A stretch of 64,000 nt of DNA from an uncultured Chitinophagaceae bacterium (GTDB lineage: Bacteria > Bacteroidota > Ignavibacteria > UBA10030 > UBA8401). Positions 1 to 64,000 of this stretch are shown here, one piece after another. Positions within the stretch are counted from its first letter, which is position 1, and every line of letters starts with the position of its first letter. The stretch lies in the NCBI GenBank assembly GCA_964439265.1, contig CAYTOA010000001.1, forward strand, positions 133,236 to 197,235, written 5' to 3'. Position numbers and translations under genes: made by a program. A model generated the notes under the pieces. It saw nothing but the letters and a program-made list of their open reading frames with translations. It was not told the DNA's origin and did not search any database.

Positions 1-1307
1 CTCCTTGCAAACGTCAACAGCTGGCGCGTGAGCGAAGCACCCCGTTTTGCCGCCGTTTCGATGATGTCGACGAAGGGGAACCATTTATCGTTCTCATTCA
101 TCCGCCGCCGCATGATCGACGATGAGCCGAGGATCGAGGCAAGAATGTTATTGAAGTCGTGTGCGACGCCGCCGGCAAGGTTGCCGATGCTGTCGATCTT
201 TTGCGCCTGCATGATTTTCTGTTCGAGTTTCTTCTTTTCCGTAATGTCCCGAACGACGCATCGCATCAGCACCGGAATATGTTTATCGTCATAAACGAGT
301 GACGTGTTGACGCTGACATCGATGACTCCTCCGTCCCGCTTCACCATCTGTTCTTCCATGCCGCGGAATTCGTGTCCGTTCTCGAACGCTTTTAGCAATG
401 TCTCGAGCACGCTGAGACGGTACTCCGGCGGATAGAGTTGTGTGAGAGGATGTCCGATGATGTCCGTTTTCTGATAGCCGAGCGTCTGCACTTCAGTTTG
501 ATTGCTGCTGATGATGATGCCCTCGCGGTTCACAAGATGGTACATGTCCGGCGAGTGCTCGAAAAGATCTGCGTATTGTTGTTCCGACTTCCGAAGTCTG
601 TCGAACAAGTGTGCGTTGTTCAGCGCAACGTTGATGTGATTCCCAAACGCTGCAATAAGGTCGACTTGGCGTTCGGAAAAGAATCCTTTGACCGTGGTGG
701 CCAGAAGCAGCACGCCGGCGAACTGGTCCGCGGCACGAAGCGGAACCGACACCCACGACGAGAGGCCGGCCCGCTGAACATTGTCGTCGGCGAACGAAGT
801 GCCTGCTACAGTGTCCTCTTTGTGAGTATGGATCTTTTGAATCCACGGGATAAGCTCGATATTGCCGAGGGCCTCGTTGTTGAAGAAGCTGAACGAGCAG
901 CCGCGTGAATTGCGCAGTTCCAGCTTCTTATCGACCACAATGTATAACCAGCCGTACTCAGTCCGGGCAAGCTCAACGACTATCTGCAGCACATTGCTTA
1001 GCAGATAATCGAGGTCGATCGACTGGTTGACCGATTCCGCCACCCGATTGAGCGCTTCGAGTTCCCGTTTCTGCGCCTCGAGCTGCCGTCCGTATTTCAG
1101 CGAGAAATAGACGCTGGCGAACCCGATGATGCCGACGGTAATGATGCTGATGAAGTCGAGCGGCGTGAGCTCCAGATTAAGAACAATGTTTGCACTGATG
1201 ATCGTGACCATGATAACGACAACGGCGGTCGAGGCGACGATCTGCGCCTGCTCGACAAGACCTAAGTTCTGAAAAAATGCTCTCAGCCTCTGGAAGAAAT
1301 TCTTCAT
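1..1307 (-). CDS. Sensor histidine kinase, partial (N-terminal ~435 aa; continues beyond the left window edge): 2 TM - GAF - PAS - HisKA H-box
   Basis: Absent from the ORF track because no stop codon lies in the window. My own translation from the ATG (complement of 1305-1307) gives MKNFFQRLRAFFQNLG..., two hydrophobic helices, a GAF-like block (WVSVPLRAADQFAGVLLLAT), a PAS block (YADLFEHSPDMYHLVNREGIIISSNQ) and the H-box GGVAHDFNNILASILG near nt 140-175. It starts 30 nt downstream of the receiver gene 1338-2414. Confidence 0.85.
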   Translation of the reverse strand, partial: MKNFFQRLRAFFQNLGLVEQAQIVASTAVVVIMVTIISANIVLNLELTPLDFISIITVGIIGFASVYFSLKYGRQLEAQKRELEALNRVAESVNQSIDLDYLLSNVLQIVVELARTEYGWLYIVVDKKLELRNSRGCSFSFFNNEALGNIELIPWIQKIHTHKEDTVAGTSFADDNVQRAGLSSWVSVPLRAADQFAGVLLLATTVKGFFSERQVDLIAAFGNHINVALNNAHLFDRLRKSEQQYADLFEHSPDMYHLVNREGIIISSNQTEVQTLGYQKTDIIGHPLTQLYPPEYRLSVLETLLKAFENGHEFRGMEEQMVKRDGGVIDVSVNTSLVYDDKHIPVLMRCVVRDITEKKKLEQKIMQAQKIDSIGNLAGGVAHDFNNILASILGSSSIMRRRMNENDKWFPFVDIIETAAKRGASLTRQLLTFAR

Positions 1308-1337
1308 TCGTATTGTCTCTGTTTCATCGGTTGATTT

Positions 1338-2414
1338 CTAGTTCCTGGACCTCTGTCTCATCCGTTTGATCTCACGCGACCGCTTCAGTTTTCCTTCGAT
1401 GGTTGCGGTGAGCAATTCGGCATCGAACGGTTTCGTGAGGTAATCGTCAGCTCCCATTTGTTTTCCGGCCCGTACGACAATGTCCTGGTCGAGCCCGCTC
1501 ATGAAGATGAACGGCACGTCGACAAACCGTTCGATCGCCCGGAATTTTTCGTAGAATGTAAATCCATTCATTTTCGGCTTCACGAAATCGATATCGCACA
1601 CCACGATATCCGGGGTTACGTTTTCGAGCGCAACTAACCCGTCCTCGCCGGAGTTCACCGTGTAACAGGTATAACCTGCTTCGCTCAATACATCCTTGAT
1701 CACGCTGAGAAATGAATTGTCGTCGTCCAAGAGCAGCACTGTGCCTTTCGCCTTGAGCGATTGAAGAAACTGGTTGATCTTCTGCTCGACGCTTAAATGT
1801 TCCTGGTCTGAGATCTTAAATCGTTTGCGGATATCGACAAACGACGTGACGCCCATCCTCCATGCTTCCCTGATCGCCGCAAGGTACGCGTTGATCCTGA
1901 CTTCCCGCTCGATGTCTGCATGATCTTTCTCGGTGATGGCGAAGGTCTCTTTCATGGAATCGATCTGCGACTGCTCCTCGGCACTGACGTTGCCGTCAGA
2001 CCAAATCTCAGTCAGCAGGGTTCGGTACGCTTCGAGGGCTGCGGGGGAGTGGGGAATATGCAGCGACGCCGTTTTTGACGGCAAACTTTTCGCCTGAGCA
2101 GGCGCCGCCGGTTTTTCCGGAATGGAGACGGGTATTTTCTCTTCTACTTTTTTTCTTTCAGCCGGCGGTGCAGCTTTCACCGGCGGCTCCTCTTTCTTCG
2201 CCGGGGGGGGAGGAACTGCGTCCTTTATTTCGGCGTCTTTTAACGCGAGGATCCGCTCCTTGTACGCCCGGGCGTAGACATTGCGCTGCTCGATCTCGAA
2301 GACCCGTTCGATAAAGCCCAGCGCGCCGTCCAGATTGCCGTCTTTGATCGATCGGTCGGCGGACTTCAGGAGTTCGCTGATTGCTCGTCGATTGTTGTCC
2401 GATTCTATCGGCAT
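1338..2414 (-). CDS. Response regulator with an atypical N-terminus: TPR-like helix pair, Pro/Ala/Lys-rich linker, helical W-x-DG module, canonical CheY-like receiver
   Basis: 358-aa ORF. Receiver motifs are present: LLLDDDNS, IVVCDIDF (phospho-acceptor Asp), FIFMSG, YLTKPF. There is no DNA-binding output. Paralogous architecture to 50489-51775. Confidence 0.85.
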   Translation of the reverse strand: MPIESDNNRRAISELLKSADRSIKDGNLDGALGFIERVFEIEQRNVYARAYKERILALKDAEIKDAVPPPPAKKEEPPVKAAPPAERKKVEEKIPVSIPEKPAAPAQAKSLPSKTASLHIPHSPAALEAYRTLLTEIWSDGNVSAEEQSQIDSMKETFAITEKDHADIEREVRINAYLAAIREAWRMGVTSFVDIRKRFKISDQEHLSVEQKINQFLQSLKAKGTVLLLDDDNSFLSVIKDVLSEAGYTCYTVNSGEDGLVALENVTPDIVVCDIDFVKPKMNGFTFYEKFRAIERFVDVPFIFMSGLDQDIVVRAGKQMGADDYLTKPFDAELLTATIEGKLKRSREIKRMRQRSRN

Positions 2415-2593
2415 GAGGTTTCTTGTTGGAAACTATTTCGATGATCTCCGACCTCCGCTTGCGTCCGGCGGCTTCTTATCGAAGATGGCGTCGGAGAGAT
2501 TGCGTTCATCACGGGCTTGGGTTACCGCGAAAACAGCATCATACCTATGTCTCGCCTCAACAGTTGAATCGTTATGAGTACTGCACGATAACC

Positions 2594-3439
2594 CTACTTG
2601 GTGAACGATTCTTTTGCTTCGGGCGACAATACTTCATTCATGCTTCCGGTCCGATATCCCTGAAGGTCAAGGGTGACGTATGTGAAACCCAGTTCTTTCA
2701 ATTGATCCACGAGAGAATACCGTAGTGCATCGTCGAGAAAGCGGTGAAGCTCCTGAGCGCCTACTTCGATACGTGCTGTCTTATCGTCGTGGTGGCGGAC
2801 GCGGTAGTATTTGAACCCGGCATTCCGGAGAATTCCCTCCGCCCTGTCAACTTTCGTCAGATTCTCTTTTGTGATACCGAAGCCGTACGGGAAACGAGAC
2901 GAGAGGCACGCGAACGACGCTTTATCCCACGTCGACAGGTTGAGATGTTCGGAAATTTCGCGGACCTCTATTTTAGACAACTCCGCTTCCAGCAATGGAG
3001 AGCGTACATTATTCTCTTTTTTCGCTTTCATGCCCGGGCGAAAATCTCCGACGTCATCGGTGATAGACCCATCGGCGATCCATGGAATATTCTCTTTCTC
3101 CGCGATTTCGGTGAGCTTGCCGAACAATTCCGTCTTGCAGAAATAGCACCTGTCGGGAGGGTTCTCCTGAAACTTCAGCTGGTCGGTCTCTTCCGTCGCA
3201 ACTTCGATATACCGGGAGCCGAAACTCTTCGCCAGCGCGGCCGCTTCCTCGTATTCCGCACTCGGGTAAGTTTCCGATCTACCAATGACGGCGATTGCAT
3301 TGTCGCCAAGAACATCGGTCGCTACTTTTAACAGCAGGGTGCTGTCGACCCCCCCCGAGTATCCGATGACCACCGAGCCGAGCTCAGCAATGATGGACCG
3401 GAGGCGTTCGTATTTTGTTTGGGTCAGCTGAGCCAGCAT
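2594..3439 (-). CDS. larE: PP-loop ATP pyrophosphatase, LarE-family (ATP-dependent sacrificial sulfur transferase-like)
   Basis: 281 aa with the PP-loop YSGGVDST near the N-terminus and CYFCK in the middle. Length and layout are typical of the COG1606/LarE family. Confidence 0.75.
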   Translation of the reverse strand: MLAQLTQTKYERLRSIIAELGSVVIGYSGGVDSTLLLKVATDVLGDNAIAVIGRSETYPSAEYEEAAALAKSFGSRYIEVATEETDQLKFQENPPDRCYFCKTELFGKLTEIAEKENIPWIADGSITDDVGDFRPGMKAKKENNVRSPLLEAELSKIEVREISEHLNLSTWDKASFACLSSRFPYGFGITKENLTKVDRAEGILRNAGFKYYRVRHHDDKTARIEVGAQELHRFLDDALRYSLVDQLKELGFTYVTLDLQGYRTGSMNEVLSPEAKESFTK

Positions 3440-3485
3440 ACCGATATTCTCCGTGTAATATTCCTGTATTTCAATGTACCTTCGT

Positions 3486-4373
3486 TTATGATGCGGTCCG
3501 CGCCGTCAGCGTTTCCACTACGGTTCGTCGAGCGGCATCGATCGGAAATTTCATTCCAGTCCACAATTCAAACGCCTTTGCCCCCTGGTGAACGAACATC
3601 TCCACTCCGTTGACCGTTGCCGCCCCGTCCTCATTTGCCCTTCGCAGGAGCGCCGTTTCAATGGGGGTGTATATAATATCGAAAATTATTTGATGATTTA
3701 AAAATCGAATTCCAGCAGGGATCGGCAGGGCGTCGGTATTCGGCGTCATGCCGGCGGGGGTCGTGTTTATTACGAGTGTCGATTCTGCAATGACCGCCCG
3801 AAGGCGACGTTCATCTGAAATATTGTCATAAACGACGTGGTGAAAAAGATTCCGGAACTCGCCGGTTAACTTCTCTGCTCGGGCAGCCGTCCTATTGTAG
3901 ATCTTCACCGAGGCAGGTGAGAAGTAATTTGATACTGAATATGCCGCAGCCCGTGCGCCTCCTCCGGCGCCGAGGATGATAACCGGGGCTTTGCGGATTC
4001 TTTCTTTGAACGGGTCTAGAGACTGTTGGATCCCGGCGACATCGGTGTTGTAGCCGGTGAACTTGCCTTCGTGGTTGACAATTGTATTAACGGCGCCGAT
4101 CGTCGCCGCGTCGTGGTCCACGGCATCGAGCAATGGAATAATAACTTCTTTATAAGGGATAGTCACATTCACGCCCGCAGTCCCGACCTTTCGCAATGAC
4201 GCTATGAGTGCCGGAAGGAATTCGCCGGCAACGTCGAAGACGCCATAGGTGAACGGAATGCCGAGTTCTTTAATGGCTGCCGAGTGCATTGCCGGCGAAA
4301 GGGTATGCGCGATCGGGTGGCCGATGATGCCGAGGCGTTGGAGAGGCTGTAAATTCATGGCTGCGTTGGTCAA
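3486..4373 (-). CDS. aroE: Shikimate dehydrogenase
   Basis: 295 aa with GIIGHPIAHTLSPAMHS at the N-terminus, NVTIPYK, and the GAGGGARA NADP-binding loop. Confidence 0.92.
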   Translation of the reverse strand: MTNAAMNLQPLQRLGIIGHPIAHTLSPAMHSAAIKELGIPFTYGVFDVAGEFLPALIASLRKVGTAGVNVTIPYKEVIIPLLDAVDHDAATIGAVNTIVNHEGKFTGYNTDVAGIQQSLDPFKERIRKAPVIILGAGGGARAAAYSVSNYFSPASVKIYNRTAARAEKLTGEFRNLFHHVVYDNISDERRLRAVIAESTLVINTTPAGMTPNTDALPIPAGIRFLNHQIIFDIIYTPIETALLRRANEDGAATVNGVEMFVHQGAKAFELWTGMKFPIDAARRTVVETLTARTAS

Positions 4374-4413
4374 AAAATTAAAAAACCTAATCTCGCCGTT
4401 CCGGGATTAGGTT
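4372..4413 (-). terminator. Rho-independent terminator after the TPR gene
   Basis: 9-bp stem AACCTAATC/GATTAGGTT (4384-4392 / 4405-4413), followed on the minus strand by a U-rich run (complement of the A-rich 4372-4383). Confidence 0.6.
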
Positions 4414-4444
4414 CCGAAGGTAAACCATACCGTTAGAAAAATGC

Positions 4445-5869
4445 CTAGCGCTGGAGCAGCGAAGAGAACTCTTTGATCGACTTGACGCCAAGGAATTCAG
4501 TCTCGAACCTTTTGCGCAGGTCGCTCTGCAGCGCGAACGCCGATTTGAGGGAGTCGACGGCGTCCAGCATCTTCTTCATCACGAAAAGGACTTTTGCGCG
4601 CGTATAATATGCCTCTGCAAATTGCTGATTGAGCTCGATGCATCGGTTCAACGCTTTGAGCGCTTCTTTCAGGTATCCCAGCTCGAACAGCGTGTCGCCG
4701 TAGTCAAACCAGGCTTCGTAGTTCTTCTTGTCGAGCTGCACAACCATTTTGTAGCCGATCAGGCATTCACGGTATTTTCCCAGATTGTATTCGACGTCGG
4801 CTTTGGCGTACCAAAGTTCGGGGTAATCACGGCAGATTTCGAGTGCGCGATTGTAGTCCTGCAGGGCTTTTTTGTACTGTTCGAGCGTATCGTAACAGCT
4901 GCCGCGTCCGAAAAACGACTCGTAATGTTCGTTGTCGTATTTGATCGCCTGCGTGAAACATTTGATCGCTTCGGTATAATTTCCCAGTTCTTCGTATGCA
5001 TTTCCCATATTATGCCACGCCGGAACATCTTTCGATTCATGACGGAGTGTTTGAGAATAGCACTCTACCGCTTCGTGGAATTTTCCCATATTGGCAAACG
5101 CATTGCCTTTATTGTACCATGCTGCGCCGAAATCGTCCTTGATGGCAATACACATGTCATAGCTGTCTATCGAGCGGGCAAAATCACCAATCCGGTTCAG
5201 TACGATGCCGCGGTTGTACCATGCATTGTAATTGTAAGGGTCGAGGTTGAGATGTTCATCGTAGCATTTGAGAGAATCCTCCAGCCGGTCCATGAAGTCA
5301 TAGCAAAATCCAAGTTCGAACATCGCATCTTTGTTTTCTTTATTCTCTTTCAGCAGGAACTCAAAGATCTCAGCAGCTTCTTTGTACCGCTCAATTTTTT
5401 CGAGTGTCACAGCCTTATTGAAAAGGGCTTCTTCACTGCCGGGTTCAATCGACAGAGCTTTTTCAAAACTTTCGAGCGCTTCATCTACCCGGTTTGCATT
5501 ATCGAACGTTATGCCGAGGTTAATATATATCTCACATTCATTCGGATTGAGGCTCACAGCGTGTTCATAACATTCGATCGCGTCATCGTACCGGTACATG
5601 TTGTTCAAGATCATTCCCCTCCGTACCCACGCATCCGAGCTGTACGGCACAAACTCGATCAACTGGTCTGCAAAATGGAGCGCTTCTTCAAACTTTTCCT
5701 GTTCGAAGTAGAAATCGACGATCTCTTCAAGGGCCTCAATAGTGCGGATGCCATTCCCCCCCTTCTTGAGGATATCCTTGAAGCGCTCGATCTCCTCACT
5801 ACGGTCGTTACGCCGCGGGGGTTGGCCTCCTAACTCATCGTCGAAGCTGTCGGAATCCAAATGAGACAT
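4445..5869 (-). CDS. Tetratricopeptide-repeat protein
   Basis: 474 aa with about 10 tandem 34-aa TPR units (AWYNRGIVLNRIGDF..., AWYNKGNAFANMGKF..., AWHNMGNAYEELGNY...). Confidence 0.9.
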   Translation of the reverse strand: MSHLDSDSFDDELGGQPPRRNDRSEEIERFKDILKKGGNGIRTIEALEEIVDFYFEQEKFEEALHFADQLIEFVPYSSDAWVRRGMILNNMYRYDDAIECYEHAVSLNPNECEIYINLGITFDNANRVDEALESFEKALSIEPGSEEALFNKAVTLEKIERYKEAAEIFEFLLKENKENKDAMFELGFCYDFMDRLEDSLKCYDEHLNLDPYNYNAWYNRGIVLNRIGDFARSIDSYDMCIAIKDDFGAAWYNKGNAFANMGKFHEAVECYSQTLRHESKDVPAWHNMGNAYEELGNYTEAIKCFTQAIKYDNEHYESFFGRGSCYDTLEQYKKALQDYNRALEICRDYPELWYAKADVEYNLGKYRECLIGYKMVVQLDKKNYEAWFDYGDTLFELGYLKEALKALNRCIELNQQFAEAYYTRAKVLFVMKKMLDAVDSLKSAFALQSDLRKRFETEFLGVKSIKEFSSLLQR

Positions 5870-6063
5870 AGAAATTTGCGTTGGTTGGTGGCGTAATGTA
5901 GCCTTGTTTAATTAAGTGAAAAAGCCGTCTTAAGTCAATAGCAGGCGGCCGGGATAGAACCCGCCGAATAGTAACTATTCCTGTTCATTTGACTTGGAAC
6001 AAAGACGAAGCGGAGTTACGCTAACTTCCTTATTGTTTTTGACACATAAATCCGCTATATTCA

Positions 6064-6780
6064 ATGTTCAAGCCGCAAATGATTGCTGAAAACGTTAAAA
6101 ATTTGCAGGAAAAGATTAAAAACGCCTGTCTTGCGGCAGGGAGAAATCCGGATTCGGTGACGCTGATTGCCGTGACGAAGACGTTCGGATTTCTTGAAAT
6201 TGACGAAGTTGCGCGTGCCGGAGTCCATGACGTCGGAGAGAATTACGTCCAGGAAGTCAGGGAGAAGAAGACGAAGGTTACCGAACCCGGGATTCGCTGG
6301 CATTTTCTTGGGCACCTGCAGTCCAATAAGGTAAAATACGTAGCCGAGTGGGTGCATCTAATCCACTCGGTCGATAATGATAATGTAGCGGCAGAGATTC
6401 AAAAGCGGGGTGCAATGCTGGGCCGCGTCATGGATGTGTTGATCGAACTAAATACTTCCGGTGAGCAGACAAAATTTGGCGTCAAACCGGGCAAGGCTGT
6501 AGATTTGGTCAGGCAGATTTCGTATCTGCCGAACCTGAATGTCCAGGGGTTGATGACGATCGGTCCATTCACGTCCGACCCCGAAGACTCGCGGCCATCT
6601 TTCCGTCTTCTGAAAACGGTTTTTGAAGAGATCAACTCTGCCAAGCTTCTTCGCCAGCCGATGAGGCATCTCTCGATGGGAATGAGTCACGACTTTACTG
6701 TTGCCATTGAAGAAGGTTCTACGATGGTTCGGATCGGAACAGCGATTTTTGGGACAAGGCCAAAACCAAACGTTCACTGA
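6064..6780 (+). CDS. yggS: YggS-family pyridoxal-phosphate homeostasis protein
   Basis: 238 aa with VTKT (PLP Lys), HFLGHLQSNKVK and LSMGMSHD motifs. Confidence 0.9.
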   Translation: MFKPQMIAENVKNLQEKIKNACLAAGRNPDSVTLIAVTKTFGFLEIDEVARAGVHDVGENYVQEVREKKTKVTEPGIRWHFLGHLQSNKVKYVAEWVHLIHSVDNDNVAAEIQKRGAMLGRVMDVLIELNTSGEQTKFGVKPGKAVDLVRQISYLPNLNVQGLMTIGPFTSDPEDSRPSFRLLKTVFEEINSAKLLRQPMRHLSMGMSHDFTVAIEEGSTMVRIGTAIFGTRPKPNVH

Positions 6781-6791
6781 AGGAGGCATCG

Positions 6792-7319
6792 ATGAAACTC
6801 ACACCTCTTGATATAAAGAAACAGGAGTTCAAGAAGGTTCTTCGGGGATATGACCCGGTGGAGGTTGATTCATTCCTGGACATGATGTCCAATGAGTTCG
6901 CCGATCTGATGCGACAATCCAAAGAAATGAGCGGGCAACTCGTTGAATTTGAAACGCAGCTTCGCGATTACCGGCAGATGGAGAAGACGTTGCAGCAGAC
7001 ATTGATGCAGGCGCAGGAAGCCAGCGGCAGGTCGATCGAGAACTCGCGTAAAGAAGGGCAGTTGATTATCCAGGAGTCGGAGTTGAAAGCGAACCAGCTT
7101 CTAGACCGCGCACGGATGGAACTTTCCAGAACCAGGGAAGAGATCGCGAACCTCCGCTCGAAAAAAGAATCGATCGTCAGCCGGCTGAAAGTACTGCTGA
7201 ATTCAGAGATCGACCTGATCAAAGCGCTTGAGGTCGACGATGATGAATTGACGAGGGACTTGTCGAGAGGAACTGGGAAAGATTCGATAGAAATTGACGA
7301 GATTATTAAGAAGCTGTGA
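6792..7319 (+). CDS. DivIVA-domain cell-division protein
   Basis: 175 aa. N-terminus MKLTPLDIKKQEFKKVLRGYDPVEVDSFLD is followed by a coiled coil. It lies immediately downstream of yggS. Confidence 0.88.
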   Translation: MKLTPLDIKKQEFKKVLRGYDPVEVDSFLDMMSNEFADLMRQSKEMSGQLVEFETQLRDYRQMEKTLQQTLMQAQEASGRSIENSRKEGQLIIQESELKANQLLDRARMELSRTREEIANLRSKKESIVSRLKVLLNSEIDLIKALEVDDDELTRDLSRGTGKDSIEIDEIIKKL

Positions 7320-7413
7320 ACAGTGATCAGTGAACAGTAAACAGCTGTCGGTAAACAGTAAGTCGAAAATAAGTCGCAATCTAAAATTGGCAATTGTAAA
7401 TCGAAAATAGACA
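7320..7413. repeat. Low-complexity word tract (CAGTGA/ACAGTAA words), a member of a dispersed intergenic family
   Basis: ACAGTGATCAGTGAACAGTAAACAG... The 18-mer TGATCAGTGAACAGTAAA (7324-7341) recurs exactly at 31712-31729, and related words occur at 15138-15197, 29498-29526 and 35662-35712. Confidence 0.7.
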
Positions 7414-8235
7414 ATGTCTCCCCTACGCCAGCACATTGATGATACGATAAGATTTTTACGCACAAAGACTTCGGCATCGCCGGCGATCGGGATCATTTTG
7501 GGGACAGGCCTCGGAGGATTGGCAAAAGAAATCAAGACCGAGGTGGTGCTCGACTACGGCGATATTCCGCATTTCCCTTTGTCGACCGTCGAATCCCATC
7601 ATGGCAAGTTGATCTTTGGGACTCTTGGAAGGAAGAGTGTCGTTGCGATGCAGGGGCGCTTTCATTTTTATGAAGGCTACACCATGCAGCAGATCACGTT
7701 TCCGATCCGTATGATGAAATTCCTCGGGGTCGAGACGCTACTCGTTTCCAACGCTGCCGGAGGAATGAACCCTGCATATTCCCGCGGGGATATCATGCTG
7801 ATTACCGACCATATCAATTTGCTCGGCGACAATCCGTTGATAGGCCCCAACGATGATACTCTTGGGCCCCGCTTTCCGGACATGTCCGAGCCGTATACAA
7901 GAGATCTGATAGCATTGACCGAAAGAGTTGCGAGCGATTTAAAGATCAAAGTTCAAAAGGGAGTTTTCGTTGCCGTCCCTGGTCCCAACCTTGAGACACG
8001 CGCCGAGTATCGATTTCTTCGAGGAATCGGAGGAGACGTGGTCGGCATGTCTACAGTGCCGGAATGCATCGTAGCAGTCCACATGTCGATGCGAGTGCTG
8101 GGATTTTCGATTATTACGGATGAGTGTTTCCCTGACACACTCAAGCCGGCGAAACTTGATGAAATTGTTGCAACAGCGATGGCCGCAGAGCCGAAACTAA
8201 CCGCGATCATGAAAGAAGTGGTAAATCAATTATGA
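7414..8235 (+). CDS. Purine nucleoside phosphorylase (trimeric PNP family)
   Basis: 273 aa with [22 protein letters not shown] and VGMSTVPE motifs. Confidence 0.9.
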
Positions 8236-8309
8236 ATTAATAATTAAGAATTAAAAATGGTAGTTCAACAAGCAACCCCTGAATGGCCCCTCTTTAATTA
8301 TTAATTCAT
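8232..8309. repeat. AT-only inverted repeat / hairpin between the phosphorylase gene and ileS
   Basis: Perfect 16-bp arms ATGAATTAATAATTAA (8232-8247) and TTAATTATTAATTCAT (8294-8309). A second pairable word is ATTAAGAATT / AATTCTTAAT. The left arm overlaps the phosphorylase stop codon. Confidence 0.75.
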
Positions 8310-8334
8310 AATTCTTAATCATTAATTGTTTTCT

Positions 8335-11300
8335 ATGTTCAAAGAGCTTACCGACAAAATCAGTTACTCCGGCGTCGAAAAGGAGATTCTCGCGTTTTGG
8401 GATGCGAACAAGATTTTTGAACAAAGCATTACTTCGCGTGAAGGAAGGCCGCAGTATACCTTTTATGAAGGCCCACCGACTGCAAATGGCCGTCCTGGTA
8501 TTCATCATGTGATGGCTCGCGCGCTTAAGGACATCGTGTGCCGATACAAAACGATGTCAGGATACCAGGTTCACCGCAAGGCGGGATGGGATACGCACGG
8601 ACTCCCCGTCGAGATCGAAGTTGAAAAGATGCTCGGCATCAAGCACAAAGACGATATCATCGCGTACGGGGTCGAGAAGTTCAACGAGGAATGCAGAAAG
8701 TCGGTTTGGAAGTACAAGACCGAATGGGAAACAATGACGCGCGAGATGGGGTACTGGGTGGATCTCGCGCATCCCTACATCACGTTCACGAACGAGTACA
8801 TGGAATCGGTGTGGTGGGCGCTGAAGCGTTATTTCGACGGCGGGATGATCTATAAAGGTTACAAGATCCAGCCGTACTGCCCGCGCTGCGAAACGCCGCT
8901 GTCATCTCACGAAGTTGCTCTCGGGTATAAAGATGTAAAGGATCCGAGCGTGTATGTGAAGATGAAGGTAAAAGGGGAGACAAACACATATTTTCTCGTT
9001 TGGACGACAACGCCCTGGACGCTCATTTCCAACGTCGCACTGGCAGTCCATCCGGCAATAGAGTACGTCAAAGTCGAATTGATGAGCGGCGAGGATGACG
9101 CCCTCGTCGGGACAGGGGAATTCTTTATCCTCGCAAAAGCACGGCTCGGAGTCTTGAAGGATAAATATAAAATTGTTGCGGAGTATACGGGAAGGGATCT
9201 GGCCGGAAAAGAATACGAACGACTCTTTAACTATCATCAAACAAAAGAAAGAGGCTGGTACGTCGTCGAAGCGGATTTTGTAACTACGGAAGACGGATCC
9301 GGCATTGTTCACATGGCACCGGCGTACGGCGAAGACGATTACCAGACGGGCCGCAAATATGGTCTTCCGACAATCCATCCCGTTAACAAGTCGGGCGAGT
9401 TTGATGAGACGGTCACCGACTATAAGGGCAAATTCGTCAAAGATGCAGACGCAGAAATAATACAGGATTTAAAGTCGCGTAACATTCTCTACAAAAAAGA
9501 AGCGTATCTTCACAGCTACCCGCATTGCTGGCGTTGTTCATCACCGCTCCTCTATTATGCGCGCGAGTCATGGTACATCAGTACGACGAAGTACGCGGCA
9601 AGAATGATCGAATTGAATAAACAGATCAACTGGATACCTTCGGAAACCGGTTCCGGCCGTTTCGGCAACTGGCTTGAAGAGAACAAAGATTGGGCCTTGT
9701 CGCGCGACCGCTACTGGGGAACGCCGCTCCCGATCTGGGTGTGCGAAAAATGCGGACACTTGAAATGTGTTGGCAGCATCGAAGAATTGAAACAAGGAAC
9801 TAATTTTCCGCAGCCGCTCGATTTGCATAAGCCGTCTGTCGACCCCGTAATGTTTACGTGCGAAAAATGCAGCGGCACAATGAAACGGACGCCCGAGCTT
9901 ATCGACGTCTGGTTCGATTCGGGCTCGATGCCGTTCGCACAATGGCACTATCCGTTCGAGAACAAAGAAACATTCAGTAAGGCGTATCCGGCAGATTTTA
10001 TTTCTGAAGGGATCGACCAGACCCGCGGGTGGTTCTACACACTTCATTCGATCGGAACATTTCTTTTCGACAAGCCGGCGTTCAAGAATTGTCTTGTCAA
10101 CGATCTGATCCTCGACAAGCAGGGACAGAAAATGTCCAAATCGAAGGGGAACACTGTCAATCCGTTCGAGCTCATCGAAAAGTACGGGGCCGACGCGACG
10201 CGCTGGTATCTTGTTTCCAACAGCCCGGTGTGGCGCCCGACATTATTCGATGAAGAGGGAATCGCGGAAGTTCAGCGGAAGTTCTTCAGCACGCTGGTCA
10301 ATACCTACTCCTTCTTTGCGCTCTACGCGAATATCGACGAGTTTGTCTATGACGAAACGAGGATTCCGGTCGCAGAACGGGCTGAAATCGACCGCTGGAT
10401 CCTATCTTCGCTCAACACGCTCATCCAGTCCTACATGCGATACATGGATGAATACGATATTATGAAAGCGGCCCGCGCCGTGAGCGACTTCACAATAGAC
10501 CAACTTTCTAATTGGTATGTTAGAAGGAACAGGCGGCGCTTTTGGAAGAGCGAAAAAGGAAGAGACAAGACTGCCGCGTATCAGACGTTGTATGAATGCC
10601 TGGTCGCCGTGACAAAATTGATGGCCCCGTTCGCACCGTTCCTTGCCGATGAATTGTACCGCGGCCTGAACTCGGTGACAAAGAGCGAGCCGTTTCAATC
10701 AGTTCATCTTTCAACCTTGGAAAAGGTCGAAGCTGACGTCATCGACCGGGAACTTGAAGACAGGATGGATCGCGCCGTTCGGATCGTAGGGATGGTTCGC
10801 GCAATGAGGATGAAGTCGAACCTTAAAGTACGGCAGCCGTTGACGAAGATCATCGTTCCGATTTCAGACGAAGAGCAAAAACAGACCATTCTGAAAATGG
10901 AGGGAGTGATCCTGGACGAGATCAACGTGAAAGCGATCGAGTTCGTCCACGATGAATCCGACATCGTCATCAAAAAGGCAAAACCGAATTTCAGAACTTT
11001 GGGACAGAAGTACGGCAAACAGGTGCAGGCCGTCGCGGCGAAAGTCCGCGAAATGACGGCGCAGGAGATCACCTCGCTTCAGAAGACTGGCGTCTTCGTC
11101 ATTCCGGTGAACGGCGATACGTTCTCCATATCGAAGGAGGACGTGGAAGTGCAGCACGAAGACCTTCACGGATGGCTTGTCGAATCGGATGCAGGATTGA
11201 CCGTCGCACTTGATACCGAAATTACCCCCCAGCTGCGAAATGAAGGATTCGCTCGAGAATTTGTCAACCGGGTGCAGAACATGAGGAAGGATGCCGGTTT

Positions 11301-11496
11301 CGACGTGACAGACAGAATTTCGATTTACTACTCGGGAACCGAGGCACTTAACGCAGCTCTAGAATCAATGAAAGACTACATTGCCCACGAAACGCTTGCC
11401 GTCGACGTCCACTCTACGCTGCATGCGGGCGAAATCTCGACAAAGGACAATATCAACGGCGAGCAATGCGACATCAGCATCGAGCGGGCGAGGTAA
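8335..11496 (+). CDS. ileS: Isoleucine--tRNA ligase
   Basis: HIGH-type motif PTANGRPGIHHV, KMSKS present, CP1 editing insert, and zinc-binding CPRC...CWRC / CEKC...CEKC motifs. The ATG at 8335 is preferred over the in-frame TTG at 8326. Confidence 0.95.
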   Translation: MFKELTDKISYSGVEKEILAFWDANKIFEQSITSREGRPQYTFYEGPPTANGRPGIHHVMARALKDIVCRYKTMSGYQVHRKAGWDTHGLPVEIEVEKMLGIKHKDDIIAYGVEKFNEECRKSVWKYKTEWETMTREMGYWVDLAHPYITFTNEYMESVWWALKRYFDGGMIYKGYKIQPYCPRCETPLSSHEVALGYKDVKDPSVYVKMKVKGETNTYFLVWTTTPWTLISNVALAVHPAIEYVKVELMSGEDDALVGTGEFFILAKARLGVLKDKYKIVAEYTGRDLAGKEYERLFNYHQTKERGWYVVEADFVTTEDGSGIVHMAPAYGEDDYQTGRKYGLPTIHPVNKSGEFDETVTDYKGKFVKDADAEIIQDLKSRNILYKKEAYLHSYPHCWRCSSPLLYYARESWYISTTKYAARMIELNKQINWIPSETGSGRFGNWLEENKDWALSRDRYWGTPLPIWVCEKCGHLKCVGSIEELKQGTNFPQPLDLHKPSVDPVMFTCEKCSGTMKRTPELIDVWFDSGSMPFAQWHYPFENKETFSKAYPADFISEGIDQTRGWFYTLHSIGTFLFDKPAFKNCLVNDLILDKQGQKMSKSKGNTVNPFELIEKYGADATRWYLVSNSPVWRPTLFDEEGIAEVQRKFFSTLVNTYSFFALYANIDEFVYDETRIPVAERAEIDRWILSSLNTLIQSYMRYMDEYDIMKAARAVSDFTIDQLSNWYVRRNRRRFWKSEKGRDKTAAYQTLYECLVAVTKLMAPFAPFLADELYRGLNSVTKSEPFQSVHLSTLEKVEADVIDRELEDRMDRAVRIVGMVRAMRMKSNLKVRQPLTKIIVPISDEEQKQTILKMEGVILDEINVKAIEFVHDESDIVIKKAKPNFRTLGQKYGKQVQAVAAKVREMTAQEITSLQKTGVFVIPVNGDTFSISKEDVEVQHEDLHGWLVESDAGLTVALDTEITPQLRNEGFAREFVNRVQNMRKDAGFDVTDRISIYYSGTEALNAALESMKDYIAHETLAVDVHSTLHAGEISTKDNINGEQCDISIERAR

Positions 11497-11544
11497 GACC
11501 AGTGACGACGCTAATTCATAATCTATTCATTTCGAGGGATTTCC

Positions 11545-12069
11545 ATGGCAAAAGCAGTTACTGCAAAGAAAAAGATCGTCGGAGTTAAAAAAGGAGTGGG
11601 AGTTATGGCTGCGAAAGCAAAACGAAAAAAAGTTGCCCCCAAAGCGGCGGATAAGATCATGGCCAAAGCGGTGCCGGAAAAACGACCCGTGAAGGTGAAG
11701 GGGTACGGAGTGAAAGATCTAGAACACTTCAAAGTCATCATCATGGAAAAGAGGAAGGAGATTCTCGAGGAGCTTCAGATTCTCAAAGAGAGCATGATGG
11801 ATGTTACGACCGGAGAATACGCGAACGAGAACTCCACCTACTCAATGCATATGGAACAGGGAACGGACGCGATGGAGAGGGAAAAGACATTCTTGTTCGC
11901 GTCCAGGGAGGGCAAGTTCTTGAACTATCTGGAGGATGCGTTGAAGCGGATAGAAAAAGGCACCTACGGATTTTGCACCGATTGCGGCAAGCTGATCGAA
12001 AAAGAACGGCTGGAAGCCGTTCCCCATGCTCAGCTTTGTATCCGGTGCAAAGTAAAAAAGGGCAGGTAA
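11545..12069 (+). CDS. DksA/TraR-family C4 zinc-finger protein with a Lys/Ala/Val-rich N-terminal tail
   Basis: 174 aa with the C-terminal motif CTDCGKLIEKERLEAVPHAQLCIRC. The first ~55 aa are MAKAVTAKKKIVGVKKGVGVMAAKAKRKKVAPKAADK... Confidence 0.88.
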   Translation: MAKAVTAKKKIVGVKKGVGVMAAKAKRKKVAPKAADKIMAKAVPEKRPVKVKGYGVKDLEHFKVIIMEKRKEILEELQILKESMMDVTTGEYANENSTYSMHMEQGTDAMEREKTFLFASREGKFLNYLEDALKRIEKGTYGFCTDCGKLIEKERLEAVPHAQLCIRCKVKKGR

Positions 12070-12122
12070 CAAATTTCGCACAACCTTCAGGAAATCGTGA
12101 AGTGAGAATACTATACGTAACG

Positions 12123-12713
12123 ATGTGTGTCGTGCTCGGCGACCAGGCGACGAAGTTGTTCATCAAAGGGTTTTCGATCTCAGCCCTCGGAATTCATGTG
12201 AAAGGGATTCCCCTCGGATCCACGATTCCGGTTTTTGGCAATTTCTGCCGGCTGACGTACATCGAAAACCCCGGAATGGCGTTCGGCATCGACGTCGGAG
12301 GCAAATTATTCTTCTCGCTCTTCTCTGTTCTTGCGAGCATCGGCATTTTATTCTATTTGTACAAAATGAGGAACGAACGGCTGTTATTTCGTTTTTCGCT
12401 CGCCCTCATTCTTGGGGGAGCCATCGGCAATCTTATCGACCGGGTTTTTTACGGCGTGCTCTTCAACGACGGGGGATTGTTTTACGGAAAAGTTGTGGAT
12501 TTCATCGACATCGATTTTTTTAGCGTCAGCCTTTTCGGATACCACCTCTCCCGCTGGCCCATCTTCAATATCGCTGATTCTTCAGTGACGGTCGGCGTGT
12601 TGATCCTGCTGATCTTTCATCGGAGTTTCGTCATCGAGGAAGAAGAGATCGGGAAGCCTTCTCTGGAGCCCGCACCGGCCTCTCCGGAATCTCCGCCCAA
12701 AGTCAGATCGTAA
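12123..12713 (+). CDS. lspA: Lipoprotein signal peptidase II
   Basis: DQATK, NPGMAFG, LGGAIGNLIDR and FNIADSSVTVG motifs. The track ORF starts at 11973 inside dksA; the ATG at 12123 (or GTG at 12102) is a more plausible start. Confidence 0.88.
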   Translation: MCVVLGDQATKLFIKGFSISALGIHVKGIPLGSTIPVFGNFCRLTYIENPGMAFGIDVGGKLFFSLFSVLASIGILFYLYKMRNERLLFRFSLALILGGAIGNLIDRVFYGVLFNDGGLFYGKVVDFIDIDFFSVSLFGYHLSRWPIFNIADSSVTVGVLILLIFHRSFVIEEEEIGKPSLEPAPASPESPPKVRS

Positions 12714-12762
12714 TCCTTCTACCATTCCGGTCTCGGTGTCTCATGTGTGCGCGGATCCCGCA

Positions 12763-13713
12763 ATGAAACGCAAGTTCGACATTGTTGTACCCGCTGGGCA
12801 AAAAAAAGAACGCCTCGATGTGTATTTGACGTCGCACGTAGAGAACGCAACGCGCACAAAGGTCCAGGAAGCGATCCGCATCGGCGAAGTTGTAGTAGAT
12901 GGAAAGCAGGTAAAGTCAAGCCACGCGATAAGCCCTGGCGAGATCATCCACATCGAACTTTCCCGACCGGAACCGCCTGAAGTCCTCCCCGAAAACATTC
13001 CTCTCGATATTGTCTACGAAGACAAGTATCTCCTCGTCGTGAACAAACCCGCGGGCATGGTCACTCATCCGGCATACAAGAATTATTCCGGGACACTCGT
13101 GAACGCGCTGCTGTTTCATTCGCAGTCTCTTTCGAAGGCGCATCCTCTCCGTCCGGGCATCGTGCACCGGCTGGATAAAGACACCTCCGGATTGCTGGTC
13201 GTCGCAAAGGATGAAACGACGCACCAAAAACTCTCGCGGCAATTTGCCAACAAGACAACAGAACGAGAATACCGAGCGATCGTCTGGGGCGTATTCAAAA
13301 CTTCCGAAGGAATCATCGAAGCGCAGCTCGGCCGAAGTAAGAGCGACAGGAAGAAAGTTGCTGTGGTTAAAGAGGGGAAATACGCAGTGACTGAGTACGA
13401 AGTGATGGAACAGTTCACTTATCTTGCGCTGCTCCGGCTCCGCCTGCGGACGGGACGTACCCACCAAATTCGCGTTCATCTTGCGCATATTCATCATCCG
13501 GTTTTTGGAGATGAGACGTACGGCGGAAGAAAAATTACAGGAGTTGACGGCAAGAAGAAGGCAGAGGCCGCGAACCTTCTCGAAACAATATCACGCCAGG
13601 CACTTCATGCAAAGAAACTGGGGTTTGTACATCCGGCGACCAAAGAGTTCATGCGGTTCGATTCTGAATTGCCGGACGATATGAAAGGGATATTGGAGTT
13701 TCTGGAGAAATAA
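12763..13713 (+). CDS. rluD: RluA/RluD-family 23S rRNA pseudouridine synthase
   Basis: S4 domain (RLDVYLTSHV) plus the catalytic HRLDKDTSGLLVVAK and RTGRTHQIRVHL motifs. Start taken at MKRKFD. Confidence 0.9.
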   Translation: MKRKFDIVVPAGQKKERLDVYLTSHVENATRTKVQEAIRIGEVVVDGKQVKSSHAISPGEIIHIELSRPEPPEVLPENIPLDIVYEDKYLLVVNKPAGMVTHPAYKNYSGTLVNALLFHSQSLSKAHPLRPGIVHRLDKDTSGLLVVAKDETTHQKLSRQFANKTTEREYRAIVWGVFKTSEGIIEAQLGRSKSDRKKVAVVKEGKYAVTEYEVMEQFTYLALLRLRLRTGRTHQIRVHLAHIHHPVFGDETYGGRKITGVDGKKKAEAANLLETISRQALHAKKLGFVHPATKEFMRFDSELPDDMKGILEFLEK

Positions 13714-13715
13714 TC

Positions 13716-13773
13716 CCCTCACCCAGTCCTTCGGACATCCCACTCCCGAAAGGAGAGGGACTAAGGGTGAGGG
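13716..13773 (+). repeat. GC-rich nested-hairpin repeat, copy A (upstream of the DUF559 gene)
   Basis: Sequence CCCTCACCCAGTCCTTCGGACATCCCACTCCCGAAAGGAGAGGGACTAAGGGTGAGGG. Outer stem CCCTCACCC/GGGTGAGGG; inner stems AGTCC/GGACT and CTCC/GGAG. Confidence 0.8.
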
Positions 13774-13796
13774 AGCTACTAGCTCGGGGGGATCCA

Positions 13797-14174
13797 ATGG
13801 GGAAACGATTCATCTCTTCGTCTCAATTTTCAACAACGAAGGCCCGTGCGCTTCGTCGGACGATGACTCCGGCGGAAAAGAGGTTCTGGTTGCTGGTGAG
13901 GAACAATCATATGGGCGTTAAATTTCGGAGACAATTCTCCATCGGCCCTTACATTGTAGATTTCTTTTGTTTTTCTGCGAAATTGGTAGTAGAGCTGGAT
14001 GGGAGTCGGCATTTTACCAGAGAAGGGAAAGAACAAGATTTTCATCGCGGTCAATTTCTACAAGCGCTCGGGATCACGGTACTTCGGTTTTCGAACAAGG
14101 AATTTTTAGCGAATCAGGAGGGAGTGATGCGGCTGATTTGGGAAAGTTCGCACAAAAAGGATCCCTCACCCTGA
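13797..14174 (+). CDS. DUF559 (Vsr-like fold) endonuclease-domain protein
   Basis: ARALRRTMTPAEKRFWLLVR...FRRQFSIGPYIVDFFC...LVVELDGSRH...VLRFSNKE matches the DUF559 pattern I know. The track start at 13767 lies inside repeat A, so the ATG at 13797 is preferred. Confidence 0.8.
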   Translation: MGKRFISSSQFSTTKARALRRTMTPAEKRFWLLVRNNHMGVKFRRQFSIGPYIVDFFCFSAKLVVELDGSRHFTREGKEQDFHRGQFLQALGITVLRFSNKEFLANQEGVMRLIWESSHKKDPSP

Positions 14175-14196
14175 CCCTCTCCCTTTGGAAGAGGGA
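14163..14196 (+). repeat. GC-rich repeat, partial copy B (overlaps the DUF559 stop codon)
   Basis: CCCTCACCCTGACCCTCTCCCTTTGGAAGAGGGA, with hairpin CCCTCT/AGAGGG. Its 5' CCTCACCCT is complementary to AGGGTGAGG at 14292-14300. Confidence 0.7.
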
Positions 14197-14249
14197 ATTA
14201 TGTCGAGATTATTTCTTTAAATGATTATTTGCTGCTATTGGAAAAGTTT

Positions 14250-14300
14250 CCCTCTCCTTGGAGGAGAGGGATGTCCCGACGAAGTCGGGACAGGGTGAGG
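14250..14300 (-). repeat. GC-rich nested-hairpin repeat, copy C (inverted relative to copy A)
   Basis: The reverse complement reads CCTCACCCTGTCCCGACTTCGTCGGGACATCCCTCTCCTCCAAGGAGAGGG and aligns block by block with copy A. Internal perfect hairpins are CCCTCTCC/GGAGAGGG and GTCCCGAC-GAA-GTCGGGAC. Confidence 0.8.
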
Positions 14301-14308
14301 TTCTAATA

Positions 14309-15133
14309 TTACTTCTGAGATTTTTCTTCCAGACGGACCTTCTCGATGTTCGGAGTGAAAATTACCACAAACGCTTCCTCGAGCTTCACAAAATCCACCG
14401 CCGGTACAACTTCTACCCGCTTGAACAGACTGCCCGATATCTCGGTCACAGCGCCGACGACTCCTATCTTGATGTTCGGCGGAAATACATTGCTGTATTC
14501 CGACGTCACGATTGCATCCCCAGTACGGACGTCGAGCGACTTTGCGATATTCTTCAGCATGACGGACCTGCCGTCCCACGCGATGATGCCGTCAACCCTG
14601 CTTCGCTGGACTTTGGCGCTTGCCCGAAAGTCTGCGTTGAGCATCGCCTGGCAGACTGAATAGTCTCCGCTGACAGCGATCACCCTTCCGACTAGCCCCT
14701 CGCCGGTGACCACGGGCATCCCGACTGCAACGCCGTCGTTTTCACCGATGTTCATCGTCAGCGTATTCCGTAGAAGGTTGAGATTCTTTGCAACGATCTT
14801 CCCGGCGATGAGCTTTGTTGTCGTTGTTTCTTTCAATGCGATCATGGAGCGGAGGCGCATGTTCTCTAGCCGCGCCTCCCGAAGTTGATTGACTTCATCG
14901 GCGAGGTTCACATTCATTTTTCGCAGCATTTCGTTCTCGCGCTCCATCTCGAAAACGTTCGGAATTACCGACACGGTGCTTTGGAAGGCGCCGACCATTC
15001 CCACCGCCAGCGAGCGAATACGCCGGACCTGTTCGTTATCATTCTGGGTGAGAAGGCCGATAGAGACGAGTACGAGGAAGGAAAAAATGATATACTCTTT
15101 GAAGAGAAAGTACAGTTGGTAGAGGCGCTGCAT
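14309..15133 (-). CDS. mreC: Rod shape-determining protein MreC
   Basis: 274 aa with an N-terminal TM helix, a coiled coil (ENEMLRKMNVNLADEVNQLRE) and a beta-barrel C-terminal region. It lies directly downstream of mreB. Confidence 0.9.
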   Translation of the reverse strand: MQRLYQLYFLFKEYIIFSFLVLVSIGLLTQNDNEQVRRIRSLAVGMVGAFQSTVSVIPNVFEMERENEMLRKMNVNLADEVNQLREARLENMRLRSMIALKETTTTKLIAGKIVAKNLNLLRNTLTMNIGENDGVAVGMPVVTGEGLVGRVIAVSGDYSVCQAMLNADFRASAKVQRSRVDGIIAWDGRSVMLKNIAKSLDVRTGDAIVTSEYSNVFPPNIKIGVVGAVTEISGSLFKRVEVVPAVDFVKLEEAFVVIFTPNIEKVRLEEKSQK

Positions 15134-15137
15134 TTTT

Positions 15138-15197
15138 CAATGATCAGTGATCAGTGAACAATGATCAGGAGGGATTTTCATTGTTCATTGATCATTG
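15138..15197. repeat. Imperfect hairpin between mreB and mreC (CAATGATCAGTGAACA word family)
   Basis: Left arm CAATGATCAGTGATCAGTGAACAATGA (15138-15164); right arm TCATTGTTCATTGATCATTG (15178-15197). This gives a 20-bp stem with one G-U pair and a 7-nt bulge. Confidence 0.75.
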
Positions 15198-15211
15198 TTA
15201 ATTGTTAATTG

Positions 15212-16237
15212 TTAATACCGCCGGTTCTTAATAAGCACTTTTGAATAGTGGTTCAAGTTTTCCAGGACCTTTCCCGTGCCGCGGACGACGGCGGTCAGCG
15301 GGTCTTCAGCGACATGGACGGGCAAATTTGTTTCGAGCCTGAGCCGCTCATCCAGTCCCTTCAGCAGCGCACCTCCACCAGACAGCATGATGCCTCGGTC
15401 GAGAATATCCGAGGAAAGCTCGGGAGGAGTCCGTTCCAGGGTTAATTTGACGGCGTCGACGATCTGCTGGATGCACTCGTTCAGCGATTCCCGGATCTCC
15501 ACCGAACTTGCTTCCGTAGTTTTTGGAATTCCGTTCACAAGGTCACGCCCTTTGACCTGGATCGTCACTTCTTCTTTGAGCGGCATCACCGACCCGACCT
15601 CGCACTTGATCGCTTCCGCCGTACGTTCGCCGATGAGAATGTTATGATTCTTCTTGAAGAACTGGATGATCGCTGAATTCATTTCATCGCCTGCGATGCG
15701 GATGGATTCCTCGTTCACGATTCCCGACAGTGCAATGACGGCGATCTCCGTCGTTCCGCCCCCTATGTCGACGACCATGTTGCCCACGGGGTTGTCGACG
15801 TCGAGTCCGACGCCGATCGCCGCGGCCATCGGCTCCGCGATAAGGTGCACTTCTTTTGCCCCTGCATGTTCGGCTGAGTCCCGCACGGCACGCTTTTCTA
15901 CCTCCGTCACGCCGCTGGGTACGCAGATGACGATGCGCCGGCTCGGCAGCCAGTTTGCGTGGATTTTTTTTATGAACTCCCGCAGCATCCCCTCTGCGAT
16001 TTCAAAATCTGCGATAACTCCGTCTTTCATCGGCCGGATGGTGCGGATGTCGCGGTGCGTGCGTCCGAGCATTTCTCTCGCTTCGTTTCCGATCGCGACT
16101 ATTTTTTTTGTGTTCCGGTCAAAGGCGACGATCGATGGTTCATTGAGGACGATGCCTTTGCCCTTCATATGGATAAGCGTATTGGCCGTACCGAGGTCGA
16201 TTGCGAGGTCTGCGGAAAATAAGGAAAGAATTCCCAT
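15212..16237 (-). CDS. mreB: Rod shape-determining protein MreB
   Basis: DLAIDLGTANTLI, the phosphate-2 motif DIGGGTTEIAV, and LSGGGALLKGLD. The ATG at 16237 is preferred over the TTG at 16246. Confidence 0.95.
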   Translation of the reverse strand: MGILSLFSADLAIDLGTANTLIHMKGKGIVLNEPSIVAFDRNTKKIVAIGNEAREMLGRTHRDIRTIRPMKDGVIADFEIAEGMLREFIKKIHANWLPSRRIVICVPSGVTEVEKRAVRDSAEHAGAKEVHLIAEPMAAAIGVGLDVDNPVGNMVVDIGGGTTEIAVIALSGIVNEESIRIAGDEMNSAIIQFFKKNHNILIGERTAEAIKCEVGSVMPLKEEVTIQVKGRDLVNGIPKTTEASSVEIRESLNECIQQIVDAVKLTLERTPPELSSDILDRGIMLSGGGALLKGLDERLRLETNLPVHVAEDPLTAVVRGTGKVLENLNHYSKVLIKNRRY

Positions 16238-16358
16238 TTGTATCAATGTCCGAAAGTTAAATAAAATGCTGATGAAAAATACAAAATTCTAGCCCCAAAA
16301 TCCTAAATAATATCGACAATCGTAACATTTACCCGATAAGAGTTCGAGTCCCGCCGGT

Positions 16359-17900
16359 CTAATGCTTGAAATGACGGATACCGGTAAAGACCATCGCGAT
16401 GTTGTTCTCATTCGCTGCCTTAATCACCTCGTTATCGCGGACGGAGCCGCCCGGTTGAATCACCGCCGTCGCCCCGGCCTTGACAGCCTCGATCAGCCCG
16501 TCCGCGAAGGGGAAATACGCGTCCGACGCGACAACCGTATTCGCCAGTGACAGCCCCGCATCCTGCGCTTTGCGCACCGCTAGTTTGGACGAGTCCACTC
16601 TCGACATTTGGCCCGCCCCGATGCCGACCGTGGAATCCTTGAGAGCATACACGATAGCGTTGGACTTCACATGCTTGGCGATTTTCCATGCGAAGATCAT
16701 GGCGTCCATTTCATCGTCCGTCGGCTTTCGCTCTGTGACAACCTTGAGGTCTTCACGCGTGATGCGGGCAGTATCAGGGGCCTGGACGAGAAGTCCGCAC
16801 GTAACCTTGCGAATATCCAATTCGATGACAGACCTGACGTCGCCGGTTTGCTGGATTAGGCGCCGATCTTTTTTCTTCATCAGGAATTCGAGTACCTCCG
16901 GAGGAAAAGAAGGCGCGATGATGATTTCGGTAAAAATCTGATTGATTAATTCAGCGGCTGCCATATCCAGAGGACGATTGACGGCCACGATGCCGCCGAA
17001 CGCCGACTTCGCATCTGTTGCGATCGCGCGCTGGTATGCTTCTGCGATCGTTGATCCCTGTCCTGCACCGCACGGGTTTGTGTGTTTAATAATGACCGCC
17101 GTCGGTTCCGCAAATTCTGAAAGCAAGTTTACGGCAGCTGTGGTGTCGATAATATTGTTATACGACATCTCCTTGCCGTGCAGCTTTTTGAAACAGTGTT
17201 CAAAATCCCCATACAACGCTGCACGCTGATGAGGATTCTCCCCGTAGCGAAGATCGAAAATCTTCTCAAGCGAGATAGTAAAGATCTCAGGGAAGTATTG
17301 CTGTTCCTCCGTTTTCTGCTGGAGGTACTGGGCGATAACCGCATCATAATGCGCCGTATGCTGGAAGGCCTCCTTCGCGAGTCTGAAACACGTTTCTTCG
17401 CTTACCGAACCGTTACGCTCGCGCAATTCCTGTGCCAGGGCGGAATATTTCTTAGGACTGACGACAACACAGGAGAATCGATAATTCTTCGCGGCCGAGC
17501 GGATCATCGCCGGGCCGCCGATGTCAATTTGCTCGATCGCCTCTTCCGTTGTCACGCCGCTCTTCTCGATCGTTTCTTTGAACGGGTATAAGTTTACGAC
17601 AACAAGATCAATGGACTGGATATGAAGGTCGTCGAGCTGTTTTCTGTGGACGGGATTGTCAAGTACCGCAAGCAGCGCTGCATGGACCGCAGGGTGCAGC
17701 GTTTTCACTCTGCCGTCGAGTATCTCAGGAAAACCGGTAATCTCCGAAACTTGTTTTACGGGGATATTCGAGGCAGAGAGGAGGGCATGTGTTCCCCCTG
17801 TCGAAATCAACTCCACACCAAGGCGATGGAGTTCTGCGGCAAGCTCGACTATTCCTTCTTTGTTGGAAACGCTGAGAAGCGCCCGGCGGATCTTTAACAA
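16359..17900 (-). CDS. purH: Bifunctional AICAR transformylase / IMP cyclohydrolase
   Basis: 513 aa with RALLSVSNKEG, STGGT, KTLHP and the C-terminal GIRHFKH. The start codon appears to be TTG. Confidence 0.95.
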   Translation of the reverse strand: MLKIRRALLSVSNKEGIVELAAELHRLGVELISTGGTHALLSASNIPVKQVSEITGFPEILDGRVKTLHPAVHAALLAVLDNPVHRKQLDDLHIQSIDLVVVNLYPFKETIEKSGVTTEEAIEQIDIGGPAMIRSAAKNYRFSCVVVSPKKYSALAQELRERNGSVSEETCFRLAKEAFQHTAHYDAVIAQYLQQKTEEQQYFPEIFTISLEKIFDLRYGENPHQRAALYGDFEHCFKKLHGKEMSYNNIIDTTAAVNLLSEFAEPTAVIIKHTNPCGAGQGSTIAEAYQRAIATDAKSAFGGIVAVNRPLDMAAAELINQIFTEIIIAPSFPPEVLEFLMKKKDRRLIQQTGDVRSVIELDIRKVTCGLLVQAPDTARITREDLKVVTERKPTDDEMDAMIFAWKIAKHVKSNAIVYALKDSTVGIGAGQMSRVDSSKLAVRKAQDAGLSLANTVVASDAYFPFADGLIEAVKAGATAVIQPGGSVRDNEVIKAANENNIAMVFTGIRHFKH

Positions 17901-17921
17901 TGAATTCCTCTCGGTCTGTGG

Positions 17922-18542
17922 TCAGTCGTGAATGTGAACATTGCCGTCTTCGACGGTGATTTTCTTGCAGGCGAACAGTTCAACGGCACGCGGAAGCAGC
18001 CGGTGTTCAATACGCAGCACCTTCGCGGCGAGTATTTCAGGAGTATCGTTTGGGTCTACCGGTATCGATTCTTGAAGCACGATGGAACCGTGGTCAAAGT
18101 CGTTGTCGACGATGTGCACGGTTGCGCCGGAGACTGATTCGTGCTGTGCGATCACCGCTTCGTGGACGTGATGGCCGAACATACCCTGTCCGCCAAAAGC
18201 CGGCAGCAGCGCCGGGTGCACGTTGATGATTCTATTTCGGTATCGAAGGACGACGGCCGGATCGATTTTTTTCATGTACCCGGCAAGAACGATAAAATCT
18301 GCGCCGTGCGACTCGAGCGCTGAAAGAATCGCTTGTGTGAATGCATCCTTCGAAGGAAAGTGCTTCTGGCTGAGATGAAGTGCCGGGATATGAAACGATC
18401 GAGCGAGGGCCAACGCACCCGCGTCAGAATTGTTGCTGATCACAACAACAATCTTTGCATCGATATTTCTTTTTGAAATAGCTTCGGTTAACGCTTGAAA
18501 ATTCGAACCGCGTCCCGAAGCAAACACCGCAATTGATAACAA
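17922..18542 (-). CDS. purN: Phosphoribosylglycinamide formyltransferase
   Basis: 206 aa with ASGRGSNFQAL, LAGYMK, NVHPALLP and HIVDNDFDHG motifs. TTG start. Confidence 0.93.
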   Translation of the reverse strand: MLSIAVFASGRGSNFQALTEAISKRNIDAKIVVVISNNSDAGALALARSFHIPALHLSQKHFPSKDAFTQAILSALESHGADFIVLAGYMKKIDPAVVLRYRNRIINVHPALLPAFGGQGMFGHHVHEAVIAQHESVSGATVHIVDNDFDHGSIVLQESIPVDPNDTPEILAAKVLRIEHRLLPRAVELFACKKITVEDGNVHIHD

Positions 18543-18695
18543 TGGGAGCTATCCGCGCCTATAAATTTCACTGTGAATGTAATCATTAATGATTTATTTG
18601 TCAATGATTACCGGCGTCAAAGATGCATTGCCGCATCTTTCTTCTCTTGCAGTCTGTGAGCCCGATCGGCATCCGCACGGCTCCCGAACGGGGTA

Positions 18696-19250
18696 CTATT
18701 TCGCTATCCCGATAACGCCGCATGCCAAGCGCGCTCCCGCGGCTCCGGTCGGCTGCGTCTTGAGGTCGTCTTCCTTTTCATGGACGATCACCCCCCTGCC
18801 AATGATTGAGTTCTTCCCTGAGAACGAGATCATCGAATCGACGTAGTCAAGATGGGCCTTTCCCTCCTTGTCTGCCTCGATATTGCCGAGATCGCCGGCA
18901 TGACGCTCTTTGCTCGACGGCCCGCTATGAAGCATCTTCGCAGGGTTAAAATGTCCGCCTGCTGAACTTCCGTCTTCCGAACTGCAATCTCCGAATTCGT
19001 GTATGTGAAATCCATGTTTACCAGGCGTCAATCCGGTCAGGTCCGCTACCACGCGGATACCTTCCGCTACAGCCTCAAACCTCACGATTCCCGATACCGT
19101 ATTACCCTTTGTTGGAGTGAGGACCGCGACGGCCCTGGCGATCGTGCTGTCCCCCATCGCAGGGTGATTCATCTGTGCAATTGAAGTTTCGAAACATAAT
19201 CCAAGTACGGACAGCACAACTGTGGCCAAGACAACCTTTAGTGTATGCAT
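18696..19250 (-). CDS. sodC: Periplasmic Cu/Zn superoxide dismutase
   Basis: Signal peptide, [25 protein letters not shown] and ACGVI motifs. AAGGAG lies upstream of the ATG. Confidence 0.93.
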
Positions 19251-19508
19251 AATTCTCCTTGTTGTTGGACGAAAGATCTCTCGGCGGATTAAAAGCGGAT
19301 CTCTTCCGCGTATCGCGCCGAATAATAAAGAATGTGATTCATGATCTTCATTTTGTAATTGATTGTTGCGTATCGATTAACCGGCATTTCCAAGGAGGGA
19401 TGAGTGGAGCTTTCTTTCAGGCTTCAGGAAAGACTAAGAAAATAAATATTGACATGCAAAATGCTTCAACATCTCACGCGACAAAACTCTTATGGTCCCG
19501 GCGTGCAC

Positions 19509-20453
19509 TTACGTCACGACGGCCGCCTCATCAAACGATAGGGAGCAATGTCCAGCTTCCACTGTTGCCCTGATTCCAATTGGCATGGTAAGCTTCCGCG
19601 CAACGTGTCCGTAGACGAGCCCTGTTAAGATTGGCTTCGAGAGTAGGGAGAGATGGTCGGCAATTATCTCATCCACGGTGAGGTGCGGTTTTGAGGCGTC
19701 GTGTGGTTTGATGTCGGTCAACTCCCCCACAATGATGCCTTTCGTGTCTCTGAATATTCCTGCCAGAGCCATTTGGTTCATCATCCGGTCAAACCGGTAG
19801 CACTCTTCTTCGATCTCTTCAAAGAACAAAATAGAATTTTTGAACGAAGGCAGATAGGGTGTTCCGGCAATTGAAGTAATAAGCGACAAGTTGCCGCCGA
19901 TCAACAGGCCTGTTGCTTTTCCCTTTCCGATCGCTTTGAGATGACGCGAGTCAGGATTCCGGACACCGCCCATTTTTTTAGTGGACGTGATCATTTTCCA
20001 AAAATGCTCTTCTGTAAAAGGGTCGATTCCTTTGAACATTTCAACTCCCACCATCGGCCCAGAAAAAGAGACCAAACCGGTGTTCTTGTAAAGCGCCAGT
20101 TGCAATGCAGTAAGGTCGCTGTAACCTACAAAGATTTTCGGATTGCGTTTGACGAGTTGATAATTGATCAGCGGAAGTAACCGGGGCGTTCCGTAACCTC
20201 CTCTCACGGCGATAATCGCCCGCACTTCTTTATCCGCGAACATTTCGTTCATGTCCGTCGCGCGCTGCTGGTCGGTGCCCGCCAGATAGCCGCGAACGGC
20301 GCGGACATGTTTTCCGAACTTGACGCGATACCCGAGACGCTCGAGGTATTCCGCTCCTTTTTCGATTCTATCGGGAGTCGAAGGTGGACTTGAGGGCGAA
20401 ATCACGCCGATAACGTCTCCTCGCCTGAGCGCTGTGGGTTTGACTGGCTTCAT
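19509..20453 (-). CDS. LD-carboxypeptidase (peptidase S66, muramoyltetrapeptide carboxypeptidase-like)
   Basis: 314 aa with GVISPSSP, RGGYG, FVGYSDLTAL (nucleophile Ser) and a C-terminal GH. Confidence 0.85.
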   Translation of the reverse strand: MKPVKPTALRRGDVIGVISPSSPPSTPDRIEKGAEYLERLGYRVKFGKHVRAVRGYLAGTDQQRATDMNEMFADKEVRAIIAVRGGYGTPRLLPLINYQLVKRNPKIFVGYSDLTALQLALYKNTGLVSFSGPMVGVEMFKGIDPFTEEHFWKMITSTKKMGGVRNPDSRHLKAIGKGKATGLLIGGNLSLITSIAGTPYLPSFKNSILFFEEIEEECYRFDRMMNQMALAGIFRDTKGIIVGELTDIKPHDASKPHLTVDEIIADHLSLLSKPILTGLVYGHVARKLTMPIGIRATVEAGHCSLSFDEAAVVT

Positions 20454-20489
20454 AATGCTATTCGTACTGATATTTTTCTCTGACGTCGA

Positions 20490-21347
20490 CTAGTTGGCGG
20501 ACACCATGTTCTGTATGATTGAAAAATCATACCCGACGACCAGCTCGGCACCTTTTGAATTGTCCGAAGGCGCAAACGATAGAACGCCGAGAAGTTTCCA
20601 TGAAAGGCCCGCGACAGTCGTTTTCACACCGGCATCTCCATTTGCGAGCCGGTAGACTCCCGGACCCTGATGTCCTGTTCTCCCCGCGGTTTCAAGGATG
20701 AAAGTACTCTTATCTCCTATTGGGACGTAACTGCCGAACGCATAAATAAGCACATCATGTTGATCGCTCAGCCTTGCGGGGTTCCCGAGAATTCCGAGGC
20801 CGACATTCGCGACCCATCGAATCCCGGCTATATGTTTCTCCAGCAAAAAAGATGAGTAGGAATCGAACTCATCGACGCCGAGACCCGATTCGTTCCCCGC
20901 GTTCGGGAGTTGAACTCCGAAACGAATCGAAACTGTTGTAAAAAAATGGTACTCAGAGATCAACCGAAACTTCGTCCAGAGTGTGAAATCGCCGATGTCT
21001 CCAGTGACCGAGTTCGTTGTCGTTACCGCGCTGTTGAATGCTTCATGCCTGCTTTTAACATCCAGGAGGTCGAGTAGTGTGCCGTCAAATTGAAGTTCAA
21101 CATTATTGTCGTATGAGAAACCGAATCGGAGGTTGCCCAGCTTCGATAAGGTACCTTCCAGGCCGGAAAGCGGAAAGCTCTGATCGGCAAACCTTCCGAA
21201 CCCAATCTCGGCGTGTGCAGCGCCTGCGGATAGGATTTCGGGTGTCTCAGCTGGAACAGGGTATTGCTGGGAGATGAGGAATGTTGGAAAAGAGATGAAG
21301 GAACACAATGCGATGCTGACTCTGTGGAAAGAAGAGAAGGCTGGCAT
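20490..21347 (-). CDS. Hypothetical secreted / outer-membrane beta-barrel-like protein
   Basis: 285 aa with an N-terminal hydrophobic signal and alternating hydrophobic beta-strand patterns (FGFSYDNNVELQFDG, GVKTTVAGLSWKLLGVLSF). I cannot recognise a family with confidence. Confidence 0.55.
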   Translation of the reverse strand: MPAFSSFHRVSIALCSFISFPTFLISQQYPVPAETPEILSAGAAHAEIGFGRFADQSFPLSGLEGTLSKLGNLRFGFSYDNNVELQFDGTLLDLLDVKSRHEAFNSAVTTTNSVTGDIGDFTLWTKFRLISEYHFFTTVSIRFGVQLPNAGNESGLGVDEFDSYSSFLLEKHIAGIRWVANVGLGILGNPARLSDQHDVLIYAFGSYVPIGDKSTFILETAGRTGHQGPGVYRLANGDAGVKTTVAGLSWKLLGVLSFAPSDNSKGAELVVGYDFSIIQNMVSAN

Positions 21348-21386
21348 TCAGTAAATGATTGATTGTGGCCTAATTCCAGGGATTTG

Positions 21387-22664
21387 TCATGAGGCAGCCG
21401 CCACGGACGATTCTCTTGCGGCCGGCGTCTTTGAGACGCGTTTCTCAAACTCATCCCGAAACCGTCGGATCATACTTTGCACCGGCCACGCGGCGGCATC
21501 GCCAAGAGCGCATATGGTATTGCCCTCTATATTATTGGCAATGTCCATGAGCAAGTCGATATCAGAGACGTGTGCGTCTCCTGATTCGAAGCGCTTCAAT
21601 ATCTTCCAAAGCCAGCCGGTTCCTTCGCGGCACGGCGTGCACTGTCCGCATGACTCGTGATAATAAAATTTTGAAATACGAGTAATAACGCGAATCAGGT
21701 CCGTGTCTTCATCCATTACGATCATGCCTGCCGTCCCGACGGACGAGCCTGCGGCTTTCAGAGAATCGGCGTCCATCCGGACTCCTTCGATCGATTCCCC
21801 GCGGAGAATCATTGTCGACGAGCCGCCGGGGATTACCGCCTTAATCTTTTTATCGTTCGGAATTCCGCCGGCATACCGGTAGATCAAATCTGTCAGCAGC
21901 TCGCCGGTTGCAACTTCATACACCCCCGGCTTGTTGACATGCCCGCTGATGCCGACGAGAATTGGCCCCGGGTGTTTTGGCGTGCCGATCTTGGAATACC
22001 ATTCCCAGCCCTTGTTGATGATGAGCGGTGCGTTGCAAATAGTCTCGACATTATTGATCGTCGTTGGGCAGCCCCAGACGCCGTTCTGTGCAGGGAAGGG
22101 GGGTTTCACTCTTGGATATCCTCGCTGCCCTTCGAGCGAATTCATGAGCGCGGATTCTTCTCCGCAGATATATGCACCGGCGCCTTTGTGTAGGACGATG
22201 TTTGTGGAAAATCCGGAAGACAGAATATTCTGTCCGACGTACCCTTTTGCATAGGCATCATCGAGCGCCTTCTGAAGCATCTTCACCCACTTGCCGTACT
22301 CTCCGCGTATGTATATGTATGCCGTCGTAATTCCCATCGCGTAGCATGCAATCACCGTTCCCTCGATGAGCATGTGCGGGTTGAGTTCGAAGATCTGTCG
22401 GTCTTTGAACGTCCCCGGTTCCGATTCATCGCCGTTAACGCATAAGTACTTCGCCTTGGTTGTCTGCTTCGGCATGAAGGTCCATTTCAATCCTGTAGGA
22501 AAGCAAGCGCCTCCCCGTCCGCGAAGATTCGACTTTTTCACTTCGTCCGTGACTTCTTCCGGTTTCATCCCGAGGGCTTTTTTCAGCGCACCGTATCCGC
22601 CGTGCTCCTCGTACACTTCGAGCGTATGATAATTTGGAATTTCAGGGAGGATGTATCGTTCCAT
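21387..22664 (-). CDS. nuoF: NADH-quinone oxidoreductase subunit F
   Basis: 425 aa with GRGGACFPTG, the FMN/NADH site GAGAYICGEESAL, and the 4Fe-4S ligands ESCGQCTPCREG. Confidence 0.95.
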   Translation of the reverse strand: MERYILPEIPNYHTLEVYEEHGGYGALKKALGMKPEEVTDEVKKSNLRGRGGACFPTGLKWTFMPKQTTKAKYLCVNGDESEPGTFKDRQIFELNPHMLIEGTVIACYAMGITTAYIYIRGEYGKWVKMLQKALDDAYAKGYVGQNILSSGFSTNIVLHKGAGAYICGEESALMNSLEGQRGYPRVKPPFPAQNGVWGCPTTINNVETICNAPLIINKGWEWYSKIGTPKHPGPILVGISGHVNKPGVYEVATGELLTDLIYRYAGGIPNDKKIKAVIPGGSSTMILRGESIEGVRMDADSLKAAGSSVGTAGMIVMDEDTDLIRVITRISKFYYHESCGQCTPCREGTGWLWKILKRFESGDAHVSDIDLLMDIANNIEGNTICALGDAAAWPVQSMIRRFRDEFEKRVSKTPAARESSVAAAS

Positions 22665-22711
22665 GTGCAGTCAGTTTGAACCACGTCAGGGTCGGTACCC
22701 TTGACATGCGT

Positions 22712-23176
22712 TTATTCTAAGGATGATAGGATCTCTTCGGTTTTTTTCGGCGTCAAATTTTCGTAATACTCTTCACCGATCGCTAACATTGGCGCGCCGC
22801 CGCATGCACCCATACATTCGACCTCGCTGACAGTCCATTTGCCGTCGGCAGAAGTCTCTCCAGGTTTTGCACCGCATCGATGTTCGATCGTCTCCAAAAT
22901 CTTATCAGACCCGCGAAGCATGCACGAAATGTTTGTACACACTTCAATATGATACCTGCCTAGCTTCTTGGAGTTGTACATTGAATAGAACGTCACTACG
23001 CCGAGGACATGTCCGTACGGAAGGTCCAATAGCTTGCCGACGTACCGCATCATCTCTTCGGAAATCCAGCCTTCCTGTTCCTGAGCAATCCAGAGGATGG
23101 GCAAGAGGGCAGCCTGGGATGCAGGGTATCGTGTCCTGATCTCTTCGGCTTTTTTTAGACTTTCTTCAGTCAGCAT
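22712..23176 (-). CDS. nuoE: NADH-quinone oxidoreductase subunit E
   Basis: 154 aa with the 2Fe-2S motifs CTNISC...CMGACGGAP. Confidence 0.93.
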   Translation of the reverse strand: MLTEESLKKAEEIRTRYPASQAALLPILWIAQEQEGWISEEMMRYVGKLLDLPYGHVLGVVTFYSMYNSKKLGRYHIEVCTNISCMLRGSDKILETIEHRCGAKPGETSADGKWTVSEVECMGACGGAPMLAIGEEYYENLTPKKTEEILSSLE

Positions 23177-23269
23177 AACGGAAGCGTTAGGTATTAGCTT
23201 TTTGCTTTTAGTAGGACTTCAGATCGAAATTCTTTACCAATAACTAATGGCCAAAGGCCAACGGCTTTT

Positions 23270-24526
23270 TTACTTGTCGGCCTCTCCCATCACGGGATCA
23301 ATACTGCCGATAATCGCGACGACATCAGAGATCATTCTGCCCTTGAGGAGCAACGGGAGCAGCTGCAAATTCATGAATGAAGGGGAGCGTATCTTTAATC
23401 GCCATGGATGTCCTTCACCCCTGCTTTGAATATAGAAGCCGAGCTCCCCTTTGGAGCCTTCAATCGCATGATACACTTCGCCCGCCGGAGGATTGACGCC
23501 GAAGTTGATGATCATGAAATCGTGGATCAACTCTTCCATCTTCGTGTAAACACGTTCTTTTTGGGGGAGAACTTTTTTCGGCTCGAATGCTTGAACCGGT
23601 CCCGAAGGAATCTTGTCGAGCGCTTGCTGAACGATCCGCAAGCTCTCTTTCATTTCGTTGATTCGTACATAATAGCGGGCAAGGCAGTCGCCGTCGGGAA
23701 TGACAGGGATTTCAAAATCAAGTTCATCGTACACCAGATACGGGTTGGATCGGCGCAGGTCATGTTCAACGCCGGAGCCGCGCAAATTCGGCCCCGAAAA
23801 TCCCATTGCGATCGCCTGCTCGCGGGTGATGACCCCTACGCCGTCAGTGCGCTCGACGAAGATCCTGTTTCGATTGAGCAGGCTTTCGCATTCGGCCAGA
23901 TTTGCCGGAAAACGGTTGACAAAATCCTGGATCGATTTTCTTGTATCGTCCGTCATATCCTGTGAGATCCCGCCGATGCGCGTATAGCTCGTAGTAAATC
24001 GGGCGCCCGTCAGATCCTCGAAGATATCGTACAATTTTTCCCGCTCGCGGAATGTCCACATGAAGACCGTTACCGCTCCGATATCCAGCCCGAGTGCTCC
24101 CACAGCCAGAAGGTGGGAAGAGATGCGGGCCAGCTCGGAAATGATGACGCGGATGAACTGTGCGCGTCGCGGCGCTTCAACACCCAATAATTTTTCGACC
24201 GCAAGGATGTACGCGGTGTTGTTCATCAGCGGCGAGATATAATCGAGCCTGTCGGTGTGTGGGATGAACTCGTGGTAGCTGCAATTTTCGGCAAGCTTTT
24301 CGTATCCCCGGTGCAGGTAGCCGAGTTCCGGAACCACCGCGGCAACGGTTTCTCCGTCCAGTTTTATGAGCAACCGTAACACACCGTGAGTCGCGGGGTG
24401 TTGCGGTCCCATATTGAGGATCATTTCATTCTCAAGCGGGTCGGTGAACTGGGCGCTTGTATCCTTATCCTCCAAGGCATGGAGGATCTTGCTCTTTTTC
24501 GGTTCTATTTCGTACGACGTGGTCAT
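23270..24526 (-). CDS. nuoD: NADH-quinone oxidoreductase subunit D
   Basis: LNMGPQHPATHGVLRL, HRGYEKL, and the C-terminal DVVAIIGSIDPVMGEADK. The ATG at 24526 is used; an in-frame GTG at 24541 is an alternative. Confidence 0.93.
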   Translation of the reverse strand: MTTSYEIEPKKSKILHALEDKDTSAQFTDPLENEMILNMGPQHPATHGVLRLLIKLDGETVAAVVPELGYLHRGYEKLAENCSYHEFIPHTDRLDYISPLMNNTAYILAVEKLLGVEAPRRAQFIRVIISELARISSHLLAVGALGLDIGAVTVFMWTFREREKLYDIFEDLTGARFTTSYTRIGGISQDMTDDTRKSIQDFVNRFPANLAECESLLNRNRIFVERTDGVGVITREQAIAMGFSGPNLRGSGVEHDLRRSNPYLVYDELDFEIPVIPDGDCLARYYVRINEMKESLRIVQQALDKIPSGPVQAFEPKKVLPQKERVYTKMEELIHDFMIINFGVNPPAGEVYHAIEGSKGELGFYIQSRGEGHPWRLKIRSPSFMNLQLLPLLLKGRMISDVVAIIGSIDPVMGEADK

Positions 24527-24548
24527 TGCTGGCTGCGGCACAATTGGA

Positions 24549-25031
24549 TCATTTTCTCGGCAAAGGAATTGAATCGGGGATGCCCATAAGAGGGAAATCT
24601 TTTCTCAATGGGAAGTATTCAAACTCTTCGGGCATATACATTCTGCGAAGGTCGCTGTTTCCGTCAAAGACGATGCCGAACATATCGTACGCCTCCCGCT
24701 CCGGCCAGGCGGCACCCGGCCAAACCGACGTCACGCTCGGCACATGAATGTCCGATTCGTCCGTAAAGATCTTGAGACGAAGGCGTTGTCTGTTCTTCAA
24801 AGAATAGAGATTATAGATGACCTCAAATCTGTTCTCGGGCGTGTATGCGTCGGCGCCGCAGAGATCGCTCAGATAGTCGAACTTGCACTCCTCATCATCT
24901 CGAAGGAAGGCACAAACAGCGACGATATCTTCCCTCTTTATATAGAGGGTTGTTTCGTCTCGAAATTCTTTGACGTCGATGAGACTGGAAAGAAATCTCG
25001 ATCTTATCTTCTCTGCAACGGGTATCGGCAT
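24549..25031 (-). CDS. nuoC: NADH-quinone oxidoreductase subunit C
   Basis: The conserved core is WPGAAWPEREAYDMFGIVFDG...DLRR. The track ORF extends to 25214, overlapping nuoB, but those 61 extra residues look non-protein-like. Start uncertain. Confidence 0.85.
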   Translation of the reverse strand: MPIPVAEKIRSRFLSSLIDVKEFRDETTLYIKREDIVAVCAFLRDDEECKFDYLSDLCGADAYTPENRFEVIYNLYSLKNRQRLRLKIFTDESDIHVPSVTSVWPGAAWPEREAYDMFGIVFDGNSDLRRMYMPEEFEYFPLRKDFPLMGIPDSIPLPRK

Positions 25032-25167
25032 ACCACCATGTGTGGATTGAGTTGTGACAATACGGAGATCAGGATGCTGGGGACTGGAGACTGGAGGCAG
25101 AGTCCATTTGTGTACAATTGGAGCATCATTCTGTTTCCAGTGTCCGGTCTCCTGTATCCCGATTCTC

Positions 25168-25698
25168 TTAAACACTGATCTGCAATAGCTGCTGTTCCCG
25201 GCGTTCTTCAGCAACGGTCATCGGAGTGCTTCTGCTCTCGCCTCGTCCGATTTTTTCCTGAATCATCATGATCGCGTTCAGCAGATTGTCCGGACGCGGC
25301 GGACAGCCGGCGACGTAGACGTCGACCGGTACAAACTGGTCGATGCCCTGGACGACGGAGTATGTTCGGTACATTCCCCCCGTTGAAGTGCAAACTCCCA
25401 TTGCGATGACCCATTTTGGATCGGGCATCTGGTCGTAAATTTTCCTTACCACTTTTGCCATTTTGTACGTCGTCGTTCCGGCGACGATCAGCAGGTCGCA
25501 TTGGCGCGGAGAGAAGCGCATAACCTCCGACCCGAACCGGGATGCATCGAATCGTGGATCGACCAACGCCATCATCTCGATTCCGCAGCAGGATATGCCG
25601 AGAGGCATTGGCCATACAGAATTCTTTCTGCACCAGTTGATCGCGGCATCAATCTTCGTGGTAATAAGACTGTCGCCCAATGCATGTTCTAATCCCAT
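25168..25698 (-). CDS. nuoB: NADH-quinone oxidoreductase subunit B
   Basis: [17 protein letters not shown], the CD pair in [11 protein letters not shown], and GCPPRP. The ATG at 25698 (MGLEHALG...) overlaps the nuoA stop by ~10 nt, and the longer track ORF lies inside nuoA. Confidence 0.92.
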
Positions 25699-26108
25699 TT
25701 CAGGGCACCCTTCCTCAAAATATAGAAATATCCTACCAAGAGCGTAGCAATAAATATGACCATTTCTATATATCCAAACAATCCAAGCGCTCGAAAGTTC
25801 ACCGCCCACGGATATAGGAAGATGACTTCGATATCAAAAAGGATAAAGAGAACAGCGACCATATAATATTTTACTGAAAAGCGTTCGCGCGCAGAGCGCA
25901 CGGGCTCCATTCCGCTTTCGTACGTCGAGGTCTTCTCATCGTTCGGCCTATGCGGTCCGAGCCACTGGTGTAATTTCAAAAGCACGATGCCGAGCAGCAG
26001 CCCGACGGCGAGCATTAATATAACAGGTATGTACGATCTCATCATGGGAGGAATGGCATCTGTATTCCGATTCATATCAAAATTATCAAAAAAATGAGCG
26101 AAAGTCAA
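25689..26108 (-). CDS. nuoA: NADH-quinone oxidoreductase subunit A
   Basis: 139 aa with 3 TM helices and YESGMEP and [12 protein letters not shown] motifs. The start is TTG at 26108 or an internal ATG. Confidence 0.9.
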
Positions 26109-26504
26109 TGAGTGCTTTTTTCATGGTGAGTCGTCTATGCGAACGGGTGTGGTTCTCGAGCTCTCGTGCAGCGTGTCTGCCAGGTGTTTTCATTTATAAT
26201 TTTTGTGTGAAGATCATGAAGAAACGAAACGGCGGACGCTTTGTCTTTGTCAGCATCCTCTATCGCAAATGTCGAGTTGATGAATTGAAATGGAGCGCAG
26301 GAGAGGACGGGAGGAATTTCCAATATTATCTTATGATGATCTTTTCGTAAAATATGCCTCTCACCTATATTCGTGAATTTTTATTTTAAACTCGTATCGT
26401 CATTGCCATAACGGCAATAAGTGGAAGCGGTCAATCCAGAGGAGGCGGCCGCATTATGATGTCAAGGTGTATTTTTTTGATCAATTTTTTTTCTCATTTT
26501 TTAC

Positions 26505-26533
26505 TTGACTTGTATTCCTTAACCGGCTATATT
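26505..26533 (+). promoter_or_regulatory. Sigma-70-type promoter candidate for nrdJ
   Basis: TTGACT (26505-26510), a 17-nt spacer, then TATATT (26528-26533). This leaves a ~220-nt leader before the ATG at 26762. Confidence 0.5.
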
Positions 26534-26761
26534 CACAACCAGTTAGCTATTGATTTCCCCCCGGCTATTGTTCATCCGAAAATAAGCTAGTTCATGATCC
26601 TGAGTTGCCGTTGAAATCGACGGCGGGGAGTTAATTTATTGGGCGGTAGGTGAGGGGTATCGGCCTCGTTTGGTTTTACGACAGGGGGGCTTACAGCGGT
26701 TTTTCCAAGAGACGCAAATCACCTTACATCGTTATTATTAAGCTAGGAGAGGAAGTTAGAA

Positions 26762-29497
26762 ATGACAGAAAAAGAAACGACTGTCGCCGAGAAGAGGGGA
26801 AGTGCACGCACAGCGAATGTTGCAGCTACGAGCGGACTTACCATCCGGCGTTATTTTACAAAGCCGGGAGTCCATCCGTTTGATGATATCGAATGGGACT
26901 TGCGAACGGCGGTCATTTCTAATGAGAAGGGGGAAAAGATCTTTGAACAAAAGAACGTAGAGATCCCGAAGTCGTGGTCGATGACAGCAACGAACGTCGT
27001 GGTATCAAAGTACTTCCACGGCTTGATCGGATCGCCTGAAAGGGAATCGAGCGTCCGACAACTCGTTGACCGCGTCGCTAAAGCGGCTGCTGCATGGGGA
27101 CGCAAAGGAAACTACTTCAAATCCGAAAATGATGCCGAGATTTTTTACCAGGAATTGTCGTTTCTTCTTGTGAACCAGTACATGGCGTTCAACAGCCCGG
27201 TGTGGTTCAACGTGGGAGTGGAGGAGCATCCGCAGTGTTCGGCCTGTTTCATAAATTCAGTACAGGACACGATGGACTCTATTCTTGAACTTGCGCGCAC
27301 CGAAGGACGGCTGTTTAAATTCGGATCGGGAACCGGTTCAAACCTCTCGACTCTGCGCTCTTCGCGCGAACATCTCTCCGGCGGCGGCACAGCGTCGGGC
27401 CCGGTTTCCTTTATGAAGGGATTTGATGCATTCGCGGGCGTCATTAAGTCAGGAGGAAAAACGCGCCGCGCAGCGAAGATGGTGATCTTGAACGCAGACC
27501 ATCCGGACGTCGTTGATTTCATCAACTGTAAAGCAGAAGAAGAAAAAAAGGCATGGGCGTTGATCGAAGCCGGATATGACGGAGGGTTCAACGTGCCGGG
27601 AGGCGCGTATGATACCATCTCATACCAGAATGCCAACCATTCTGTTCGCGTTACCGATGAGTTTATGAAGGCGGCGCTTGAGGACAAAGAGTGGACAACA
27701 AAAGCAGTACGCGGCGGCAGGGTGATGGACACTTACCGTGCCCGGGACCTGTTGCGCCAGATGGCGGAAGCCGCATGGCTCTGCGGCGATCCGGGAATGC
27801 AGTACGATACGACGGTCAACAATTGGCACACCTCGTCGTCGACGGCCCGCATCAACTCGTCGAACCCGTGCAGCGAGTACATGTACCTCGATGATTCTGC
27901 CTGCAATCTCGCCTCTCTCAATCTTATGAAATTCAGAAGCGACAAGGGTGAGTTCGATATCGAATCGTTCAAGCACGCGGTCGACATCACTATTACGGCC
28001 CAGGAAATTTTCGTCGGCAACGCAAGCTACCCGACGCCCGCGATCGAAAGGAACAGCCACGATTTTCGTCCGCTCGGGCTCGGATACGCGAATCTCGGCG
28101 CTTTGCTGATGGCTCGTGGCCTTGCGTACGACAGCGATGCCGGCCGCGAATATGCCGCCGCCGTTACGTCGCTCATGTGCGGTGAAGCGTATAAGCAATC
28201 GGCGCTCATTGCAAAAGAGATCGGCGCATTTAAGGGCTTTTCCGTGAACCGCGAGCCGATGTTGGGTGTGATGGTCAAGCACAGTCTGTTCGCAGATAAG
28301 ATCAGCGACAACTATGTTCCGAATGAATTGCTTTCGGCGTCGCAAGCAGTGTGGAAAGATGCCATCACGATCGGCAAAGAATACGGATTCCGCAACGGTC
28401 AGGCGACGGTGCTCGCTCCGACGGGAACGATCGGTTTCATGATGGACTGTGATACGACCGGAGTCGAGCCCGATATCGCACTCGTAAAATACAAGAAATT
28501 GGTCGGCGGCGGATTAATGAAAATCGTCAACCAGACAGTTCCGGAAGCGCTAAGAAAACTGGGTTATGACAGCGAGCAGATCGAGCACATCATCAAGTTC
28601 ATTGAAAAGAATGATACGATCGAAGGCGCACCGTATTTGAAAGATGATCATCTTTCGGTGTTTGATTGCGCATTCAAGCCGGCGAAGGGCGAACGCTCTA
28701 TTCAGTACATGGGACACATAAAGATGATGTCGGCGGTTCAGCCCTTCTTGTCGGGCGCGATCTCCAAGACCGTCAATATGCCGAATGAAGTGACGCCGGA
28801 CGAAATTATGCAGGCCTATATCGAGGCATGGAAGCTGGGACTGAAGTCGATCGCAGTGTACCGCGACGGCTGCAAGCGCACACAGCCGCTGAGTACTTCC
28901 CTCGAAAAGAGCGAGAAGCCGAAGGTCCGTCCTGCACGCCGCCGGCTCCCCGATGAACGACAGGCCATTACGCACAAGTTCAGCATCGCGGGACATGAGG
29001 GGTACATTACCGTCGGCCTGTACGAAGATGAGACTCCGGGTGAAGTGTTTATCACGATGTCGAAAGAGGGATCCACCATCTCGGGCATCATGGATGCGCT
29101 GGCAACTTCGGTCTCGCTTGCGTTGCAGTACGGCGTTCCGCTGAAGGTTCTGACGGACAAGTTCACACATATGCGATTCGAACCATCGGGCTTTACGAAC
29201 AACAAGGATATCCCCATCGCAAAGTCGATCTGCGATTATATCTTCCGCTGGCTCGCGATGAAATTCCTGCCGAAAGAAGAGCAGCCGTCAACGAACGTCG
29301 TCGCAGAAACAAAGCAGCTGGAAAAAACCGATGCGAAGCTCGAGTTGAGGCGGGCCTCGGCGATCGAGTCGAACGAGAAGGTTATTTTCCAGACCCAGGC
29401 TGATGCTCCTCCGTGCTCTGAATGCGGCAGCATCATGATTCGTTCTGGAAGCTGCTATAAGTGTCTGCAGTGCGGTTCGACAAGCGGATGCTCATAA
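26762..29497 (+). CDS. nrdJ: Adenosylcobalamin-dependent (class II) ribonucleotide reductase
   Basis: 911 aa with SACFI, GSGTGSNLS, NPCSEY (thiyl Cys), PTGTIG and a C-terminal zinc ribbon CSECGS...CYKCLQCGS. Confidence 0.93.
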   Translation: MTEKETTVAEKRGSARTANVAATSGLTIRRYFTKPGVHPFDDIEWDLRTAVISNEKGEKIFEQKNVEIPKSWSMTATNVVVSKYFHGLIGSPERESSVRQLVDRVAKAAAAWGRKGNYFKSENDAEIFYQELSFLLVNQYMAFNSPVWFNVGVEEHPQCSACFINSVQDTMDSILELARTEGRLFKFGSGTGSNLSTLRSSREHLSGGGTASGPVSFMKGFDAFAGVIKSGGKTRRAAKMVILNADHPDVVDFINCKAEEEKKAWALIEAGYDGGFNVPGGAYDTISYQNANHSVRVTDEFMKAALEDKEWTTKAVRGGRVMDTYRARDLLRQMAEAAWLCGDPGMQYDTTVNNWHTSSSTARINSSNPCSEYMYLDDSACNLASLNLMKFRSDKGEFDIESFKHAVDITITAQEIFVGNASYPTPAIERNSHDFRPLGLGYANLGALLMARGLAYDSDAGREYAAAVTSLMCGEAYKQSALIAKEIGAFKGFSVNREPMLGVMVKHSLFADKISDNYVPNELLSASQAVWKDAITIGKEYGFRNGQATVLAPTGTIGFMMDCDTTGVEPDIALVKYKKLVGGGLMKIVNQTVPEALRKLGYDSEQIEHIIKFIEKNDTIEGAPYLKDDHLSVFDCAFKPAKGERSIQYMGHIKMMSAVQPFLSGAISKTVNMPNEVTPDEIMQAYIEAWKLGLKSIAVYRDGCKRTQPLSTSLEKSEKPKVRPARRRLPDERQAITHKFSIAGHEGYITVGLYEDETPGEVFITMSKEGSTISGIMDALATSVSLALQYGVPLKVLTDKFTHMRFEPSGFTNNKDIPIAKSICDYIFRWLAMKFLPKEEQPSTNVVAETKQLEKTDAKLELRRASAIESNEKVIFQTQADAPPCSECGSIMIRSGSCYKCLQCGSTSGCS

Positions 29498-29528
29498 CAA
29501 TCATCAACGAACAATGATCAATGACCGA

Positions 29529-29556
29529 GCGCCGATGAATGTTCATCGGCGCTTTT
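29529..29556 (+). terminator. Rho-independent terminator after nrdJ
   Basis: 11-bp arms GCGCCGATGAA / TTCATCGGCGC (29529-29539 / 29542-29552), followed by TTTT. Confidence 0.8.
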
Positions 29557-29573
29557 CATTGTATCCCTTCCCC

Positions 29574-29602
29574 TTGAAACTCATTCATTTTTTTTGCATA
29601 AT
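29574..29602 (+). promoter_or_regulatory. Sigma-70-type promoter candidate for the his operon
   Basis: TTGAAA (29574-29579), a 17-nt spacer, then CATAAT (29597-29602). Confidence 0.45.
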
Positions 29603-29609
29603 ATCTCAT

Positions 29610-29638
29610 GGACGTTCTTATGAACGTCCTTATTTTTT
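29610..29638 (+). terminator. Terminator-like hairpin in the hisB leader
   Basis: GGACGTTC-TTAT-GAACGTCC followed by TTATTTTTT, ending 19 nt before the hisB ATG. Confidence 0.45.
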
Positions 29639-29656
29639 CCTCTAAGAATAAAAACT

Positions 29657-30241
29657 ATGCAGACCGCGACTGTTCAGCGAAAAACAAAAGAGACCGACAT
29701 CTCCGTTGTCCTGCGGCTCGACGGAACCGGAAAATATTCCGTCTCGACCGGCATCGGTTTTCTCGACCACATGCTGGAGCTGTTTGCCCGGCACGGAATG
29801 TTTGACATCCAACTGAAGTGCAAAGGAGATCTGCGCGTTGACGACCATCATACGACGGAAGACGTCGCCATAGCCCTCGGGCAGGCGTTCGGCAAGGCCT
29901 TGAAAGAAAGAGCGGGGATCGCCCGCTACGGCTCAGCATACGTGCCGATGGATGAATCTCTTGCACGGTGCGTCGTCGACCTTGGCGGCCGTTCCGCGCT
30001 GGTCTTCAAGGCCGAGTTCAACCGAAAGAGCGTTGGCGACCTGTCGACCGAGATGATCAAACACTTCTTCCTTTCCTTTGCGGAGAACATTAAGGCGAAT
30101 ATCCATGTTGAACTTCTATACGGCTCGAACACGCACCATAAGATAGAGGCGATGTTCAAAGCATTGGCCAGGGCTCTGCGCATTGCATGCGAGAAAGATG
30201 CAAGAGTGAAAGGCGTGCTGTCGACGAAAGGAAAACTCTAG
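29657..30241 (+). CDS. hisB: Imidazoleglycerol-phosphate dehydratase (monofunctional)
   Basis: 194 aa with RKTKETDI, GIGFLDHML, DDHHTTED and HHKIEA motifs. Confidence 0.95.
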   Translation: MQTATVQRKTKETDISVVLRLDGTGKYSVSTGIGFLDHMLELFARHGMFDIQLKCKGDLRVDDHHTTEDVAIALGQAFGKALKERAGIARYGSAYVPMDESLARCVVDLGGRSALVFKAEFNRKSVGDLSTEMIKHFFLSFAENIKANIHVELLYGSNTHHKIEAMFKALARALRIACEKDARVKGVLSTKGKL

Positions 30242-30323
30242 AAAAGTTAAAAATTAAAAGTGAAAAGTTAAAAGCTTGTACGAAGCAATTTTTAACTTTG
30301 AATTTTAAACTTTTAACTTTTTT
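30242..30323. repeat. AT-rich imperfect hairpin between hisB and hisH (AAAAGTTAAAA word family)
   Basis: The left arm AAAAGTTAAAAATTAAAAGTGAAAAGTTAAAAGC has no C until its final base. The right arm GCAATTTTTAACTTTGAATTTTAAACTTTTAACTTTT is nearly G-free. The left arm is 23/26 identical to the reverse complement of 39646-39676. Confidence 0.8.
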
Positions 30324-30326
30324 GCT

Positions 30327-30923
30327 ATGATTGGAATAATCGACTACAAACTTAACAACCTGCGTTCCGTGCAGAAGGCGTTCGAGAAGGTTGGAACATC
30401 CGCGTTCATTTCGAGCGACGCGAAAGAGCTCTCACGCGCCGAAAAACTTGTGCTGCCCGGGGTTGGAGCTTTCGGAAAAGCGATGGAGAACATCAGGGCG
30501 CTCGGACTGGAAGAATTTATCCGCAGCAGCGCAAAGGAGGGCAAGCCGCTCATCGGAATATGCCTTGGAATGCAGCTTCTTTTCACGCGGAGCTCTGAGA
30601 ACGGATTGCACGACGGACTGAATTTGATTGCGGGAGATGTAACGCTGTTTCCGGACAGCGTGAAAGTTCCGCACATCGGATGGAACCAGATAGAAATCCA
30701 GCATGAATCAAAAATTCTGAAATCGGTCGTCGATAAAAGTTTCGTCTACTTTGTCCACTCGTACTACGCACAACCGCAGGAGCAGGTAACATTGACGACA
30801 ACCGAGTACGGCTTTCATTTTACCTCCATTGTTCAGAAGGACGATATTTTCGGCATCCAATTTCATCCTGAAAAAAGCCAGGTAGCCGGTCTTCAAATAT
30901 TGAAAAACTTTTCCGAATTATAG
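30327..30923 (+). CDS. hisH: Imidazole glycerol phosphate synthase, glutamine amidotransferase subunit
   Basis: 198 aa with LPGVGAFG, GICLGMQLL (catalytic Cys) and FHPEKS motifs. Confidence 0.95.
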   Translation: MIGIIDYKLNNLRSVQKAFEKVGTSAFISSDAKELSRAEKLVLPGVGAFGKAMENIRALGLEEFIRSSAKEGKPLIGICLGMQLLFTRSSENGLHDGLNLIAGDVTLFPDSVKVPHIGWNQIEIQHESKILKSVVDKSFVYFVHSYYAQPQEQVTLTTTEYGFHFTSIVQKDDIFGIQFHPEKSQVAGLQILKNFSEL

Positions 30924-30928
30924 GCGCC

Positions 30929-31693
30929 ATGATCCTTATTCTTCCCGCCATCGACATCAAAGATGGAAAATGTGTCCGGCTTGTGCAGGGGGAACCGGGG
31001 ACGGAAAAGATCTACTCCGACGACCCGGCGAAGATGGCGATCCTTTGGCGGGGCGAAAATGCAAAGACTCTCCACGTTGTCGACCTCGACGGGGCGTTCG
31101 AAGGGCATTTGAAAAATCTTGGAGCGATTCAGAAAATAGTTGACGCCGTCGATATCCCGGTACAGCTGGGAGGGGGGATTCGAAGGTATGAAGAGATTCA
31201 GCAATTGTTTGAGGCCGGGGTCTACCGCGTTGTTTTGGGAACAGCAGCGATCGAAGACCCTGAACTTGTGCGGCGCGTTATCGGAGATTTTGGGCCGCGG
31301 AAGGTCGCAGTGGGTATCGATGCGAAGAACGGTGTCGTGATGACGAAGGGCTGGCAGCATGATTCCGGCGTCGATGCGATTTCACTTGCGTTGAAGATGA
31401 AAGAACTTGGCGTTTGCCGGATAGTGTATACGGACATTATGCGCGATGGAATGCTGACCGGTCCGAATTTCGAGGCCATTAAAGAAATAGCGGTGAAGAC
31501 GGGACTCAAGATCACGGCATCGGGGGGCGTCTCCGGTTTCAAGGACCTGATCAGATTACAGGAACTTGAAAAATTCGGCATCGATTCAGTCATCGTCGGA
31601 AAGGCGCTGTACGAAAACAAGTTTCCCTGCCAGGCGCTCTGGCGTTTGAACGAAAAGGTGCTCGACGACCTGGGTCCGACAAGAAGAATCTAG
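30929..31693 (+). CDS. hisA: ProFAR isomerase
   Basis: ILPAIDIKDGKCVRL, VQLGGGIR, and SGGVS...GVIVGKALYE-type motifs. Confidence 0.93.
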   Translation: MILILPAIDIKDGKCVRLVQGEPGTEKIYSDDPAKMAILWRGENAKTLHVVDLDGAFEGHLKNLGAIQKIVDAVDIPVQLGGGIRRYEEIQQLFEAGVYRVVLGTAAIEDPELVRRVIGDFGPRKVAVGIDAKNGVVMTKGWQHDSGVDAISLALKMKELGVCRIVYTDIMRDGMLTGPNFEAIKEIAVKTGLKITASGGVSGFKDLIRLQELEKFGIDSVIVGKALYENKFPCQALWRLNEKVLDDLGPTRRI

Positions 31694-31701
31694 ACAATAA
31701 A

Positions 31702-31806
31702 CAATGAACAATGATCAGTGAACAGTAAAATATAATGCGAGACCGGCTTGTGAACTAAACCCCTAAAACCTCTTTATGATAATTGATCATTGCTCATTGT
31801 TCATTG
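31702..31806. repeat. Inverted repeat between hisA and hisF (CAATGAACAATGATCA word family)
   Basis: CAATGAACAATGA (31702-31714) pairs with TCATTGTTCATTG (31794-31806), and CAATGATCA pairs with TGATCATTG (31784-31792). The loop is ~66 nt. Confidence 0.7.
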
Positions 31807-31812
31807 AAGAAA

Positions 31813-32574
31813 ATGCTCGCTAAACGAATCATACCGTGTTTGGATGTCGACAAAGGACGCGTTGTCAAAGGCGTCAACTTTGTCGGTCTGATCGATGCAG
31901 GCGACCCGGTCGCGCAAGCGAAGTTCTACGATGGCGAAGGAGCCGACGAGCTTGTCTTCCTCGACATTTCTGCTTCCTCCGACAACCGCGCGACGATGCT
32001 CGACGTGGTGCGCCGGACGGCGGAAGAAGTGTTCATTCCGTTCACGATCGGCGGCGGAATCCGGACTGCTGACGACATGCGTGAAATTCTTCGCAGCGGT
32101 GCAGATAAGATCAGTGTCAATACTGCCGCGGTGAAGAATCCTCTCCTTATTGCCGACGGCGCCGAGCGGTTCGGAGTCCAGTGCATCGTCGTTGCGATCG
32201 ATGCAAAACGGACGGCGCTGAAAAATAGCTGGAAGGTTTTTATCAACGGCGGACGGACAGAGACAGATCTCGACGCCGTCGAGTGGGCGCAAAAAGTGGA
32301 ATCGCTCGGCGCCGGAGAAATTCTGCTCACGAGCATGGATCGTGACGGCACGAAAGACGGCTACGATATCGAGCTGCTCCGGGCCGTGACGTCGAGCGTT
32401 AGAATTCCCGTGATCGCAAGCGGCGGCGCGGGAACTCTCGAGCATCTGCTTGCTGCATTCAATGATGGGAAAGCCGATGCCGTTCTTGCTGCATCGATTT
32501 TTCATTTCCGGGAGTATGCGATCCGAGACGCGAAAAAATATTTGTTGTCCAAGAATATCTTGATGCGGAACTAA
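31813..32574 (+). CDS. hisF: Imidazole glycerol phosphate synthase, cyclase subunit
   Basis: [28 protein letters not shown] and ASGGAG motifs. The track start at 31783 lies inside the right arm of the preceding inverted repeat. Confidence 0.94.
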
Positions 32575-32613
32575 TGGGGATCACTGAAACGGCGCGGAAG
32601 CGCGGAGAAGACG

Positions 32614-33003
32614 ATGAATATATCAGAGCAACTAAAATTTGACGCCGACGGGCTTATCCCTGCGATCGCGCAGGAAGAAACGACGGGCGAGATTCTCATG
32701 ATGGCGTGGATGAACAGGGAAAGCCTGAAAACGACGATTGAGACCAAACGCGCGACGTACTGGAGCCGTTCGCGGAAAAAATTTTGGATGAAAGGTGAGG
32801 AATCGGGAAATATCCAAGAGATACAGTCTATCCATGTGGATTGCGACGGAGACGTCGTCCTGTTGAAAGTCAAACAGATCGGCGGAGCGGCGTGCCATAC
32901 GGGACACCGAACGTGTTTCTACCGGGAGATCGTTGACGGCGGCCGGAATTTTCAGGAATCCAAGGATATCGTTTTTGATCCAAACACCGTCTACGGAAAA
33001 TAA
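32614..33003 (+). CDS. hisI: Phosphoribosyl-AMP cyclohydrolase (monofunctional; no HisE domain)
   Basis: 129 aa with [24 protein letters not shown] and CHTG motifs. Confidence 0.92.
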
Positions 33004-33006
33004 AAC

Positions 33007-33930
33007 GTGAAACTGACAGTCATCGGACACTTGTGCCTCGACGTCATCCACAGGCATGACGGGACGGATAAGAAAGGGTACGGAGGCATTTACTTCGCGG
33101 TTGCCGCACTCGCGAATATTGCGTCGGACGCCGACACAATATTTCCGGTCTTCGGAGTAGGTAAGAAAGAGTTCGATGATGTCCGAACGCTGTTATCAAA
33201 ATATCCGAATATAAATATTGACGGCATCTTTTCATTTGAAGGTGAAACCAATCAAGTGCATCTGTTCTACAGCGACGAGGAAACGAGGACCGAATGTTCG
33301 AAGCATATTTCGTCCCCCATCCCGTTCTCGAGGATCGAGCCGTATCTTTCCGTGCATGGAATTTTTCTTGACATGATCTCCGGATCGGACATCACGCTTG
33401 AGACGCTCGATCAAATCCGCCTTGCCGTCAGGCCGAAGAATATTCCGATTCATCTGGATGTGCATTGCCTGACCCTTGGAGTGGATGCCGAGTTTTCCCG
33501 CTACCGCCGTGCTGTCTCAGAATGGAGACGCTGGTGCTTTATGATCAATTCCGTGCAGATGAACGAGGAAGAGGCGGCCGGACTAACAATGGAACAGTAT
33601 AACGAGGAGACTCTTGCGAAACAGATGCTGCCGCTCATGGTCAACGCAATGTGTGTGACACGCGGGGCAAGGGGCGTCACTGTCTTCCAGCAGGAGCACA
33701 AACATCTTCTGCGAAAGGAGTTTCCCGGCATTCCGACCGGATCGAAAGACCCTACCGGATGCGGAGACGTGTTCGGAGCGGCATTTCTGTACCAATTTTG
33801 CAAGACAAAGAACTTTGAACGATCTGCGGCATACTCCAACGAGGTCGCGGCCTCGAACAGCACGTTTTCCGGTTCGGACGAGATCGACCGGCTGTCACAA
33901 TTCAAGACATCGGGCGAGAACGGAAAATGA
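33007..33930 (+). CDS. PfkB-family carbohydrate / nucleoside kinase
   Basis: 307 aa with the C-terminal PfkB signature DPTGCGDVFGAAF. GTG start, 4 nt after the hisI stop. Confidence 0.8.
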   Translation: MKLTVIGHLCLDVIHRHDGTDKKGYGGIYFAVAALANIASDADTIFPVFGVGKKEFDDVRTLLSKYPNINIDGIFSFEGETNQVHLFYSDEETRTECSKHISSPIPFSRIEPYLSVHGIFLDMISGSDITLETLDQIRLAVRPKNIPIHLDVHCLTLGVDAEFSRYRRAVSEWRRWCFMINSVQMNEEEAAGLTMEQYNEETLAKQMLPLMVNAMCVTRGARGVTVFQQEHKHLLRKEFPGIPTGSKDPTGCGDVFGAAFLYQFCKTKNFERSAAYSNEVAASNSTFSGSDEIDRLSQFKTSGENGK

Positions 33931-34838
33931 AACGTGTACTCATCTGCGGGAGCAACGGTCTCTTCGGTCAACGCCTCGCGTTGACGCTGGGCCACGAAAC
34001 TGAGTACGAAGTACTCAATACCTCGCATCACCGGCTCTTTGTGCTCGATCGCCATCTCTTCGATTACACCCAGCTTGATATTACAAATAAGGGGGATGTC
34101 AAAAGCCTCGTCACAAGTTTTCGGCCGGACATTATTGTGAACGCTGCAGCAATGACGAATGTCGACGCATGCGAAACACAACGCGAGCTTGCGTGGAAGA
34201 TCAACGTCGTCGGCGTCGAAAACCTTGTGGAGGTAGCGCGTCGGATCGATAGTCTGCTCATCCATATTTCGACCGACTATGTGTTCGATGGAAAAGGGGG
34301 GCCCTATAAAGAAACAGACCGGGTCAACCCGGTGAACTATTACGGCAAGACAAAACTCGCCGGAGAGAACGTGATCCTTGCCGGCGGAATTTCCTCTGCC
34401 ATTATGAGGACCATCTCCGTCTACGGAACCGGCATCAACGTGAAAAACAATTTTGCGCTGTGGGTGATCAAGAGTTTGCGGGAAGGAAAAAACATACGCT
34501 GCGTGGACGACCAGATCGGCAATCCGACGCACGTCAGCGACCTCGCAGCGGGCGTGGTCAAGGTAATCGAACAGGGACGGCCGGGACTCTTTCACATCGG
34601 CGGTGCAGAAGCCGTCAGCAGAAATGAATTCGCCGCCAAAGCCGCTGAAGTATTCGGACTCAGCTCATCCCTCATTCAAAAAGCAAAAACCAGCGAACTG
34701 CACCAAACCGCACAGCGCCCGATGGTGACGAGCCTGTCCACACTCAAAGCAGAAAAGGAACTTGATTTCCATCCAATGACGTTAATACAAGGTCTTGAAT
34801 TGCTGAAACGGGAACTCTTACATTTAACGTTGAACTGA
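33927..34838 (+). CDS. RmlD-like SDR (dTDP-4-dehydrorhamnose reductase family)
   Basis: 303 aa with the ICGSNGLFG Rossmann loop and YGKTK (YxxxK). It overlaps the kinase gene by 4 nt (ATGA). Confidence 0.8.
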   Translation: MKRVLICGSNGLFGQRLALTLGHETEYEVLNTSHHRLFVLDRHLFDYTQLDITNKGDVKSLVTSFRPDIIVNAAAMTNVDACETQRELAWKINVVGVENLVEVARRIDSLLIHISTDYVFDGKGGPYKETDRVNPVNYYGKTKLAGENVILAGGISSAIMRTISVYGTGINVKNNFALWVIKSLREGKNIRCVDDQIGNPTHVSDLAAGVVKVIEQGRPGLFHIGGAEAVSRNEFAAKAAEVFGLSSSLIQKAKTSELHQTAQRPMVTSLSTLKAEKELDFHPMTLIQGLELLKRELLHLTLN

Positions 34839-34839
34839 C

Positions 34840-35661
34840 ATGAGCAAAAGATCCTTCCTGCATCGCCCGATTAGGATTGAATCGACAATTGCCGTTGCTG
34901 CGGTCCTTGCGATGGCCTTGAACTCCTGCGCCCCGACGAAGGAAACAACTGCTGCACCGCCGTCGGCCGAAAAGAAAGTTCTCACCGCGACATTCAAAAT
35001 TTTATCGGTGAATGTCCGTCATACCTTAAAGGCGAAGAGCGATGTCCGAAGGCTCGCCAAGCTCATTAAATCGACCTCCGCGGATATTGTTGCGGTTCAA
35101 CAGATAGAGAGGCCGCAGGAGGGAAAGTCAGATTTTGATGCTGTCCAGGAGCTTGCGAAGCAGACGGAGATGTACGACTACTTCGGCAAGGCGAGGTATT
35201 TCGAAGGATTCGACTCGGGTAACGCCCTTTTTAGCACATACCCGGTGAAACAGACCGCTGTCCAGGAACTTCCGGTTGAAGACGGAAAGGTTCGGCGCTC
35301 GCTTGCGTTCGGCGTGATCGACATCGGACTGAAAGAGGTTGGAGTCTCGTCGACCGAACTGGATGATGAATCCTCGTCGCAGCGAGTCAAGGAAGTCGTG
35401 GAGATAACTTCGATTGCACAGTCCTACGACAATGTGCCTGTTATCGTCTGCGGAAACTTCTGTGAGCCGATCTCGGGGAAGGCCGCAGCGAAAATGCAGG
35501 AGCACTTTGCAGTCGCCAATTCACTGCAAGAATCAACTCAAAAAAGCGAACAGCAGGTTTATACCATCAAAGGTCAAAAGGTAGAGCCTCTCTCTATTGA
35601 GAAAGTAAAGTTCGGCGGTTCAGGCGACGCACTGCTTGTAACGATGAAGGTGACACAATAG
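34840..35661 (+). CDS. Endonuclease/exonuclease/phosphatase-fold lipoprotein (possibly catalytically degenerate)
   Basis: Lipobox LNSC; EEP-like strands ILSVNVRH, DIVAVQQIE, GNALFSTYP and VIVCGNFC. Confidence 0.65.
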   Translation: MSKRSFLHRPIRIESTIAVAAVLAMALNSCAPTKETTAAPPSAEKKVLTATFKILSVNVRHTLKAKSDVRRLAKLIKSTSADIVAVQQIERPQEGKSDFDAVQELAKQTEMYDYFGKARYFEGFDSGNALFSTYPVKQTAVQELPVEDGKVRRSLAFGVIDIGLKEVGVSSTELDDESSSQRVKEVVEITSIAQSYDNVPVIVCGNFCEPISGKAAAKMQEHFAVANSLQESTQKSEQQVYTIKGQKVEPLSIEKVKFGGSGDALLVTMKVTQ

Positions 35662-35712
35662 GCAGCGATCAGTGTTCAGTAATCAGTTAATAGTAAACAG
35701 TAGACAGTAGGT
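35662..35712. repeat. Low-complexity CAGT/TAG word tract after the EEP gene
   Basis: GCAGCGATCAGTGTTCAGTAATCAGTTAATAGTAAACAGTAGACAGTAGG uses the same vocabulary as 7320-7345. Confidence 0.6.
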
Positions 35713-35802
35713 CGTAGATGGCAATGAGTAAGAAGTTTGAAGAATCAAAAGCTAAAACCTAATACCTAGTATTCAACAATGCAGCATTAAAAACAGAAAT
35801 CG

Positions 35803-37068
35803 ATGCTAGACTTAAAATATATTCGTGAACACACCGACGCAGTTAAGCAAGGGATCGCGGCGAAACGTGAAGTCGACAAAGTGGACGAGATCATTGCACT
35901 CGACGAACAGCGCCGCGAATTCATTCAAGAGGGCGAATCGCTGAAAGCGAAACGCAATGAAGCCTCCGGGAAAATCGGAGACATGAAAAAAGCGAAGCAG
36001 GATGCCTCCGCAGCGATTGCTGAGATGAACGGAGTGAAAGACCGGATTCAAGCGATCGATGAGGAGTTGAAAGTTGTTCAGGAACGCCTTGACGATTTGC
36101 TCCTTACAGTCCCAAATATTCCGCACTCTTCAGTACCGATCGGAGCCTCACCGCAGGACAATAAAGAGATTTTTACATGGGGTGAAAAAGCCACTGCAGA
36201 TTTTAAACTGGTGCCGCACTGGGACCTGGCTGAAAAACTTAACATTATCGATTTTGGGCGGGGCGCAAAAGTCGCGGGGGCGGGATTCCCGTTCTATGTG
36301 GGAAAAGGAGCGGCTCTCGAACGGGCCCTCATCAATTTCTTTCTTGACCAGGCGTCGGAGAGGGGCTATACCGAAATGAGCGCCCCGCTCGTCGTCAACG
36401 AAGAAAGCGCGCGCGGAACAGGGCAGATCCCTGATAAAGAAGACCTCATGTACACTGCTGAACGGGATGGGTATTATATGATACCCACCGCAGAGGTCCC
36501 GGTAACGAACTTTCACCGAAAAGAAGTGTTTGAAGAGAAGAGTCTGCCTATCCAATACGCAGCCTATACTCCCTGTTTTCGACGCGAAGCCGGATCCTAC
36601 GGGAAGGATGTGCGCGGGTTGAATCGTCTTCATCAATTCGATAAAGTGGAATTGGTGAAATTTGTCCTGCCGTCTCGATCGTACGACGAATTGGAATCGC
36701 TGAGGCAGAACGCGGAACATCTGCTCCAGATGCTCGGACTCCCGTATCATACTCTGCTGATGTGCACCGGCGACATGGGGTTCACGCAGTCAAAGAAATA
36801 CGATCTGGAGGTGTGGGCTCCCGGGCAGCAGAAGTGGCTCGAGGTTTCTTCATGCAGCAACTTTGAAGCATTTCAAGCCAGAAGGATGAACATCAAGTAC
36901 AAATCAACTGAGACCGGAAAGCAGGAATTCGTGCACACGCTGAACGGATCGGCCCTCGCGCTTCCCCGTGTCGTTGCGGCGCTGCTCGAACATTATCAAA
37001 CGCCGGAGGGAAAGGTCGTTCTTCCGAAAGTGCTTCAGCCATACACGAAATTTGCAGTCATTGAATAG
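35803..37068 (+). CDS. serS: Serine--tRNA ligase
   Basis: 421 aa with an N-terminal coiled-coil arm and class II motifs (FRREAGS, GLNRLHQFDKVE, TLNGSALA). Confidence 0.95.
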   Translation: MLDLKYIREHTDAVKQGIAAKREVDKVDEIIALDEQRREFIQEGESLKAKRNEASGKIGDMKKAKQDASAAIAEMNGVKDRIQAIDEELKVVQERLDDLLLTVPNIPHSSVPIGASPQDNKEIFTWGEKATADFKLVPHWDLAEKLNIIDFGRGAKVAGAGFPFYVGKGAALERALINFFLDQASERGYTEMSAPLVVNEESARGTGQIPDKEDLMYTAERDGYYMIPTAEVPVTNFHRKEVFEEKSLPIQYAAYTPCFRREAGSYGKDVRGLNRLHQFDKVELVKFVLPSRSYDELESLRQNAEHLLQMLGLPYHTLLMCTGDMGFTQSKKYDLEVWAPGQQKWLEVSSCSNFEAFQARRMNIKYKSTETGKQEFVHTLNGSALALPRVVAALLEHYQTPEGKVVLPKVLQPYTKFAVIE

Positions 37069-37114
37069 AGGGGAAGCTTTTAGCTATTTGCTGTTAGTGG
37101 TTGGGGGGGGACCA

Positions 37115-37468
37115 ATGAGAAACTTCAGGAAACTCATTATTTGGCAGCAAGGTATACAGCTTGTAGCCGATGTCTACAAGCTGTCGGAAGAATTACGAGA
37201 TTGGGAAAAATACGGATTGAAGAGCCAGACCTGCCGAGCTGTTGTTTCTATCCCATCTAATATTGCAGAAGGATGTAGCAGACCAAGCGAGATAGAGTAC
37301 AGACGATTTTTGGAAATCGCTTTGGGATCGGCGTTTGAGCTTGAGACTCAGATTATAATTGTTCACAAACTTCATTTGGCTTCAACTGAAAGAGTTGGAA
37401 CTTTGAGAACCTGTCTCGAGATAGAACAGAAAATGATCAACGCATTGATTAGCAGGTTGAACCAATAA
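37115..37468 (+). CDS. Four-helix-bundle protein (23S rRNA intervening-sequence protein / Avd-like family)
   Basis: 117 aa: MRNFRKLIIWQQGIQLVADVYKL...SIPSNIAEGCSR...EIEYRRFLEIALGSAFELETQ. The NIAEG motif and size are typical of the family. The track start at 36968 lies inside serS. Confidence 0.85.
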   Translation: MRNFRKLIIWQQGIQLVADVYKLSEELRDWEKYGLKSQTCRAVVSIPSNIAEGCSRPSEIEYRRFLEIALGSAFELETQIIIVHKLHLASTERVGTLRTCLEIEQKMINALISRLNQ

Positions 37469-37496
37469 GCAAAATGCAAATAGCCAACAGCGAAAT

Positions 37497-39260
37497 ATGA
37501 AGTCACTGCTCCGTCTTCGTCCGTACCTCGCCAAGTACCAACGCACTCTCCTGTGGGGAGTTTGCACTGTTGTCATCAGCAACTTGTTTGTCGTGGCGAC
37601 GCCGCTCTTCATTGGAAATGCCGTCGATACCATCAAACATGGCGTCGATACCGGAGTGCTTCAGTATTCAAAACTCATCAGGGATGCCGGATTGATCGTC
37701 GTTTTTGCCATCGTCGCTGGTTTTATGACCTTTCTCACGAGGCAGACGATCATTGTCGTTTCGCGCAAGATTGAATACGATCTGCGCAACGACTTTCTTG
37801 CCCACATACAAAAGCTGCCTCTTAATTATTTCCAGAACACCCCCACCGGCGATCTGATGGCGCATGCGACGAACGACATCTCTGCAGTGCGCAACGCTCT
37901 CGGTCCGGGCATCATGTATCCCTCCGACACGTTCATGACGTTTTCCATGGCGTTGACGCTGATGTTCGTCAAGGATTGGTCGCTGACGCTCGTCGCGCTT
38001 GTTCCTCTCCCCCTCATCTCCTACGCCGTCTACAAGCTTGGAAAGATCATTCATGCAAAGTTCAACGAACGGCAGGAGCAGTATTCGCTCCTCACGACGC
38101 GCGCACAGGAGAACCTCTCCGGTATCAGGGTCGTCAAGGCGTATGTCCGCGAAGAGTACGAGATCGGCCTGTTCGAGAAATTGAGCTGGGTGTACCTGAA
38201 GAAGAATCTCGTGCTGGCAAAAGCGCAGTCGATCATGTGGCCGCTGATGTACATGCTGGTCGGTATCTCGCTGGTCATCACGGTGTACTTCGGCGGACTG
38301 CAGGTTATCGCGGGGAAAATATCCATCGGAACATTGACTGCCTTCTTCACATATCTTTCGATGCTGATATGGCCGATGATCGCCTTCGGATGGGTCACGA
38401 ATATCATCCAGCAGGGAGCGGCGTCGATGGAGCGGCTTGCGAAGATTTTCGACACTGTGCCGGAGATCCGCGATACGGAAGAGACAGATATCTTGATCAA
38501 GCACATCGACGGAGAGATCGAATTCAAGAATGTTTCTTTCACTCATAAAGGCGCGGCAAAGCCGACCCTCAGAAACATCGACCTCAAAATCCCGAAAGGT
38601 ACGACGCTCGCCGTTGTCGGCTACACCGGCGCCGGCAAGAGCACGTTCATCAATTTGTTGCCGCGGCTGTATGACGTGACGGAAGGGGAATTGCTTATTG
38701 ACGGCATCAACATCAAAAAAATTCCCCTGGAGGTTCTGCGATCACACGTTGGATGTGTGCCGCAGGAAACATTCTTGTTCTCGGAAACGATCTCCGAAAA
38801 CATCAGCTACGGTGTGGACGGAATGACTCACGAACAGGTCCGCGAAGCCGCGGAGATCTCACAAATTGCGAAAGACGTGAACGACTTTCCGCAGCAATTC
38901 GAGACCGCGCTCGGCGAACGCGGGATCACGTTGTCGGGAGGTCAGAAGCAGCGCACAAGTATTGCCCGTGCCATCCTGCGGGAGCCGAAAATTCTGATCC
39001 TTGACGATGCACTTTCATCGGTGGATACGTACACCGAAGAAGCGATACTTAAACGACTTCGCCGCGTCATGGAAAACCGGACGAGCATCATCATCAGTCA
39101 CCGCATTTCGACCGTCAAGGATGCCGATATGATCATCGTGATGGACAAAGGGGAGATCGTAGAGCGGGGACGTCACGATGAGCTTGTCGAACTCAACGGC
39201 ATCTATGCGAACCTGCATTACAAGCAGCTGCTGGAAAGGGAGCTGGAACAGCTCAATTGA
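37497..39260 (+). CDS. ABC exporter, fused permease/ATPase (half-transporter 1)
   Basis: 587 aa with 6 TM helices, Walker A GYTGAGKST, signature LSGGQKQR and Walker B ILILDDA. Confidence 0.92.
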   Translation: MKSLLRLRPYLAKYQRTLLWGVCTVVISNLFVVATPLFIGNAVDTIKHGVDTGVLQYSKLIRDAGLIVVFAIVAGFMTFLTRQTIIVVSRKIEYDLRNDFLAHIQKLPLNYFQNTPTGDLMAHATNDISAVRNALGPGIMYPSDTFMTFSMALTLMFVKDWSLTLVALVPLPLISYAVYKLGKIIHAKFNERQEQYSLLTTRAQENLSGIRVVKAYVREEYEIGLFEKLSWVYLKKNLVLAKAQSIMWPLMYMLVGISLVITVYFGGLQVIAGKISIGTLTAFFTYLSMLIWPMIAFGWVTNIIQQGAASMERLAKIFDTVPEIRDTEETDILIKHIDGEIEFKNVSFTHKGAAKPTLRNIDLKIPKGTTLAVVGYTGAGKSTFINLLPRLYDVTEGELLIDGINIKKIPLEVLRSHVGCVPQETFLFSETISENISYGVDGMTHEQVREAAEISQIAKDVNDFPQQFETALGERGITLSGGQKQRTSIARAILREPKILILDDALSSVDTYTEEAILKRLRRVMENRTSIIISHRISTVKDADMIIVMDKGEIVERGRHDELVELNGIYANLHYKQLLERELEQLN

Positions 39261-39283
39261 AAATTAAAAATGCAAAATTAAAA
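39257..39283. repeat. Left arm of the AT-rich inverted repeat flanking the four-helix-bundle ORF
   Basis: TTGAAAATTAAAAATGCAAAATTAAAA matches the reverse complement of 39646-39676 (GTGAAAAATTAAAAGTGTAAAATTAAAAAAA) at ~26/29 positions with one 1-nt gap. Confidence 0.8.
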
Positions 39284-39645
39284 TGGCACACGAGGGGGAT
39301 ATTCTTGATCGTACATACAAGTTTGCCTTGCGCGTCATTGCACTATCTCGTCAGTTGCCCGACTCAACGGATAGCCGGGTTCTGATTCGACAACTTGTAC
39401 GCTCAGGCACCTCTGTTGGGGCGAATGTGGAAGAAGCAACGGCAGGTTCGTCGAGAGAAGACTTTATATACAAAATGAATATTGCGTTAAAAGAAGCGCG
39501 TGAAACTCACTATTGGTTACGCTTGGCAAGAGATAGCAAATACGTCAGCCCGAAAAAATTTGATGCAATTATTCAAGAGGCAGATGAACTTCGAAGGATA
39601 TTAGGCGCTATTGTTAGTAAAAGCCGAAGCTCGGGGAAACAATAA
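39283..39645 (+). CDS. Four-helix-bundle protein (23S rRNA intervening-sequence protein / Avd-like family)
   Basis: 120 aa: DRTYKFALRVIALSRQLP...QLVRSGTSVGANVEEA...KMNIALKEARETHYWLRL. Confidence 0.85.
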   Translation: MAHEGDILDRTYKFALRVIALSRQLPDSTDSRVLIRQLVRSGTSVGANVEEATAGSSREDFIYKMNIALKEARETHYWLRLARDSKYVSPKKFDAIIQEADELRRILGAIVSKSRSSGKQ

Positions 39646-39676
39646 TTTTTTTAATTTTACACTTTTAATTTTTCAC
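39646..39676. repeat. Right arm of the AT-rich inverted repeat flanking the four-helix-bundle ORF
   Basis: TTTTTTTAATTTTACACTTTTAATTTTTCAC; see the left arm at 39257-39283 and the homologous hairpin at 30242-30323. Confidence 0.8.
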
Positions 39677-39683
39677 TGATACA

Positions 39684-41456
39684 ATGCACGAAGAAGAAAT
39701 TCTCGGTAAAGCGTACGACGGAAAGCTGATGAAGCGGCTGCTCCATTACCTTCGTCCGTACAAATGGTACGTTGTGCTCGGCATCGTGCTGAGCATGGTG
39801 GTCTCAGCGCTCGAGGCAGTGCGGCCGTACTTCACGAAGATCGCTGTCGATGTTAACATCAAAAACCATGACGACCATGGACTGCTGATCACGGCGTTGA
39901 TGTTCCTGAGCGTCCTGACGCTTCGCGGCGTGATGCAGTATTTTAATTCCTATCTCACGCAGTGGATCGGGCAGCGGACCATCTTCGACCTGCGGATGGA
40001 ACTCTTCAGGCATCTCCAGAATCTTTCGCTGAAGTTCTACGACAGGAATCCGATCGGCCGGCTCATCACGCGCGTCACGAGCGACGTCGAAGTACTCAAC
40101 GACATGTTCTCGTCGGGCATCGTGATGGTGTTCAGCGACGTCTTCATGATCGCAGGAATCTTATGGTTCATGTTTTCAATGAACTGGGGGCTCGCGCTGG
40201 TGTCGCTCAGCGTTCTCCCGTTCTTGTTCTACGGTACATTCCTTTTTCGAAAGAAAGCCCGTGAAGCGTACCGCGACGTCCGGATACAGATCGCTAAGAT
40301 CAATACGTTTATGCAGGAACATATCACGGGGATGATCGTCGACCAGATCTTCAACCGTGAGGAGAAGGCGTACGATCAGTTCACCGGACTGAACGCCGCA
40401 CACCGCGACGCCAACATCCGTTCGATTTTCTATTATGCTGTGTTTTACCCCGCCGTCGATATTATCGGAGCGATTGCAATAGGGCTGATCGTTTGGTATG
40501 CCGGCGGAAAGACGCTCGAGGGAAAAGTGACCATCGGAACGATCATGGCGTTCCTTCAATTTAACGAAATGTTCTGGCGGCCGATACGCGATTTGTCGGA
40601 AAAGTACAACATCATGCAGACGGCGATGGCTTCATCAGAGCGGATTTTTAAGCTCCTCGACGATCAAAGCATTCTACAGAATCCTGAGAAAGCGGTTCCG
40701 CTGCCGGCCATGAAGGGGAAGGTTGAATTCCGCAATGTCTGGTTTGCCTACAGCGACGAAGATTGGGTGCTGAAAAATGTTTCGTTTACGATGAATCAAG
40801 GCGAGACGATTGCGTTCGTCGGACATACGGGAGCTGGTAAAACCACAATCATCAGCCTCCTCTCGCGTTTCTATGAGATCCAGAAAGGTGAAATACTCGT
40901 CGACGACATTAACATCAAAGATATAAACGTGGCGGATTTGAGGGCGCATATTGCAGTGGTACTCCAGGATGTATTCCTCTTTTCGGGAGATGTGAAAGGG
41001 AATATCAGTTTGGGGAACGAGGCCATACCGTTCGAACGTGTGAAAGCAGCCGCCGAGTTTGTGGGAATTGACCAATTCATCCAGACGATGCCGAAGCAGT
41101 ACGACGAAGAGGTAAAAGAACGGGGCTCGACCCTTTCCGTCGGTCAGAAGCAGCTTCTTTCATTTGCCCGCGCACTCGCGTACAATCCGAAAATCCTTGT
41201 CCTGGATGAAGCGACGTCGAGCGTCGATACGCAGACGGAATTGCTTATCCAATCCGCCATTAAAAAATTACTTGCCGGCAGAAGTTCTATCGTCATTGCT
41301 CACCGGCTCTCCACGATCCAAAGTGCGGATAAGATTATCGTGATGCACAAGGGAGAGATCCGTGAGTCCGGCACTCATCAGCAGCTTCTTGCACTCGGAG
41401 GCATTTACTATAAACTCTATCAGCTGCAATACAGGGAGCAGGAAGTAGGGGAGTGA
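39684..41456 (+). CDS. ABC exporter, fused permease/ATPase (half-transporter 2)
   Basis: 590 aa with Walker A GHTGAGKTT, signature LSVGQKQL and Walker B ILVLDEA. Confidence 0.92.
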   Translation: MHEEEILGKAYDGKLMKRLLHYLRPYKWYVVLGIVLSMVVSALEAVRPYFTKIAVDVNIKNHDDHGLLITALMFLSVLTLRGVMQYFNSYLTQWIGQRTIFDLRMELFRHLQNLSLKFYDRNPIGRLITRVTSDVEVLNDMFSSGIVMVFSDVFMIAGILWFMFSMNWGLALVSLSVLPFLFYGTFLFRKKAREAYRDVRIQIAKINTFMQEHITGMIVDQIFNREEKAYDQFTGLNAAHRDANIRSIFYYAVFYPAVDIIGAIAIGLIVWYAGGKTLEGKVTIGTIMAFLQFNEMFWRPIRDLSEKYNIMQTAMASSERIFKLLDDQSILQNPEKAVPLPAMKGKVEFRNVWFAYSDEDWVLKNVSFTMNQGETIAFVGHTGAGKTTIISLLSRFYEIQKGEILVDDINIKDINVADLRAHIAVVLQDVFLFSGDVKGNISLGNEAIPFERVKAAAEFVGIDQFIQTMPKQYDEEVKERGSTLSVGQKQLLSFARALAYNPKILVLDEATSSVDTQTELLIQSAIKKLLAGRSSIVIAHRLSTIQSADKIIVMHKGEIRESGTHQQLLALGGIYYKLYQLQYREQEVGE

Positions 41457-41589
41457 TGACGAAGATTACGATGAAAGCTTTTGACCTCGTGTTGACTGCA
41501 ACGCTTCTAATATTTTCTCAATACACTTATCCGAGTCAGAATTAATTTGATGTTCCCAAAGTCCGATGATTTTTCCCCTGTGAACCATT

Positions 41590-42372
41590 ATGACTAATTC
41601 AGGATCCCAAAATAAGAATCAACATAAAAACTATGAAATTCTAAATTTGATTGGATACGGGTTGGCCAAATTTGATTTGGCTTTTGTTAAAGCATTTGGG
41701 TATAAGACAAAATCTTCTTTTTATTCCCATATGATAAAGATCGGGATTGCCGAAACCGTAGGCACGGTGAAAAATCGACAAGATTTGTTCGACCCTTTCT
41801 TTGCAAATACAAGAAAGGGTTGGTGGCAGAAAGGAAATGCATATATTCATCGGAAAATTTTTATTGATTCATTGTTTGGCAATCTTGATGTTACATCTTA
41901 TGCAGATGTTGTCAAATTGTACCTTAAAGCCAAACTCAAAATAGATTTGGGAGATTTAAGGATTACGCCAATTCTAAAGAGTAGATTCAAACAACTGCAA
42001 ATAACAGGGCAAGAAGCTGAGCTTTATTTTCTCAACAACTATTCATCAATAGACGAATTCAAAGATGGTAAACTGGAAGATGCTAGGCTTTTCGGAGACG
42101 GGTATGATTTTCAGGTTGAAGTTGAATCACATTATTTTTTAACAGAAGTAAAGGGCTTGCGAACCCAAAGTGGAAGTATTCGATTCACGCAGAACGAATA
42201 TAAAAAAGCTAGGGAAGACCGAGATGACTATGCTCTTATTGTAGTGAGCAATCTTAATGAGTCTCCTAAAATCAGTCCGATTTTCAATCCAGTTAAAATC
42301 CTGGTCTTTAAAGAACAAACAATATCTCAGTCGCCGCAATTAACTTATAATACTGGTTCGATTTTATGGTAA
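41590..42372 (+). CDS. DUF3883-type PD-(D/E)xK nuclease-like protein with an unrecognised N-terminal domain
   Basis: 260 aa. The C-terminal half reads GQEAELYFLNNY...GDGYDFQVEVESHYFLTEVKG...IRFTQNEYKKA...DDYALIVV (D...E-x-K core). The gene is visibly AT-rich relative to its flanks. Confidence 0.65.
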   Translation: MTNSGSQNKNQHKNYEILNLIGYGLAKFDLAFVKAFGYKTKSSFYSHMIKIGIAETVGTVKNRQDLFDPFFANTRKGWWQKGNAYIHRKIFIDSLFGNLDVTSYADVVKLYLKAKLKIDLGDLRITPILKSRFKQLQITGQEAELYFLNNYSSIDEFKDGKLEDARLFGDGYDFQVEVESHYFLTEVKGLRTQSGSIRFTQNEYKKAREDRDDYALIVVSNLNESPKISPIFNPVKILVFKEQTISQSPQLTYNTGSILW

Positions 42373-42472
42373 ACGGACTTAATATTAGCCGGTGGGAAGT
42401 AAGAGGGGGATTAGCTGGGAATAAATAAGGTTGTTTTTAAAAAAGGATATTACTTCTTCTATCTACTCCTGT

Positions 42473-42874
42473 CTATTTTATCCACCTTACTTTAATCTTG
42501 CTTTCCACCTGTTTAAACTCTTTATCGCCGGTCACAAGTTCGCACTTCTTTTTCATTGCCAGAGCCGCAGCAAAACAATCTGCGAACGACATTTTGTTGA
42601 AAGCCTTTAGTTCTGCAGCGGTTCGGGTCAATTCTTTGTCTGCATCGACCACCTGGATCGGCAGCGCGTGCAAAGTGTCTTCTGCCAGTTTCGCCGTCTT
42701 TTCACCGCCGGTGCGATAGCCGTGATATAGAACTTCTCCCCAGTTGACAACGCACATGTATGCTATGCGGTCCTTTAAAACACATTCGTCGAGCACGGCG
42801 GAGACCTCGTCGTAGCCTTCTTCGCGTTCCAGAAAAGAAATCAAGGCGTAGCTGTCTAATACTGTTGCTTTCAT
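42473..42874 (-). CDS. vapC: PIN-domain toxin (VapC family)
   Basis: 133 aa with an acidic quartet pattern (LDSYALI..., ...NWGEV..., SFADCFAAA, ...TGDKEF). It overlaps the upstream antitoxin gene by 4 nt. Confidence 0.85.
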   Translation of the reverse strand: MKATVLDSYALISFLEREEGYDEVSAVLDECVLKDRIAYMCVVNWGEVLYHGYRTGGEKTAKLAEDTLHALPIQVVDADKELTRTAAELKAFNKMSFADCFAAALAMKKKCELVTGDKEFKQVESKIKVRWIK

Positions 42875-43101
42875 AACTCGCGCTCCCGTTTCTTGTCATC
42901 CATGAGCGACTTGAGCATTTTGCCATCTGTCCCCAAAATGCCAGCAAGGCTTTCAAAATAGTTTTTGTCGAGGGGCTGGATGATAAGCTTCCCGTTCTGC
43001 TCGATGAATGCGATCTTTGTCCCCTTTTTTATTCCGAACTTACGGCGGATGCTCGCCGGAACGACAACCTGTCCTTTAACGGTTACAACTGATGTTTCCA
43101 T
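42871..43101 (-). CDS. AbrB/MazE/SpoVT-family antitoxin
   Basis: 76 aa with VTVKGQVVVPASIRRKFGIKKGTKIAF, a swapped-hairpin barrel motif. Confidence 0.85.
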   Translation of the reverse strand: METSVVTVKGQVVVPASIRRKFGIKKGTKIAFIEQNGKLIIQPLDKNYFESLAGILGTDGKMLKSLMDDKKREREL

Positions 43102-43334
43102 GGGTATCCTCTTTGTTTTCTAAAGGATACAACAATCTTATATGTAAGTCAAGAAAAGAATAGACTTACTTTATCTTTTTACTTACTACCTGTAGATTTC
43201 TCAAATTAGTGTTTACGGAGGTTTTTCAGTCAACAGTCTGCATGCTGTCTGCGTAATTGCTTGGAATTTTAACCCGTTTTCCCTACTTTCATTTCAGCAG
43301 GTCTTTTTCCTAATCTCTGCAACCTGAGTAACCA

Positions 43335-44348
43335 ATGTCTCAAAAAGTCGTCACCATTGAACGGTATATTATTGAAGGAGAACGGCAGCATCCCGGAGCG
43401 ACGGGGAATTTCTCCGCCGTCCTGCGGGATTTGACGCTCGCGATCAAAGTGATCTGGCGCGAGGTGAGCAAGGCAGGATTGGTTAATATTCTTGGATTGG
43501 CCGGGAAAGAAAATATCCACGGCGATGTTGTGAAGAAACTGGACGTCTTTGCCGACGAGGCGATCTATAAAGCAATGGACCATGGCGGTCATCTGTGCGT
43601 CATGGCGTCGGAAGAGAATGAAGATGTCCTGCACATCCCGGACGACTATCCGAAAGGAAAGTACGTTCTCCTCTTCGACCCGCTCGACGGTTCGTCCAAC
43701 ATTGACGCGAATGTCACTATCGGGACTATCTTTTCCATCTACCGCCGCGTGTCAATTTCAGGCAAGGGAACTCTCGCCGATTGCATTCAGCCGGGCTACA
43801 AGCAGATTGCAGCAGGGTATGTTGTGTATGGATCAAGTACCATGCTCGTATACACAACCGGCGACGGCGTGCATGGCTTCACGCTTGACCCCAGCATCGG
43901 CGAATTTCTTTTATCACATGAAAACATCCAGGTTCCGAAACACGGGAAGATCTACAGCGCGAACGAAGGGAATTACCGCTATTGGGATGGTGGTGTCAAA
44001 CACTACATCAAATATCTTCAAGAAGAAGATAAAAATACGGGACGGCCGTATTCCGGGAGATATATCGGGTCGATGGTCGCGGATATTCACCGCACGCTGC
44101 TGTACGGAGGGATCTTCTTATATCCCGGAGACACGCGGTACCCTCATGGAAAACTCCGATTGATGTATGAGGCGAACCCGATGTCCTTCATCATCGAACA
44201 GGCGGGCGGGGCGGCGACCGACGGCAGCAGAAGAATCCTTGACATCGTACCTGAATCGCTCCACCAAAAGACCCCTCTTTTTGTCGGAAGCGAAGAGGAC
44301 GTCGCGCAATGCAGTGAATTTCTTCGTGGGCGCTCGCATGCAGATTAA
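43335..44348 (+). CDS. fbp: Class 1 fructose-1,6-bisphosphatase
   Basis: 337 aa with ASEE, FDPLDGSSNID, GRYIGSMVADIHRTL and YPHGKLRLMYEANP-type motifs. Confidence 0.94.
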   Translation: MSQKVVTIERYIIEGERQHPGATGNFSAVLRDLTLAIKVIWREVSKAGLVNILGLAGKENIHGDVVKKLDVFADEAIYKAMDHGGHLCVMASEENEDVLHIPDDYPKGKYVLLFDPLDGSSNIDANVTIGTIFSIYRRVSISGKGTLADCIQPGYKQIAAGYVVYGSSTMLVYTTGDGVHGFTLDPSIGEFLLSHENIQVPKHGKIYSANEGNYRYWDGGVKHYIKYLQEEDKNTGRPYSGRYIGSMVADIHRTLLYGGIFLYPGDTRYPHGKLRLMYEANPMSFIIEQAGGAATDGSRRILDIVPESLHQKTPLFVGSEEDVAQCSEFLRGRSHAD

Positions 44349-44931
44349 TCCCGCAGAGATCCTGAATCAGTCCATTGCCGCGACAACGTTCGTTGTCATC
44401 GACGTAGAAACAACCGGCCTGTCTCCGCGGGACGGCGGCATCACGGAAATTGCAATGATCAAAGTTCGCAACGGTTTGTTGTGGGATGAATATACTACGC
44501 TAGTCAACCCGCTCATTCCGATTCCCTATGAAGTCACGGAATTGACAGGGATTGATGATGCCATGGTCGCGGACGCTCCAGCGGCGGATGAGGTGGCTCC
44601 CGCGATCGCTGAATTCCTCGGCGACGGCGTCTTCACCGCGCATAACGCACCGTTCGATTTAGGATTCGTGAACAGTACTCTGTCGAGGGGAAAGATCGAA
44701 CGCATTCAGAATCCTGTGGTCTGCACGTGCAAGCTGGCCCGCCGCCTGCTTCCGAACCTGTACAGTAAATCGCTCGGTCCAGTGGCCAAAGAATTGGGAA
44801 TCCGTAACTCGCAGCGTCACCGGGCTGCCGGGGATGCCTACGCAACAGCTCAGGTGCTGATTCATTTTTTACGCAGGCTGGAAGAGGAATTTGACGTCGT
44901 TGATTTGAATGGAGTGATGCGGTTTCAATAG
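44338..44931 (+). CDS. DEDDh 3'-5' exonuclease (DnaQ/epsilon-like)
   Basis: ExoI VIDVETTGL, ExoII AHNAPFDLGF, ExoIII HRAAGDAYAT. The ATG at 44338 overlaps the fbp stop; the track start at 44167 lies inside fbp. Confidence 0.88.
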   Translation: MQINPAEILNQSIAATTFVVIDVETTGLSPRDGGITEIAMIKVRNGLLWDEYTTLVNPLIPIPYEVTELTGIDDAMVADAPAADEVAPAIAEFLGDGVFTAHNAPFDLGFVNSTLSRGKIERIQNPVVCTCKLARRLLPNLYSKSLGPVAKELGIRNSQRHRAAGDAYATAQVLIHFLRRLEEEFDVVDLNGVMRFQ

Positions 44932-44947
44932 AGTTAAGGCGGAAAAT

Positions 44948-44982
44948 GAAAAGGCCGGCATCGATCAATGAAGCCGGCCTTT
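44948..44982. terminator. Bidirectional rho-independent terminator between convergent genes
   Basis: AAAAGGCCGGC ... GCCGGCCTTTT: a 7-bp GC stem flanked by an A-run and a T-run. Confidence 0.8.
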
Positions 44983-45000
44983 TCCTGTTCTATCAATTCG

Positions 45001-45825
45001 TTACTTTATCTTTGCCTGTGCTCTTTGCAGGTACTCGCTGTTGGGGTACAGCTCTACAAATTTCTTGTACTCGACCTGCGCTTGCTGACGATTTCCCATC
45101 CGTTCATAACTTTGCGCGATCATGAACTGAGAATCGTCTTTCTTCTCCGAAATCCTAAACTTCAGCACTTCGTCGAAATGCTGTATCGCCGTTTTGTATT
45201 CGTGCATTCCGAAGTGACAGAGACCGATCCAATAGTGGCAATTATCGGCATAGTCGGACCTGATTCCGCCGTCGAGCAGTGATTGAAACTCGCTTATCGC
45301 CTCTTTGAATTTTCGTTCCTTCGCAAGCGAGACCGCGCCTTCGTAGTGCTGGATATTTGCGTCGCTCGATCTGCCCGCAGGAGCTCTCTTCATCGACATT
45401 GAACTTCCAGATGCTGCCGATGACGGCTTTGCTGCCTTTTCCTGTGCCGTGATCTGAGCCGCTTCAAGATCAGAAACTTTGGCCATGAGGTCTTTATTCT
45501 TTTGATCCGAGGCGTCGAGCTTTTGCTGGAGTTGAATATTCTCCGTCTTGATTTCCTCTATCTGCTGCTGAAGCATCTCTTCTTTGGTCGGTGGGGCTTG
45601 CTGCACCATCGCGGTCGTATCGGTAGGGGCTGCAATGGCCGTTGTGTCATGGGCGATCATCGTTGAATCGGAATGGACCGCGGCGGTGTCGATCTTTGTT
45701 GAATCCGTTTGAGTCGTCTCCGAAGAACCGCCGCATCCGATGAAGCCTGCAAACGCGATGAGTGCCACAAAACCAACTGCCTGACGAGCAGTTACTCTCG
45801 CCATGCTGGGTATCCAGGAAGCCAT
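45001..45825 (-). CDS. YbgF/CpoB-like TPR lipoprotein with a coiled-coil linker
   Basis: Signal plus lipobox (FIGCGG), a Q/E-rich coiled coil, and C-terminal TPR units (YEGAVSLAKERKFKEAI..., YWIGLCHFGMHEYKTAI...). Confidence 0.75.
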   Translation of the reverse strand: MASWIPSMARVTARQAVGFVALIAFAGFIGCGGSSETTQTDSTKIDTAAVHSDSTMIAHDTTAIAAPTDTTAMVQQAPPTKEEMLQQQIEEIKTENIQLQQKLDASDQKNKDLMAKVSDLEAAQITAQEKAAKPSSAASGSSMSMKRAPAGRSSDANIQHYEGAVSLAKERKFKEAISEFQSLLDGGIRSDYADNCHYWIGLCHFGMHEYKTAIQHFDEVLKFRISEKKDDSQFMIAQSYERMGNRQQAQVEYKKFVELYPNSEYLQRAQAKIK

Positions 45826-46029
45826 AGATCCTCCGAACGATTGTTCAACATATGGTGTGTCAGTGAGTAGGTTCGCAACGCATTGAATGCTAATGTATTA
45901 AAGGCTCGTTTGAAAGTCAAGTATGCGGTGAGAAATAGTTTACCCGCGCCCTGATGTGACCTAGAACTCCGAGAACTGCTCGCTTGTGCTCGGCGAATTT
46001 CAAAGAAGGCTTTGAAAACGTGCATTTAA

Positions 46030-46071
46030 TTGACATTCTGGCTAAAAACATTTATTTTCGAAATGTATAAT
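46030..46071 (+). promoter_or_regulatory. Promoter candidates upstream of the trpB2 leader
   Basis: TTGACA (46030-46035), a 17-nt spacer, then TATTTT; and an extended -10 TGTATAAT at 46064-46071. Confidence 0.4.
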
Positions 46072-46101
46072 TAATGCCGAAATGTGAATTACTGTAAATA
46101 T

Positions 46102-46174
46102 CCTTGCCGATCAGGTCTTGCACATATTCGCCCACCTCTTGGTCTTTACACTCTGATCGGCAGAGGTATTTTTT
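46102..46174 (+). terminator. Attenuator- or terminator-like hairpin in the region upstream of trpB2
   Basis: TGCCGATCAG (46105-46114) pairs with CTGATCGGCA (46153-46162), extendable by CCT/AGG, and is followed by TATTTTTT (to 46174). It lies ~170 nt before the ATG. Confidence 0.45.
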
Positions 46175-46342
46175 GAACGAACCACCCTCTTACGATGTAG
46201 TGCGCAGCATTCGAAGATCCCTCCAGCCTGAACGCCGATACCCGCGACTTGAAGATTCTCATTGAAGAAACGCCGCATCGTATCCTTTGCTGAAAATTAA
46301 TTTTCAATTATTGTCCTCTCATCATTTGATGGAGTTAGCACT

Positions 46343-47710
46343 ATGAGCGATCAATATAAATTCTTGCTTGATGAAAGAAAGATTCCCAAGGCGTGGTACA
46401 ACATCAACGCCGATATGCCGGTGGCTCCCGCCCCCGTTTTGCATCCTGGAACAATGCAGCCCGTCACTCCCGATTTCCTCAGCGTTCTCTTCCCGATGAA
46501 CCTAATCATGCAGGAAGTAAGCACGGAACGATGGATTGAAATTCCGGATCCTGTGCGGGAAGTTTACAAATTGTGGCGGCCGACGCCCATGCATCGCGCG
46601 GTGCGCCTGGAAAAGGCGATCGGAACGCCCGCCCATATTTATTACAAATATGAAGGCGTAAGTCCGGTCGGCTCGCACAAGCCGAATACTGCCGTTCCTC
46701 AGGCTTTTTTTAACAAGGACGCAGGGACAAAAGCGCTGACTACGGAAACGGGCGCGGGCCAATGGGGATCAGCCCTCGCGATGGCGTGTAATTTTTTTGG
46801 ATTGGACCTGGAAGTATACATGGTAAAAGTATCGTACCATCAGAAGCCGTACCGGCGGATTATCATGGAGAATTTCGGAGCGCGGGTCTATGCAAGTCCA
46901 ACCGACAGGACTCAATTCGGAAGGAAAGTATTAGCTGAACATCCCGATTCGCAGGGATCTCTCGGAATGGCAATATCTGAGGCGGTTGAAGTTGCCGCGA
47001 CAAGCGGCGGGACAAAGAAATACAGTCTCGGATCCGTACTCGGGCATGTTCTCATGCATCAAACAGTGATCGGCATCGAGGCGCTTGAACAAATGGAAAT
47101 GGCCGGCGAATATCCGGATATCGTCATCGGCTGCGCCGGCGGCGGGTCGAACTTTGCAGGATTTGCGTTCCCGTTCGTCCACCAGAATCTTACCAACGGC
47201 AAGAAAGCGAGAATTATCGCCGTCGAGCCCGCATCGTGTCCGAGTCTGACAAAGGGCAAATATACGTACGACTACGGCGATGCCGCGGCAATGGCTCCGA
47301 TCGTCAAGATGCACACCCTCGGGCACACATTTATGCCGCCGGGAATACACGCCGGCGGACTTCGCTATCACGGAATGGCGCCGAGCGTCAGCGCGTTGGT
47401 CGACCACGGCGACATTGAGGCGCAAGCAGTGAATCAACTGGAAACGTTTGAGGCTGCGGTGAAGTTTTCGCAATCGGAGGGGATCATCCCGGCGCCCGAA
47501 TCAGCCCACGCGATACGCGTCGCCATCAACGAAGCGTTGAAGTGCAAACAAACCGGCGAGAAGAAGGTGATCGCATTCAACCTCTCGGGCCACGGGCATT
47601 TCGACATGACGGCATACGAACAATATCGATTGGGAGAACTCCAGGACTTTGAATATCCTTCTGCTGCGATCGAGGAAGCGATGACTCACCTTCCCAAAGT
47701 TCCTGCGTGA
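46343..47710 (+). CDS. TrpB2-type (TrpB-like) PLP-dependent enzyme
   Basis: 455 aa with [11 protein letters not shown] (PLP Lys), [11 protein letters not shown] and the N-terminal extension typical of the long TrpB2 clade. There is no trpA nearby. Confidence 0.88.
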
Positions 47711-47722
47711 TGTGTACTTCGT

Positions 47723-47793
47723 CTCACGCGAAGGCGCGAAGATACCACTTAGGATCATCTTGCGACTTTGCGTCTTTGCGTGAGCATTTTTTT
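47723..47793 (+). terminator. Terminator hairpin after trpB2
   Basis: CTCACGCGAAGGCGCGAAG (47723-47741) pairs with CTTTGCGTCTTTGCGTGAG (47766-47784) using several G-U pairs, then CATTTTTTT. Confidence 0.6.
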
Positions 47794-48700
47794 AGAAGGA
47801 CGAATTGCGCCTGGCTTCCTCAGCGATCAGCTTTTGAATCATTTGCACGACATCGTCGGGAACCCCGTCCGCATGTTTGGATTGCAATCTCATGTCGCAC
47901 ACCTCGTTCACATAATCGACGACGACGAACGTATTGCCTTCGGTAACCGCGATCTCGGATGAAAAAAAATCGAGGCCGCATATTTTCTGTATTTTCTTCA
48001 TTGATTCTCTCAGCGCGGAGAGGCCGTAATGCTCTTCTTCATCCGGGCCGACGCGCCGGTAAATATGCGTGACGTCGTTCCACCAGCAGGGAATAATTTC
48101 GCCGAAGGCGTAGAGCACGCGGAACCACGCTTTGGTCTCGCCCAGGAATCTCGGTTTTACGGTTTCCTGCAAGAGGTATTTGTCGTTCTTATGATGCTGC
48201 CGCGTTTCAATGACGTCCTTCAGGGACTCCGCTCCAAGAACTACTCCGATACCGCCTCCCGTTGTGTTGGCAGGTTTAATGATAAACGGTCTGCCTAACC
48301 TTGCGAGTTCAGAAAGACTCAACTCCAGTTCTTTCTTCTTATTGAACGGCGAAATAATGATTGTGTACGGCACATAAAGCCCGTTCGTGATGAACTCCAG
48401 GTGCATCGTTGCTTTGTCCTTTGCTCGGTCGACTTGTTCGTCCATGTTAAAGAAACGCGTTGAGGTTTTGGTCAGGAAGCGGACGAGCGGCTTATACGTT
48501 TCGTCGTCGTCCGATGCCCGGTCCAGAAAGGAGCGAAAGGCGATTTCGCCCGCCCGCAATCGTTGAAGAGTCTCCAAAACATTGGCAGGTTCAACCCGGT
48601 ACGTCGTCAACCCCAATGCCGCACATGCACGTTCGGTACCGGCGACAAAGTCGGCATCGTACACCCAATTCCACGCAAGCCCGAGAGAGAATGTTTCCAT
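47792..48700 (-). CDS. ATP-grasp-fold protein, substrate unknown
   Basis: FIIKPANTTGGGIGV (P-loop-like Gly-rich strand), YLLQETV, and FFSSEIAVTEGNTFVVVDYVNEVCD (Mg/ATP region). Start taken at METFSLG; the in-frame ATG at 48835 is an alternative. Confidence 0.65.
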   Translation of the reverse strand: METFSLGLAWNWVYDADFVAGTERACAALGLTTYRVEPANVLETLQRLRAGEIAFRSFLDRASDDDETYKPLVRFLTKTSTRFFNMDEQVDRAKDKATMHLEFITNGLYVPYTIIISPFNKKKELELSLSELARLGRPFIIKPANTTGGGIGVVLGAESLKDVIETRQHHKNDKYLLQETVKPRFLGETKAWFRVLYAFGEIIPCWWNDVTHIYRRVGPDEEEHYGLSALRESMKKIQKICGLDFFSSEIAVTEGNTFVVVDYVNEVCDMRLQSKHADGVPDDVVQMIQKLIAEEARRNSSF

Positions 48701-48850
48701 CGTCCAAAATAACCAAAAAGTTTTATGAAGGCGCAAGCCTGAGGTGCGAAGCTTTGGTGAATCTACGACCTTCGCCGTAGAGATTGAAAAGTAATGTAAT
48801 ACATAATCGCAATTCAGCGGATGCCATGGCATCACGACATGCGAACAACT

Positions 48851-49678
48851 CTAGAGAGCTTTCAATGCCCGCTGCCGCCTGACTTCGTACATGATGACGG
48901 CGCTCGCACTTGCGACATTGAGCGAGTCCACTCCGGTCATCATGGGAATTGTGGCCTCGACATCGCAGGCGGCGAGCACGCGCTCAGAGATGCCGTGTCC
49001 TTCGCCTCCCAGTACGACGCAGCAATTTCCGGAAAAGTCAACGCTGTCGATCTGGATGTTCGTCGGCCGGGGATGAGCGGCTATGATCGTGACGTTGTAC
49101 TCTGAACGGATCCTTCGCAAATCGCTGGCGATATCCGTGAGATAGATGATAGGTAATGAAAATATATTTCCCATTGAGTTCCGGACCGACCGCCGGAGGT
49201 AGGGGTCGCACGATGTCTCCCCGACGAGCAATGCGCTCGCGCCAAACGATGCGCAATTGCGTACAATGACGCCCAGGTTTTCCGAGTTCATAATCGCATC
49301 GGCCGCCGCAAAGAAGAGAGGGCGTTCCGCTTCAGCGGCCACCCCCTCGAGCGTTGCTCGTTCAGGGACTTGTGCCACAGCCATGATTCCCTTGTGGAGC
49401 TGGAATCCTACAATTGCCTCCATCAATTCTTTCCGGGCGATATAGACACTGATGGTTTCTTTCCGTGTCTCTAGCAGCGTCCTGTATTGTGAAAACCACT
49501 CTTCGGTCAACAAGATGGAAATTGATCTGACCGGGCTGCTGAGTAATCGTCGGACGACTTTTTCTCCTTCAGCAACAAAGATCCCTTCTTTCTGATGTTC
49601 CAGAGGCCGTTTGAGCGTGCGGTAGGTCTCAAGATGAGGGTGCTCAACTGAGCCGACATATGTGATGATTAACGGCAT
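48851..49678 (-). CDS. TrmH/SpoU-family RNA 2'-O-methyltransferase
   Basis: 275 aa with NLGVIVRNCASFG, VLGGEGHGIS and IPMMTGVDSLNVASASAV (knot motifs). Confidence 0.88.
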   Translation of the reverse strand: MPLIITYVGSVEHPHLETYRTLKRPLEHQKEGIFVAEGEKVVRRLLSSPVRSISILLTEEWFSQYRTLLETRKETISVYIARKELMEAIVGFQLHKGIMAVAQVPERATLEGVAAEAERPLFFAAADAIMNSENLGVIVRNCASFGASALLVGETSCDPYLRRSVRNSMGNIFSLPIIYLTDIASDLRRIRSEYNVTIIAAHPRPTNIQIDSVDFSGNCCVVLGGEGHGISERVLAACDVEATIPMMTGVDSLNVASASAVIMYEVRRQRALKAL

Positions 49679-49709
49679 TAAATCAGGGCCTATTTTTTGG
49701 ATACATTTG

Positions 49710-49852
49710 CCGGTGCGGGTATTGTTACAGTTTGATGTTTTGAATTTTGAACACTGGATTCCCGATAAAAACGTTCGGAAATGACGCAGCCTCTAACTCG
49801 TCATGCCCGCATGATTCTGGCGGGCATCCAAATTGTAACAACACCCCGGTGC
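49710..49852. other. Structured non-coding element (candidate ncRNA) within a ~550-nt gene-free region
   Basis: A long-range stem, 49717-49734 with 49829-49846 (18 positions, 1 mismatch, 1 G-U), encloses the perfect hairpin ATGCCCGC/GCGGGCAT (49803-49810 / 49820-49827) and ATGACG/CGTCAT. Confidence 0.3.
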
Positions 49853-50231
49853 ATGAAAAATTGACTTTGGGGAATCGATTATATTGTACATCAATTTTCT
49901 GTTCTTTCAAAACGATGCTCAACTCCTTTCGTGCAAATGCGCGTCAATGACTCATATTGCTGGATTTCGCTGCATCAACAGTCATCCTGCAATTGAATCA
50001 CCGTCATCCTCTCAGTATTTTGTAAAATTATGCGAATAAGCATTAATGCATCCATCATGCAGCAATCAATTCCCGGCTTTCACAATACATGGGTCTGATT
50101 GATTAAGAGAGAGAATACTATTTGGGTTGATGCGATCCAACTAAGCATTTTCCTCCACAAGTAGCGTAAACCATTACACGAGGCATCCTTGCCTTCCCCT
50201 TCAAAGTTTTGTATATTTCACGTCGAAAATC

Positions 50232-50305
50232 GCACCCATAGCTCAACTGGATAGAGCATCAGACTTCGAATCTGAGGGTTGGGGGTTCGACTCCCTCTGG
50301 GTGCA
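50232..50305 (+). tRNA. tRNA-Arg (anticodon TCG)
   Basis: GCACCCA acceptor paired with TGGGTGC, D-arm AGCTCAACTGGATAGAGC, anticodon stem-loop TCAGA-CTTCGAA-TCTGA, T-arm GGGGGTTCGACTCCCTC. CCA is not encoded. Confidence 0.93.
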
Positions 50306-50488
50306 CGACAACGCCGAATTTCAAATTCTCCAAAAGCTGTCCTCTCATTTTCTCGTTGTCACCAATGCAGTGATCAGATGGCATGAAGCGTAAAATTCAG
50401 AGAAACATTCGAAGGAGATGAGTAGAACGCCGCCTGAAAAAAGGAATAGCTATTTAACTCTTTGACGAGCAATCCGCAAAATACCGCC

Positions 50489-51775
50489 ATGAATTCTCCT
50501 TCGGGTGCCCCCGATAAAGCCGCGGCAAAGCAATGCCTTCTGGCAGCAGATCGCTTTTTGAAGGAGTCGCGATTTCAGGAAGCTCGAACGGAGATTGAGA
50601 AGGCGAAGAAGTTGGATCCGGCCAATGTTTACGTCGTCGCGTTTCTGGACCGCATAAATTATTTCGAAGCTCAGAAGAAAAAAGAAGCCGGTCCCGTTGC
50701 TGCTGCACCTCCGCCTGTTGCTCCACAAGCTGCAGCACCAACACCCGTTGCTGTTGCGCCAGCGCGGCCAGCCGCACCGACCGCTTCAGCACCGCCGGCC
50801 ATGAAGCCGGCACCGGCGGCGGCTCCGCCCAAACCGGCCGCTCAAGTTGTTCCGCCGCAGCCGCCCGTCGTAACTCCGCCGCCAGCTGCAATTGCTTCGA
50901 CCCCTCGACCAAAAGAAGTTTCTGCCGACCCGGTGCCGACACCTGCAGAGCAAAAGGCGATGGAGGCAACGCTGGAGGAGATGAAGCGCCAAATTCAAAT
51001 GCTATCGCATTCACTCGAGGTGGAAAAGAAGGCTCGGGAAGAGATGACGAATCAGCAGCTTGAATCGAACGTCAGGCAGTTGAGGAATTCTTTCGAAAAA
51101 TCCTGGATGAACGGTGCACCGAACGACGCCGAAGCCGCAGAGCTTCATAAGCTTGCGGTATCCCTCTCGATACCCGAGAATGTCGAACAATCGCTCCGTC
51201 GCGAGGTGAAGTTGAAGATGTACAGCAATGCCGTGAAAGAAGTTATTGCCAAACGTCAGCTCTTGCGGAGTTCTTCATCCACGTTTGAGTGGCTGCGGAA
51301 GGTCTACCAGGTAACGATGGAAGAGTACCTCGAGTATGAAACGAAATTCCTCCTCGACCTCGTTGCCGACCAGTATAAGGGGACGGTTCTTTATGTTTCG
51401 CCGAACGTCAAGACGAAGGACGAGCTGATCCCCCGGCTCAAATCCGCTGGTTACGCCGTGGTCTTATCCGGTTCGCCCGAAGAGGCGCTCGAAAAAATTG
51501 AGAAAGTGAACCCCAATCTCATCTTATGCCACACGGAATTTTCTGCGGGCAGCCTGAGCGGGATAAAATTCCTGCACCTGCTCCGAGCAACAGTAAAATT
51601 TAATTTTATCCCGTTTATTCTCTTGTGCCAGGAATCGGAAGTGGCTCAGCTTCAATCGTCGGAGCTGCGGCATCACGAGGGATTCTTGAAGAAACCGGTG
51701 GATGTGGAAGAACTGATGATTGCCATGAACGAGAAGTTGGCTCATTTCCGCGATTATGTTTCGTCGCTGAGCTAA
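50489..51775 (+). CDS. TPR-like / Pro-Ala-rich / helical module / degenerate (pseudo-)receiver protein
   Basis: Same architecture as 1338-2414, but the receiver lacks the acidic pocket: VLYVSPN instead of DD, LILCHTEF with His in place of the phospho-Asp, and FILLCQ. KKP is retained. The ATG at 50489 is preferred over the TTG at 50462. Confidence 0.75.
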   Translation: MNSPSGAPDKAAAKQCLLAADRFLKESRFQEARTEIEKAKKLDPANVYVVAFLDRINYFEAQKKKEAGPVAAAPPPVAPQAAAPTPVAVAPARPAAPTASAPPAMKPAPAAAPPKPAAQVVPPQPPVVTPPPAAIASTPRPKEVSADPVPTPAEQKAMEATLEEMKRQIQMLSHSLEVEKKAREEMTNQQLESNVRQLRNSFEKSWMNGAPNDAEAAELHKLAVSLSIPENVEQSLRREVKLKMYSNAVKEVIAKRQLLRSSSSTFEWLRKVYQVTMEEYLEYETKFLLDLVADQYKGTVLYVSPNVKTKDELIPRLKSAGYAVVLSGSPEEALEKIEKVNPNLILCHTEFSAGSLSGIKFLHLLRATVKFNFIPFILLCQESEVAQLQSSELRHHEGFLKKPVDVEELMIAMNEKLAHFRDYVSSLS

Positions 51776-51805
51776 GAAATTCTGACCATTGAAAGGGATG
51801 TGAAT

Positions 51806-52180
51806 ATGAGCAAGAAGATTTTGTTGGCAGAGGATGACGAGGACAACCGGGATTTGGTTTCATTCGTCCTTCAGCGAAGCCGTCTCGGCGCCGAGCTCGT
51901 CATTGCTGAAAACGGCCAGGAGGCCGTGGACAAAGCGATCGAGCACCTGCCAAGCCTCATCCTTATGGACATGCAGATGCCGGTGATGGATGGATGGACG
52001 GCGATTCCTATTTTGAAAGGAGATTCGCGGACGAAGCACATTCCGATCATCGCGTTCACTGCCCAGGCAAAGCCCGAGGATAAGTTGCGGACGCTTGAGA
52101 TCGGATGCGCGGAACACTACTCGAAGCCGATGGATCCGGAAGAGCTCATCGCTCTTATCAGGAAGTATCTTGCAGATTAA
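51806..52180 (+). CDS. Single-domain CheY-like response regulator
   Basis: ILLAEDDEDN, LILMDMQMPVMDG, IIAFTA and YSKPMD motifs. Confidence 0.9.
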   Translation: MSKKILLAEDDEDNRDLVSFVLQRSRLGAELVIAENGQEAVDKAIEHLPSLILMDMQMPVMDGWTAIPILKGDSRTKHIPIIAFTAQAKPEDKLRTLEIGCAEHYSKPMDPEELIALIRKYLAD

Positions 52181-52257
52181 CTTTTGGAGCGTATGACAAT
52201 GAAGTTCCTGCTCAATAGCACTTGTCGTGTCTTATGCTCTATGTCGAGGAGAAGACT

Positions 52258-55158
52258 ATGCTGAAAAAATTATACTGGAGAGTGCTCGCGAATTTCGCCT
52301 TTCTGCTTATTATCCTGACGGCGATGACGATGCTGACGCTGTATCTTCTCGCGGAGATCGAAAAGAATTTCGGCTCGACATCGAGCGAGATAAGAACGCT
52401 CACCAACGTCGAGAATGTACGTCATGTCTTGGCCGACGCTCCAGACGAAGCGAATCTCTATCTCGTTACAGGAGACGAATCCGCAAAGGCATCGTATGAA
52501 AATGCAATCAAAGAATTTGACGACGCAATGACCGCCGTCGACAACAGCATGAGCGACAGCCTTCTCACGCCTTCGTTCCATGCAGTGAAGGCGTTTACTT
52601 ATAAATGGATCGGAGAAATAGGAGAGAAGAAGATCAAACTGGGGGCAGATCGGAAAGCCGGGATCAACGTCGACGCAGATGTGGCGTTATTGGGATATCA
52701 GGAGGTGAAGGCGGGGTACCTGAGCAGTGCCCGGTCGATCGTAAACGACATGTCGAAACAGCTCTCGATGTCTCAGCAGCATAGTCTCGATCGTGCAACG
52801 AGCCTTGGAAAGGACCTTGCCGAGTTCATCGGTTTAGTTAACATTTTGCTCGCCGTCTTCGCTATTGCGCTGGGTTTTGTGCTGACGCGTTCCATCACAA
52901 ACCCCGTCAGCATTCTGAAGGAGGGAACCCAGAACATCATGGCTGGCAAGTTCGACCCGATAAACCTTAATCGTTCGGACGAGCTGGGGCAGCTTGCCGC
53001 CGACTTCAATAAAATGTCGACGATGCTGGGAAATAATTATACCCGGCTCAATGCTTATTCCGAACTGGTGACGGCCCTGAATGCCTATGCCGACATCCAT
53101 ACCGTTCAGCGAAGCAGTCTGCAGTTGTTGTGTCACCACTCAAAGGCGACAGTCGGTGCGCTGTACCTGATGAATGAGCACAAAAATATCCTCGAGCTCT
53201 CTGCCGGTTATGCGCTTAAGGAAAACGGTGAGAGTGTTAAAACGTTTGCGATGGGAGAGGGAATCCCGGGGCAATGCGCAGCGGAACAACGGGTCCTCGA
53301 GGTCAAAAACATCCCCATCCTCTCAGGCTTTTCGGTCGATACCGGGCTTGTCGAGGTGGCGCCGTACTCGGTGCTCGCAGTACCGATCTTGTTCCAGGAT
53401 AAAGTCCTGGGGGTTCTCCTCCTCGGCTCGATGAACCGCTTTGATGAATTGCAGAAAGAGATCATTAACAACTCTGTTCCGCAGCTTGGCGTCGCGATTA
53501 CGAACGCGAGGAACTTTGAAGCGTCGCAGAAACTGACGCGCGAAGTTGCCTTGAAGAATGACGAATTGAACTCGAAGCACATGGAACTCGAAAAGGCGTA
53601 CCGGGTGAAGTCTGATTTCCTAGCGAGCATGTCGCACGAACTCCGGACTCCGCTGAACTCGATCATAGGCTTCAGTTCGGTGCTGCTAGGTCCCAACGGC
53701 GACCCGTTGACGGCCGACCAGCATATGGCTCTCGAAAAAGTGCTGCGCAACGGAAAGCATTTGCTCCAGCTCATCAACGACATTCTTGATTTTTCGAAAC
53801 TCGAATCGGGCCGGATGTCTGTCAACGTCGAGATGGACGACGCCGCCAACGTCGTCGCCAATTCCGTGATGGCAGTCGAAGGATTGCTGAAAGGAAAAGA
53901 GATCGTGCTGAAGCAGAATATCGGGCCGAATCTCCGGGCGCTGCAAACCGACTCTTTGAAAGTCAAACAGATTCTTGTCAACTTGCTCAGCAACGCGGCA
54001 AAATTTACGGAGAAGGGCGAAATCGTTGTTACCGTTGCACAGAAGAACGGGATGGTTTCTTTCTCGGTAAAAGATTCTGGCATCGGCATTGAAGCAAAGA
54101 ACTTCAGCAAAGTCTTCGAAGAATTTCAGCAGATCGACAACAGCAACACCAGAAAGTATAAGGGGACCGGGCTGGGTCTCCCAATTTCCCGCCGATTGGC
54201 GCTCATCCTCGGCGGTGACCTGACAGTGGAGAGTGAATTCGGCAAAGGTTCGAACTTTACACTGACGATCCCGTCAGTGTTTCCAGAAGAGCTCCGCGAA
54301 AAATTAGAACGACCTGCACCTCCAATCATCTCGCGTCCTACGGCTGCACAGTCCGCGCCCGCGATTTCAATATCACCCCCGTCAGCTTCGGCACCGCAAG
54401 TGCGGTACGCGCTCCCCGTTGCCGGGACAGGCACAAGGGTTCTTTGTATTGACGACGACCCCGATGTTATCGAGATCCTTACAAAGTATCTTGTGCCCGA
54501 AGGCTATTCGGTGATGGGTGCAAATTCAGGAGACGAGGGGATCAGGCTCGCGCTCGAACATCCGCCGGCGCTCATCACGCTCGATATAATGATGCCGCAT
54601 AAAGACGGATGGCAGGTATTGCGGGAGCTCAAAGCAAACGACAAATTGAAAGACATTCCGGTGATTATTCATTCGATCATCGACAATAAGCCGTTGGCAA
54701 TATCGCTCGGCGCGATCGACGTGATCGCAAAGCCTGCGGAGCCGAAACGTCTTCTTTCCCTCGTTCAACGGGCTTCTGGCTCGGGCGAGCATTTTGTTCT
54801 CGTCGTCGATGACGATCAAGATTTTACCCTCGCGGTGAAGCGGCTGCTCAATGTGGAAGGGTACAAAGTCGAAGTGGCGAATACCGGCGCGAGAGCATTC
54901 GAGATTCTCAGCACGTCAACGCCATCCATCATCTTTTTAGACCTTGTGATGCCCCAGATGGACGGCTTCGACGTTATTCAGCGGCTTCAGCATGACGAAA
55001 CGTGGAAAAAAATCCCCGTAGTTGTTCTCTCCGGCAAGGAATTGTCGTCGGAAGAATGGGATAAACTTAACGCATATGCGAAAGACTTCGTGAAGAAGGC
55101 AGAGTTCACGCAGGGGACTCTTTCAAACACAATCAAACAGATTCTGCGCAAGACGTAA
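52258..55158 (+). CDS. Hybrid sensor histidine kinase: TM - CHASE3-like sensor - TM - HAMP - GAF - HisKA - HATPase - REC - REC
   Basis: H-box FLASMSHELRTPLNSI, N-box LLSNAAKFT, G-boxes DSGIGI / GTGLGL, and two receivers (VLCIDDD...LITLDIMMP; VLVVDDD...IIFLDLVMP). AGGAGA lies upstream of the ATG at 52258. Confidence 0.9.
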   Translation: MLKKLYWRVLANFAFLLIILTAMTMLTLYLLAEIEKNFGSTSSEIRTLTNVENVRHVLADAPDEANLYLVTGDESAKASYENAIKEFDDAMTAVDNSMSDSLLTPSFHAVKAFTYKWIGEIGEKKIKLGADRKAGINVDADVALLGYQEVKAGYLSSARSIVNDMSKQLSMSQQHSLDRATSLGKDLAEFIGLVNILLAVFAIALGFVLTRSITNPVSILKEGTQNIMAGKFDPINLNRSDELGQLAADFNKMSTMLGNNYTRLNAYSELVTALNAYADIHTVQRSSLQLLCHHSKATVGALYLMNEHKNILELSAGYALKENGESVKTFAMGEGIPGQCAAEQRVLEVKNIPILSGFSVDTGLVEVAPYSVLAVPILFQDKVLGVLLLGSMNRFDELQKEIINNSVPQLGVAITNARNFEASQKLTREVALKNDELNSKHMELEKAYRVKSDFLASMSHELRTPLNSIIGFSSVLLGPNGDPLTADQHMALEKVLRNGKHLLQLINDILDFSKLESGRMSVNVEMDDAANVVANSVMAVEGLLKGKEIVLKQNIGPNLRALQTDSLKVKQILVNLLSNAAKFTEKGEIVVTVAQKNGMVSFSVKDSGIGIEAKNFSKVFEEFQQIDNSNTRKYKGTGLGLPISRRLALILGGDLTVESEFGKGSNFTLTIPSVFPEELREKLERPAPPIISRPTAAQSAPAISISPPSASAPQVRYALPVAGTGTRVLCIDDDPDVIEILTKYLVPEGYSVMGANSGDEGIRLALEHPPALITLDIMMPHKDGWQVLRELKANDKLKDIPVIIHSIIDNKPLAISLGAIDVIAKPAEPKRLLSLVQRASGSGEHFVLVVDDDQDFTLAVKRLLNVEGYKVEVANTGARAFEILSTSTPSIIFLDLVMPQMDGFDVIQRLQHDETWKKIPVVVLSGKELSSEEWDKLNAYAKDFVKKAEFTQGTLSNTIKQILRKT

Positions 55159-55186
55159 CAACAGCACTACTTCGAAAGGTGGGAAA

Positions 55187-56308
55187 ATGGAAAATCCAGA
55201 ACCGACGTTGTTAGTAGTCGATGACACAGAAGATAATCTTGATCTCCTGGAATTCGCGTTAAAGCGCAAGCCGATCAAGATGCTTCGTGCTTCGAGCGGG
55301 AGGCAATGCCTGGCGATCGCCCAGGAAAAAAACCCGGACGTTATCCTTCTCGACATTCAAATGCCCGAGATGGACGGTTTCGAAACGCTCATGCATTTGA
55401 GAGCCAATCCGATAACGACAAAGATACCGGTCATCTTCTTGACGGCCCAGCGCAAGGACGCGAGCAGCATTGAACAGGGGCTGGAACTGGGGGCCGACGA
55501 GTATTTGACGAAGCCGATCGACACTGAAGAACTTCTCGTGCGGACAAAAATGCTTGTCAGATTGAAACGGGCGGAGTCGGAGCTTGAGCGCACAAAAGCC
55601 GATTTCATGGCGATGCTGGTTCACGATCTGCGGAGCCCGCTGAACGGAATCAAGAGTGTCATTGATTTCTATCGTGAAATCAGGGATCAGAATAAGCAGT
55701 TTTCGGCTGAACAGCTCGGTCTACTTGATACCGCCGGCGACTCGGCGCGGCGAATGCTCGAGCTGATCAACGACATCCTCGACCTTTCAAAGTTTGAAGC
55801 CGGGAACATGACTCTAGACAAACAGAAGATCACTGTGTCGGTCATCCTCGATACGGTGTGCCGGGAAACGGCCCTTCAGTTCAAGCAAAAGAATATTTCC
55901 ATCATCAAACAGTACGGAGAGAAGTTACCCGAAGTGTTCGTGGACGCCGAGAAGATCGCGCAGGTGGCCATGAACCTCCTCAGCAACGCGATGAAGTTCA
56001 CGAAGAGCGGCGGATCGGTCACAATCACGACCTCGCTGGTCAACGATACCGTGGGCCCTCTTGCGGAGAACAAGCCGTTCGTGAAAGTGAGCGTTACCGA
56101 TACCGGCGTGGGAATACCGGCGGAGGAAATTCCGCAGCTCTTCGAGCGTTACAAGCAAGTGTCAACGGCGAGAAGGACCAAACAGAAAGGAACTGGCCTC
56201 GGGCTGTCGATCTGCAAGCTGATCGTCCAGTCGCACGGGGGGAAGATGAGCGTAGAAAGCGAAGTAGGCAAGTATACGACATTCTATTTCTCGCTGCCGA
56301 TCGAATAG
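55187..56308 (+). CDS. REC-HisKA-HATPase kinase (receiver-input histidine kinase)
   Basis: LLVVDDTEDN, VILLDIQMPEMDG, YLTKPID, H-box FMAMLVHDLRSPLNGI, LLSNAMKFT and GTGLGLS motifs. Confidence 0.9.
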   Translation: MENPEPTLLVVDDTEDNLDLLEFALKRKPIKMLRASSGRQCLAIAQEKNPDVILLDIQMPEMDGFETLMHLRANPITTKIPVIFLTAQRKDASSIEQGLELGADEYLTKPIDTEELLVRTKMLVRLKRAESELERTKADFMAMLVHDLRSPLNGIKSVIDFYREIRDQNKQFSAEQLGLLDTAGDSARRMLELINDILDLSKFEAGNMTLDKQKITVSVILDTVCRETALQFKQKNISIIKQYGEKLPEVFVDAEKIAQVAMNLLSNAMKFTKSGGSVTITTSLVNDTVGPLAENKPFVKVSVTDTGVGIPAEEIPQLFERYKQVSTARRTKQKGTGLGLSICKLIVQSHGGKMSVESEVGKYTTFYFSLPIE

Positions 56309-56343
56309 ACAACTTTATCCCCTCAAACTATGAGTGAACCTGT

Positions 56344-57438
56344 ATGAAAGACAAAATCCTTGTTGTAGACGACGAAGACAGTCTTCGGATGACGGTCAAA
56401 CTTCGTCTTCAGACTGCTGATTTCGATGTCCAGGTGGCGCAGGACGGAGAAGAGGCTCTCGAGATCCTCAAAAAAGGACCCATCGATCTCGTGCTCCTCG
56501 ATATCAATATGCCGAAGATGGACGGCATCGAAACGCTCGGGCATATCACGAGGGATTATCCATGGACGGAGATCATCATGCTGACCGGGTTCGCGGATTT
56601 TTCTACGGCGATCGAATGTCTCAAGAAGGGAGCGAAAGATTATCTTGTCAAGCCGATTGAAATGACAGAGCTTGTCACGCGCGTGAAAGCAACCCTTCGG
56701 GCCAAAACTTCGGAGCAGGCATTTCGCGATCTTCAGCAGCGCTATATGTCAACTTTTTTTCATGATCTCCTGGGACCGCTGACCACGGTCGATTCGACCG
56801 TGGAACATCTCGTTGAAGGCAAGTCGGGAACAGTGTCGAAAGAGCAAGCGCTGCTTCTCCGGTATGCCGGGGAACTGACAGAAAAAATGACCCAGCGGGT
56901 GAAAGAAATGATCGACCTTTCCCAGTTCGAAGCGGGGCTGGTGGTCATCGACCGAAAACCATTCGACATACCGGTCTTTGCCGAAATGATGTGCGCCCGG
57001 TACGAGATCCTTGCGAAGGCAAAAGATATCAAGCTCGCGAAGAAAATCGAGAAGGACCTTCCCGCCGTAAGCTTTGATTTCGACAAAGTTGCGCAGGTGT
57101 TCAATAACATCTTTGACAACGCGATCAAGTACTCCCTTCGCGAAGGAGTCATCTCGATCATCGTTTCCAAGAAAGTTGAAACAGAACTCGGCCGGAAAAA
57201 AGAGTACATCGTCTTTTCGGTCAAAGACAACGGAGTCGGCATTCGGCCCGACGAACTTCCGCTTGTGTTCAACAAGTACAAAGAGCAGCTCACGTCAAAA
57301 CCCGCCGACCTGAAGACCACGGTACTCGGCCTCGCAATATCGCGCCACATCGTGGAGGCGCACGGCGGCAAGATCTGGGCCGACTCTGAAGTCGGTAAGG
57401 GGAGCACGTTCAGCTTCTCTCTGCCGGTGAATGAGTGA
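56344..57438 (+). CDS. REC-HisKA-HATPase kinase (second receiver-input histidine kinase)
   Basis: [30 protein letters not shown]-box [20 protein letters not shown] and VLGLAIS motifs. Confidence 0.88.
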
Positions 57439-57506
57439 TCGAAGAGGCGGGAAGAATTTGCAGGTCGGCAGTGCACTCTCGCTTGTAGGGCGACAGACAG
57501 GATATC

Positions 57507-58226
57507 ATGGCTCAAAAAAAAAATCCAGAGACTGTCCAGTTCAGGTACACGTTCGAATTTGAAAACGGAAATGCAAAAATTTTCGAAATCACGCTGAACG
57601 GAACAACGCTGGAACTTATCCAGGACAAGAATCTTCCGAAGCCGGATTGGACGAGGTTGAGTTTCTATCCCTGCGAAAATTGCCCGCTTGCGCAGCACAC
57701 CGAATACTGTCCCGTCGCCGTGAACCTCTCACAGATTATTACCGAATTCGAAGATTCTGTTTCCCATGAACGGACGCGCGTGACGGTCGAGACGCCCGAG
57801 CGGACGTACATGAAAGAGACCACCCTGCAAAAAGGACTGAGCTCGATCATCGGCATCTACATGGTGACAAGCAATTGTCCGGTAATGGATAAGCTCCGTC
57901 CAATGGTGCGGTTCCATCTGCCGTTTGCCACCCCTACTGAAACGCTCTTCCGGACCGTCTCGACGTATTTGACCGGTCAATTCTTGCTGATGAGGGATGG
58001 GAAAAAGCCCGATTGGGATCTCGACAAGCTCGTTGAGCTCTACAAGTCTGTTTCCGCAGTCAACAAAGGAATGTCGCGCAGAATCTCGAATGCGTCGATT
58101 AAGGACGCAAACGTTAATGCCGTGATTATTCTGCACTCGTTTGGCGATGCGGTACCCTATTTTGTCGAAAACGGACTGGACGAGATCAAACATTTTTTCG
58201 ATATTTATACGAAGGACAACCACTGA
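57507..58226 (+). CDS. Uncharacterised 239-aa protein with a CxxC-x9-C...C motif; last gene of the phosphorelay cluster
   Basis: A clean ORF with no TM segment. The Cys pattern is YPCENCPLAQHTEYCPV plus SNCPV. I recognise no family. Confidence 0.6.
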   Translation: MAQKKNPETVQFRYTFEFENGNAKIFEITLNGTTLELIQDKNLPKPDWTRLSFYPCENCPLAQHTEYCPVAVNLSQIITEFEDSVSHERTRVTVETPERTYMKETTLQKGLSSIIGIYMVTSNCPVMDKLRPMVRFHLPFATPTETLFRTVSTYLTGQFLLMRDGKKPDWDLDKLVELYKSVSAVNKGMSRRISNASIKDANVNAVIILHSFGDAVPYFVENGLDEIKHFFDIYTKDNH

Positions 58227-58367
58227 GAAGTTCGCTGAACGCCGACGTCCGCTGATCGAAGCGCCTGGACGAGGCTGAAAAAGCAACGTAGCATCTTCGT
58301 CCACGGTTTCGTATATTTTTTCCCACCCTGTGCAGCGTACCATCATCCACTAATCGGAGCGTACTGA

Positions 58368-59873
58368 ATGGCAAACAATCTTTTTGCAAAAAAACCTCTC
58401 GCACTCCTTCTTGAAGAGATGAAAGGGGAAAACAGGCTGCGCCGTGTTCTCGGACCGGTCACGCTTACGAGTCTCGGTGTCGGTGCGATCATCGGAACCG
58501 GGATTTTTGTCCTCACGGGTGTGGCGGCCCACGACAAGGCAGGCCCAGGGCTCATACTCTCTTTTGCGGCAGCAGGCGTTGCCTGCGTCTTTGCAGCTCT
58601 CTGTTACGCTGAATTCGCGTCGATGGCGCCCGTGGCAGGCTCCGCATACACCTACGCGTATGCCACGCTCGGCGAGCTTTTTGCCTGGATTATCGGCTGG
58701 GATCTCGTCCTTGAGTACGCCGTCGGATCGTCGACGGTCGCACACGGATGGTCTGCGCACTTTCAAGACCTTCTGAAAAGTTTCGGCATCATTCTTCCGT
58801 ATTCGTTTGCCAACGCCCCGTTCGATTTTAATCTCGACACGGGGCATTTTATCGCGACTGGTGCGTTCTTTGACGTACCCGCGATTCTCATCACTGCCGC
58901 GATCACCACGATTCTCGTTATCGGGATTAAGGAGAGCGCAGGCTTTAACGCAGGGATGGTCATCGTGAAGCTCGCAATCGTCTTATTCGTGATTGTTGTG
59001 GGCGTGTTTTACATCGACCCGGCAAATTGGCACCCGTTCGCTCCCTACGGTTACACGGGAATAGGTTTTTTTGGACATACATTGTTCGGACAAACTGGCC
59101 CAAGCGGAGCGCCCGTGGGTGTGCTTGCGGGGGCGGCAATTATTTTCTTCGCCTACATCGGGTTCGATTCCGTTTCCACTCATGCTGAAGAGGCGAAGAA
59201 CCCGAGACGAGATGTTCCCATAGGAATTATCGCTTCATTGATCATCTGCACAGTTCTCTATATAGTGGTGTCTGCGATCCTCACTGGCATGATCCCATCT
59301 GATAAGATCGACATCAATGCACCCGTGGCCAATGCATTTGCTCAGAAAGGATTGCCATGGGCGAGGCGCATAATTGACGTGGGTGCAATTACGGGCATTA
59401 CTTCCGTTCTGCTGGTGATGATGCTCAGCCAGCCGCGCGTGCTGCTTGCCATGGCTCGTGATGGTTTGGTGCCAACGAGTTTCTTCGGCGCAGTCCACGA
59501 GAAGTTCCGAACGCCCTGGAAAGCAACGATTCTCACTGGTGTTTTCGTGGCGGCGATGGCGGCGTTTCTTCCTCTCCGGATACTTGCCGAGTTGACGAAC
59601 ATCGGTACGCTGCTCGCGTTCGTTATTGTCTGCACGGCGGTGTTGATTATGCGGCGAACCAACCCGAACGCCGAACGACCGTTCCGTGCACCGTTTGTCC
59701 CTCTTGTTCCGATTCTCGGTATCCTTAGCTGCCTCCTGTTGATGTTCTCTCTTCCTGTTGAAAACTGGTACCGGTTGTTCATTTGGCTCGGGCTTGGTTT
59801 CATCATCTATTTTAGTTATGGACGGCACAACAGCGTAATGGCAAAAATCCGTGCAGCTGAGGCACGAAAGTGA
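58368..59873 (+). CDS. APC-superfamily amino-acid permease (cationic amino acid transporter-like)
   Basis: 501 aa with ~13 TM helices, an N-terminal GVGAIIGTGIFVLTG motif and FAYIGFD. Confidence 0.9.
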   Translation: MANNLFAKKPLALLLEEMKGENRLRRVLGPVTLTSLGVGAIIGTGIFVLTGVAAHDKAGPGLILSFAAAGVACVFAALCYAEFASMAPVAGSAYTYAYATLGELFAWIIGWDLVLEYAVGSSTVAHGWSAHFQDLLKSFGIILPYSFANAPFDFNLDTGHFIATGAFFDVPAILITAAITTILVIGIKESAGFNAGMVIVKLAIVLFVIVVGVFYIDPANWHPFAPYGYTGIGFFGHTLFGQTGPSGAPVGVLAGAAIIFFAYIGFDSVSTHAEEAKNPRRDVPIGIIASLIICTVLYIVVSAILTGMIPSDKIDINAPVANAFAQKGLPWARRIIDVGAITGITSVLLVMMLSQPRVLLAMARDGLVPTSFFGAVHEKFRTPWKATILTGVFVAAMAAFLPLRILAELTNIGTLLAFVIVCTAVLIMRRTNPNAERPFRAPFVPLVPILGILSCLLLMFSLPVENWYRLFIWLGLGFIIYFSYGRHNSVMAKIRAAEARK

Positions 59874-59922
59874 ACTTTAATCAACCTTTTATTCATTCAA
59901 TAGCTTGGTAAGGAGAATCATC

Positions 59923-60480
59923 ATGACACAACTGCACTTGCTCTGGCTCCCCATTTTGCTATCCTCTGCTATTGTGTTTATTGTGAGTTCCATCATCCAC
60001 ATGCTTTCACCGTGGCACAAGAATGACTATCCAAAATTAGCGAACGAGGAAAAGGTTATGGATGCGCTTCGGCCGCTTGACATTCCGCCGGGAGAGTACA
60101 TGATGCCCCGTCCAGCAGACCGAGAAGAGATGAAATCGCCCGAGTTTGCCGAGAAGCTGAAGAAGGGTCCGGTGCTGCTGATGACAGTCTGGAAGGGCCA
60201 TCTTTCTATGGGGAAAAACCTTGTTATGTGGCTCATCTACACCGCAGTCATGGGCCTGTTCGCGGCGTATGTCACCGGACGCGCTCTTCCCGTTGGAGCA
60301 ACCTATCTTCATGTTTTCCGGTTTGCGGGCGCTACAACATTCCTCGGCTATTCCGCCGCACTCTGGCAATCGTCGATATGGTATAACAAACCGTGGAGCA
60401 TTACTATCAAGTCCACTGTGGATGGATTGATCTACGCGCTCCTGACCGCAGGTGTTTTTGGCTGGCTTTGGCCGCAATAA
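59923..60480 (+). CDS. Conserved-looking membrane protein of unknown function
   Basis: 185 aa with 4 predicted TM helices. AAGGAGA lies 6 nt upstream of the ATG at 59923. Confidence 0.6.
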
Positions 60481-60829
60481 GGTACCACGGTACCTACTTC
60501 ATGCCGTGAACAAGCGAGCTTTTCGATTGGCCGAACAGAGGAGTGTCTAGGGTTTGGACATGACATTGTCAAAATTCCCAGCATTCCGCTCTTTTTGATC
60601 TTTGCTGCTCTTGCGCTCGTTGTTTCGTCGGTCCTTGCGCAAGAGCGGCCAATCGATCAAGCAATGGCGCAACCGGATTAGTGAACGCATCGCATCGTCG
60701 ACGAACGATCATCAGGTAAGAACCCTTCATCAACGCGGCCTTCTGCAACATTTCCACCCAACTAACCGTATTCATATCGAGTCCAACTATGAGGACTTCC
60801 TCTAACCGGCACAATTGCAAGGATTCTTC

Positions 60830-61921
60830 ATGAAAAAGAAGATATTCATTTCCTCATTTGCGGTGGTCGCGCTAACCGCTGCGGGATTTCTCTTCTTCGG
60901 AAATTCCAAAAGTTCAAAGGAAACAGAACTCCCGAAAGTAAAAATTTCGCGGGGTAACATTGTCGACAAAGCTCTTGCCGTCGGTACGATCGAGCCGGAG
61001 AATGAAATTTCCGTGAAGTCGAAGGTCGGAGGCGTCGTGAAGCAGATCTTCGCCTATGCCGGAACGTTCGTGAACGCGGGAGAGCCATTGCTTGAGGTAA
61101 GGCCCGACCCGGCGCCGCAGGAACTCGCGGACGCAAAAAGAGGAGTGCAGCTTGCAGAGGTTGAAGTTGAAAATGTGTCCAAGGATCTTGCCCGGGAAGA
61201 GGTAATGTTCAAGAAGAAAATGATTTCGAGCAAAGAATACGAAGATGCACAACGTAAGTCTCAGGAGGGCGACCTCCATTTGAATATCGCTAAAGAGAAT
61301 CTTGCGCTCCTTGAAAGCGGGCGGGTCGACATCGGTAATACCAAAATTGAGTCTATTGTCAAAGCGCCCATCAGCGGATATGTACTGAGTGAATCCGTCC
61401 AGGTCGGCGATCCCGTAACTCCCCTGACCACGTACCAGGAAGGAACGATCTTGATGAAGATGGCGAGCATGGAACGGCTTCTGTTCAAAGGTACCGTGGA
61501 TGAGATTGACGTCGGTAAGCTGAAAGAAGGGATGGCGACCGAGCTGAAAGTCGGCGCACTTCCGAACGATACAATCCAGGGAACGCTCAAGAAAATTTCA
61601 TTGAAAGCTGACAAGAAAGAGAACGCCACTGTTTTCGCCATTGAAATTCTCATTCCGAAGGCGAGCAACGCGACGCTGCGAGCCGGATATTCTGCGAACG
61701 CTAACATCATTATCCAGAAGAAAGAGAACGTCCTGATGATCCCGGAGCGCGTAGTGACGTTCAGGAACGATTCGGCGATCGTGAAACTCGCGCTCGGGGC
61801 AGGCAAAGAAGAACAGCGCGTTATCAAGACCGGCCTGAGCGACGCGATCAACATCGAAGTGATCGACGGATTGAAAGAAGGAGATGAAGTGTTCGAGAAA
61901 CCGGTCAAAAAAATCGATTAA
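60830..61921 (+). CDS. Efflux periplasmic adaptor (HlyD/MacA family)
   Basis: Signal anchor, lipoyl-like hairpin (GGVVKQIFAYAGTFVNAGEPLLEV), a coiled coil, and a beta-barrel C-terminus. Confidence 0.88.
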   Translation: MKKKIFISSFAVVALTAAGFLFFGNSKSSKETELPKVKISRGNIVDKALAVGTIEPENEISVKSKVGGVVKQIFAYAGTFVNAGEPLLEVRPDPAPQELADAKRGVQLAEVEVENVSKDLAREEVMFKKKMISSKEYEDAQRKSQEGDLHLNIAKENLALLESGRVDIGNTKIESIVKAPISGYVLSESVQVGDPVTPLTTYQEGTILMKMASMERLLFKGTVDEIDVGKLKEGMATELKVGALPNDTIQGTLKKISLKADKKENATVFAIEILIPKASNATLRAGYSANANIIIQKKENVLMIPERVVTFRNDSAIVKLALGAGKEEQRVIKTGLSDAINIEVIDGLKEGDEVFEKPVKKID

Positions 61922-61923
61922 CC

Positions 61924-63159
61924 ATGGATCAACTCCGCACGATCTTATCGGAATTTATTCTTGACCTGCGCATGCAAAAACTGCGCGTGTTCCTGACGGT
62001 ATTCGGCATCACCTGGGGAACAGTCGCTATCATCGTTCTCATCGCATTCGGGCTCGGTTTCAAAAAACAGCTCAGCACCAACATGCACGGCATCGGCGAA
62101 AGTATCTCCATCATGTTCCCCGGAAAAACGACGAAAGCGTACGAAGGGTTCGGTACCGGACGGCAAATTTCATTTGTGGAGGAAGATGCAAAGCTGGTCG
62201 CATCCCAGGTGCCGGGGGTTCGTGCGATCAGCCCGGAGTATATTAAATGGCGTGTGCCGGTACATGTCGGCGAAAATATTTTGAATCCCGCGATCACGGG
62301 GGTCTATCCCATCTATGCGGAAATGAGGAATATCATTCCCGAACCGGGGGGAAGATTCGTCGACGACCTCGATATGAAAGAGCGCAGAAGAGTAGTGCTG
62401 CTCGGCAACAAAGTGAAAGAATTTTTATTCGGCGAGACCGATGCAGTGGGAAGATTAATCTATGTCGCCGACGTCCCGTTTACGGTTATCGGCGTCATGC
62501 AGAAGAAGACGCAGAATTCTTCGTACCAGTCCCGGGACCAGGATCGGATTTTTATTCCAGCGTCGACCTACTCGTCGGTGTTCGGCGAGATCCATCTTAA
62601 GAATATGATCTTCCAGCCGAAAGATCCATCGAAAGCGGAGGAAGTGGACGACCAGGTGAGGGAGGTGCTTGGCAAACGATACCGGTTCGACCCGACCGAC
62701 CATGACGCCGTCTGGATCTGGGATACGAGCATGTTCGACAAGTTTCTTTTCTACTTTTTCCTTGCTTTCAACTTGTTCATGGGATTGATCGGGAGTTTCA
62801 CGCTGGCGGTCGGAGGTATCGGCGTTGCCAACATCATGTACATCGTCGTGCAGGAGAGGATAAAAGAGATCGGCATCAGGAGGGCGGTCGGCGCGAAGCG
62901 ATCGAATATTCTCTTTCAATTTTTTATGGAAACATTCTTCATCATCTCGATCGGTTCGTTTGCCGGCTTTGCGATCGCCTATGGCATCATACAGGCGATG
63001 CAGTTTATTCCCATCCAGGAATTTGTCGGAACACCGGTGCTCTCTCTGGAGGTGACGGCGGCTACCATTTTCGTCCTCTCCGTGATTGGCTTTACGGCAG
63101 GAGTTATGCCGGCGCGCCGCGCTGCGAACCTGGATGTTGTGGAATGCCTGAGAACCTGA
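61924..63159 (+). CDS. MacB-type ABC transporter permease (MacB_PCD + FtsX)
   Basis: 411 aa with an N-terminal TM helix (RVFLTVFGITWGTVAII), a periplasmic domain, and 3 C-terminal FtsX TM helices with EIGIRRAVGA. Confidence 0.9.
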   Translation: MDQLRTILSEFILDLRMQKLRVFLTVFGITWGTVAIIVLIAFGLGFKKQLSTNMHGIGESISIMFPGKTTKAYEGFGTGRQISFVEEDAKLVASQVPGVRAISPEYIKWRVPVHVGENILNPAITGVYPIYAEMRNIIPEPGGRFVDDLDMKERRRVVLLGNKVKEFLFGETDAVGRLIYVADVPFTVIGVMQKKTQNSSYQSRDQDRIFIPASTYSSVFGEIHLKNMIFQPKDPSKAEEVDDQVREVLGKRYRFDPTDHDAVWIWDTSMFDKFLFYFFLAFNLFMGLIGSFTLAVGGIGVANIMYIVVQERIKEIGIRRAVGAKRSNILFQFFMETFFIISIGSFAGFAIAYGIIQAMQFIPIQEFVGTPVLSLEVTAATIFVLSVIGFTAGVMPARRAANLDVVECLRT

Positions 63160-63183
63160 TTTCATGTTGTGAATGTTATTCGA

Positions 63184-63217
63184 CCCCACCCTTAGTCCCT
63201 CTCCTTGCAGGGGAGGG
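63184..63217 (-). repeat. Solo copy (D) of the GC-rich repeat seen around the DUF559 gene
   Basis: CCCCACCCTTAGTCCCTCTCCTTGCAGGGGAGGG matches the reverse complement of 13744-13773 (CCCTCACCCTTAGTCCCTCTCCTTTCGGGAG). Confidence 0.75.
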
Positions 63218-63298
63218 AAATTTTTCTCTGCCTTTTAGGAGGAGATTAAGAGGGGGTTGTGAGAAGTTGCGCCTTCTGGATTAAACGGAACCAAAAGT

Positions 63299-64000
63299 AT
63301 GTGGCTAGAACTTCTAAGGGAATTCTTTTACGACCTGAACGCGCATCGAACCCGCGCAATTCTCACCCTCGTTGCCATTACGTGGGGGACAATTGCGGTT
63401 GTCCTTCTCCTTTCCTTCGGTGAAGGATTGACGGACAGGCTGACGAACGGATTGGTCAACGCCGGCAATCGGATCATGATTGTTTACCCCGGCGAGACCG
63501 GCTTGACCTTTGAGGGACTGCCGAAAGGACGCCGCGTGCGCATGGTCGAGGAAGATGTCGATATGCTTCGCCAAACGATCCCCGCGATTGAAACGGCGAG
63601 TCCTCAATACCGCACCAATATGACGCTCACCTACAAAAAACTCTCGATGACGACGGAATGCGAAGGAGTGAATGCAGAGTTCGAAGAGATGCGGCGCATG
63701 TATCCGGCCGGGGGAGGGCGATTCCTGAACGCCCTTGATGTCGTTCAGGAGCGGAGGGTGATCTTTCTCGGGGCAAAGATCGCAAAAGATGTTTTCGGCG
63801 ACGAACAGCCCATCGGCAAGCTCCTGCTCGCGGACGGCGTTCCGTTTACCGTCGTGGGCATCATGCAGGAAAAACTTCAGACGTCCATGAATAACGGCCC
63901 GGACGACCGGCGTGCGATTATTCCGTATACCTCGTTTCGCACGATGTACGGAAACCTGTATGTAAATTCGATCGTAGTGCGTCCGAGCGATCCGGGAAAA
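63299..64000 (+). CDS. Second MacB-type ABC transporter permease, partial (continues beyond the right edge)
   Basis: Not in the ORF track because it runs off the window. My own translation is MWLELLREFFYDLNAHRTRAILTLVAITWGTIAVVLLLSFGEGL...GVPFTVVGIMQEK, paralogous to 61924-63159. Confidence 0.85.
   Translation, partial: MWLELLREFFYDLNAHRTRAILTLVAITWGTIAVVLLLSFGEGLTDRLTNGLVNAGNRIMIVYPGETGLTFEGLPKGRRVRMVEEDVDMLRQTIPAIETASPQYRTNMTLTYKKLSMTTECEGVNAEFEEMRRMYPAGGGRFLNALDVVQERRVIFLGAKIAKDVFGDEQPIGKLLLADGVPFTVVGIMQEKLQTSMNNGPDDRRAIIPYTSFRTMYGNLYVNSIVVRPSDPGK

Follow-up and report, generated by a model that had tools for sequence, protein, structure and literature searches.

In E. coli, repeats of the BoxC/PIT/TMECO family were already known in the 1990s, and we know of no origin, partner protein or function for them. 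DUF559 proteins have a solved structure and, to our knowledge, no assigned role. In vitro, the BoxC/TMECO repeats adopt an intrastrand purine-motif triplex; they also block polymerases and lie at unstable loci. For TMECO the triplex was shown in vitro by CD and NMR, and the in vivo DMS footprint was negative. Near TMECO, Holder et al. (2015; PMC4666352) reported neither transposase or integrase remnants nor an associated gene. A further relevant element is whalefall-1 (RF01762), a non-coding RNA reported from a whale-fall metagenome only and with no conserved neighbour gene (Weinberg et al. 2010). Within the 64,000-nt stretch of DNA analysed here (the window), a DUF559 gene is framed by repeats with the same words and design as the E. 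coli elements, namely CCCTCTCC(C), a loop, GG(G)AGAGGG, a short loop and GGGTGAGGG, with an arm that mirrors the G-block. Our main reading, to which we assign a probability of about 0.55, is that this locus is one copy of a widespread module (triplex-type repeat, DUF559/YcjD gene, inverted repeat) whose nuclease acts on the repeats. The features concerned are as follows.

12736..13713, forward strand: RluD-type pseudouridine synthase gene (Pfam PseudoU_synth_2, 3.7e-36, plus S4); left flank, outside the module
13716..13773, forward strand: closed repeat unit U1 (copy A), comprising C-arm CCCTCACCC (13716-13724), hp1 GTCC-TTC-GGAC (13726-13736), hp2 TCCCACTCC-CGAAA-GGAGAGGGA (13738-13760), loop CTAA and G-arm GGGTGAGGG (13765-13773)
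13797..14174, forward strand: gene for a putative DUF559/YcjD-like Vsr-fold endonuclease (PF04480; 125 aa counted from ATG)
14163..14196, forward strand: inner half of U2 (copy B), comprising C-arm CCCTCACCC (14163-14171), TGA (14172-14174), C-block CCCTCTCCC (14175-14183), loop TTTG and G-block GAAGAGGG (14188-14195)
14197..14248, no strand: AT-rich spacer (about 52 nt) that separates the two hp2 copies in unit U2
14249..14300, forward strand: outer half of U2 (copy C), comprising hp2 TCCCTCTCCT-TGG-AGGAGAGGGA (14249-14271), hp1 GTCCCGAC-GAA-GTCGGGAC with an 8-bp stem (14273-14291) and G-arm GGGTGAGG (14293-14300)
14309..15133, reverse strand: mreC (Pfam MreC, 1.6e-37); right flank, outside the module
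63184..63217, forward strand: solo triplex-motif (TM) type copy, comprising C-arm CCCCACCC, TTAGT and CCCTCTCC-TTGCA-GGGGAGGG

Pfam searches and the list of open reading frames (ORFs) confirmed that the DUF559 gene sits between rluD and mreC with inverted nested-hairpin units around it, and all four repeat copies (A, B, C and solo) lie where the original prediction had placed them. U1 starts 2 nt after the stop codon of the RluD-type gene, the mreC stop codon lies 8 nt past the G-arm of copy C, and an upstream GTG at 13767 provides an alternative start for the DUF559 gene. Copy B had been described as abutting the DUF559 stop codon; the contact is real, but the two overlap because the TGA within copy B is that stop, and the last codons (D-P-S-P-stop) are encoded by its C-arm and first loop. 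All copies in the window come after a stop codon when read in the direction of the gene upstream (rluD, DUF559, mreC and a gene that ends at 63159). For the solo copy the distance from that stop codon is 25 nt and a T-run, AAATTTTT, comes next; no DUF559 gene was found near this copy.

Copy A, folded as single-stranded DNA, forms a 9-bp outer stem that closes two hairpins (-18.3 kcal/mol, z = -4.3), and none of 200 shuffles folded equally well. Copy C is the block-by-block reverse complement of copy A (inverted pairs I1 and I6) and folds at -20.1 kcal/mol (z = -6.2), whilst its G-arm is complementary to the C-arm of copy B (pair I5, 14 nt, 93% complementary), both as anticipated. The stretch from B to C taken whole reached -31.3 kcal/mol (z = -6.5), and the solo copy by itself had no significant fold advantage over shuffles (z = -1.4). 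In the relative L012 the U2 spacer is missing and U2 forms one closed unit. The word GGAGAGGG occurs eight times in the window against 1.7 expected (0 of 100 shuffles reached eight), CCTCACCC occurs four times, in each case at the DUF559 locus, and no hairpins of the opposite (G-to-C) polarity were found within the window.

In general design, the repeat is a hairpin whose 5' stem is rich in C and whose 3' stem is rich in G; an arm mirrors the stem, and a second small hairpin is often carried in between. TM elements are defined by a C-block, a complementary G-block and a mirroring G-arm (or the reverse complement), with loops of 1-6 nt in ITxF. Copy A presents this block order (CCCACTCC / CGAAA / GGAGAGGG / ACTAA / GGGTGAGGG), its hp2 G-block and G-arm forming a TM with the arm directed towards the DUF559 gene. 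Copy B and the solo copy carry the same order on the other strand, the arm of the minus-strand TM in copy B again pointing towards the gene, and in copy C hp1 (21 nt) occupies loop 2, beyond the ITxF loop limit. Set against the TMECO consensus CCCTCNCCC-N3-6-GGGNGAGGG-N3-GGGNGAGGG, the window copies share the words but depart from it by one mismatch in a block and in the second loop, which, 3 nt in TMECO, is 5 nt in copy A and contains hp1 in copy C. By its words and design the repeat belongs to the described BoxC/PIT/TMECO intrastrand-triplex family, and the proposal of a new REP-like element was set aside. It differs from the E. coli elements in that most units here have the extra hairpin hp1 in the second loop and, often with both a C-arm and a G-arm, would close into a three-way junction.

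Copy C also aligns across the full whalefall-1 model, tail AGGGUGAGG included, and in the seed sequences the first hairpin and that tail show mirror-type covariation; the copy C score of 28.9 bits (E about 5e-6 to 3e-5, by search space) is below the gathering score of 37. At gathering thresholds, Rfam searches of 14 diverse DUF559 loci returned one tRNA and nothing else, so the lineage-specific versions of the repeat are not curated RNA families. Whalefall-1 shows covariation and was rated as probably an RNA. The repeats might be elements acting on transcripts or expression (3'-end hairpins, terminators, mRNA stabilisers, a structured RBS-occluding 5' leader or a small RNA such as whalefall-1) that accompany a potentially toxic nuclease gene and insulate or regulate it, with solo copies arising independently of the protein. 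The position of all window copies after stop codons and the T-run behind the solo copy would suit such a role, as would the upstream G-arm that directly precedes the start codon in several loci and resembles a Shine-Dalgarno tract, a remark that Weinberg et al. also made on whalefall-1. A terminator or simple hairpin would, however, have no use for a mirrored arm, and among 155 asymmetric G-blocks of 80 DUF559 loci a mirror-only arm occurred within 60 nt in 74 and a direct-only arm in none. Purine-motif triplexes do not form in RNA according to the literature, and a summary of the literature describes PIT elements as having neither promoter nor terminator activity in E. coli. We consider an expression-level role unlikely, also in view of the inverted placement of the repeats on both sides of the gene, where blocks of homology end, and of their distribution in non-coding DNA.

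That distribution was surveyed in the same 80 loci, which came from species-representative genomes and were fetched with peptide patterns from the protein core only, without tail residues; the patterns derive from a 10-sequence core alignment, as the 33-sequence core had no stretch conserved enough. In the 100-nt bins next to the gene, perfect C-to-G hairpins of at least 6 bp reached 6.1-6.3 per kb, compared with 0.14 per kb at distances of at least 1 kb, and reverse-polarity hairpins were almost absent. Non-coding DNA adjacent to DUF559 held 5.63 such hairpins per kb against 0.65 elsewhere, an approximately ninefold difference. The comparison drew on 309 further non-coding segments from these loci, of which only 8.4% carried a hairpin; the motif is therefore not a general 3'-end signal of these genomes, which again argues against expression elements. 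A hairpin lay within 250 nt of the gene in 66 of the 80 loci (on both sides in 43), and the 14 loci with no perfect hairpin count against the module. In 272 kb of DNA fetched through MreC, 14 of 29 hairpins fell within 350 nt of a DUF559 gene, an interval making up 3% of that DNA, and the remainder were mostly weak 6-bp stems without repeat words. Chance and base composition were ruled out by the opposite-polarity control, the other non-coding segments and the window shuffles.

Gene and repeat are thus linked generally and across many phyla, not by local accident, and the module spans about twenty bacterial phyla and classes, E. coli K-12 included. Repeats are missing from most of the distant DUF559 relatives (36-43% identity, viral contigs), a point against the module. 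Phage carriage was rejected as the main route, with only 11 loci in 2.9 million viral contigs and most of those lacking the repeat. In many of the 80 loci the upstream and downstream hairpins have reverse-complementary loops, and the repeats are therefore true inverted repeats. The arms-in layout was found 23-24 times against 2-3 for the opposite one. In several loci the downstream C-arm provides the last codons (a ...PSP tail) and the stop, and the junction of C-arm, TGA and C-block seen in copy B recurs in L007, L009, L030, L066, L068 and L130. Homologous ORFs from many phyla likewise run into the repeat, with tails such as PSPLVPLPTGEG, HPNLPPEGEG and LPRKRGRE. A literature search that covered little of the subscription-journal literature gave no paper joining the DUF559 family and the repeat, and the link seems undescribed, as the original prediction had supposed.

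The protein encoded between the repeats matches DUF559 (PF04480) at E = 4.8e-34 and 117 bits (cut-off 20.6) over profile positions 4-106 of 109, and its Pfam matches were confined to DUF559, MTES_1575 and DUF2726, with no transposase domain. Two JGI metagenome contigs carry a gene call with the identical 125-aa product, and the family as a whole is very large (1609 proteins at E <= 1e-5 from one search). The claim of a Vsr-like fold was borne out by both sequence and structure comparison, with profile matches to PDB entries 3hrl (4.9e-34) and 3r3p, the EDxHD homing endonuclease I-Bth0305I (3.9e-4), and an AF2 model (pLDDT 85.7) that Foldseek aligned to the same entries at TM 0.87 and 0.76, respectively. 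EDxHD-type residues are present in the window protein (VELDGSRH...D), and E44, D46, H50 and D59 (core numbering) are invariant across 33 diverse DUF559 sequences. Neither Pfam nor the AF2 model indicated a separate domain beyond the catalytic one in the 125 residues. The closest fold relatives found by Foldseek also take in RNA-binding RAP domains, which counts against a nuclease acting on the repeats and would accord with repeats that function in transcripts. Among the matches listed, literature naming the family held no reported DUF559 activity.

Catalytic homology and the conserved E, D, H and D are shared with the EDxHD endonucleases and Vsr, and free-standing members exist in the homing-endonuclease family. 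DUF559 proteins differ in being about 120 aa long, without the N-terminal NUMOD/HTH DNA-binding region, in not residing in introns or inteins, and in showing no fast cycle of invasion and loss in the clade of the window. There, orthologues with 65-77% amino-acid identity occupy the same rluD-mreC junction with dS similar to that of their neighbours, and dN/dS is around 0.14 (range 0.04-0.44). Recent insertion or homing in the clade was rejected on the same grounds, three homologues (73-76% identity) lying at this junction with dS matching the neighbouring genes. The gene is a long-resident, vertically inherited element of the clade under purifying selection, with occasional decay or loss (decayed copies in L005, L006, L007 and L068), and its retention at one junction with neighbour-like dS means that movement is therefore rare. 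The junction in relatives has also acquired cas9 and another insert.

The original prediction had suggested comparing relatives for an empty site and a target-site duplication, and the outcome was mixed. Between rluD and mreC, distant relatives and outgroups have 24-34 nt that contain neither the gene nor the repeat, and L014, a close relative, has a single solo unit without the gene. No target-site duplication was recognisable at the compared rluD-mreC junctions and no exact insertion point could be defined, because the junctions are too diverged. The solo unit of L014 could be a pre-insertion state or a deletion product; as L014 is nested in the gene-carrying clade, secondary loss is favoured.

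Long vertical residence, purifying selection, the Vsr-like fold and a single-copy gene in E. coli, together with the polymerase stalling and instability associated with TMs, would also be expected of a host-beneficial, structure-specific, Vsr-like nicking enzyme for repair. Such an enzyme would clear triplex or hairpin blocks and lesions without spreading the repeats, its linkage to them stemming from joint acquisition or from selection wherever such repeats exist. An enzyme acting in trans, however, needs no framing by its substrates, nor a start and stop embedded in them, and a dispensable, semi-selfish unit is a better fit to the frequent decay and loss and to congeners whose homology is limited to the module. 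We therefore regard a purely protective role as quite improbable.

The proposed mobility of the unit held in one respect and failed in another: this copy is not a recent insertion, whereas homology between paralogous or congeneric loci ends at the outer edges of the repeats. Homology did not extend beyond the module in L075/L077 (86% over 463 nt, on two contigs from a single MAG), in L085/L134 (two Maricaulis), in L123/L137 and L081/L083 (Hymenobacter) and, across phyla, in L078 compared with L123/L137; the examples L075/L077 and L078 depend on MAG binning. Other locus pairs were syntenic over 10 kb. As homology stops at the outer edges, gene and repeats are therefore one inherited unit that occasionally relocates, and these alignments indicate that the module has moved within and between genomes as a block ending at the repeats. 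Cross-taxon pairs sharing stem words had proteins 48.5% identical, against 46.2%, and none of 2000 permutations was as high. Gene-less single and double copies are dispersed elsewhere, as in REP/RAYT systems.

E. coli carries both components. In K-12, which has 23 TMECO copies, the DUF559 gene ycjD adjoins TMECO #9 at a distance of 168 nt, and its ORF ends ..SPSP-stop within a C-block. As with the repeats described here, the E. coli elements are intergenic singles or inverted doublets (about 20 per genome); four of the five TM doublets are arms-in with spacers of 16-27 nt, like modules minus the gene. Across 5426 E. coli genomes the repeat was present in all, at a median of 19 places, and ycjD, a single-copy gene, in only 3378, the 38% without it counting against the module. 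Persistence of the repeats therefore does not require the gene, at least on the time scale since the phylogroups diverged, and expression elements would behave in this way too. The site of ycjD corresponds to that of eefRABCD in other phylogroups.

Exchange of genes at the ycjD site and at the rluD-mreC junction, along with the tendency of TM loci to rearrange, would fit repeats that are merely recombination hot spots trapping small horizontal genes, with DUF559 a common passenger. An ORF scan between the hairpin pairs of the 80 loci nevertheless gave six weak candidates and no convincing second cargo gene, and neither a layout kept across phyla (arms-in, stop codon in the first loop) nor the covariation of protein similarity with repeat words is expected of passive trapping, which we judge highly improbable.

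The main reading, a module whose nuclease acts on its repeats, has its closest parallel in REP/RAYT systems. In each case the gene, usually single-copy, sits between inverted copies of a palindromic repeat that is dispersed in the genome. Singlets and doublets without the gene occur in intergenic regions, the gene is passed on largely vertically and now and then lost, and repeat sequence co-varies with protein lineage. DUF559 is, however, a PD-(D/E)xK/Vsr-fold nuclease and not an HUH Y1 transposase, and its repeats have mirror (triplex) symmetry besides the hairpin. IS elements and MITEs offer a looser comparison: inverted repeats likewise bound the homology block and arms-in doublets resemble modules minus the gene, but DUF559 has no transposase fold, no target-site duplication was found, gene copy number is low and the paralogues are diverged (86% identity).

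We infer that the nuclease acts on the repeats, much as in REP/RAYT systems or in homing. An approximately 120-aa, Mg-dependent endonuclease of Vsr/EDxHD type, without a separate DNA-binding domain, would recognise its own repeat when this is extruded from single-stranded or supercoiled DNA and folded into a hairpin, three-way junction or triplex, and would nick at or close to that structure. Nicking at both inverted ends, or at further copies, may yield recombinogenic ends, which could copy the module or bare repeats to new sites in REP/RAYT or homing style and could also explain the genome instability reported at these repeats. A broader proposal, possible but tentative, is that DUF559/YcjD proteins are structure-specific nucleases with folded (hairpin or intrastrand-triplex) BoxC/TM repeats as natural substrate. 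Gene and repeats would then form a second, independently evolved REP/RAYT-like system, based on a Vsr-fold nuclease and non-B DNA and found in E. coli K-12 and some twenty bacterial phyla and classes, that spreads the repeats and causes the instability at them.

Framing by inverted repeats points to DUF559 as the missing partner enzyme of the repeat family. For annotation, many DUF559 gene models bear spurious PSP...GEG tails that are translated repeat. Two orphans are joined in one conserved, co-inherited module, which gives the repeat and DUF559 each a concrete hypothesis. If the nuclease does act on the repeats, DUF559 would represent a new enzyme class for REP/RAYT-like symbiosis between repeat and gene, and a rare protein targeting triplex or hairpin DNA in vivo.

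The DUF559 gene had been predicted to be bracketed by inverted copies of a nested-hairpin repeat, with a solo copy elsewhere, and to lie between rluD and mreC; sequence and inverted-pair checks confirmed all copies at the stated positions, and the neighbours are an RluD-type pseudouridine synthase gene and mreC.

Features of the DUF559 locus and the solo repeat copy in the window
12736-13713, + strand: RluD-type pseudouridine synthase gene, left neighbour, its stop codon preceding the 13716-14300 stretch
13716-13773: unit U1 (copy A), with C-arm CCCTCACCC, hairpin hp1 (GTCC-TTC-GGAC), hairpin hp2 (TCCCACTCC-CGAAA-GGAGAGGGA), CTAA and G-arm GGGTGAGGG
ATG 13797, stop 14172-14174, + strand: DUF559 ORF, 125 aa, with a hit to the full-length Pfam DUF559 profile (E = 4.8e-34)
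14163-14196: copy B, with C-arm, TGA (the DUF559 stop codon), C-block, loop and G-block
14249-14300: copy C, with hp2, hp1 (8-bp stem) and G-arm
14309-15133, - strand: mreC, right neighbour, its stop codon bordering the 13716-14300 stretch
63184-63217: solo copy, 3' of another gene's stop codon

As single-stranded DNA, U1 folds into a 9-bp outer stem enclosing hp1 and hp2 (-18.3 kcal/mol, z = -4.3). Copies B and C, separated by a 52-nt AT-rich spacer, constitute U2, an inverted and split unit of the U1 type in which the C-arm of copy B pairs with the G-arm of copy C, the full B-C stretch folding at -31.3 kcal/mol (z = -6.5). The window holds eight occurrences of GGAGAGGG, where 1.7 would be expected; its four occurrences of CCTCACCC all fall at the DUF559 locus, and hairpins of the opposite (G-to-C) polarity were not found in the 64 kb.

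Homologues from many phyla bear N- or C-terminal tails (PSPLVPLPTGEGCPKD, PSPxPSPxGRG, HPNLPPEGEG, LPRKRGRE) that are translated repeat. Against circularity, homologues were cut to the nuclease core, and the patterns GPYIVDFx[CA] and [GD]VKFRRQx[PS]I, applied to one genome per species, recovered 80 DUF559 loci from Bacteroidota, Chloroflexota, Alpha-, Beta-, Gamma- and Deltaproteobacteria, Patescibacteria, Nitrospirota, Nitrospinota, Planctomycetota, Acidobacteriota, Actinomycetota, Bacillota, WOR-3 and others. A C-rich-5'-arm hairpin is identical on either strand because its stem is palindromic; hairpins with a G-rich 5' arm, a different object, served as a built-in control. Perfect C-to-G hairpins of at least 6 bp reached 6.1-6.3 per kb in the 100-nt bins adjoining the gene and 0.14 per kb at distances of at least 1 kb, with G-to-C controls at 0.03-0.6 per kb. 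Hairpin density was 5.63 per kb in DUF559-adjacent non-coding DNA, 0.65 per kb in the 309 non-coding segments elsewhere in these loci (8.4% of which carry one) and 0.07 per kb in coding DNA. The expectation that DUF559 genes are flanked by the repeat held in 66 of the 80 loci, which have a hairpin within 250 nt (on both sides in 43); in the remaining 14 no perfect hairpin was found at that distance, and several of these have imperfect or long-loop versions. In the reverse test, on 272 kb fetched with MreC, 14 of 29 hairpins fell in the 3% of sequence adjoining DUF559; among the other 15, two in L008, a contig ending inside the repeat region, and the solo unit of L014 are of repeat type, the remainder being mostly weak 6-bp stems without repeat words.

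Public DUF559 gene calls are often extended into the repeat at either end (P0002, P0003, P0008, P0010, P0012, P0016, P0023, P0038 and many others), yielding artefactual low-complexity tails (PSP..PLP..GEG) that constitute a systematic annotation artefact; one member (P0107) is named BirA-family repressor/ligase. L073 (5001-5276 and 5521-5796) and L133 (3828-4106 and 5001-5243) each contain two neighbouring DUF559 genes; those of L073 are in tandem, and the second copies the first in its start and in the non-coding stretch preceding it, repeat arm included. In L130, an ORF (3201-3554, - strand) whose product resembles by eye a Phd/YefM-type antitoxin (MTISVTELKARLLEIIREVERDQKAVEIERHGRVVARLIP...) lies between two C-to-G hairpins at a distance of about 500 nt from the module, the sole hint of another small gene so framed.

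Upstream and downstream loops are reverse-complementary in many loci (CTTGA/TCAAG, GCCA/TGGC, GTGTCTT/AAGACAC and others), and the DUF559 flanks are therefore true inverted repeats. The repeat arm mirrors the G-block, A and T being interchangeable: across the 80 loci, a mirror-only arm lay within 60 nt of 74 of 155 asymmetric G-blocks and a direct-only arm near none of the 155, a rule that is the hallmark of intrastrand triplexes of the purine-motif type. Stem words vary by lineage, the arm varying in step, with CCCTCTCC in the window's clade, E. coli and Thermoanaerobaculia, CCCCTCC in Hymenobacter, Chloroflexia and Nitrospirales, CCCTCCC in Alphaproteobacteria and CCCCC in Pedobacter and Nitrospinaceae. 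The prevailing layout is "arms-in" (hairpin and G-arm, gene, C-arm and hairpin; 23-24 cases versus 2-3 opposite), in several loci the G-arm stands immediately 5' of the start codon, and in several the ORF runs through the C-arm to end at a TGA in the first loop.

Copy C matches the full whalefall-1 model (RF01762), tail AGGGUGAGG included, at 28.9 bits, under the gathering score of 37. Whalefall-1 comprises two hairpins and a purine-rich tail without a conserved neighbouring gene (Weinberg et al.), and in the seed sequences of that study the tail is the mirror of the first hairpin. The window's repeat words are also those of the E. coli BoxC or PIT elements, there called TMECO, a triplex-type motif (TM; hairpin plus mirroring arm) with consensus CCCTCNCCC-N3-6-GGGNGAGGG-N3-GGGNGAGGG and 23 copies in MG1655. 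TMECO forms a triplex in vitro, its DMS footprint in vivo is negative, TMs are widely distributed among bacteria, and rearrangement is increased at TM loci (Holder et al. 2015, PMC4666352); that paper reports no remnants of a transposase or integrase beside the motifs, and its main text mentions neither DUF559, ycjD nor any endonuclease.

E. coli K-12 displays the DUF559-repeat link too. Its DUF559 gene, ycjD (1,351,407-1,351,760, minus strand), ends ...SPSP-stop within CACCCTCTCCCTGA. Downstream of it come an incomplete duplicate of the gene's 3' end and, beyond that, CCCTCGCCCCTCTGGGGAGAGGGTTAGGGTGAGGGG, TMECO #9 (1,351,204-1,351,239). The duplicate (NC_000913.3, 1,351,290-1,351,365; ~4290-4365 of locus L148), ~45 nt downstream of ycjD, reads GGAGACGGTGCTGGAGAATATTC...CTGAACCG..., precedes a remnant, GAAAGGGTTAGGGG, and points to an earlier tandem copy or to recombination that slipped at the repeat. 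TMECO #9 is situated upstream of fabI (formerly envM), whose sequencing paper, reportedly the Bergler citation, is said to be where BoxC was first noticed. "Bergler" and "envM" each appear once in Holder et al. 2015 (PMC4666352). A 56-mer around TMECO #9 was found in all 5426 complete E. coli genomes, at a median of 19 positions in each; 3378 of them have ycjD, as a single copy, and the sapF-fabI site holds eefRABCD in genomes without it. E. coli has five TM doublets, and four of these show the arms-in arrangement (spacers 16-27 nt), which is the DUF559-flank layout minus the gene.

A profile of 33 DUF559 cores matched the PDB entries 3hrl (NGO0050, "endonuclease-like protein"; E = 4.9e-34) and 3r3p (E = 3.9e-4), which is the catalytic domain of I-Bth0305I, an EDxHD homing endonuclease. 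The AF2 model (pLDDT 85.7) matches 3hrl (TM-score 0.87) and 3r3p (TM-score 0.76) and, more weakly, PvuRts1I and AbaSI in their nuclease domains and large mitoribosomal proteins, which we take to be RAP-domain (FASTK-like) proteins. That the repeats are instead regulatory or terminator elements with a transcript-level role we regard as unlikely; in its favour are the position of repeat copies after stop codons, the likeness of the G-arm to a ribosome-binding tract, and the fold that RAP-domain proteins share with the DUF559 nuclease. All the cores have the residues E, D, H and D, which correspond to the EDxHD motif (Taylor et al. 2011), and the DUF559 protein has no extra DNA-binding domain. 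Service to the host as a repair nuclease is an improbable role for this protein. Defining features of the RAYT, IS and EDxHD homing families were each tested for and not found, and the module therefore lies outside all three.

The rluD-mreC junction was compared across 65 metagenomic loci fetched with MreC. The module is present in L003, L004, L009 and L030 (also L149-L151; MreC 79-96% identity), and L015, L017, L019, L021 and L062 (61-64%) have a junction of 24-34 nt without repeat or DUF559. L014 (92%) has a 65-nt junction with a single solo unit (hp1 and hp2) and no gene, L010 (81%) an unrelated 135-nt spacer and L011 (78%) another neighbouring gene; in L005 (91%) a half repeat is fused to the final ~33 codons of the DUF559 gene, in L007 (80%) the gene is N-terminally truncated, and in L006 (91%) and L068 it is interrupted by another insert. 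The comparison yielded no target-site duplication. Hairpin stems are conserved and loops variable, the upstream unit differs in orientation between L003 and the window, L004 and L009, and the downstream repeat of L012 is one closed unit (C-arm, hp2, hp1, G-arm), so the window's B-spacer-C arrangement is a derived form. The nearest DUF559 homologues (73-76% identity) are all located at this junction, and pairwise dN/dS is 0.04-0.44 for DUF559 (median ~0.14), 0.02-0.08 for mreC and 0.03-0.085 for rluD, with comparable dS among the three. DUF559 is therefore an old vertical resident in the window clade, where these rates point to purifying but relaxed selection with occasional loss or decay.

The unrelated inserts that interrupt or truncate DUF559 in L006 (~3900-4060, locus coordinates) and L068 (~4850-5000) share one perfect terminator-like hairpin, AAAAATCCCGTTCGGTGAATAACCGG(T/A)CGGGATTTTT, and may represent another small mobile element targeting or disrupting the gene. 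In two close relatives (MreC 91-93% identical), L030 (1379-3502, +) and L006 (from 4545, +), cas9 replaces rluD beside the module (N-terminus MARILGLDLGTNSIGWA; Pfam Cas9 alpha-helical lobe domain, 2.4e-12), with a hairpin and then a T-run directly upstream; the junction is evidently an uptake site for foreign DNA.

Nucleotide homology is limited to the module, with unrelated flanks, in several pairs of loci. L075/L077, two contigs of one Ignavibacteriales MAG, share 86% identity over 463 nt (gene and downstream repeat), with a further match of 30 nt at the upstream hairpin; two Maricaulis genomes (L085/L134) share 4881-5390, from upstream to downstream hairpin; L123/L137 and L081/L083 are all Hymenobacter; and L078, a Janthinobacterium MAG, matches L123 and L137 (73-78% protein identity), this case and the within-genome one resting on MAG binning. 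Other pairs (L081/L102, L107/L128, L088/L121, L098/L118) are syntenic over the full 10 kb. The mobile unit of the original prediction thus survives in that the module relocates occasionally, but not as a recent insertion in the window clade, which is ruled out by the shared junction of the homologues and their neighbour-like dS. Cross-taxon pairs with common stem words have 48.5% versus 46.2% protein identity (a value that none of 2000 permutations reached), and among the 25 cross-taxon pairs of highest similarity 19 have stem words in common; we hold it highly improbable that DUF559 is a passenger hitch-hiking at hot spots. Gene-less repeat copies are dispersed elsewhere: the 80 loci contain 205 TM-type units, 58 of them more than 500 nt from DUF559, and TM doublets occur in both layouts. 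Hymenobacter rigui (L083) carries five arms-in doublets in 10 kb (1018-1159, 4785-4904, 5339-5459, 6994-7114 and 8886-8999; spacers ~55 nt), two of which bracket the DUF559 gene, making up a very dense REPIN-like population.

The BoxC/TM repeat family is already known, as is DUF559, a DUF with a solved structure; consistent with the novelty first supposed, no description of their association was found in the searchable literature, which mostly excludes subscription journals. REP/RAYT systems are likewise gene-repeat partnerships, whereas here the nuclease fold is different and the repeats are of triplex type. Counting against nuclease-driven spread are the persistence of repeats in E. coli without ycjD, the rarity of module movement and the missing target-site duplication in the rluD-mreC comparisons. 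Overall, DUF559/YcjD genes belong with BoxC/TM-type repeats in a conserved, co-inherited module that occasionally relocates. The putative DUF559 nuclease would recognise the folded repeat and nick there, which could drive the spread of the module or its repeats in a REP/RAYT- or homing-like manner and may contribute to instability at TM loci.

Follow-up and report, generated by a model that had tools for sequence, protein, structure and literature searches.

Intervening sequences (IVSs) of 23S rRNA insert in helix 25 or helix 45, and genes annotated as encoding a "four helix bundle protein", of which there are hundreds of thousands, lie wedged in operons. In Coxiella burnetii, helix 45 of the 23S rRNA carries an IVS that forms a stem-loop of 428 nt and encloses an ORF for the S23p protein (PF05635); its stem is cut by RNase III, three tandem GACAGAT heptamers with a strain-variable copy number are found 5′ of the S23p ATG, and the ORF is decaying, with a 176-bp deletion in one strain (PMC4990558). 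Mobility of the 23S IVSs was proposed by Ralph and McClelland, as far as the citation of that work conveys, and the S23p of Xanthomonas has been reported as a pentameric assembly (both in PMC4990558). In many bacteria, heptamers are also more common than any other long simple repeat, and they often lie just 5′ of start codons; such direct repeats are on record from Beggiatoaceae, Cyanobacteria and Bacteroidetes, with no explanation offered, and MacGregor found one inverted set among 170 (PMC4679880). No publication was found that connects heptamer hairpins with the PF05635 genes of operon spacers, although the coverage of the literature was incomplete and a prior description is possible.

In the window, the whole 64,000-nt stretch of DNA analysed here, the 85-nt spacer between hisB (29657-30241 including the stop codon, PF00475) and hisH (30327-30923, starting with the ATG, PF00117) is nearly all taken up by an 82-nt hairpin, designated E (Table 1). 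A sequence-only reading of the same DNA had proposed an ORF-less hairpin at this position, and both the gene calls and the predicted fold bear this out, the minimum free energy being -24.7 kcal/mol compared with a shuffle mean of -12.6 (z = -4.45; 0 of 200 shuffles as stable). The stem of approximately 30 bp contains almost no G-C pairs and is followed by a run of six T (TTTTTT). The apical loop, GCTTGTACGAAGC, has 5-9 unpaired nucleotides depending on whether two T-A pairs are counted. The compositional polarity of the arms noticed there is also found, with no C in the left arm until 30275 and two G in the right arm, and arises because a purine-only arm pairs with a pyrimidine-only one. That reading overlooked the period-7 tandem array structure of both arms, which TRF resolves as (AAAAGTT)x4.7 opposite (TTTTAAC)x4.6. 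The sequence of E is identical in an independent assembly (L001). E contains no ORF; by eye, its loop has some resemblance to the 3′ end of the IVP2 ORF described below (AAAAGC...CGAAGC...CAAT), which is too short for a test and was not used.

Table 1. Heptamer-repeat hairpins, ORF-containing elements and unpaired heptamer arrays in the window.
Feature	Coordinates	Strand	Location and composition
Unpaired array GTGAACA x4.1	7316-7344	+	Directly 3′ of the stop codon of a DivIVA-family gene
ORF-less hairpin	8228-8327	+	PNP-family phosphorylase gene-ileS spacer; AATTAAK class, 45-nt loop
ORF-less hairpin	15131-15216	-	mreB-mreC; CAATGAT/CAGTGAT class
Unpaired array CAATGAT x3.9	29498-29524	+	Directly 3′ of the ribonucleotide-reductase stop codon
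ORF-less hairpin E	30242-30323	+	Fills the hisB-hisH spacer
E, left arm	30242-30274		(AAAAGTT)x4.7
E, apical mini-stem/loop	30275-30289		
E, right arm	30290-30323		
ORF-less hairpin	31694-31807	+	hisA-hisF spacer; CAATGAA/CAGTGAA class, 52-nt loop, -27.9 kcal/mol, z = -4.5
Unpaired arrays ATCAGTA / AGTAGAC	35668-35710	+	Upstream of serS
Second filled element	37069-37496	+	Between serS and ABC1
Second filled element, left arm	37077-37097		GCTTTTA GCTATTT GCTGTTA
IVP1 ORF	37115-37468	+	Annotated PF05635; also matched by the family HMM of this analysis
Second filled element, right arm	37469-37496		GCAAAAT GCAAATA GCCAACA GCGAAAT
Filled element F	39258-39683	+	Between two ABC-transporter genes, ABC1 and ABC2
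F, left arm	39258-39283		TGAAAAT TAAAAAT GCAAAAT TAAAATG; spans the stop codon of ABC1 and the ATG of the ORF
IVP2 ORF	39283-39645	+	120-aa four-helix-bundle protein, PF05635 / TIGR02436
F, right arm	39646-39679		3′ of the IVP2 ORF

The likely full form of such an element is represented by element F, in which an inverted repeat (39253-39283 and 39649-39679, 84% complementary) encloses the IVP2 ORF of 363 nt, stop codon included, as had been described from the sequence. The assignment of the product as a four-helix-bundle protein, made without database searches, agrees with profile scores for the "23S rRNA intervening-sequence protein" family, which exceed the cut-offs of both PF05635 (91.2 bits, cut-off 33.8) and TIGR02436 (105.2 bits, cut-off 24), and the closest solved structure is PDB 2RLD (E = 5.7e-24). 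The intact IVP2 ORFs have a dN/dS of 0.07-0.15 and are under purifying selection. Full-length elements begin at the stop codon of the preceding gene and extend to the start codon of the following one. The long-range stem of F is weak (-11 to -14 kcal/mol), and folding of the whole F region gives no stability signal over shuffles (z = +0.28), leaving only the arm duplex as informative. The possibility that IVP2 is the accessory protein Avd of a diversity-generating retroelement was rejected, as it scores 25.8 bits against the NF033474 cut-off of 80 and its neighbourhood contains no reverse transcriptase. In the neighbourhoods examined, no transposase, integrase or reverse transcriptase was found near the elements, no transposase domain within them, and no template or variable repeat near the IVP genes.

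The window contains three further ORF-less hairpins, in the hisA-hisF, mreB-mreC and PNP-ileS spacers, which all fold significantly better than shuffles. The arms of the hairpins have a period of 7 and 4.1-5.3 copies, or 3.4 for one row at 8235-8258 (TRF), and as intergenic tandem 7-nt units in at least three copies they satisfy the definition of heptanucleotide long simple-sequence repeats, or STRRs. The period itself is clearly dominant, with 130 period-7 arrays in the 1.19 Mb of fetched loci, whereas periods 4 and 5 account for 50 and 24 arrays, respectively, and none of the periods 6 and 8-12 for more than 6. Three unpaired arrays in the window sit directly after stop codons, and the one at 29498-29524 is followed by a GC-rich terminator-like hairpin (29527-29554). 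An Rfam scan of the window returned one tRNA only, with no rRNA and no known RNA family over the hairpins. Promoter-like matches occur within the AT-rich arms, as expected from their composition.

A central point of the sequence-only reading was that an arm of E matches an arm of F. The match of AAAAATTAAAAGTGAAAAGTTAAAAG (30249-30274) to the reverse complement of 39648-39673 is indeed 23/26, with three mismatches, while the interval originally assigned to it, 39646-39676, was slightly wide. No such match occurs in 100 shuffles of the window and the probability in composition-matched random sequence is 5.5e-4; when two independent random heptamer arrays of that composition are taken as the null, however, it rises to P = 0.044, and under this heptamer-aware null the match alone is only moderately significant. 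It therefore indicates a shared motif class and leaves direct descent unproven. The arm class of E is that of the IVP2 arms (AAAAGTN), and of 99 distinct arrays from other loci eight match the left arm of E at 23/26 or better, all eight being ABC1-ABC2 junction arms from other species, with the best match (25/26) in locus L058.

The value of 0.044 is among the observations that would suit an explanation without any transfer, in which heptamer arrays, as STRR-like long simple-sequence repeats, form and expand in place by replication slippage and become inverted by quasi-palindrome correction, the A-rich units common to E and F reflect only a genome-wide composition or slippage bias, and the hairpins belong to the host, serving for instance in mRNA processing, in mRNA stability or in decoupling translation, with IVP genes merely tending to land in them. 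The general abundance of heptamers in bacteria, often 5′ of start codons (PMC4679880), the unpaired arrays in the window and the presence of the CAATGAT/CAGTGAA class at five window sites with no IVP gene nearby all fit such a process. This explanation survives better than the other alternatives but is nevertheless unlikely, as all the best matches of E are IVP2 arms and as motifs follow the IVP lineage through different phyla and insertion sites, the arrays of two plasmids are concentrated at the IVP gene, and a whole hairpin class has been swapped at hisB-hisH beside non-coding DNA that is 88% identical, each of which is described in the following.

The link between motif and protein lineage is clearest for IVP1. 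The degenerate pattern GCTNTTNGCTNTTNGC is present in 29 of the fetched loci, every one of which carries an IVP1-lineage ORF or its remnant, and is absent from all 182 others; it is mostly found on the plus strand upstream and on the minus strand downstream of the ORF, and in some loci on one side only. GCTNTTN arrays flank IVP1-lineage ORFs at six distinct genomic sites in three phyla. Homologues with 73-79% identity are located at the serS-ABC1 junction, and those with 59-66% identity at other sites in other taxa (between split metH genes, 5′ of a LexA-like gene and, in Olleya of the Flavobacteriaceae, between hemCD and hemE), with GCTNTTN arrays at every one and 16 consecutive nucleotides identical between the window and the Olleya arm. 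Since neutral DNA would be randomised at such protein divergence, the sequence of the arms appears to be constrained, and not only their pairing. The pairing is likewise maintained, matched arms having a duplex energy of -22.3 kcal/mol compared with -16.9 for mismatched arms from other species (permutation p about 1e-4), and two compensatory G-C to A-T pairs are found in the stem among the window, L171 and L184. For IVP2 the situation is less clear. AAAAGTN arms flank IVP2-lineage ORFs, with homologues at 54-88% identity, and no homologue was found at other sites, all five of those sampled being located at the ABC1-ABC2 junction; motif and site are consequently confounded in this lineage, and its mobility rests on an allele swap, described below, and on E. 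Outside ABC1-ABC2, E is the only clear example of the AAAAGTN motif, apart from two serS-ABC1 spacers.

The sequence-only reading had interpreted E and F as empty and filled versions of the same stem-loop and had suggested that strains be compared for gain or loss of the ORF within a conserved stem. A scan of species-representative genomes with ABC1 yielded 80 orthologous loci from Ignavibacteriota and "Bacteroidota" MAGs, of which 72 have a measurable ABC1-ABC2 spacer. There is no element in about 30 species (spacers of -1 to 23 nt, and in many relatives the two genes overlap or abut), a hairpin without an ORF in 21 (41-230 nt, often heptamer-armed, with varied motifs), an IVP ORF flanked by an A-rich left arm of the AAAAGTN type and by a T-rich right arm in 17 (413-501 nt, in one case 946 nt), and other, larger inserts in a few; in L087 the junction carries a RAYT-like gene with REP-like hairpins. 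A GGAGG-like motif often precedes the ATG where an IVP ORF is present. Some of the ORF-less spacers (L050, L053, L055 and L061) still have AAAAGTN-class arms, either both or the right one alone, and are remnants. At the serS-ABC1 junction the series is clearer still: the ORF is intact in the window and in L171, L184 and L185 but interrupted by frameshifts or stop codons in L011-L013, and the other states are a remnant of approximately 220 nt in L173/L174, where both arms persist with no more than the 3′ third of the ORF, a hairpin of approximately 100 nt with other heptamers in L181/L182, and no element in L014. Filled, decaying and empty forms of one stem-loop are thus seen directly at two orthologous junctions, which supports the earlier interpretation; from the serS-ABC1 series the filled and empty versions are real, and internal deletion of the ORF is one documented route between them.

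The same junctions also provide evidence for exchange of the ORF. Among four species with 94% identical ABC1, two types of IVP that are only about 50% identical to each other are found inside a conserved right arm (ending in ...CTTTTCACTGAnnnATG), and the distribution of the types disagrees with the ABC tree. This divergence at 94% ABC1 identity, together with the weak correlation between the IVP and ABC distance matrices (Spearman 0.23), led to the rejection of vertical inheritance of IVP2. The neighbour-joining trees of such short proteins are rough, and gains and losses were therefore not counted.

At hisB-hisH, all five relatives sampled have a heptamer-armed hairpin in the spacer, yet of the CA(A/G)TNAN class and not AAAAGTN, and in none of the five is there an ORF inside the stem; by HisH identity the relatives range from 90% (L208-L211) through 88% (L091) and 82% (L092) to 77% (L093). 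In the nearest relative, L208, the coding flanks are roughly 90% identical to the window and the non-coding spacer between the ribonucleotide-reductase gene and hisB is 88% identical, while the approximately 80 nt between the hisB stop codon and a TGCTATG motif cannot be aligned. Alignable flanks around an unalignable segment mean that E is a recent and precise replacement, in the lineage of the window, of the resident hairpin by one with the IVP2 arm motif. No target-site duplication was seen by eye at either E or the L208 hairpin, and the boundaries of the replaced segment are the stop codon and TGCTATG. Two HMMs run against the his operons of relatives detected no IVP ORF, and his-operon gaps of 420-930 nt in L094, L113, L148 and L099 hold ordinary genes or unrelated sequence, with ORFs that on reading of their translations appear acetyltransferase-like, phosphatase-like and proC-like. 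E is more likely to be a derivative without the ORF than a vacant site into which an ORF has yet to move, and it may stem either from a full element that was inserted and later shed its ORF or from copying of the arms alone.

The association of IVP genes with heptamer arrays extends well beyond the window. A stringent period-7 array is found within 110 nt of 34 of 51 non-identical IVP ORFs, compared with 56 of 1120 control ORFs. When IVP1 was used as a tblastn query against plasmids, 19 records were obtained, 18 from cyanobacteria and one from Gemmatimonadota, and heptamer arrays flank the IVP gene in all 12 plasmid cases examined, with the genes coming from Nostoc, Calothrix, Anabaena, Geminocystis, Stanieria, Pseudanabaena, Picosynechococcus and Gemmatirosa. 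The flanking motifs are diverse: (GGGAACA)n / (CTGTTCC)n in Nostoc, (AAAAGGG) / (CCCTTTT) in Geminocystis, (AAAAGCT)x15 in Pseudanabaena, about 40 units of GGTGACA/GGGAACA in Anabaena 90, (GGGTGTA) / (CTACACC) in Calothrix and (CTGCCCT)n in Gemmatirosa. The plasmid IVP genes are mostly co-oriented between operon partners (parA/parB, cas6/cas4, cmr2/cmr3, TraM/hyp), and IVP genes adjoining cas4 and cas6 had been noticed earlier (PMC3936711). On two plasmid sequences, one a complete plasmid of 49.7 kb and the other the first 50 kb of 56 kb, six of the eight period-7 arrays are located at the single IVP gene, and one of the two remaining arrays shares its motif with the arms of that gene. It should be noted that most loci were fetched via IVP or neighbouring genes, which biases the frequencies, and that many come from MAGs, in which repeats may be misassembled.

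Taken together, E is best explained as an ORF-less derivative of an IVS-like selfish element of operon mRNA spacers, belonging to a family with inverted arms of approximately 4-5 heptamers and, in its full form, a PF05635 gene; the probability of this reading is estimated at roughly 0.6. The mechanism and the mobility of elements like that at hisB-hisH are inferred and have not been demonstrated. By analogy with the rRNA IVSs, the element would be transcribed with its host operon, and the long A-U duplex might be cut by RNase III or merely tolerated, for which there are no RNA data; cleavage, if it follows the rRNA precedent, would part the cistrons and free the ORF segment. The arms and the ORF presumably spread or are copied as one unit, by a mode of movement that remains unknown, and ORF-less hairpins could arise either from internal deletion of the ORF or from copying of the arms. 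The conservation of motif with protein lineage across phyla suggests that the IVP protein may recognise its own heptamer arrays, but no binding data exist.

A broader proposal can be advanced only tentatively, and is more probably wrong than right: that PF05635 proteins are sequence-specific binders of their own arrays, and that protein and arrays together form a self-propagating system which seeds, maintains or copies heptamer hairpins in rRNA helices and operon spacers alike. A pentameric ring in which each subunit takes up one heptamer would fit the 4-5 copies per arm, which is speculation. If true, the proposal would offer a single account of the 23S IVSs, of the four-helix-bundle genes in operons and cas loci, and of the STRR/TAACTGA-type repeats of Cyanobacteria, Bacteroidota and further phyla.

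A considerably weaker alternative than slippage is that E is a MITE- or REP-like remnant, whose inverted arrays are terminal repeats mobilised in trans by the transposase of another locus and whose IVP gene is passenger cargo. The inverted repeat structure, the several copies of a class per genome, the one precise replacement and, in L087, the presence of a RAYT-like gene and REP-like hairpins at the ABC1-ABC2 junction are compatible with this. The arms, however, are internally repetitive heptamers of variable copy number and not fixed termini, there is no transposase in or near any element, and the definition of a MITE is not met despite the inverted repeats, as a target-site duplication is lacking, by eye, at both E and the L208 hairpin. 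The cargo, moreover, is always of one protein family, is under purifying selection and belongs to a lineage that matches the motif. Least credible of all is an intrinsic terminator or attenuator that ends or modulates hisB-hisH transcription, since, despite the TTTTTT that follows the hairpin and an A-rich 5′ and T-rich 3′ arm as in bidirectional terminators, E was not flagged by the terminator scan and its stem, almost without G-C pairs, does not meet the definition, the hairpins that the scan did flag as terminator-like in this genome have short, GC-rich stems and a T run after them (as at 29527-29554), the architecture sits inside conserved operons (his, mreBC and the ABC-transporter gene pair) with overlapping or abutting genes at the ABC junction in many relatives, and the same architecture encloses a 363-nt gene.

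The family to which E is assigned links three things that have been described separately and have gone unexplained for decades, namely 23S IVSs with or without an S23p ORF, four-helix-bundle genes in operons and heptanucleotide repeats, by one gene family found within inverted heptamer arrays in mRNA spacers of at least four phyla, with the motif tracking the protein lineage. If the selfish-element reading is correct, there is a class of small elements, selfish or regulatory, that current annotation breaks up into a gene without a name and repeats without an entry, and operon spacers in these phyla can be exchanged whole between close relatives. It would also raise two testable questions: whether the protein binds its cognate heptamer, and whether RNase III processes operon mRNAs at the stems.

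In comparison with known systems, the arrays resemble the cyanobacterial STRR, the TAACTGA repeats and long simple-sequence repeats in their period of 7, intergenic location, frequent ending a few nucleotides from a start codon, genome-specific motifs and indels in 7-nt steps, and the CAGTGAA/CAGTTAT classes seen here are the reverse complement of TCACTGA/TAACTGA-like units (PMC4679880). Whereas those are direct repeats of unknown function, the arrays described here form inverted, hairpin-forming pairs tied to a specific protein gene. A likeness to REP/BIME elements with RAYT genes (REPtrons) is seen in the short palindromic elements in operon spacers and in a dispersed gene between inverted copies of one repeat that is cognate to the gene lineage. 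In contrast to REPtrons, the repeats are heptamer arrays instead of a fixed palindrome, mobilisation has not been demonstrated, and the flanked gene is of PF05635, encoding a small four-helix bundle with no known catalytic fold in place of the RAYT Y1 transposase, so the defining Y1 (IS200/IS605-like) transposase gene between the repeats is missing. Avd, the diversity-generating retroelement accessory protein, has a homologous four-helix-bundle fold and forms a pentamer that binds nucleic acid and reverse transcriptase; IVP2, however, scores far below the Avd model cut-off, and no reverse transcriptase, template repeat or variable repeat lies nearby.

The closest counterpart is the ORF-bearing 23S IVS, as in helix 45 of Coxiella and in Leptospira. 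First, a PF05635 ORF occupies the loop of an inverted-repeat stem in both, and the requirement for inverted repeats that form a stem around the insert is fulfilled. Next, tandem heptamers of variable copy number lie directly 5′ of the ATG, as in Coxiella. Finally, the ORF is prone to deletion, and ORF-less forms and signs of horizontal transfer are found in both cases (PMC4990558). Differences from the Coxiella IVS are that both arms are heptamer arrays and that the intact ORFs are under purifying selection, many with a GGAGG-like motif 5′ of the ATG. Excision by RNase III is a feature of the 23S IVSs with which only the stem length of E, about 30 bp, is compatible here, in the absence of RNA data. 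Insertion into a 23S rRNA helix is not observed, all elements being situated between protein-coding genes in mRNA spacers; the full-length form of the family nevertheless has the same anatomy of stem, heptamers and ORF as the ORF-bearing 23S IVSs, but in the spacers of operons.

The four-helix-bundle protein of the 23S rRNA intervening-sequence family (PF05635/TIGR02436, IVP) is not alone in the window in having its gene placed within a stem-loop, as the DUF559 (Vsr-like endonuclease) element is a second kind of ORF enclosed in such a structure. The inverted repeat around this ORF is G/C-rich, of the type GGGAGAGG / CCCTCTCC / GGTGAGGG, with a local hairpin, TCCCTCTCCTTGGAGGAGAGGGA, lying within it at 14249-14271.

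The hairpin of the hisB-hisH spacer has been replaced, and the terminator-like hairpin following the ribonucleotide-reductase gene makes an instructive comparison with it, being conserved between the window and its 90% relative, L208, with changes at 29527-29529, at 29552 and at one position in the loop (29542).

Features discussed in the text, with positions in the window and in comparison loci
Feature	Window	Comparison locus	Setting
DUF559 (Vsr-like endonuclease) ORF	13767-14174		enclosed by inverted repeat, region 13733-14276
GC-rich terminator-like hairpin	29527-29554	L208 1700-1727	3′ of ribonucleotide-reductase gene
PIN / MazE-type toxin-antitoxin pair	42473-43105	L001 13191-13819	downstream of ABC operon
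IVP tails encoded by arrays		L030 2188-2276; IVP1 3′ ends of L171 and L184-L185

Most heptamer units in the window arrays at 7316-7344, 15137-15216, 30242-30321 and 31694-31807 contain TAA or TGA and, because seven is not a multiple of three, every reading frame meets a stop codon within three successive units; units of the CAATGAT type likewise supply ATG in all three frames. These all-frame stops and starts are possibly relevant to termination and re-initiation between cistrons. In some IVP proteins, the A-rich arrays also encode Lys/Ser-rich C-terminal tails, and the right arm then has two possible pairing partners, the distant left arm and the 3′ end of the ORF itself, the second of which gives a local hairpin.

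At the ABC1-ABC2 junction of one relative (L087, 1460-2643) there is an insert of about 1.2 kb, which by reading of the sequence carries a RAYT-like ORF of the IS200 type together with several REP-like hairpins, GGTCGGCATTTATGCCGACA, and despite which the right arm of the AAAAGTN class still adjoins ABC2. Downstream of the ABC operon, the toxin-antitoxin pair is kept among the closest relatives; in one relative it is accompanied by an additional HNH gene.

Finally, two genera, represented by Pseudanabaena pPg_01 (L200) and Anabaena 90 pANA02 (L205/L213), have IVP genes located between cas6 and cas4. The accompanying heptamers are AAAAGCT in the former, where cas6 and cas4 themselves are also bracketed by GCTNTTA arrays, whereas in the latter they are GGTGACA/GGGAACA, with approximately 40 units.

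Follow-up and report, generated by a model that had tools for sequence, protein, structure and literature searches.

In the window analysed here, the whole 64,000-nt stretch of DNA from an uncultured bacterium, two ABC half-transporter genes are held apart by a 423-nt gap (39261–39683) that consists of one arm of an inverted repeat, a gene for a four-helix-bundle protein and the opposite arm. This arrangement of an open reading frame enclosed in an inverted repeat and splitting an ABC operon, which the original prediction had pointed out, is confirmed. We propose, with a probability of roughly 60%, that the unit is a gene cassette of the S23p/intervening sequence (IVS) type, residing in an mRNA operon instead of 23S rRNA. 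The anatomy of the cassette, the family of its protein, the insertion polymorphism at its site, the incongruence of its alleles, the purifying selection on its gene and a series of decay stages are all documented below, as is the wide occurrence of inverted heptamer arms and of cassettes co-oriented with the neighbouring genes.

Anatomy of the Cassettes

The cassette carrying the gene designated hb1 and its host genes are arranged as follows:

37497..39260, + strand: ABC half-transporter 1 (ABC1), 587 aa, PF00664 and PF00005; upstream host gene
39253..39283, + strand: left arm of the hb1 cassette, about four A-rich heptamers (CAATTGA, AAATTAA, AAATGCA, AAATTAA, then AA)
39283..39645, + strand: hb1, gene for a four-helix-bundle protein of 120 aa, PF05635 / TIGR02436
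39649..39679, + strand: right arm of the hb1 cassette, about four T-rich heptamers, reverse complement of the left arm
39684..41456, + strand: ABC half-transporter 2 (ABC2), 590 aa, PF00664 and PF00005; downstream host gene

Both half-transporters contain an ABC_membrane and an ABC_tran domain. The arms of the inverted repeat are 31 nt long without gaps and are complementary at 26 of 31 positions (84%), close to the match of about 26/29 given earlier. The left arm overlaps the stop codon of ABC1 and the A of the hb1 ATG, and the right arm begins 4 nt past the hb1 stop codon and finishes 5 nt ahead of the ABC2 ATG. An arm comprises approximately four degenerate heptamers (GAAAATT, AAAAATG, CAAAATT and AAAA), with a lag-7 identity of 0.76, and 14-nt tandem units are also apparent in the left arm; the earlier description was silent on this heptameric make-up. 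The sequence AAAATTAAAA occurs six times in the window, where 0.22 occurrences are expected.

The arms pair with each other in both the minimum-energy (MFE) and centroid RNA folds. The cassette as a whole folds no better than shuffled sequences (z = 0.4), and the stem is nearly all A-U. Since the arms are 90% A+T, some complementarity between an A-rich and a T-rich low-complexity spacer would be expected by chance alone; however, the observed score was not reached once in 5000 composition-matched shuffles of the right flank, and an identical geometry with quite different heptamers recurs in dozens of independent loci. The score was reached by 1.7% of shuffles that permuted whole 7-nt blocks. 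Chance complementarity is refuted by the shuffles together with this recurrence, and what remains of its probability is negligible.

A second cassette spans 37076–37491, and four hairpins of similar heptameric build without a gene (empty hairpins) were found elsewhere in the window:

37076..37097, + strand: left arm of the second cassette (GCTTTTA, GCTATTT, GCTGTTA, then G), directly 3′ of serS
37115..37468, + strand: hb2, second four-helix-bundle gene, 117 aa, ATG at 37115; of a subfamily other than that of hb1
37469..37491, + strand: right arm of the second cassette (GCAAAAT, GCAAATA, GCCAACA, then GC), stopping 5 nt before the ABC1 ATG
30242..30321, no strand assigned: empty heptamer hairpin of the AAAAGTT type, filling the hisB–hisH gap exactly
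31695..31806, no strand assigned: empty heptamer hairpin of the CAATGAA type, in the hisA–hisF gap
15131..15211, no strand assigned: empty heptamer hairpin of the CAGTGAT type, filling the mreB–mreC gap; genes on the − strand
8228..8327, no strand assigned: empty heptamer hairpin of the AATTAAN type, between a phosphorylase gene and ileS

In the second cassette, 37076–37097 pairs with 37476–37491 in the MFE and centroid folds (shuffle p of about 0.001), and the arms are clearer in the corresponding loci L001 and L010 (16/17). The empty stem at 30242, already flagged in the original prediction, was recovered as 30242–30273 paired with 30290–30321 (32 nt, 84% complementary, 16-nt loop, z = −5.2). 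For the mreB–mreC hairpin, folding is much more favourable on the strand that is not transcribed (−33.8 vs −20.7 kcal/mol).

The Encoded Proteins

Both proteins belong to the 23S rRNA IVS protein family, scoring above the curated cut-offs: hb1 matches PF05635 with 91.2 bits (E 6e-26; cut-off 33.8) and TIGR02436 with 105.2 bits (E 2e-30; cut-off 24), and hb2 matches them with 112.4 bits (E 1.5e-32) and 108.3 bits (E 2e-31), respectively. The nearest solved structure to hb1 is PDB 2RLD (E 5.7e-24), and more than 5,600 relatives were found at E ≤ 1e-5; the solved relatives in the family are pentameric (PMC4990558). When hb1 and hb2 were compared by phmmer with all open reading frames of the window, each matched only its own, which indicates that the two copies are not recent duplicates. 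The dN/dS of hb1 against close relatives is 0.08–0.15, and by this measure its protein is maintained by purifying selection. We know of no catalytic motif or activity in PF05635, and profile searches of the hb proteins matched no catalytic motif or family, nor was any seen.

A related four-helix-bundle fold, with weak sequence similarity to hb1, occurs in Avd, the accessory protein of diversity-generating retroelements (DGRs), so that hb1 might be imagined as an orphan Avd gene left behind when a DGR lost its reverse transcriptase and template repeat. The similarity of the protein to bAvd and DivGenRetAVD, the one point in favour of such a remnant, lies well under the cut-offs (19 vs 40 bits and 25.8 vs 80 bits, respectively). 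Moreover, unlike Avd systems, the cassette has no reverse transcriptase, template repeat (TR) or variable repeat (VR), its genomic layout is unrelated to theirs, and none of about 100 related loci needs a reverse transcriptase to explain its layout. No ORF resembling a reverse transcriptase was found in the window, where the sole ORF with a YxDD motif encodes a class II ribonucleotide reductase. With a match below the cut-offs and no reverse transcriptase, the assignment to Avd was rejected, as the original prediction had anticipated in stating that the element is not a DGR, and a DGR remnant is highly improbable. An integron gene cassette, which carries a single 3′ attC and belongs to an array beside intI/attI, was likewise ruled out: each end has an arm, the cassettes occur singly within housekeeping operons and no integrase lies nearby.

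Gain, Exchange and Decay at the Orthologous Loci

More than 70 orthologous serS-ABC1-ABC2 loci were compared. In most of them the gap between the ABC genes is −1 to about 60 nt, which bears out the assumption that these genes are normally adjacent, and from this comparison adjacency of ABC1 and ABC2 is the ancestral state. Thirteen loci contain the cassette, and they are dispersed among at least eight lineages. Among sister taxa, the site is clean in L029 and L011, retains only a remnant of the right arm in L006 and holds an empty hairpin in L020. Between the window and L010, dN is 0.03 for ABC2 but 0.445 for the four-helix-bundle gene, and the cassette alleles are incongruent with the host tree. 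Both four-helix-bundle genes are frameshifted in L001, the gene is split in L016, and an internal deletion in L172 has left the arms in place. Presence and absence across relatives, proposed at the outset as a check on mobility, accordingly reveals a discrete unit subject to gain, replacement and loss, being patchy on the host tree, incongruent in its alleles and represented by decay intermediates. The arms vary between loci while complementarity is kept, and in 8 of 14 cassettes the left arm finds its best or second-best partner in the right arm of the same cassette.

The close relatives (75–99% identity) all occupy the same ABC junction, with no sign among them of a recent move to another site, and neither a transposase nor an integrase nor a target-site duplication is evident. 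A profile HMM built from the ABC-junction copies detected no further four-helix-bundle gene in about 900 kb of related loci; hence, the junction copies are not part of a dense local family.

The constant position of close homologs at this ABC junction and the purifying selection on hb1 could be taken to mean that hb1 is a domesticated operon member, namely a conserved accessory of the ABC exporter, and that its stem is an ordinary regulatory hairpin tuning the ABC1:ABC2 ratio. However, the gene is missing from most orthologous operons, sister taxa included, L001 and L016 carry it in frameshifted or split form, its alleles disagree with the host tree, and the same type of cassette occurs in unrelated operons and in 23S rRNA (PMC4990558). 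Domestication is largely refuted by these comparative data and is very unlikely.

Cassettes of the Same Build in Other Genomes

The original prediction would have been undermined by other copies lacking inverted repeats; the opposite was seen, in that hb2, a copy located in a macB operon and the majority of 80 distant metagenome relatives are bracketed by them. An inverted-repeat score of at least 10 was obtained for 56% of these 80 relatives, compared with 0 of 65 neighbour genes. Genomes, metagenomes and viral contigs together yielded 86 distinct cassettes, of which 73 (85%) have 7-periodic flanks vs 3.7% of random windows, and 44 of 48 cassettes are co-oriented with both neighbours, with spacers of 12–90 nt. 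The same build is present in two viral contigs; these were the only matches in the scan of viral contigs, which implies that carriage by phages is not prominent. None of the 86 cassettes is located in rRNA, and a scan of about 170 related loci for rRNA signature motifs never detected more than one motif per locus, which is the chance level.

The type of heptamer follows the protein clade and not the host. The genome studied here contains two arm types, A4/T4-phased for hb1 and GCTnTTA for hb2; hb2-like genes in unrelated metagenomes have AGC/GCT-phased arms in 38 of 80 cases, and sub-clades carry AGTATCA or GGTATTA.

Likeness to the Intervening Sequences of 23S rRNA

In the Coxiella 23S rRNA, the IVS of 428–444 nt has a 28-bp terminal stem, the ATG of S23p is preceded by three tandem heptamers (GACAGAT ×3) and a degenerate fourth, and RNase III cuts at the first heptamer (PMC4990558). 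S23p-type IVSs (Coxiella burnetii helix 45; Leptospira) and the present cassette encode members of the same family, PF05635. They are also similar in size, the 423 nt of the cassette satisfying the 430–440 nt or so that are typical of an IVS (PMC4990558). In both, the family ORF lies within a stem of about 28 bp built from terminal inverted repeats (PMC4990558), a condition met by the 31-nt arms of the hb1 cassette with their 26 pairs. Three to four tandem heptamers, of strain-variable copy number, stand right before the start codon and form one arm (PMC4990558), about four of them leading up to the hb1 ATG. Decay of the ORF by deletion or substitution in some strains, sporadic spread and suspected horizontal transfer are shared as well (PMC4990558). 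The resemblance to IVSs is closer than the original prediction knew.

The two differ in location: an IVS is inserted in an rRNA helix (helix 9, 25 or 45 of 23S rRNA), whereas the cassette lies at a protein-coding operon junction between two ABC transporter genes. Excision by RNase III has been demonstrated for the IVS and is only inferred for the cassette, and the Coxiella ORF is apparently unexpressed and decaying (PMC4990558), whereas hb1 is under purifying selection.

An Rfam scan of the window found one tRNA only, with no rRNA, and the arms matched no known RNA family. An RNA helix under selection over long periods normally acquires more G·U than A·C mismatches; there is no such excess in the arms (31 vs 44 on the sense strand of 40 cassettes). 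A scan for sigma-70 promoters and terminators placed hexamer matches inside both arms. Shuffled sequences yield at least as many, and the −10 elements overlap start codons; therefore, these matches are not informative. The interpretation as an IVS-like cassette is supported, with RNase III cleavage in mRNA remaining an inference and no G·U bias to back it.

The model that we favour for an S23p/IVS-type cassette in an mRNA operon is as follows. A unit of about 420 nt, made up of approximately four tandem heptamers, a PF05635 gene for 120 aa and the same heptamers inverted, would have been inserted whole, arms included, at the 0–5 nt junction of the translationally coupled ABC half-transporter genes. 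Read-through from the host operon most likely accounts for transcription of the unit, given that it is co-oriented with the operon and leaves no room for signals of its own. The arms would then pair over about 28 bp and so seal the insert behind a stem, and this stem most likely serves as a site of RNase III cleavage or insulation, by analogy with the Coxiella IVS. Such insulation may make the insert tolerable where continuity matters, as at operon junctions and in rRNA helices. Over time the cassette is gained, exchanged between lineages and degraded, frameshifts and internal deletions leaving behind one arm or a heptamer hairpin without a gene. Against this model stand the missing G·U excess, the nearly all-A-U stem of hb1, a fold of the whole cassette no better than that of shuffles, the greater stability of the mreB–mreC hairpin on the non-transcribed strand and the lack of any recent move or of a transposase, integrase or target-site duplication.

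Comparison with REPtrons and Other Heptamer Repeats

A REPtron consists of a RAYT gene flanked by inverted REPs, which are also dispersed in intergenic regions, and RAYT is an HUH nuclease of known chemistry. The cassette meets the corresponding criterion, having its gene between inverted copies of a repeat that is also found without the gene (the arms and the four empty hairpins in 64 kb), and in both systems the repeat type co-varies with the protein clade. It is therefore conceivable that the four-helix-bundle protein recognizes its own heptamer as DNA, that the arms are terminal inverted repeats whose pairing as RNA is incidental, and that the empty hairpins are non-autonomous derivatives whose creation, spread or upkeep is aided by the protein, much as REPs are by RAYT. 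We regard such a DNA system as a minority possibility, unlikely but not to be dismissed. The dependence of heptamer type on protein clade, the lack of G·U bias, the four empty hairpins with hb1-like or related heptamers and a viral contig in which a four-helix-bundle gene is flanked by GGGAATT arrays are all in keeping with it. So is the situation in Xanthomonas, where 70 inverted GGGAATC pairs occupy operon gaps and an array lies at the start of XCC0516, which encodes a PF05635 protein (PMC4692102). In Xanthomonas campestris, XCC0516 follows bccP. Yet RAYT is a nuclease, whereas the hb proteins offer no catalytic motif, and the arms are tandem heptamer arrays rather than the single palindromic REP of a REPtron. 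No two sites were found to carry identical or near-identical copies, the correlation with clade could reflect mere co-inheritance of the arms with the ORF, and L172 illustrates how an ORF-bearing cassette can shrink toward an empty hairpin by plain deletion, so that empty hairpins need no active spreading.

The four empty hairpins match the inverted pairs of intergenic heptameric repeats described in Xanthomonas and Nostoc (GGGAATC / GGGGAYT; Rehm et al. 2015, PMC4692102), whose arms are typically four 7-nt units (28 nt), convergent and 21–67 nt apart. These pairs are transcribed, vary in length between close species and lie mostly between co-oriented genes of one operon, such as groES and groEL, atpA and atpG, or gltB and gltD (PMC4692102). 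They were described as forming G-quadruplexes, which the A/T-rich heptamers of the window cannot do, and no link to PF05635 was drawn, though one array abuts XCC0516 (PMC4692102). TAACTGA heptamers before start codons in Beggiatoaceae, Cyanobacteria and Bacteroidetes (MacGregor 2015, PMC4679880) resemble the cassette in being tandem, ending a few nucleotides from a start codon, lying within operons and being phylogenetically scattered; however, nearly all are direct repeats without an inverted partner and are tied to no particular gene family (PMC4679880).

Implications

No literature linking PF05635, TIGR02436 or S23p genes to inverted heptamer arrays outside rRNA was found; most papers in subscription journals were outside this search, which is not proof of novelty. 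It is tempting to speculate, tentatively and with the balance of our judgement still somewhat against it, that PF05635 genes and their cognate inverted heptamer arrays constitute one widespread class of selfish cassette that rides in operons. The ORF-bearing IVSs of 23S rRNA, the excess of heptamers and inverted pairs in operon gaps (Xanthomonas, cyanobacteria, Bacteroidota/Ignavibacteriota) and the multi-copy families annotated as "four helix bundle protein" would then be its several faces, and the protein, from a pentameric family, would specifically recognize its own array of about four heptamers.

Where 23S rRNA IVSs come from and what they are for has been described as unclear since 1990 (PMC4990558). 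Should rRNA be only a rare, if conspicuous, landing site for a cassette whose usual place is at operon junctions, the origin of IVSs becomes directly testable. In several phyla, heptameric repeats and intra-operon palindromes are over-represented without explanation, and the cassette is a candidate for their source. No harm is apparent where cassettes separate translationally coupled genes, and a stem that makes an insert "invisible" to its operon would be of interest for the design of synthetic operons. For a very large uncharacterized protein family, the arrangement provides a first handle on function, in the form of the question of whether the protein binds its own heptamers.

Structure of the Cassette between the Two ABC Transporter Genes

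The unit between the two ABC half-transporter genes is an IVS-type cassette, that is, one resembling an intervening sequence of 23S rRNA, located in an mRNA operon. The 423-nt gap contains a single ORF (hb1; 120 aa), which matches both PF05635 "23S rRNA-intervening sequence protein" (E 6e-26, Pfam) and TIGR02436 "four helix bundle protein" (E 2e-30, NCBIfam), in keeping with the original prediction of a four-helix-bundle ORF; the nearest solved structure to its protein is 2RLD.

Features of the serS-ABC1-ABC2 region (window positions)
37115-37468, hb2, a second PF05635 gene, in the serS-ABC1 gap; subfamily different from hb1
37497-39260, ABC1 half-transporter; membrane and ATPase domains
39253-39283 / 39649-39679, hb1 inverted repeat; ungapped, 31 nt, 26/31 positions complementary
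39283-39645, hb1 ORF
39684-41456, ABC2 half-transporter; membrane and ATPase domains
41590-42372, + strand, NOV_C-domain ORF downstream of ABC2
42473-42874 and 42871-43101, - strand, two ORFs downstream of ABC2

On the left, the arm extends over the stop codon of ABC1 and into the ORF's ATG by one base; on the right, 5 nt separate the arm from the ABC2 ATG. Each arm is an array of approximately four degenerate heptamers (GAAAATT AAAAATG CAAAATT AAAA). To allow for the A-rich composition of one arm and the T-rich composition of the other, a composition-matched null was used, in which the right flank was shuffled 5000 times; none of the shuffles reached the observed score, and only 1.7% did so when 7-nt blocks were left intact. 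Chance resemblance of the arms was rejected. When the whole unit was folded as RNA, the arms paired with each other in the minimum-energy structure and also in the centroid structure. The shuffle test and the folding thus confirm the earlier observation that the gap consists of arm, ORF and arm. Both arms also contain sigma-70-like hexamer pairs (39257-39284 and 39656-39685), each matching at 10/12 positions and one having an extended -10 TG. Their -10 elements coincide in part with the start codons of the four-helix-bundle (4HB) gene and of ABC2; the total of such matches across the region is not above that in shuffles. Models of Avd, the accessory protein of diversity-generating retroelements (DGRs), score the ORF far below their cut-offs, so that a DGR remnant, already ruled out in the original prediction, was rejected.

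Gain, Exchange, and Decay at Orthologous Junctions

A scan with ABC2, limited to one genome per species, yielded 80 loci with syntenic serS-ABC1-ABC2 from uncultured Ignavibacteriota/Bacteroidota MAGs. In most of these loci, the two ABC genes either overlap (ATGA) or are separated by 2-60 nt, and the pair is therefore normally adjacent, as had been supposed. A PF05635 gene fills the junction in 13 loci, the window included, with gaps of 413-487 nt and up to 946 nt, and a neighbour-joining tree of ABC1+ABC2 distributes these loci over at least eight separate lineages. Among their sisters, L029 and L011 cleanly lack the gene, L006 retains only a right-arm remnant, and L020 has an empty heptamer hairpin; presence/absence polymorphism, which had been proposed as a check, is thus evident. 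The hypothesis of a domesticated operon member was rejected because most syntenic loci lack the gene, some sisters among them, and the distribution on the ABC tree is patchy.

At every filled junction, the gene is preceded by an A-rich heptamer arm and followed by a complementary T-rich arm, and complementarity is kept while the arm sequences vary between loci (29/29 positions in L010; 20-22 uninterrupted base pairs in L084 and L085). When right arms were ranked as partners of a left arm, that of the same cassette came first or second in 8 of 14 cases. Since the ancestral junction has no spacer, it can be inferred from sequence comparison that the arms must have come in together with the ORF, or shortly ahead of it.

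Agreement between the 4HB tree and the host tree is only weak. For ABC2, dN between the window and L010 is 0.03 and between the window and L172 is 0.074; for the 4HB gene the order is reversed (0.445 and 0.144, respectively), and therefore the cassette has been swapped at the same site in at least one lineage. Where synonymous sites are unsaturated, the 4HB gene has a dN/dS of 0.08-0.15, indicating a functional protein under selection. Even so, the cassette has often decayed. In the closest relative, L001 (94% ABC identity), frameshifts disrupt both 4HB genes (3406-3624 and 5588-5923) while both arm pairs are intact; the gene is split in L016; in the close relative L172, an internal deletion has removed the 5′ half of the hb2 cassette and spared both arms; and a single arm is left in L006, L013, L018, and L044. 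Such a series offers a simple path by which a full cassette could become an empty hairpin. Arms expanded to 8-11 heptamer units (L105 2858-2940, the downstream arm of L137, and both arms of L107; e.g., CTCTTGG x10 and AAAACCC x8) indicate that slippage evidently both lengthens and shortens the arrays.

Inserts of other kinds also occur at the ABC1-ABC2 junction, which is a hot spot for them: an IS200-like/RAYT gene beside a surviving T-rich heptamer arm (L013 5299-6000), a type I restriction-modification-like gene pair (L040 2772-6000), GC-rich REP-like hairpin arrays (L042 5814-6000), and, in one Ignavibacteriaceae-like clade, a 2-hydroxyacid dehydrogenase gene of ~335 aa (L051, L057, L060, L062, L069, L070, L075, L076, and L080). 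Heptamer relics of hb1 type occur at the serS-ABC1 junction of other lineages, namely an empty hairpin whose loop measures 78 nt (L014 3631-3756), a lone T-rich array of ~6 units upstream of ABC1 (L044), and a lone A-rich fragment (L006), which implies that both junctions of the three-gene cluster have been visited repeatedly. Downstream of ABC2, at the position equivalent to that of the NOV_C-domain ORF and its neighbors, a PIN-domain gene and a MazE-type antitoxin gene were called in L084, L085, L169, and L171.

Related Cassettes and Empty Hairpins

Close relatives of hb1 (75-99% identity) are all at the ABC junction, and a 57%-identical relative, with arms alike in kind, lies between two macB/FtsX genes. 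Scanning metagenomes with hb2 recovered 80 relatives at 42-62% identity, from samples of marine, freshwater, and soil origin. An ungapped inverted-repeat score of at least 10 was reached by 56% of the 71 with enough flank, by 0/65 neighboring genes, and by 2.8% of shuffles; other copies without flanking inverted repeats, which would have counted against the original prediction, are thus not the rule. At least one arm is 7-periodic in 73/86 distinct cassettes (85%) and both are in 42/86, as against 3.7% of random windows; the median is 3.4 heptamer units per arm. Of 48 cassettes with two scorable neighbors, 44 point in the same direction as both of them, and the spacers measure 12-90 nt. No related locus lying in rRNA was found.

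Judged from the sequences, heptamer type follows protein clade: arms of the hb1 clade have A4/T4 tracts phased at 7 nt (12/15), hb2-like arms mostly have AGC/GCT phased at 7 nt (38/80), and sub-clades have AGTATCA, GGTATTA/AACCCAA, and others. Two viral contigs carry cassettes of like build (GGAGAGT and GGGAATT).

The window itself contains, besides the hb2 cassette (arms GCTTTTA GCTATTT GCTGTTA / GCAAAAT GCAAATA GCCAACA), four empty heptamer hairpins with z-scores of -4 to -6.5.

Empty heptamer hairpins, each filling its gap exactly
8228-8327, between a phosphorylase gene and ileS
15131-15211, between mreB and mreC
30242-30321, between hisB and hisH
31695-31806, between hisA and hisF

The hairpin at 30242 corresponds to the empty stem seen previously; the heptamer arrays in the arms, the hb2 cassette, and the three further hairpins had not been described. 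Rfam matches across the 64-kb window are limited to a single tRNA gene (50232-50305).

Other small genes were observed within stems. A DUF559 endonuclease-like ORF (PF04480, E 3.8e-34; 13767-14174) lies within G+C-rich inverted repeats of the GGAGAGGGA type (13733-13760 / 14249-14276 and 13750-13774 / 14162-14186), resembling the hb1 cassette as a small gene in a long stem but with non-heptamer arms. In L054, a GxxExxY/PDDEXK_3 gene (TIGR04256, E 9e-41; 2397-2834) just upstream of serS sits within a 26-nt inverted repeat, making this a third small multi-copy gene family with the "ORF in a stem" layout.

Comparison with Known Systems and Possible Mechanism

The 23S IVS of Coxiella burnetii (428-444 nt) contains an S23p (PF05635) ORF looped by a 28-bp stem of terminal inverted repeats, with GACAGAT x3 and a degenerate fourth heptamer directly before the ATG; the heptamer copy number varies between strains, and the RNase III cut lies where the first repeat begins (PMC4990558). 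The hb1 cassette has the same anatomy and differs in location, an ABC operon gap instead of 23S rRNA, in support of the earlier reading as an IVS-like cassette.

An IVS-type cassette that is selfish yet encodes a protein is the best-supported interpretation. It would ride on host operon transcripts, in which its arms would pair into a stem of ~28 bp; because of the Coxiella precedent, RNase III processing or insulation is inferred to be the most likely role of this stem. On the sense strand, however, G·U does not exceed A·C among arm mismatches (31 vs. 44), and the mreB-mreC hairpin has G·T wobble pairs on the + strand while both flanking genes are on the - strand; folded as RNA, its transcribed strand is 13 kcal/mol less stable than the non-transcribed strand. 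Both observations are evidence against strong selection at the RNA level. As the main rival stands a DNA-level system like the REPtron, a RAYT gene between inverted REPs, in which the 4HB protein would recognize its cognate heptamers; clade-specific heptamers and dispersed empty hairpins favor it, whereas the absence of a known catalytic motif in the protein and of any recent transposition event weighs against it.

Xanthomonas campestris has 186 GGGAATC heptamer arrays, mostly of four units, 70 of them in inverted pairs separated by 21-67 nt, in gaps including groES-groEL, atpA-atpG, and gltB-gltD; one array overlaps the start of XCC0516, a PF05635 protein with a solved structure (Rehm et al., PMC4692102). 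Rehm et al. interpreted the arrays as G-quadruplex motifs and did not link them to the PF05635 family (PMC4692102), and our literature search, of incomplete coverage, found no paper in which inverted heptamer arrays are tied to PF05635 genes located outside rRNA. The pattern linking PF05635 genes, inverted heptamer arrays, intra-operon hairpins, and rRNA IVSs may unify several observations that have remained unexplained.
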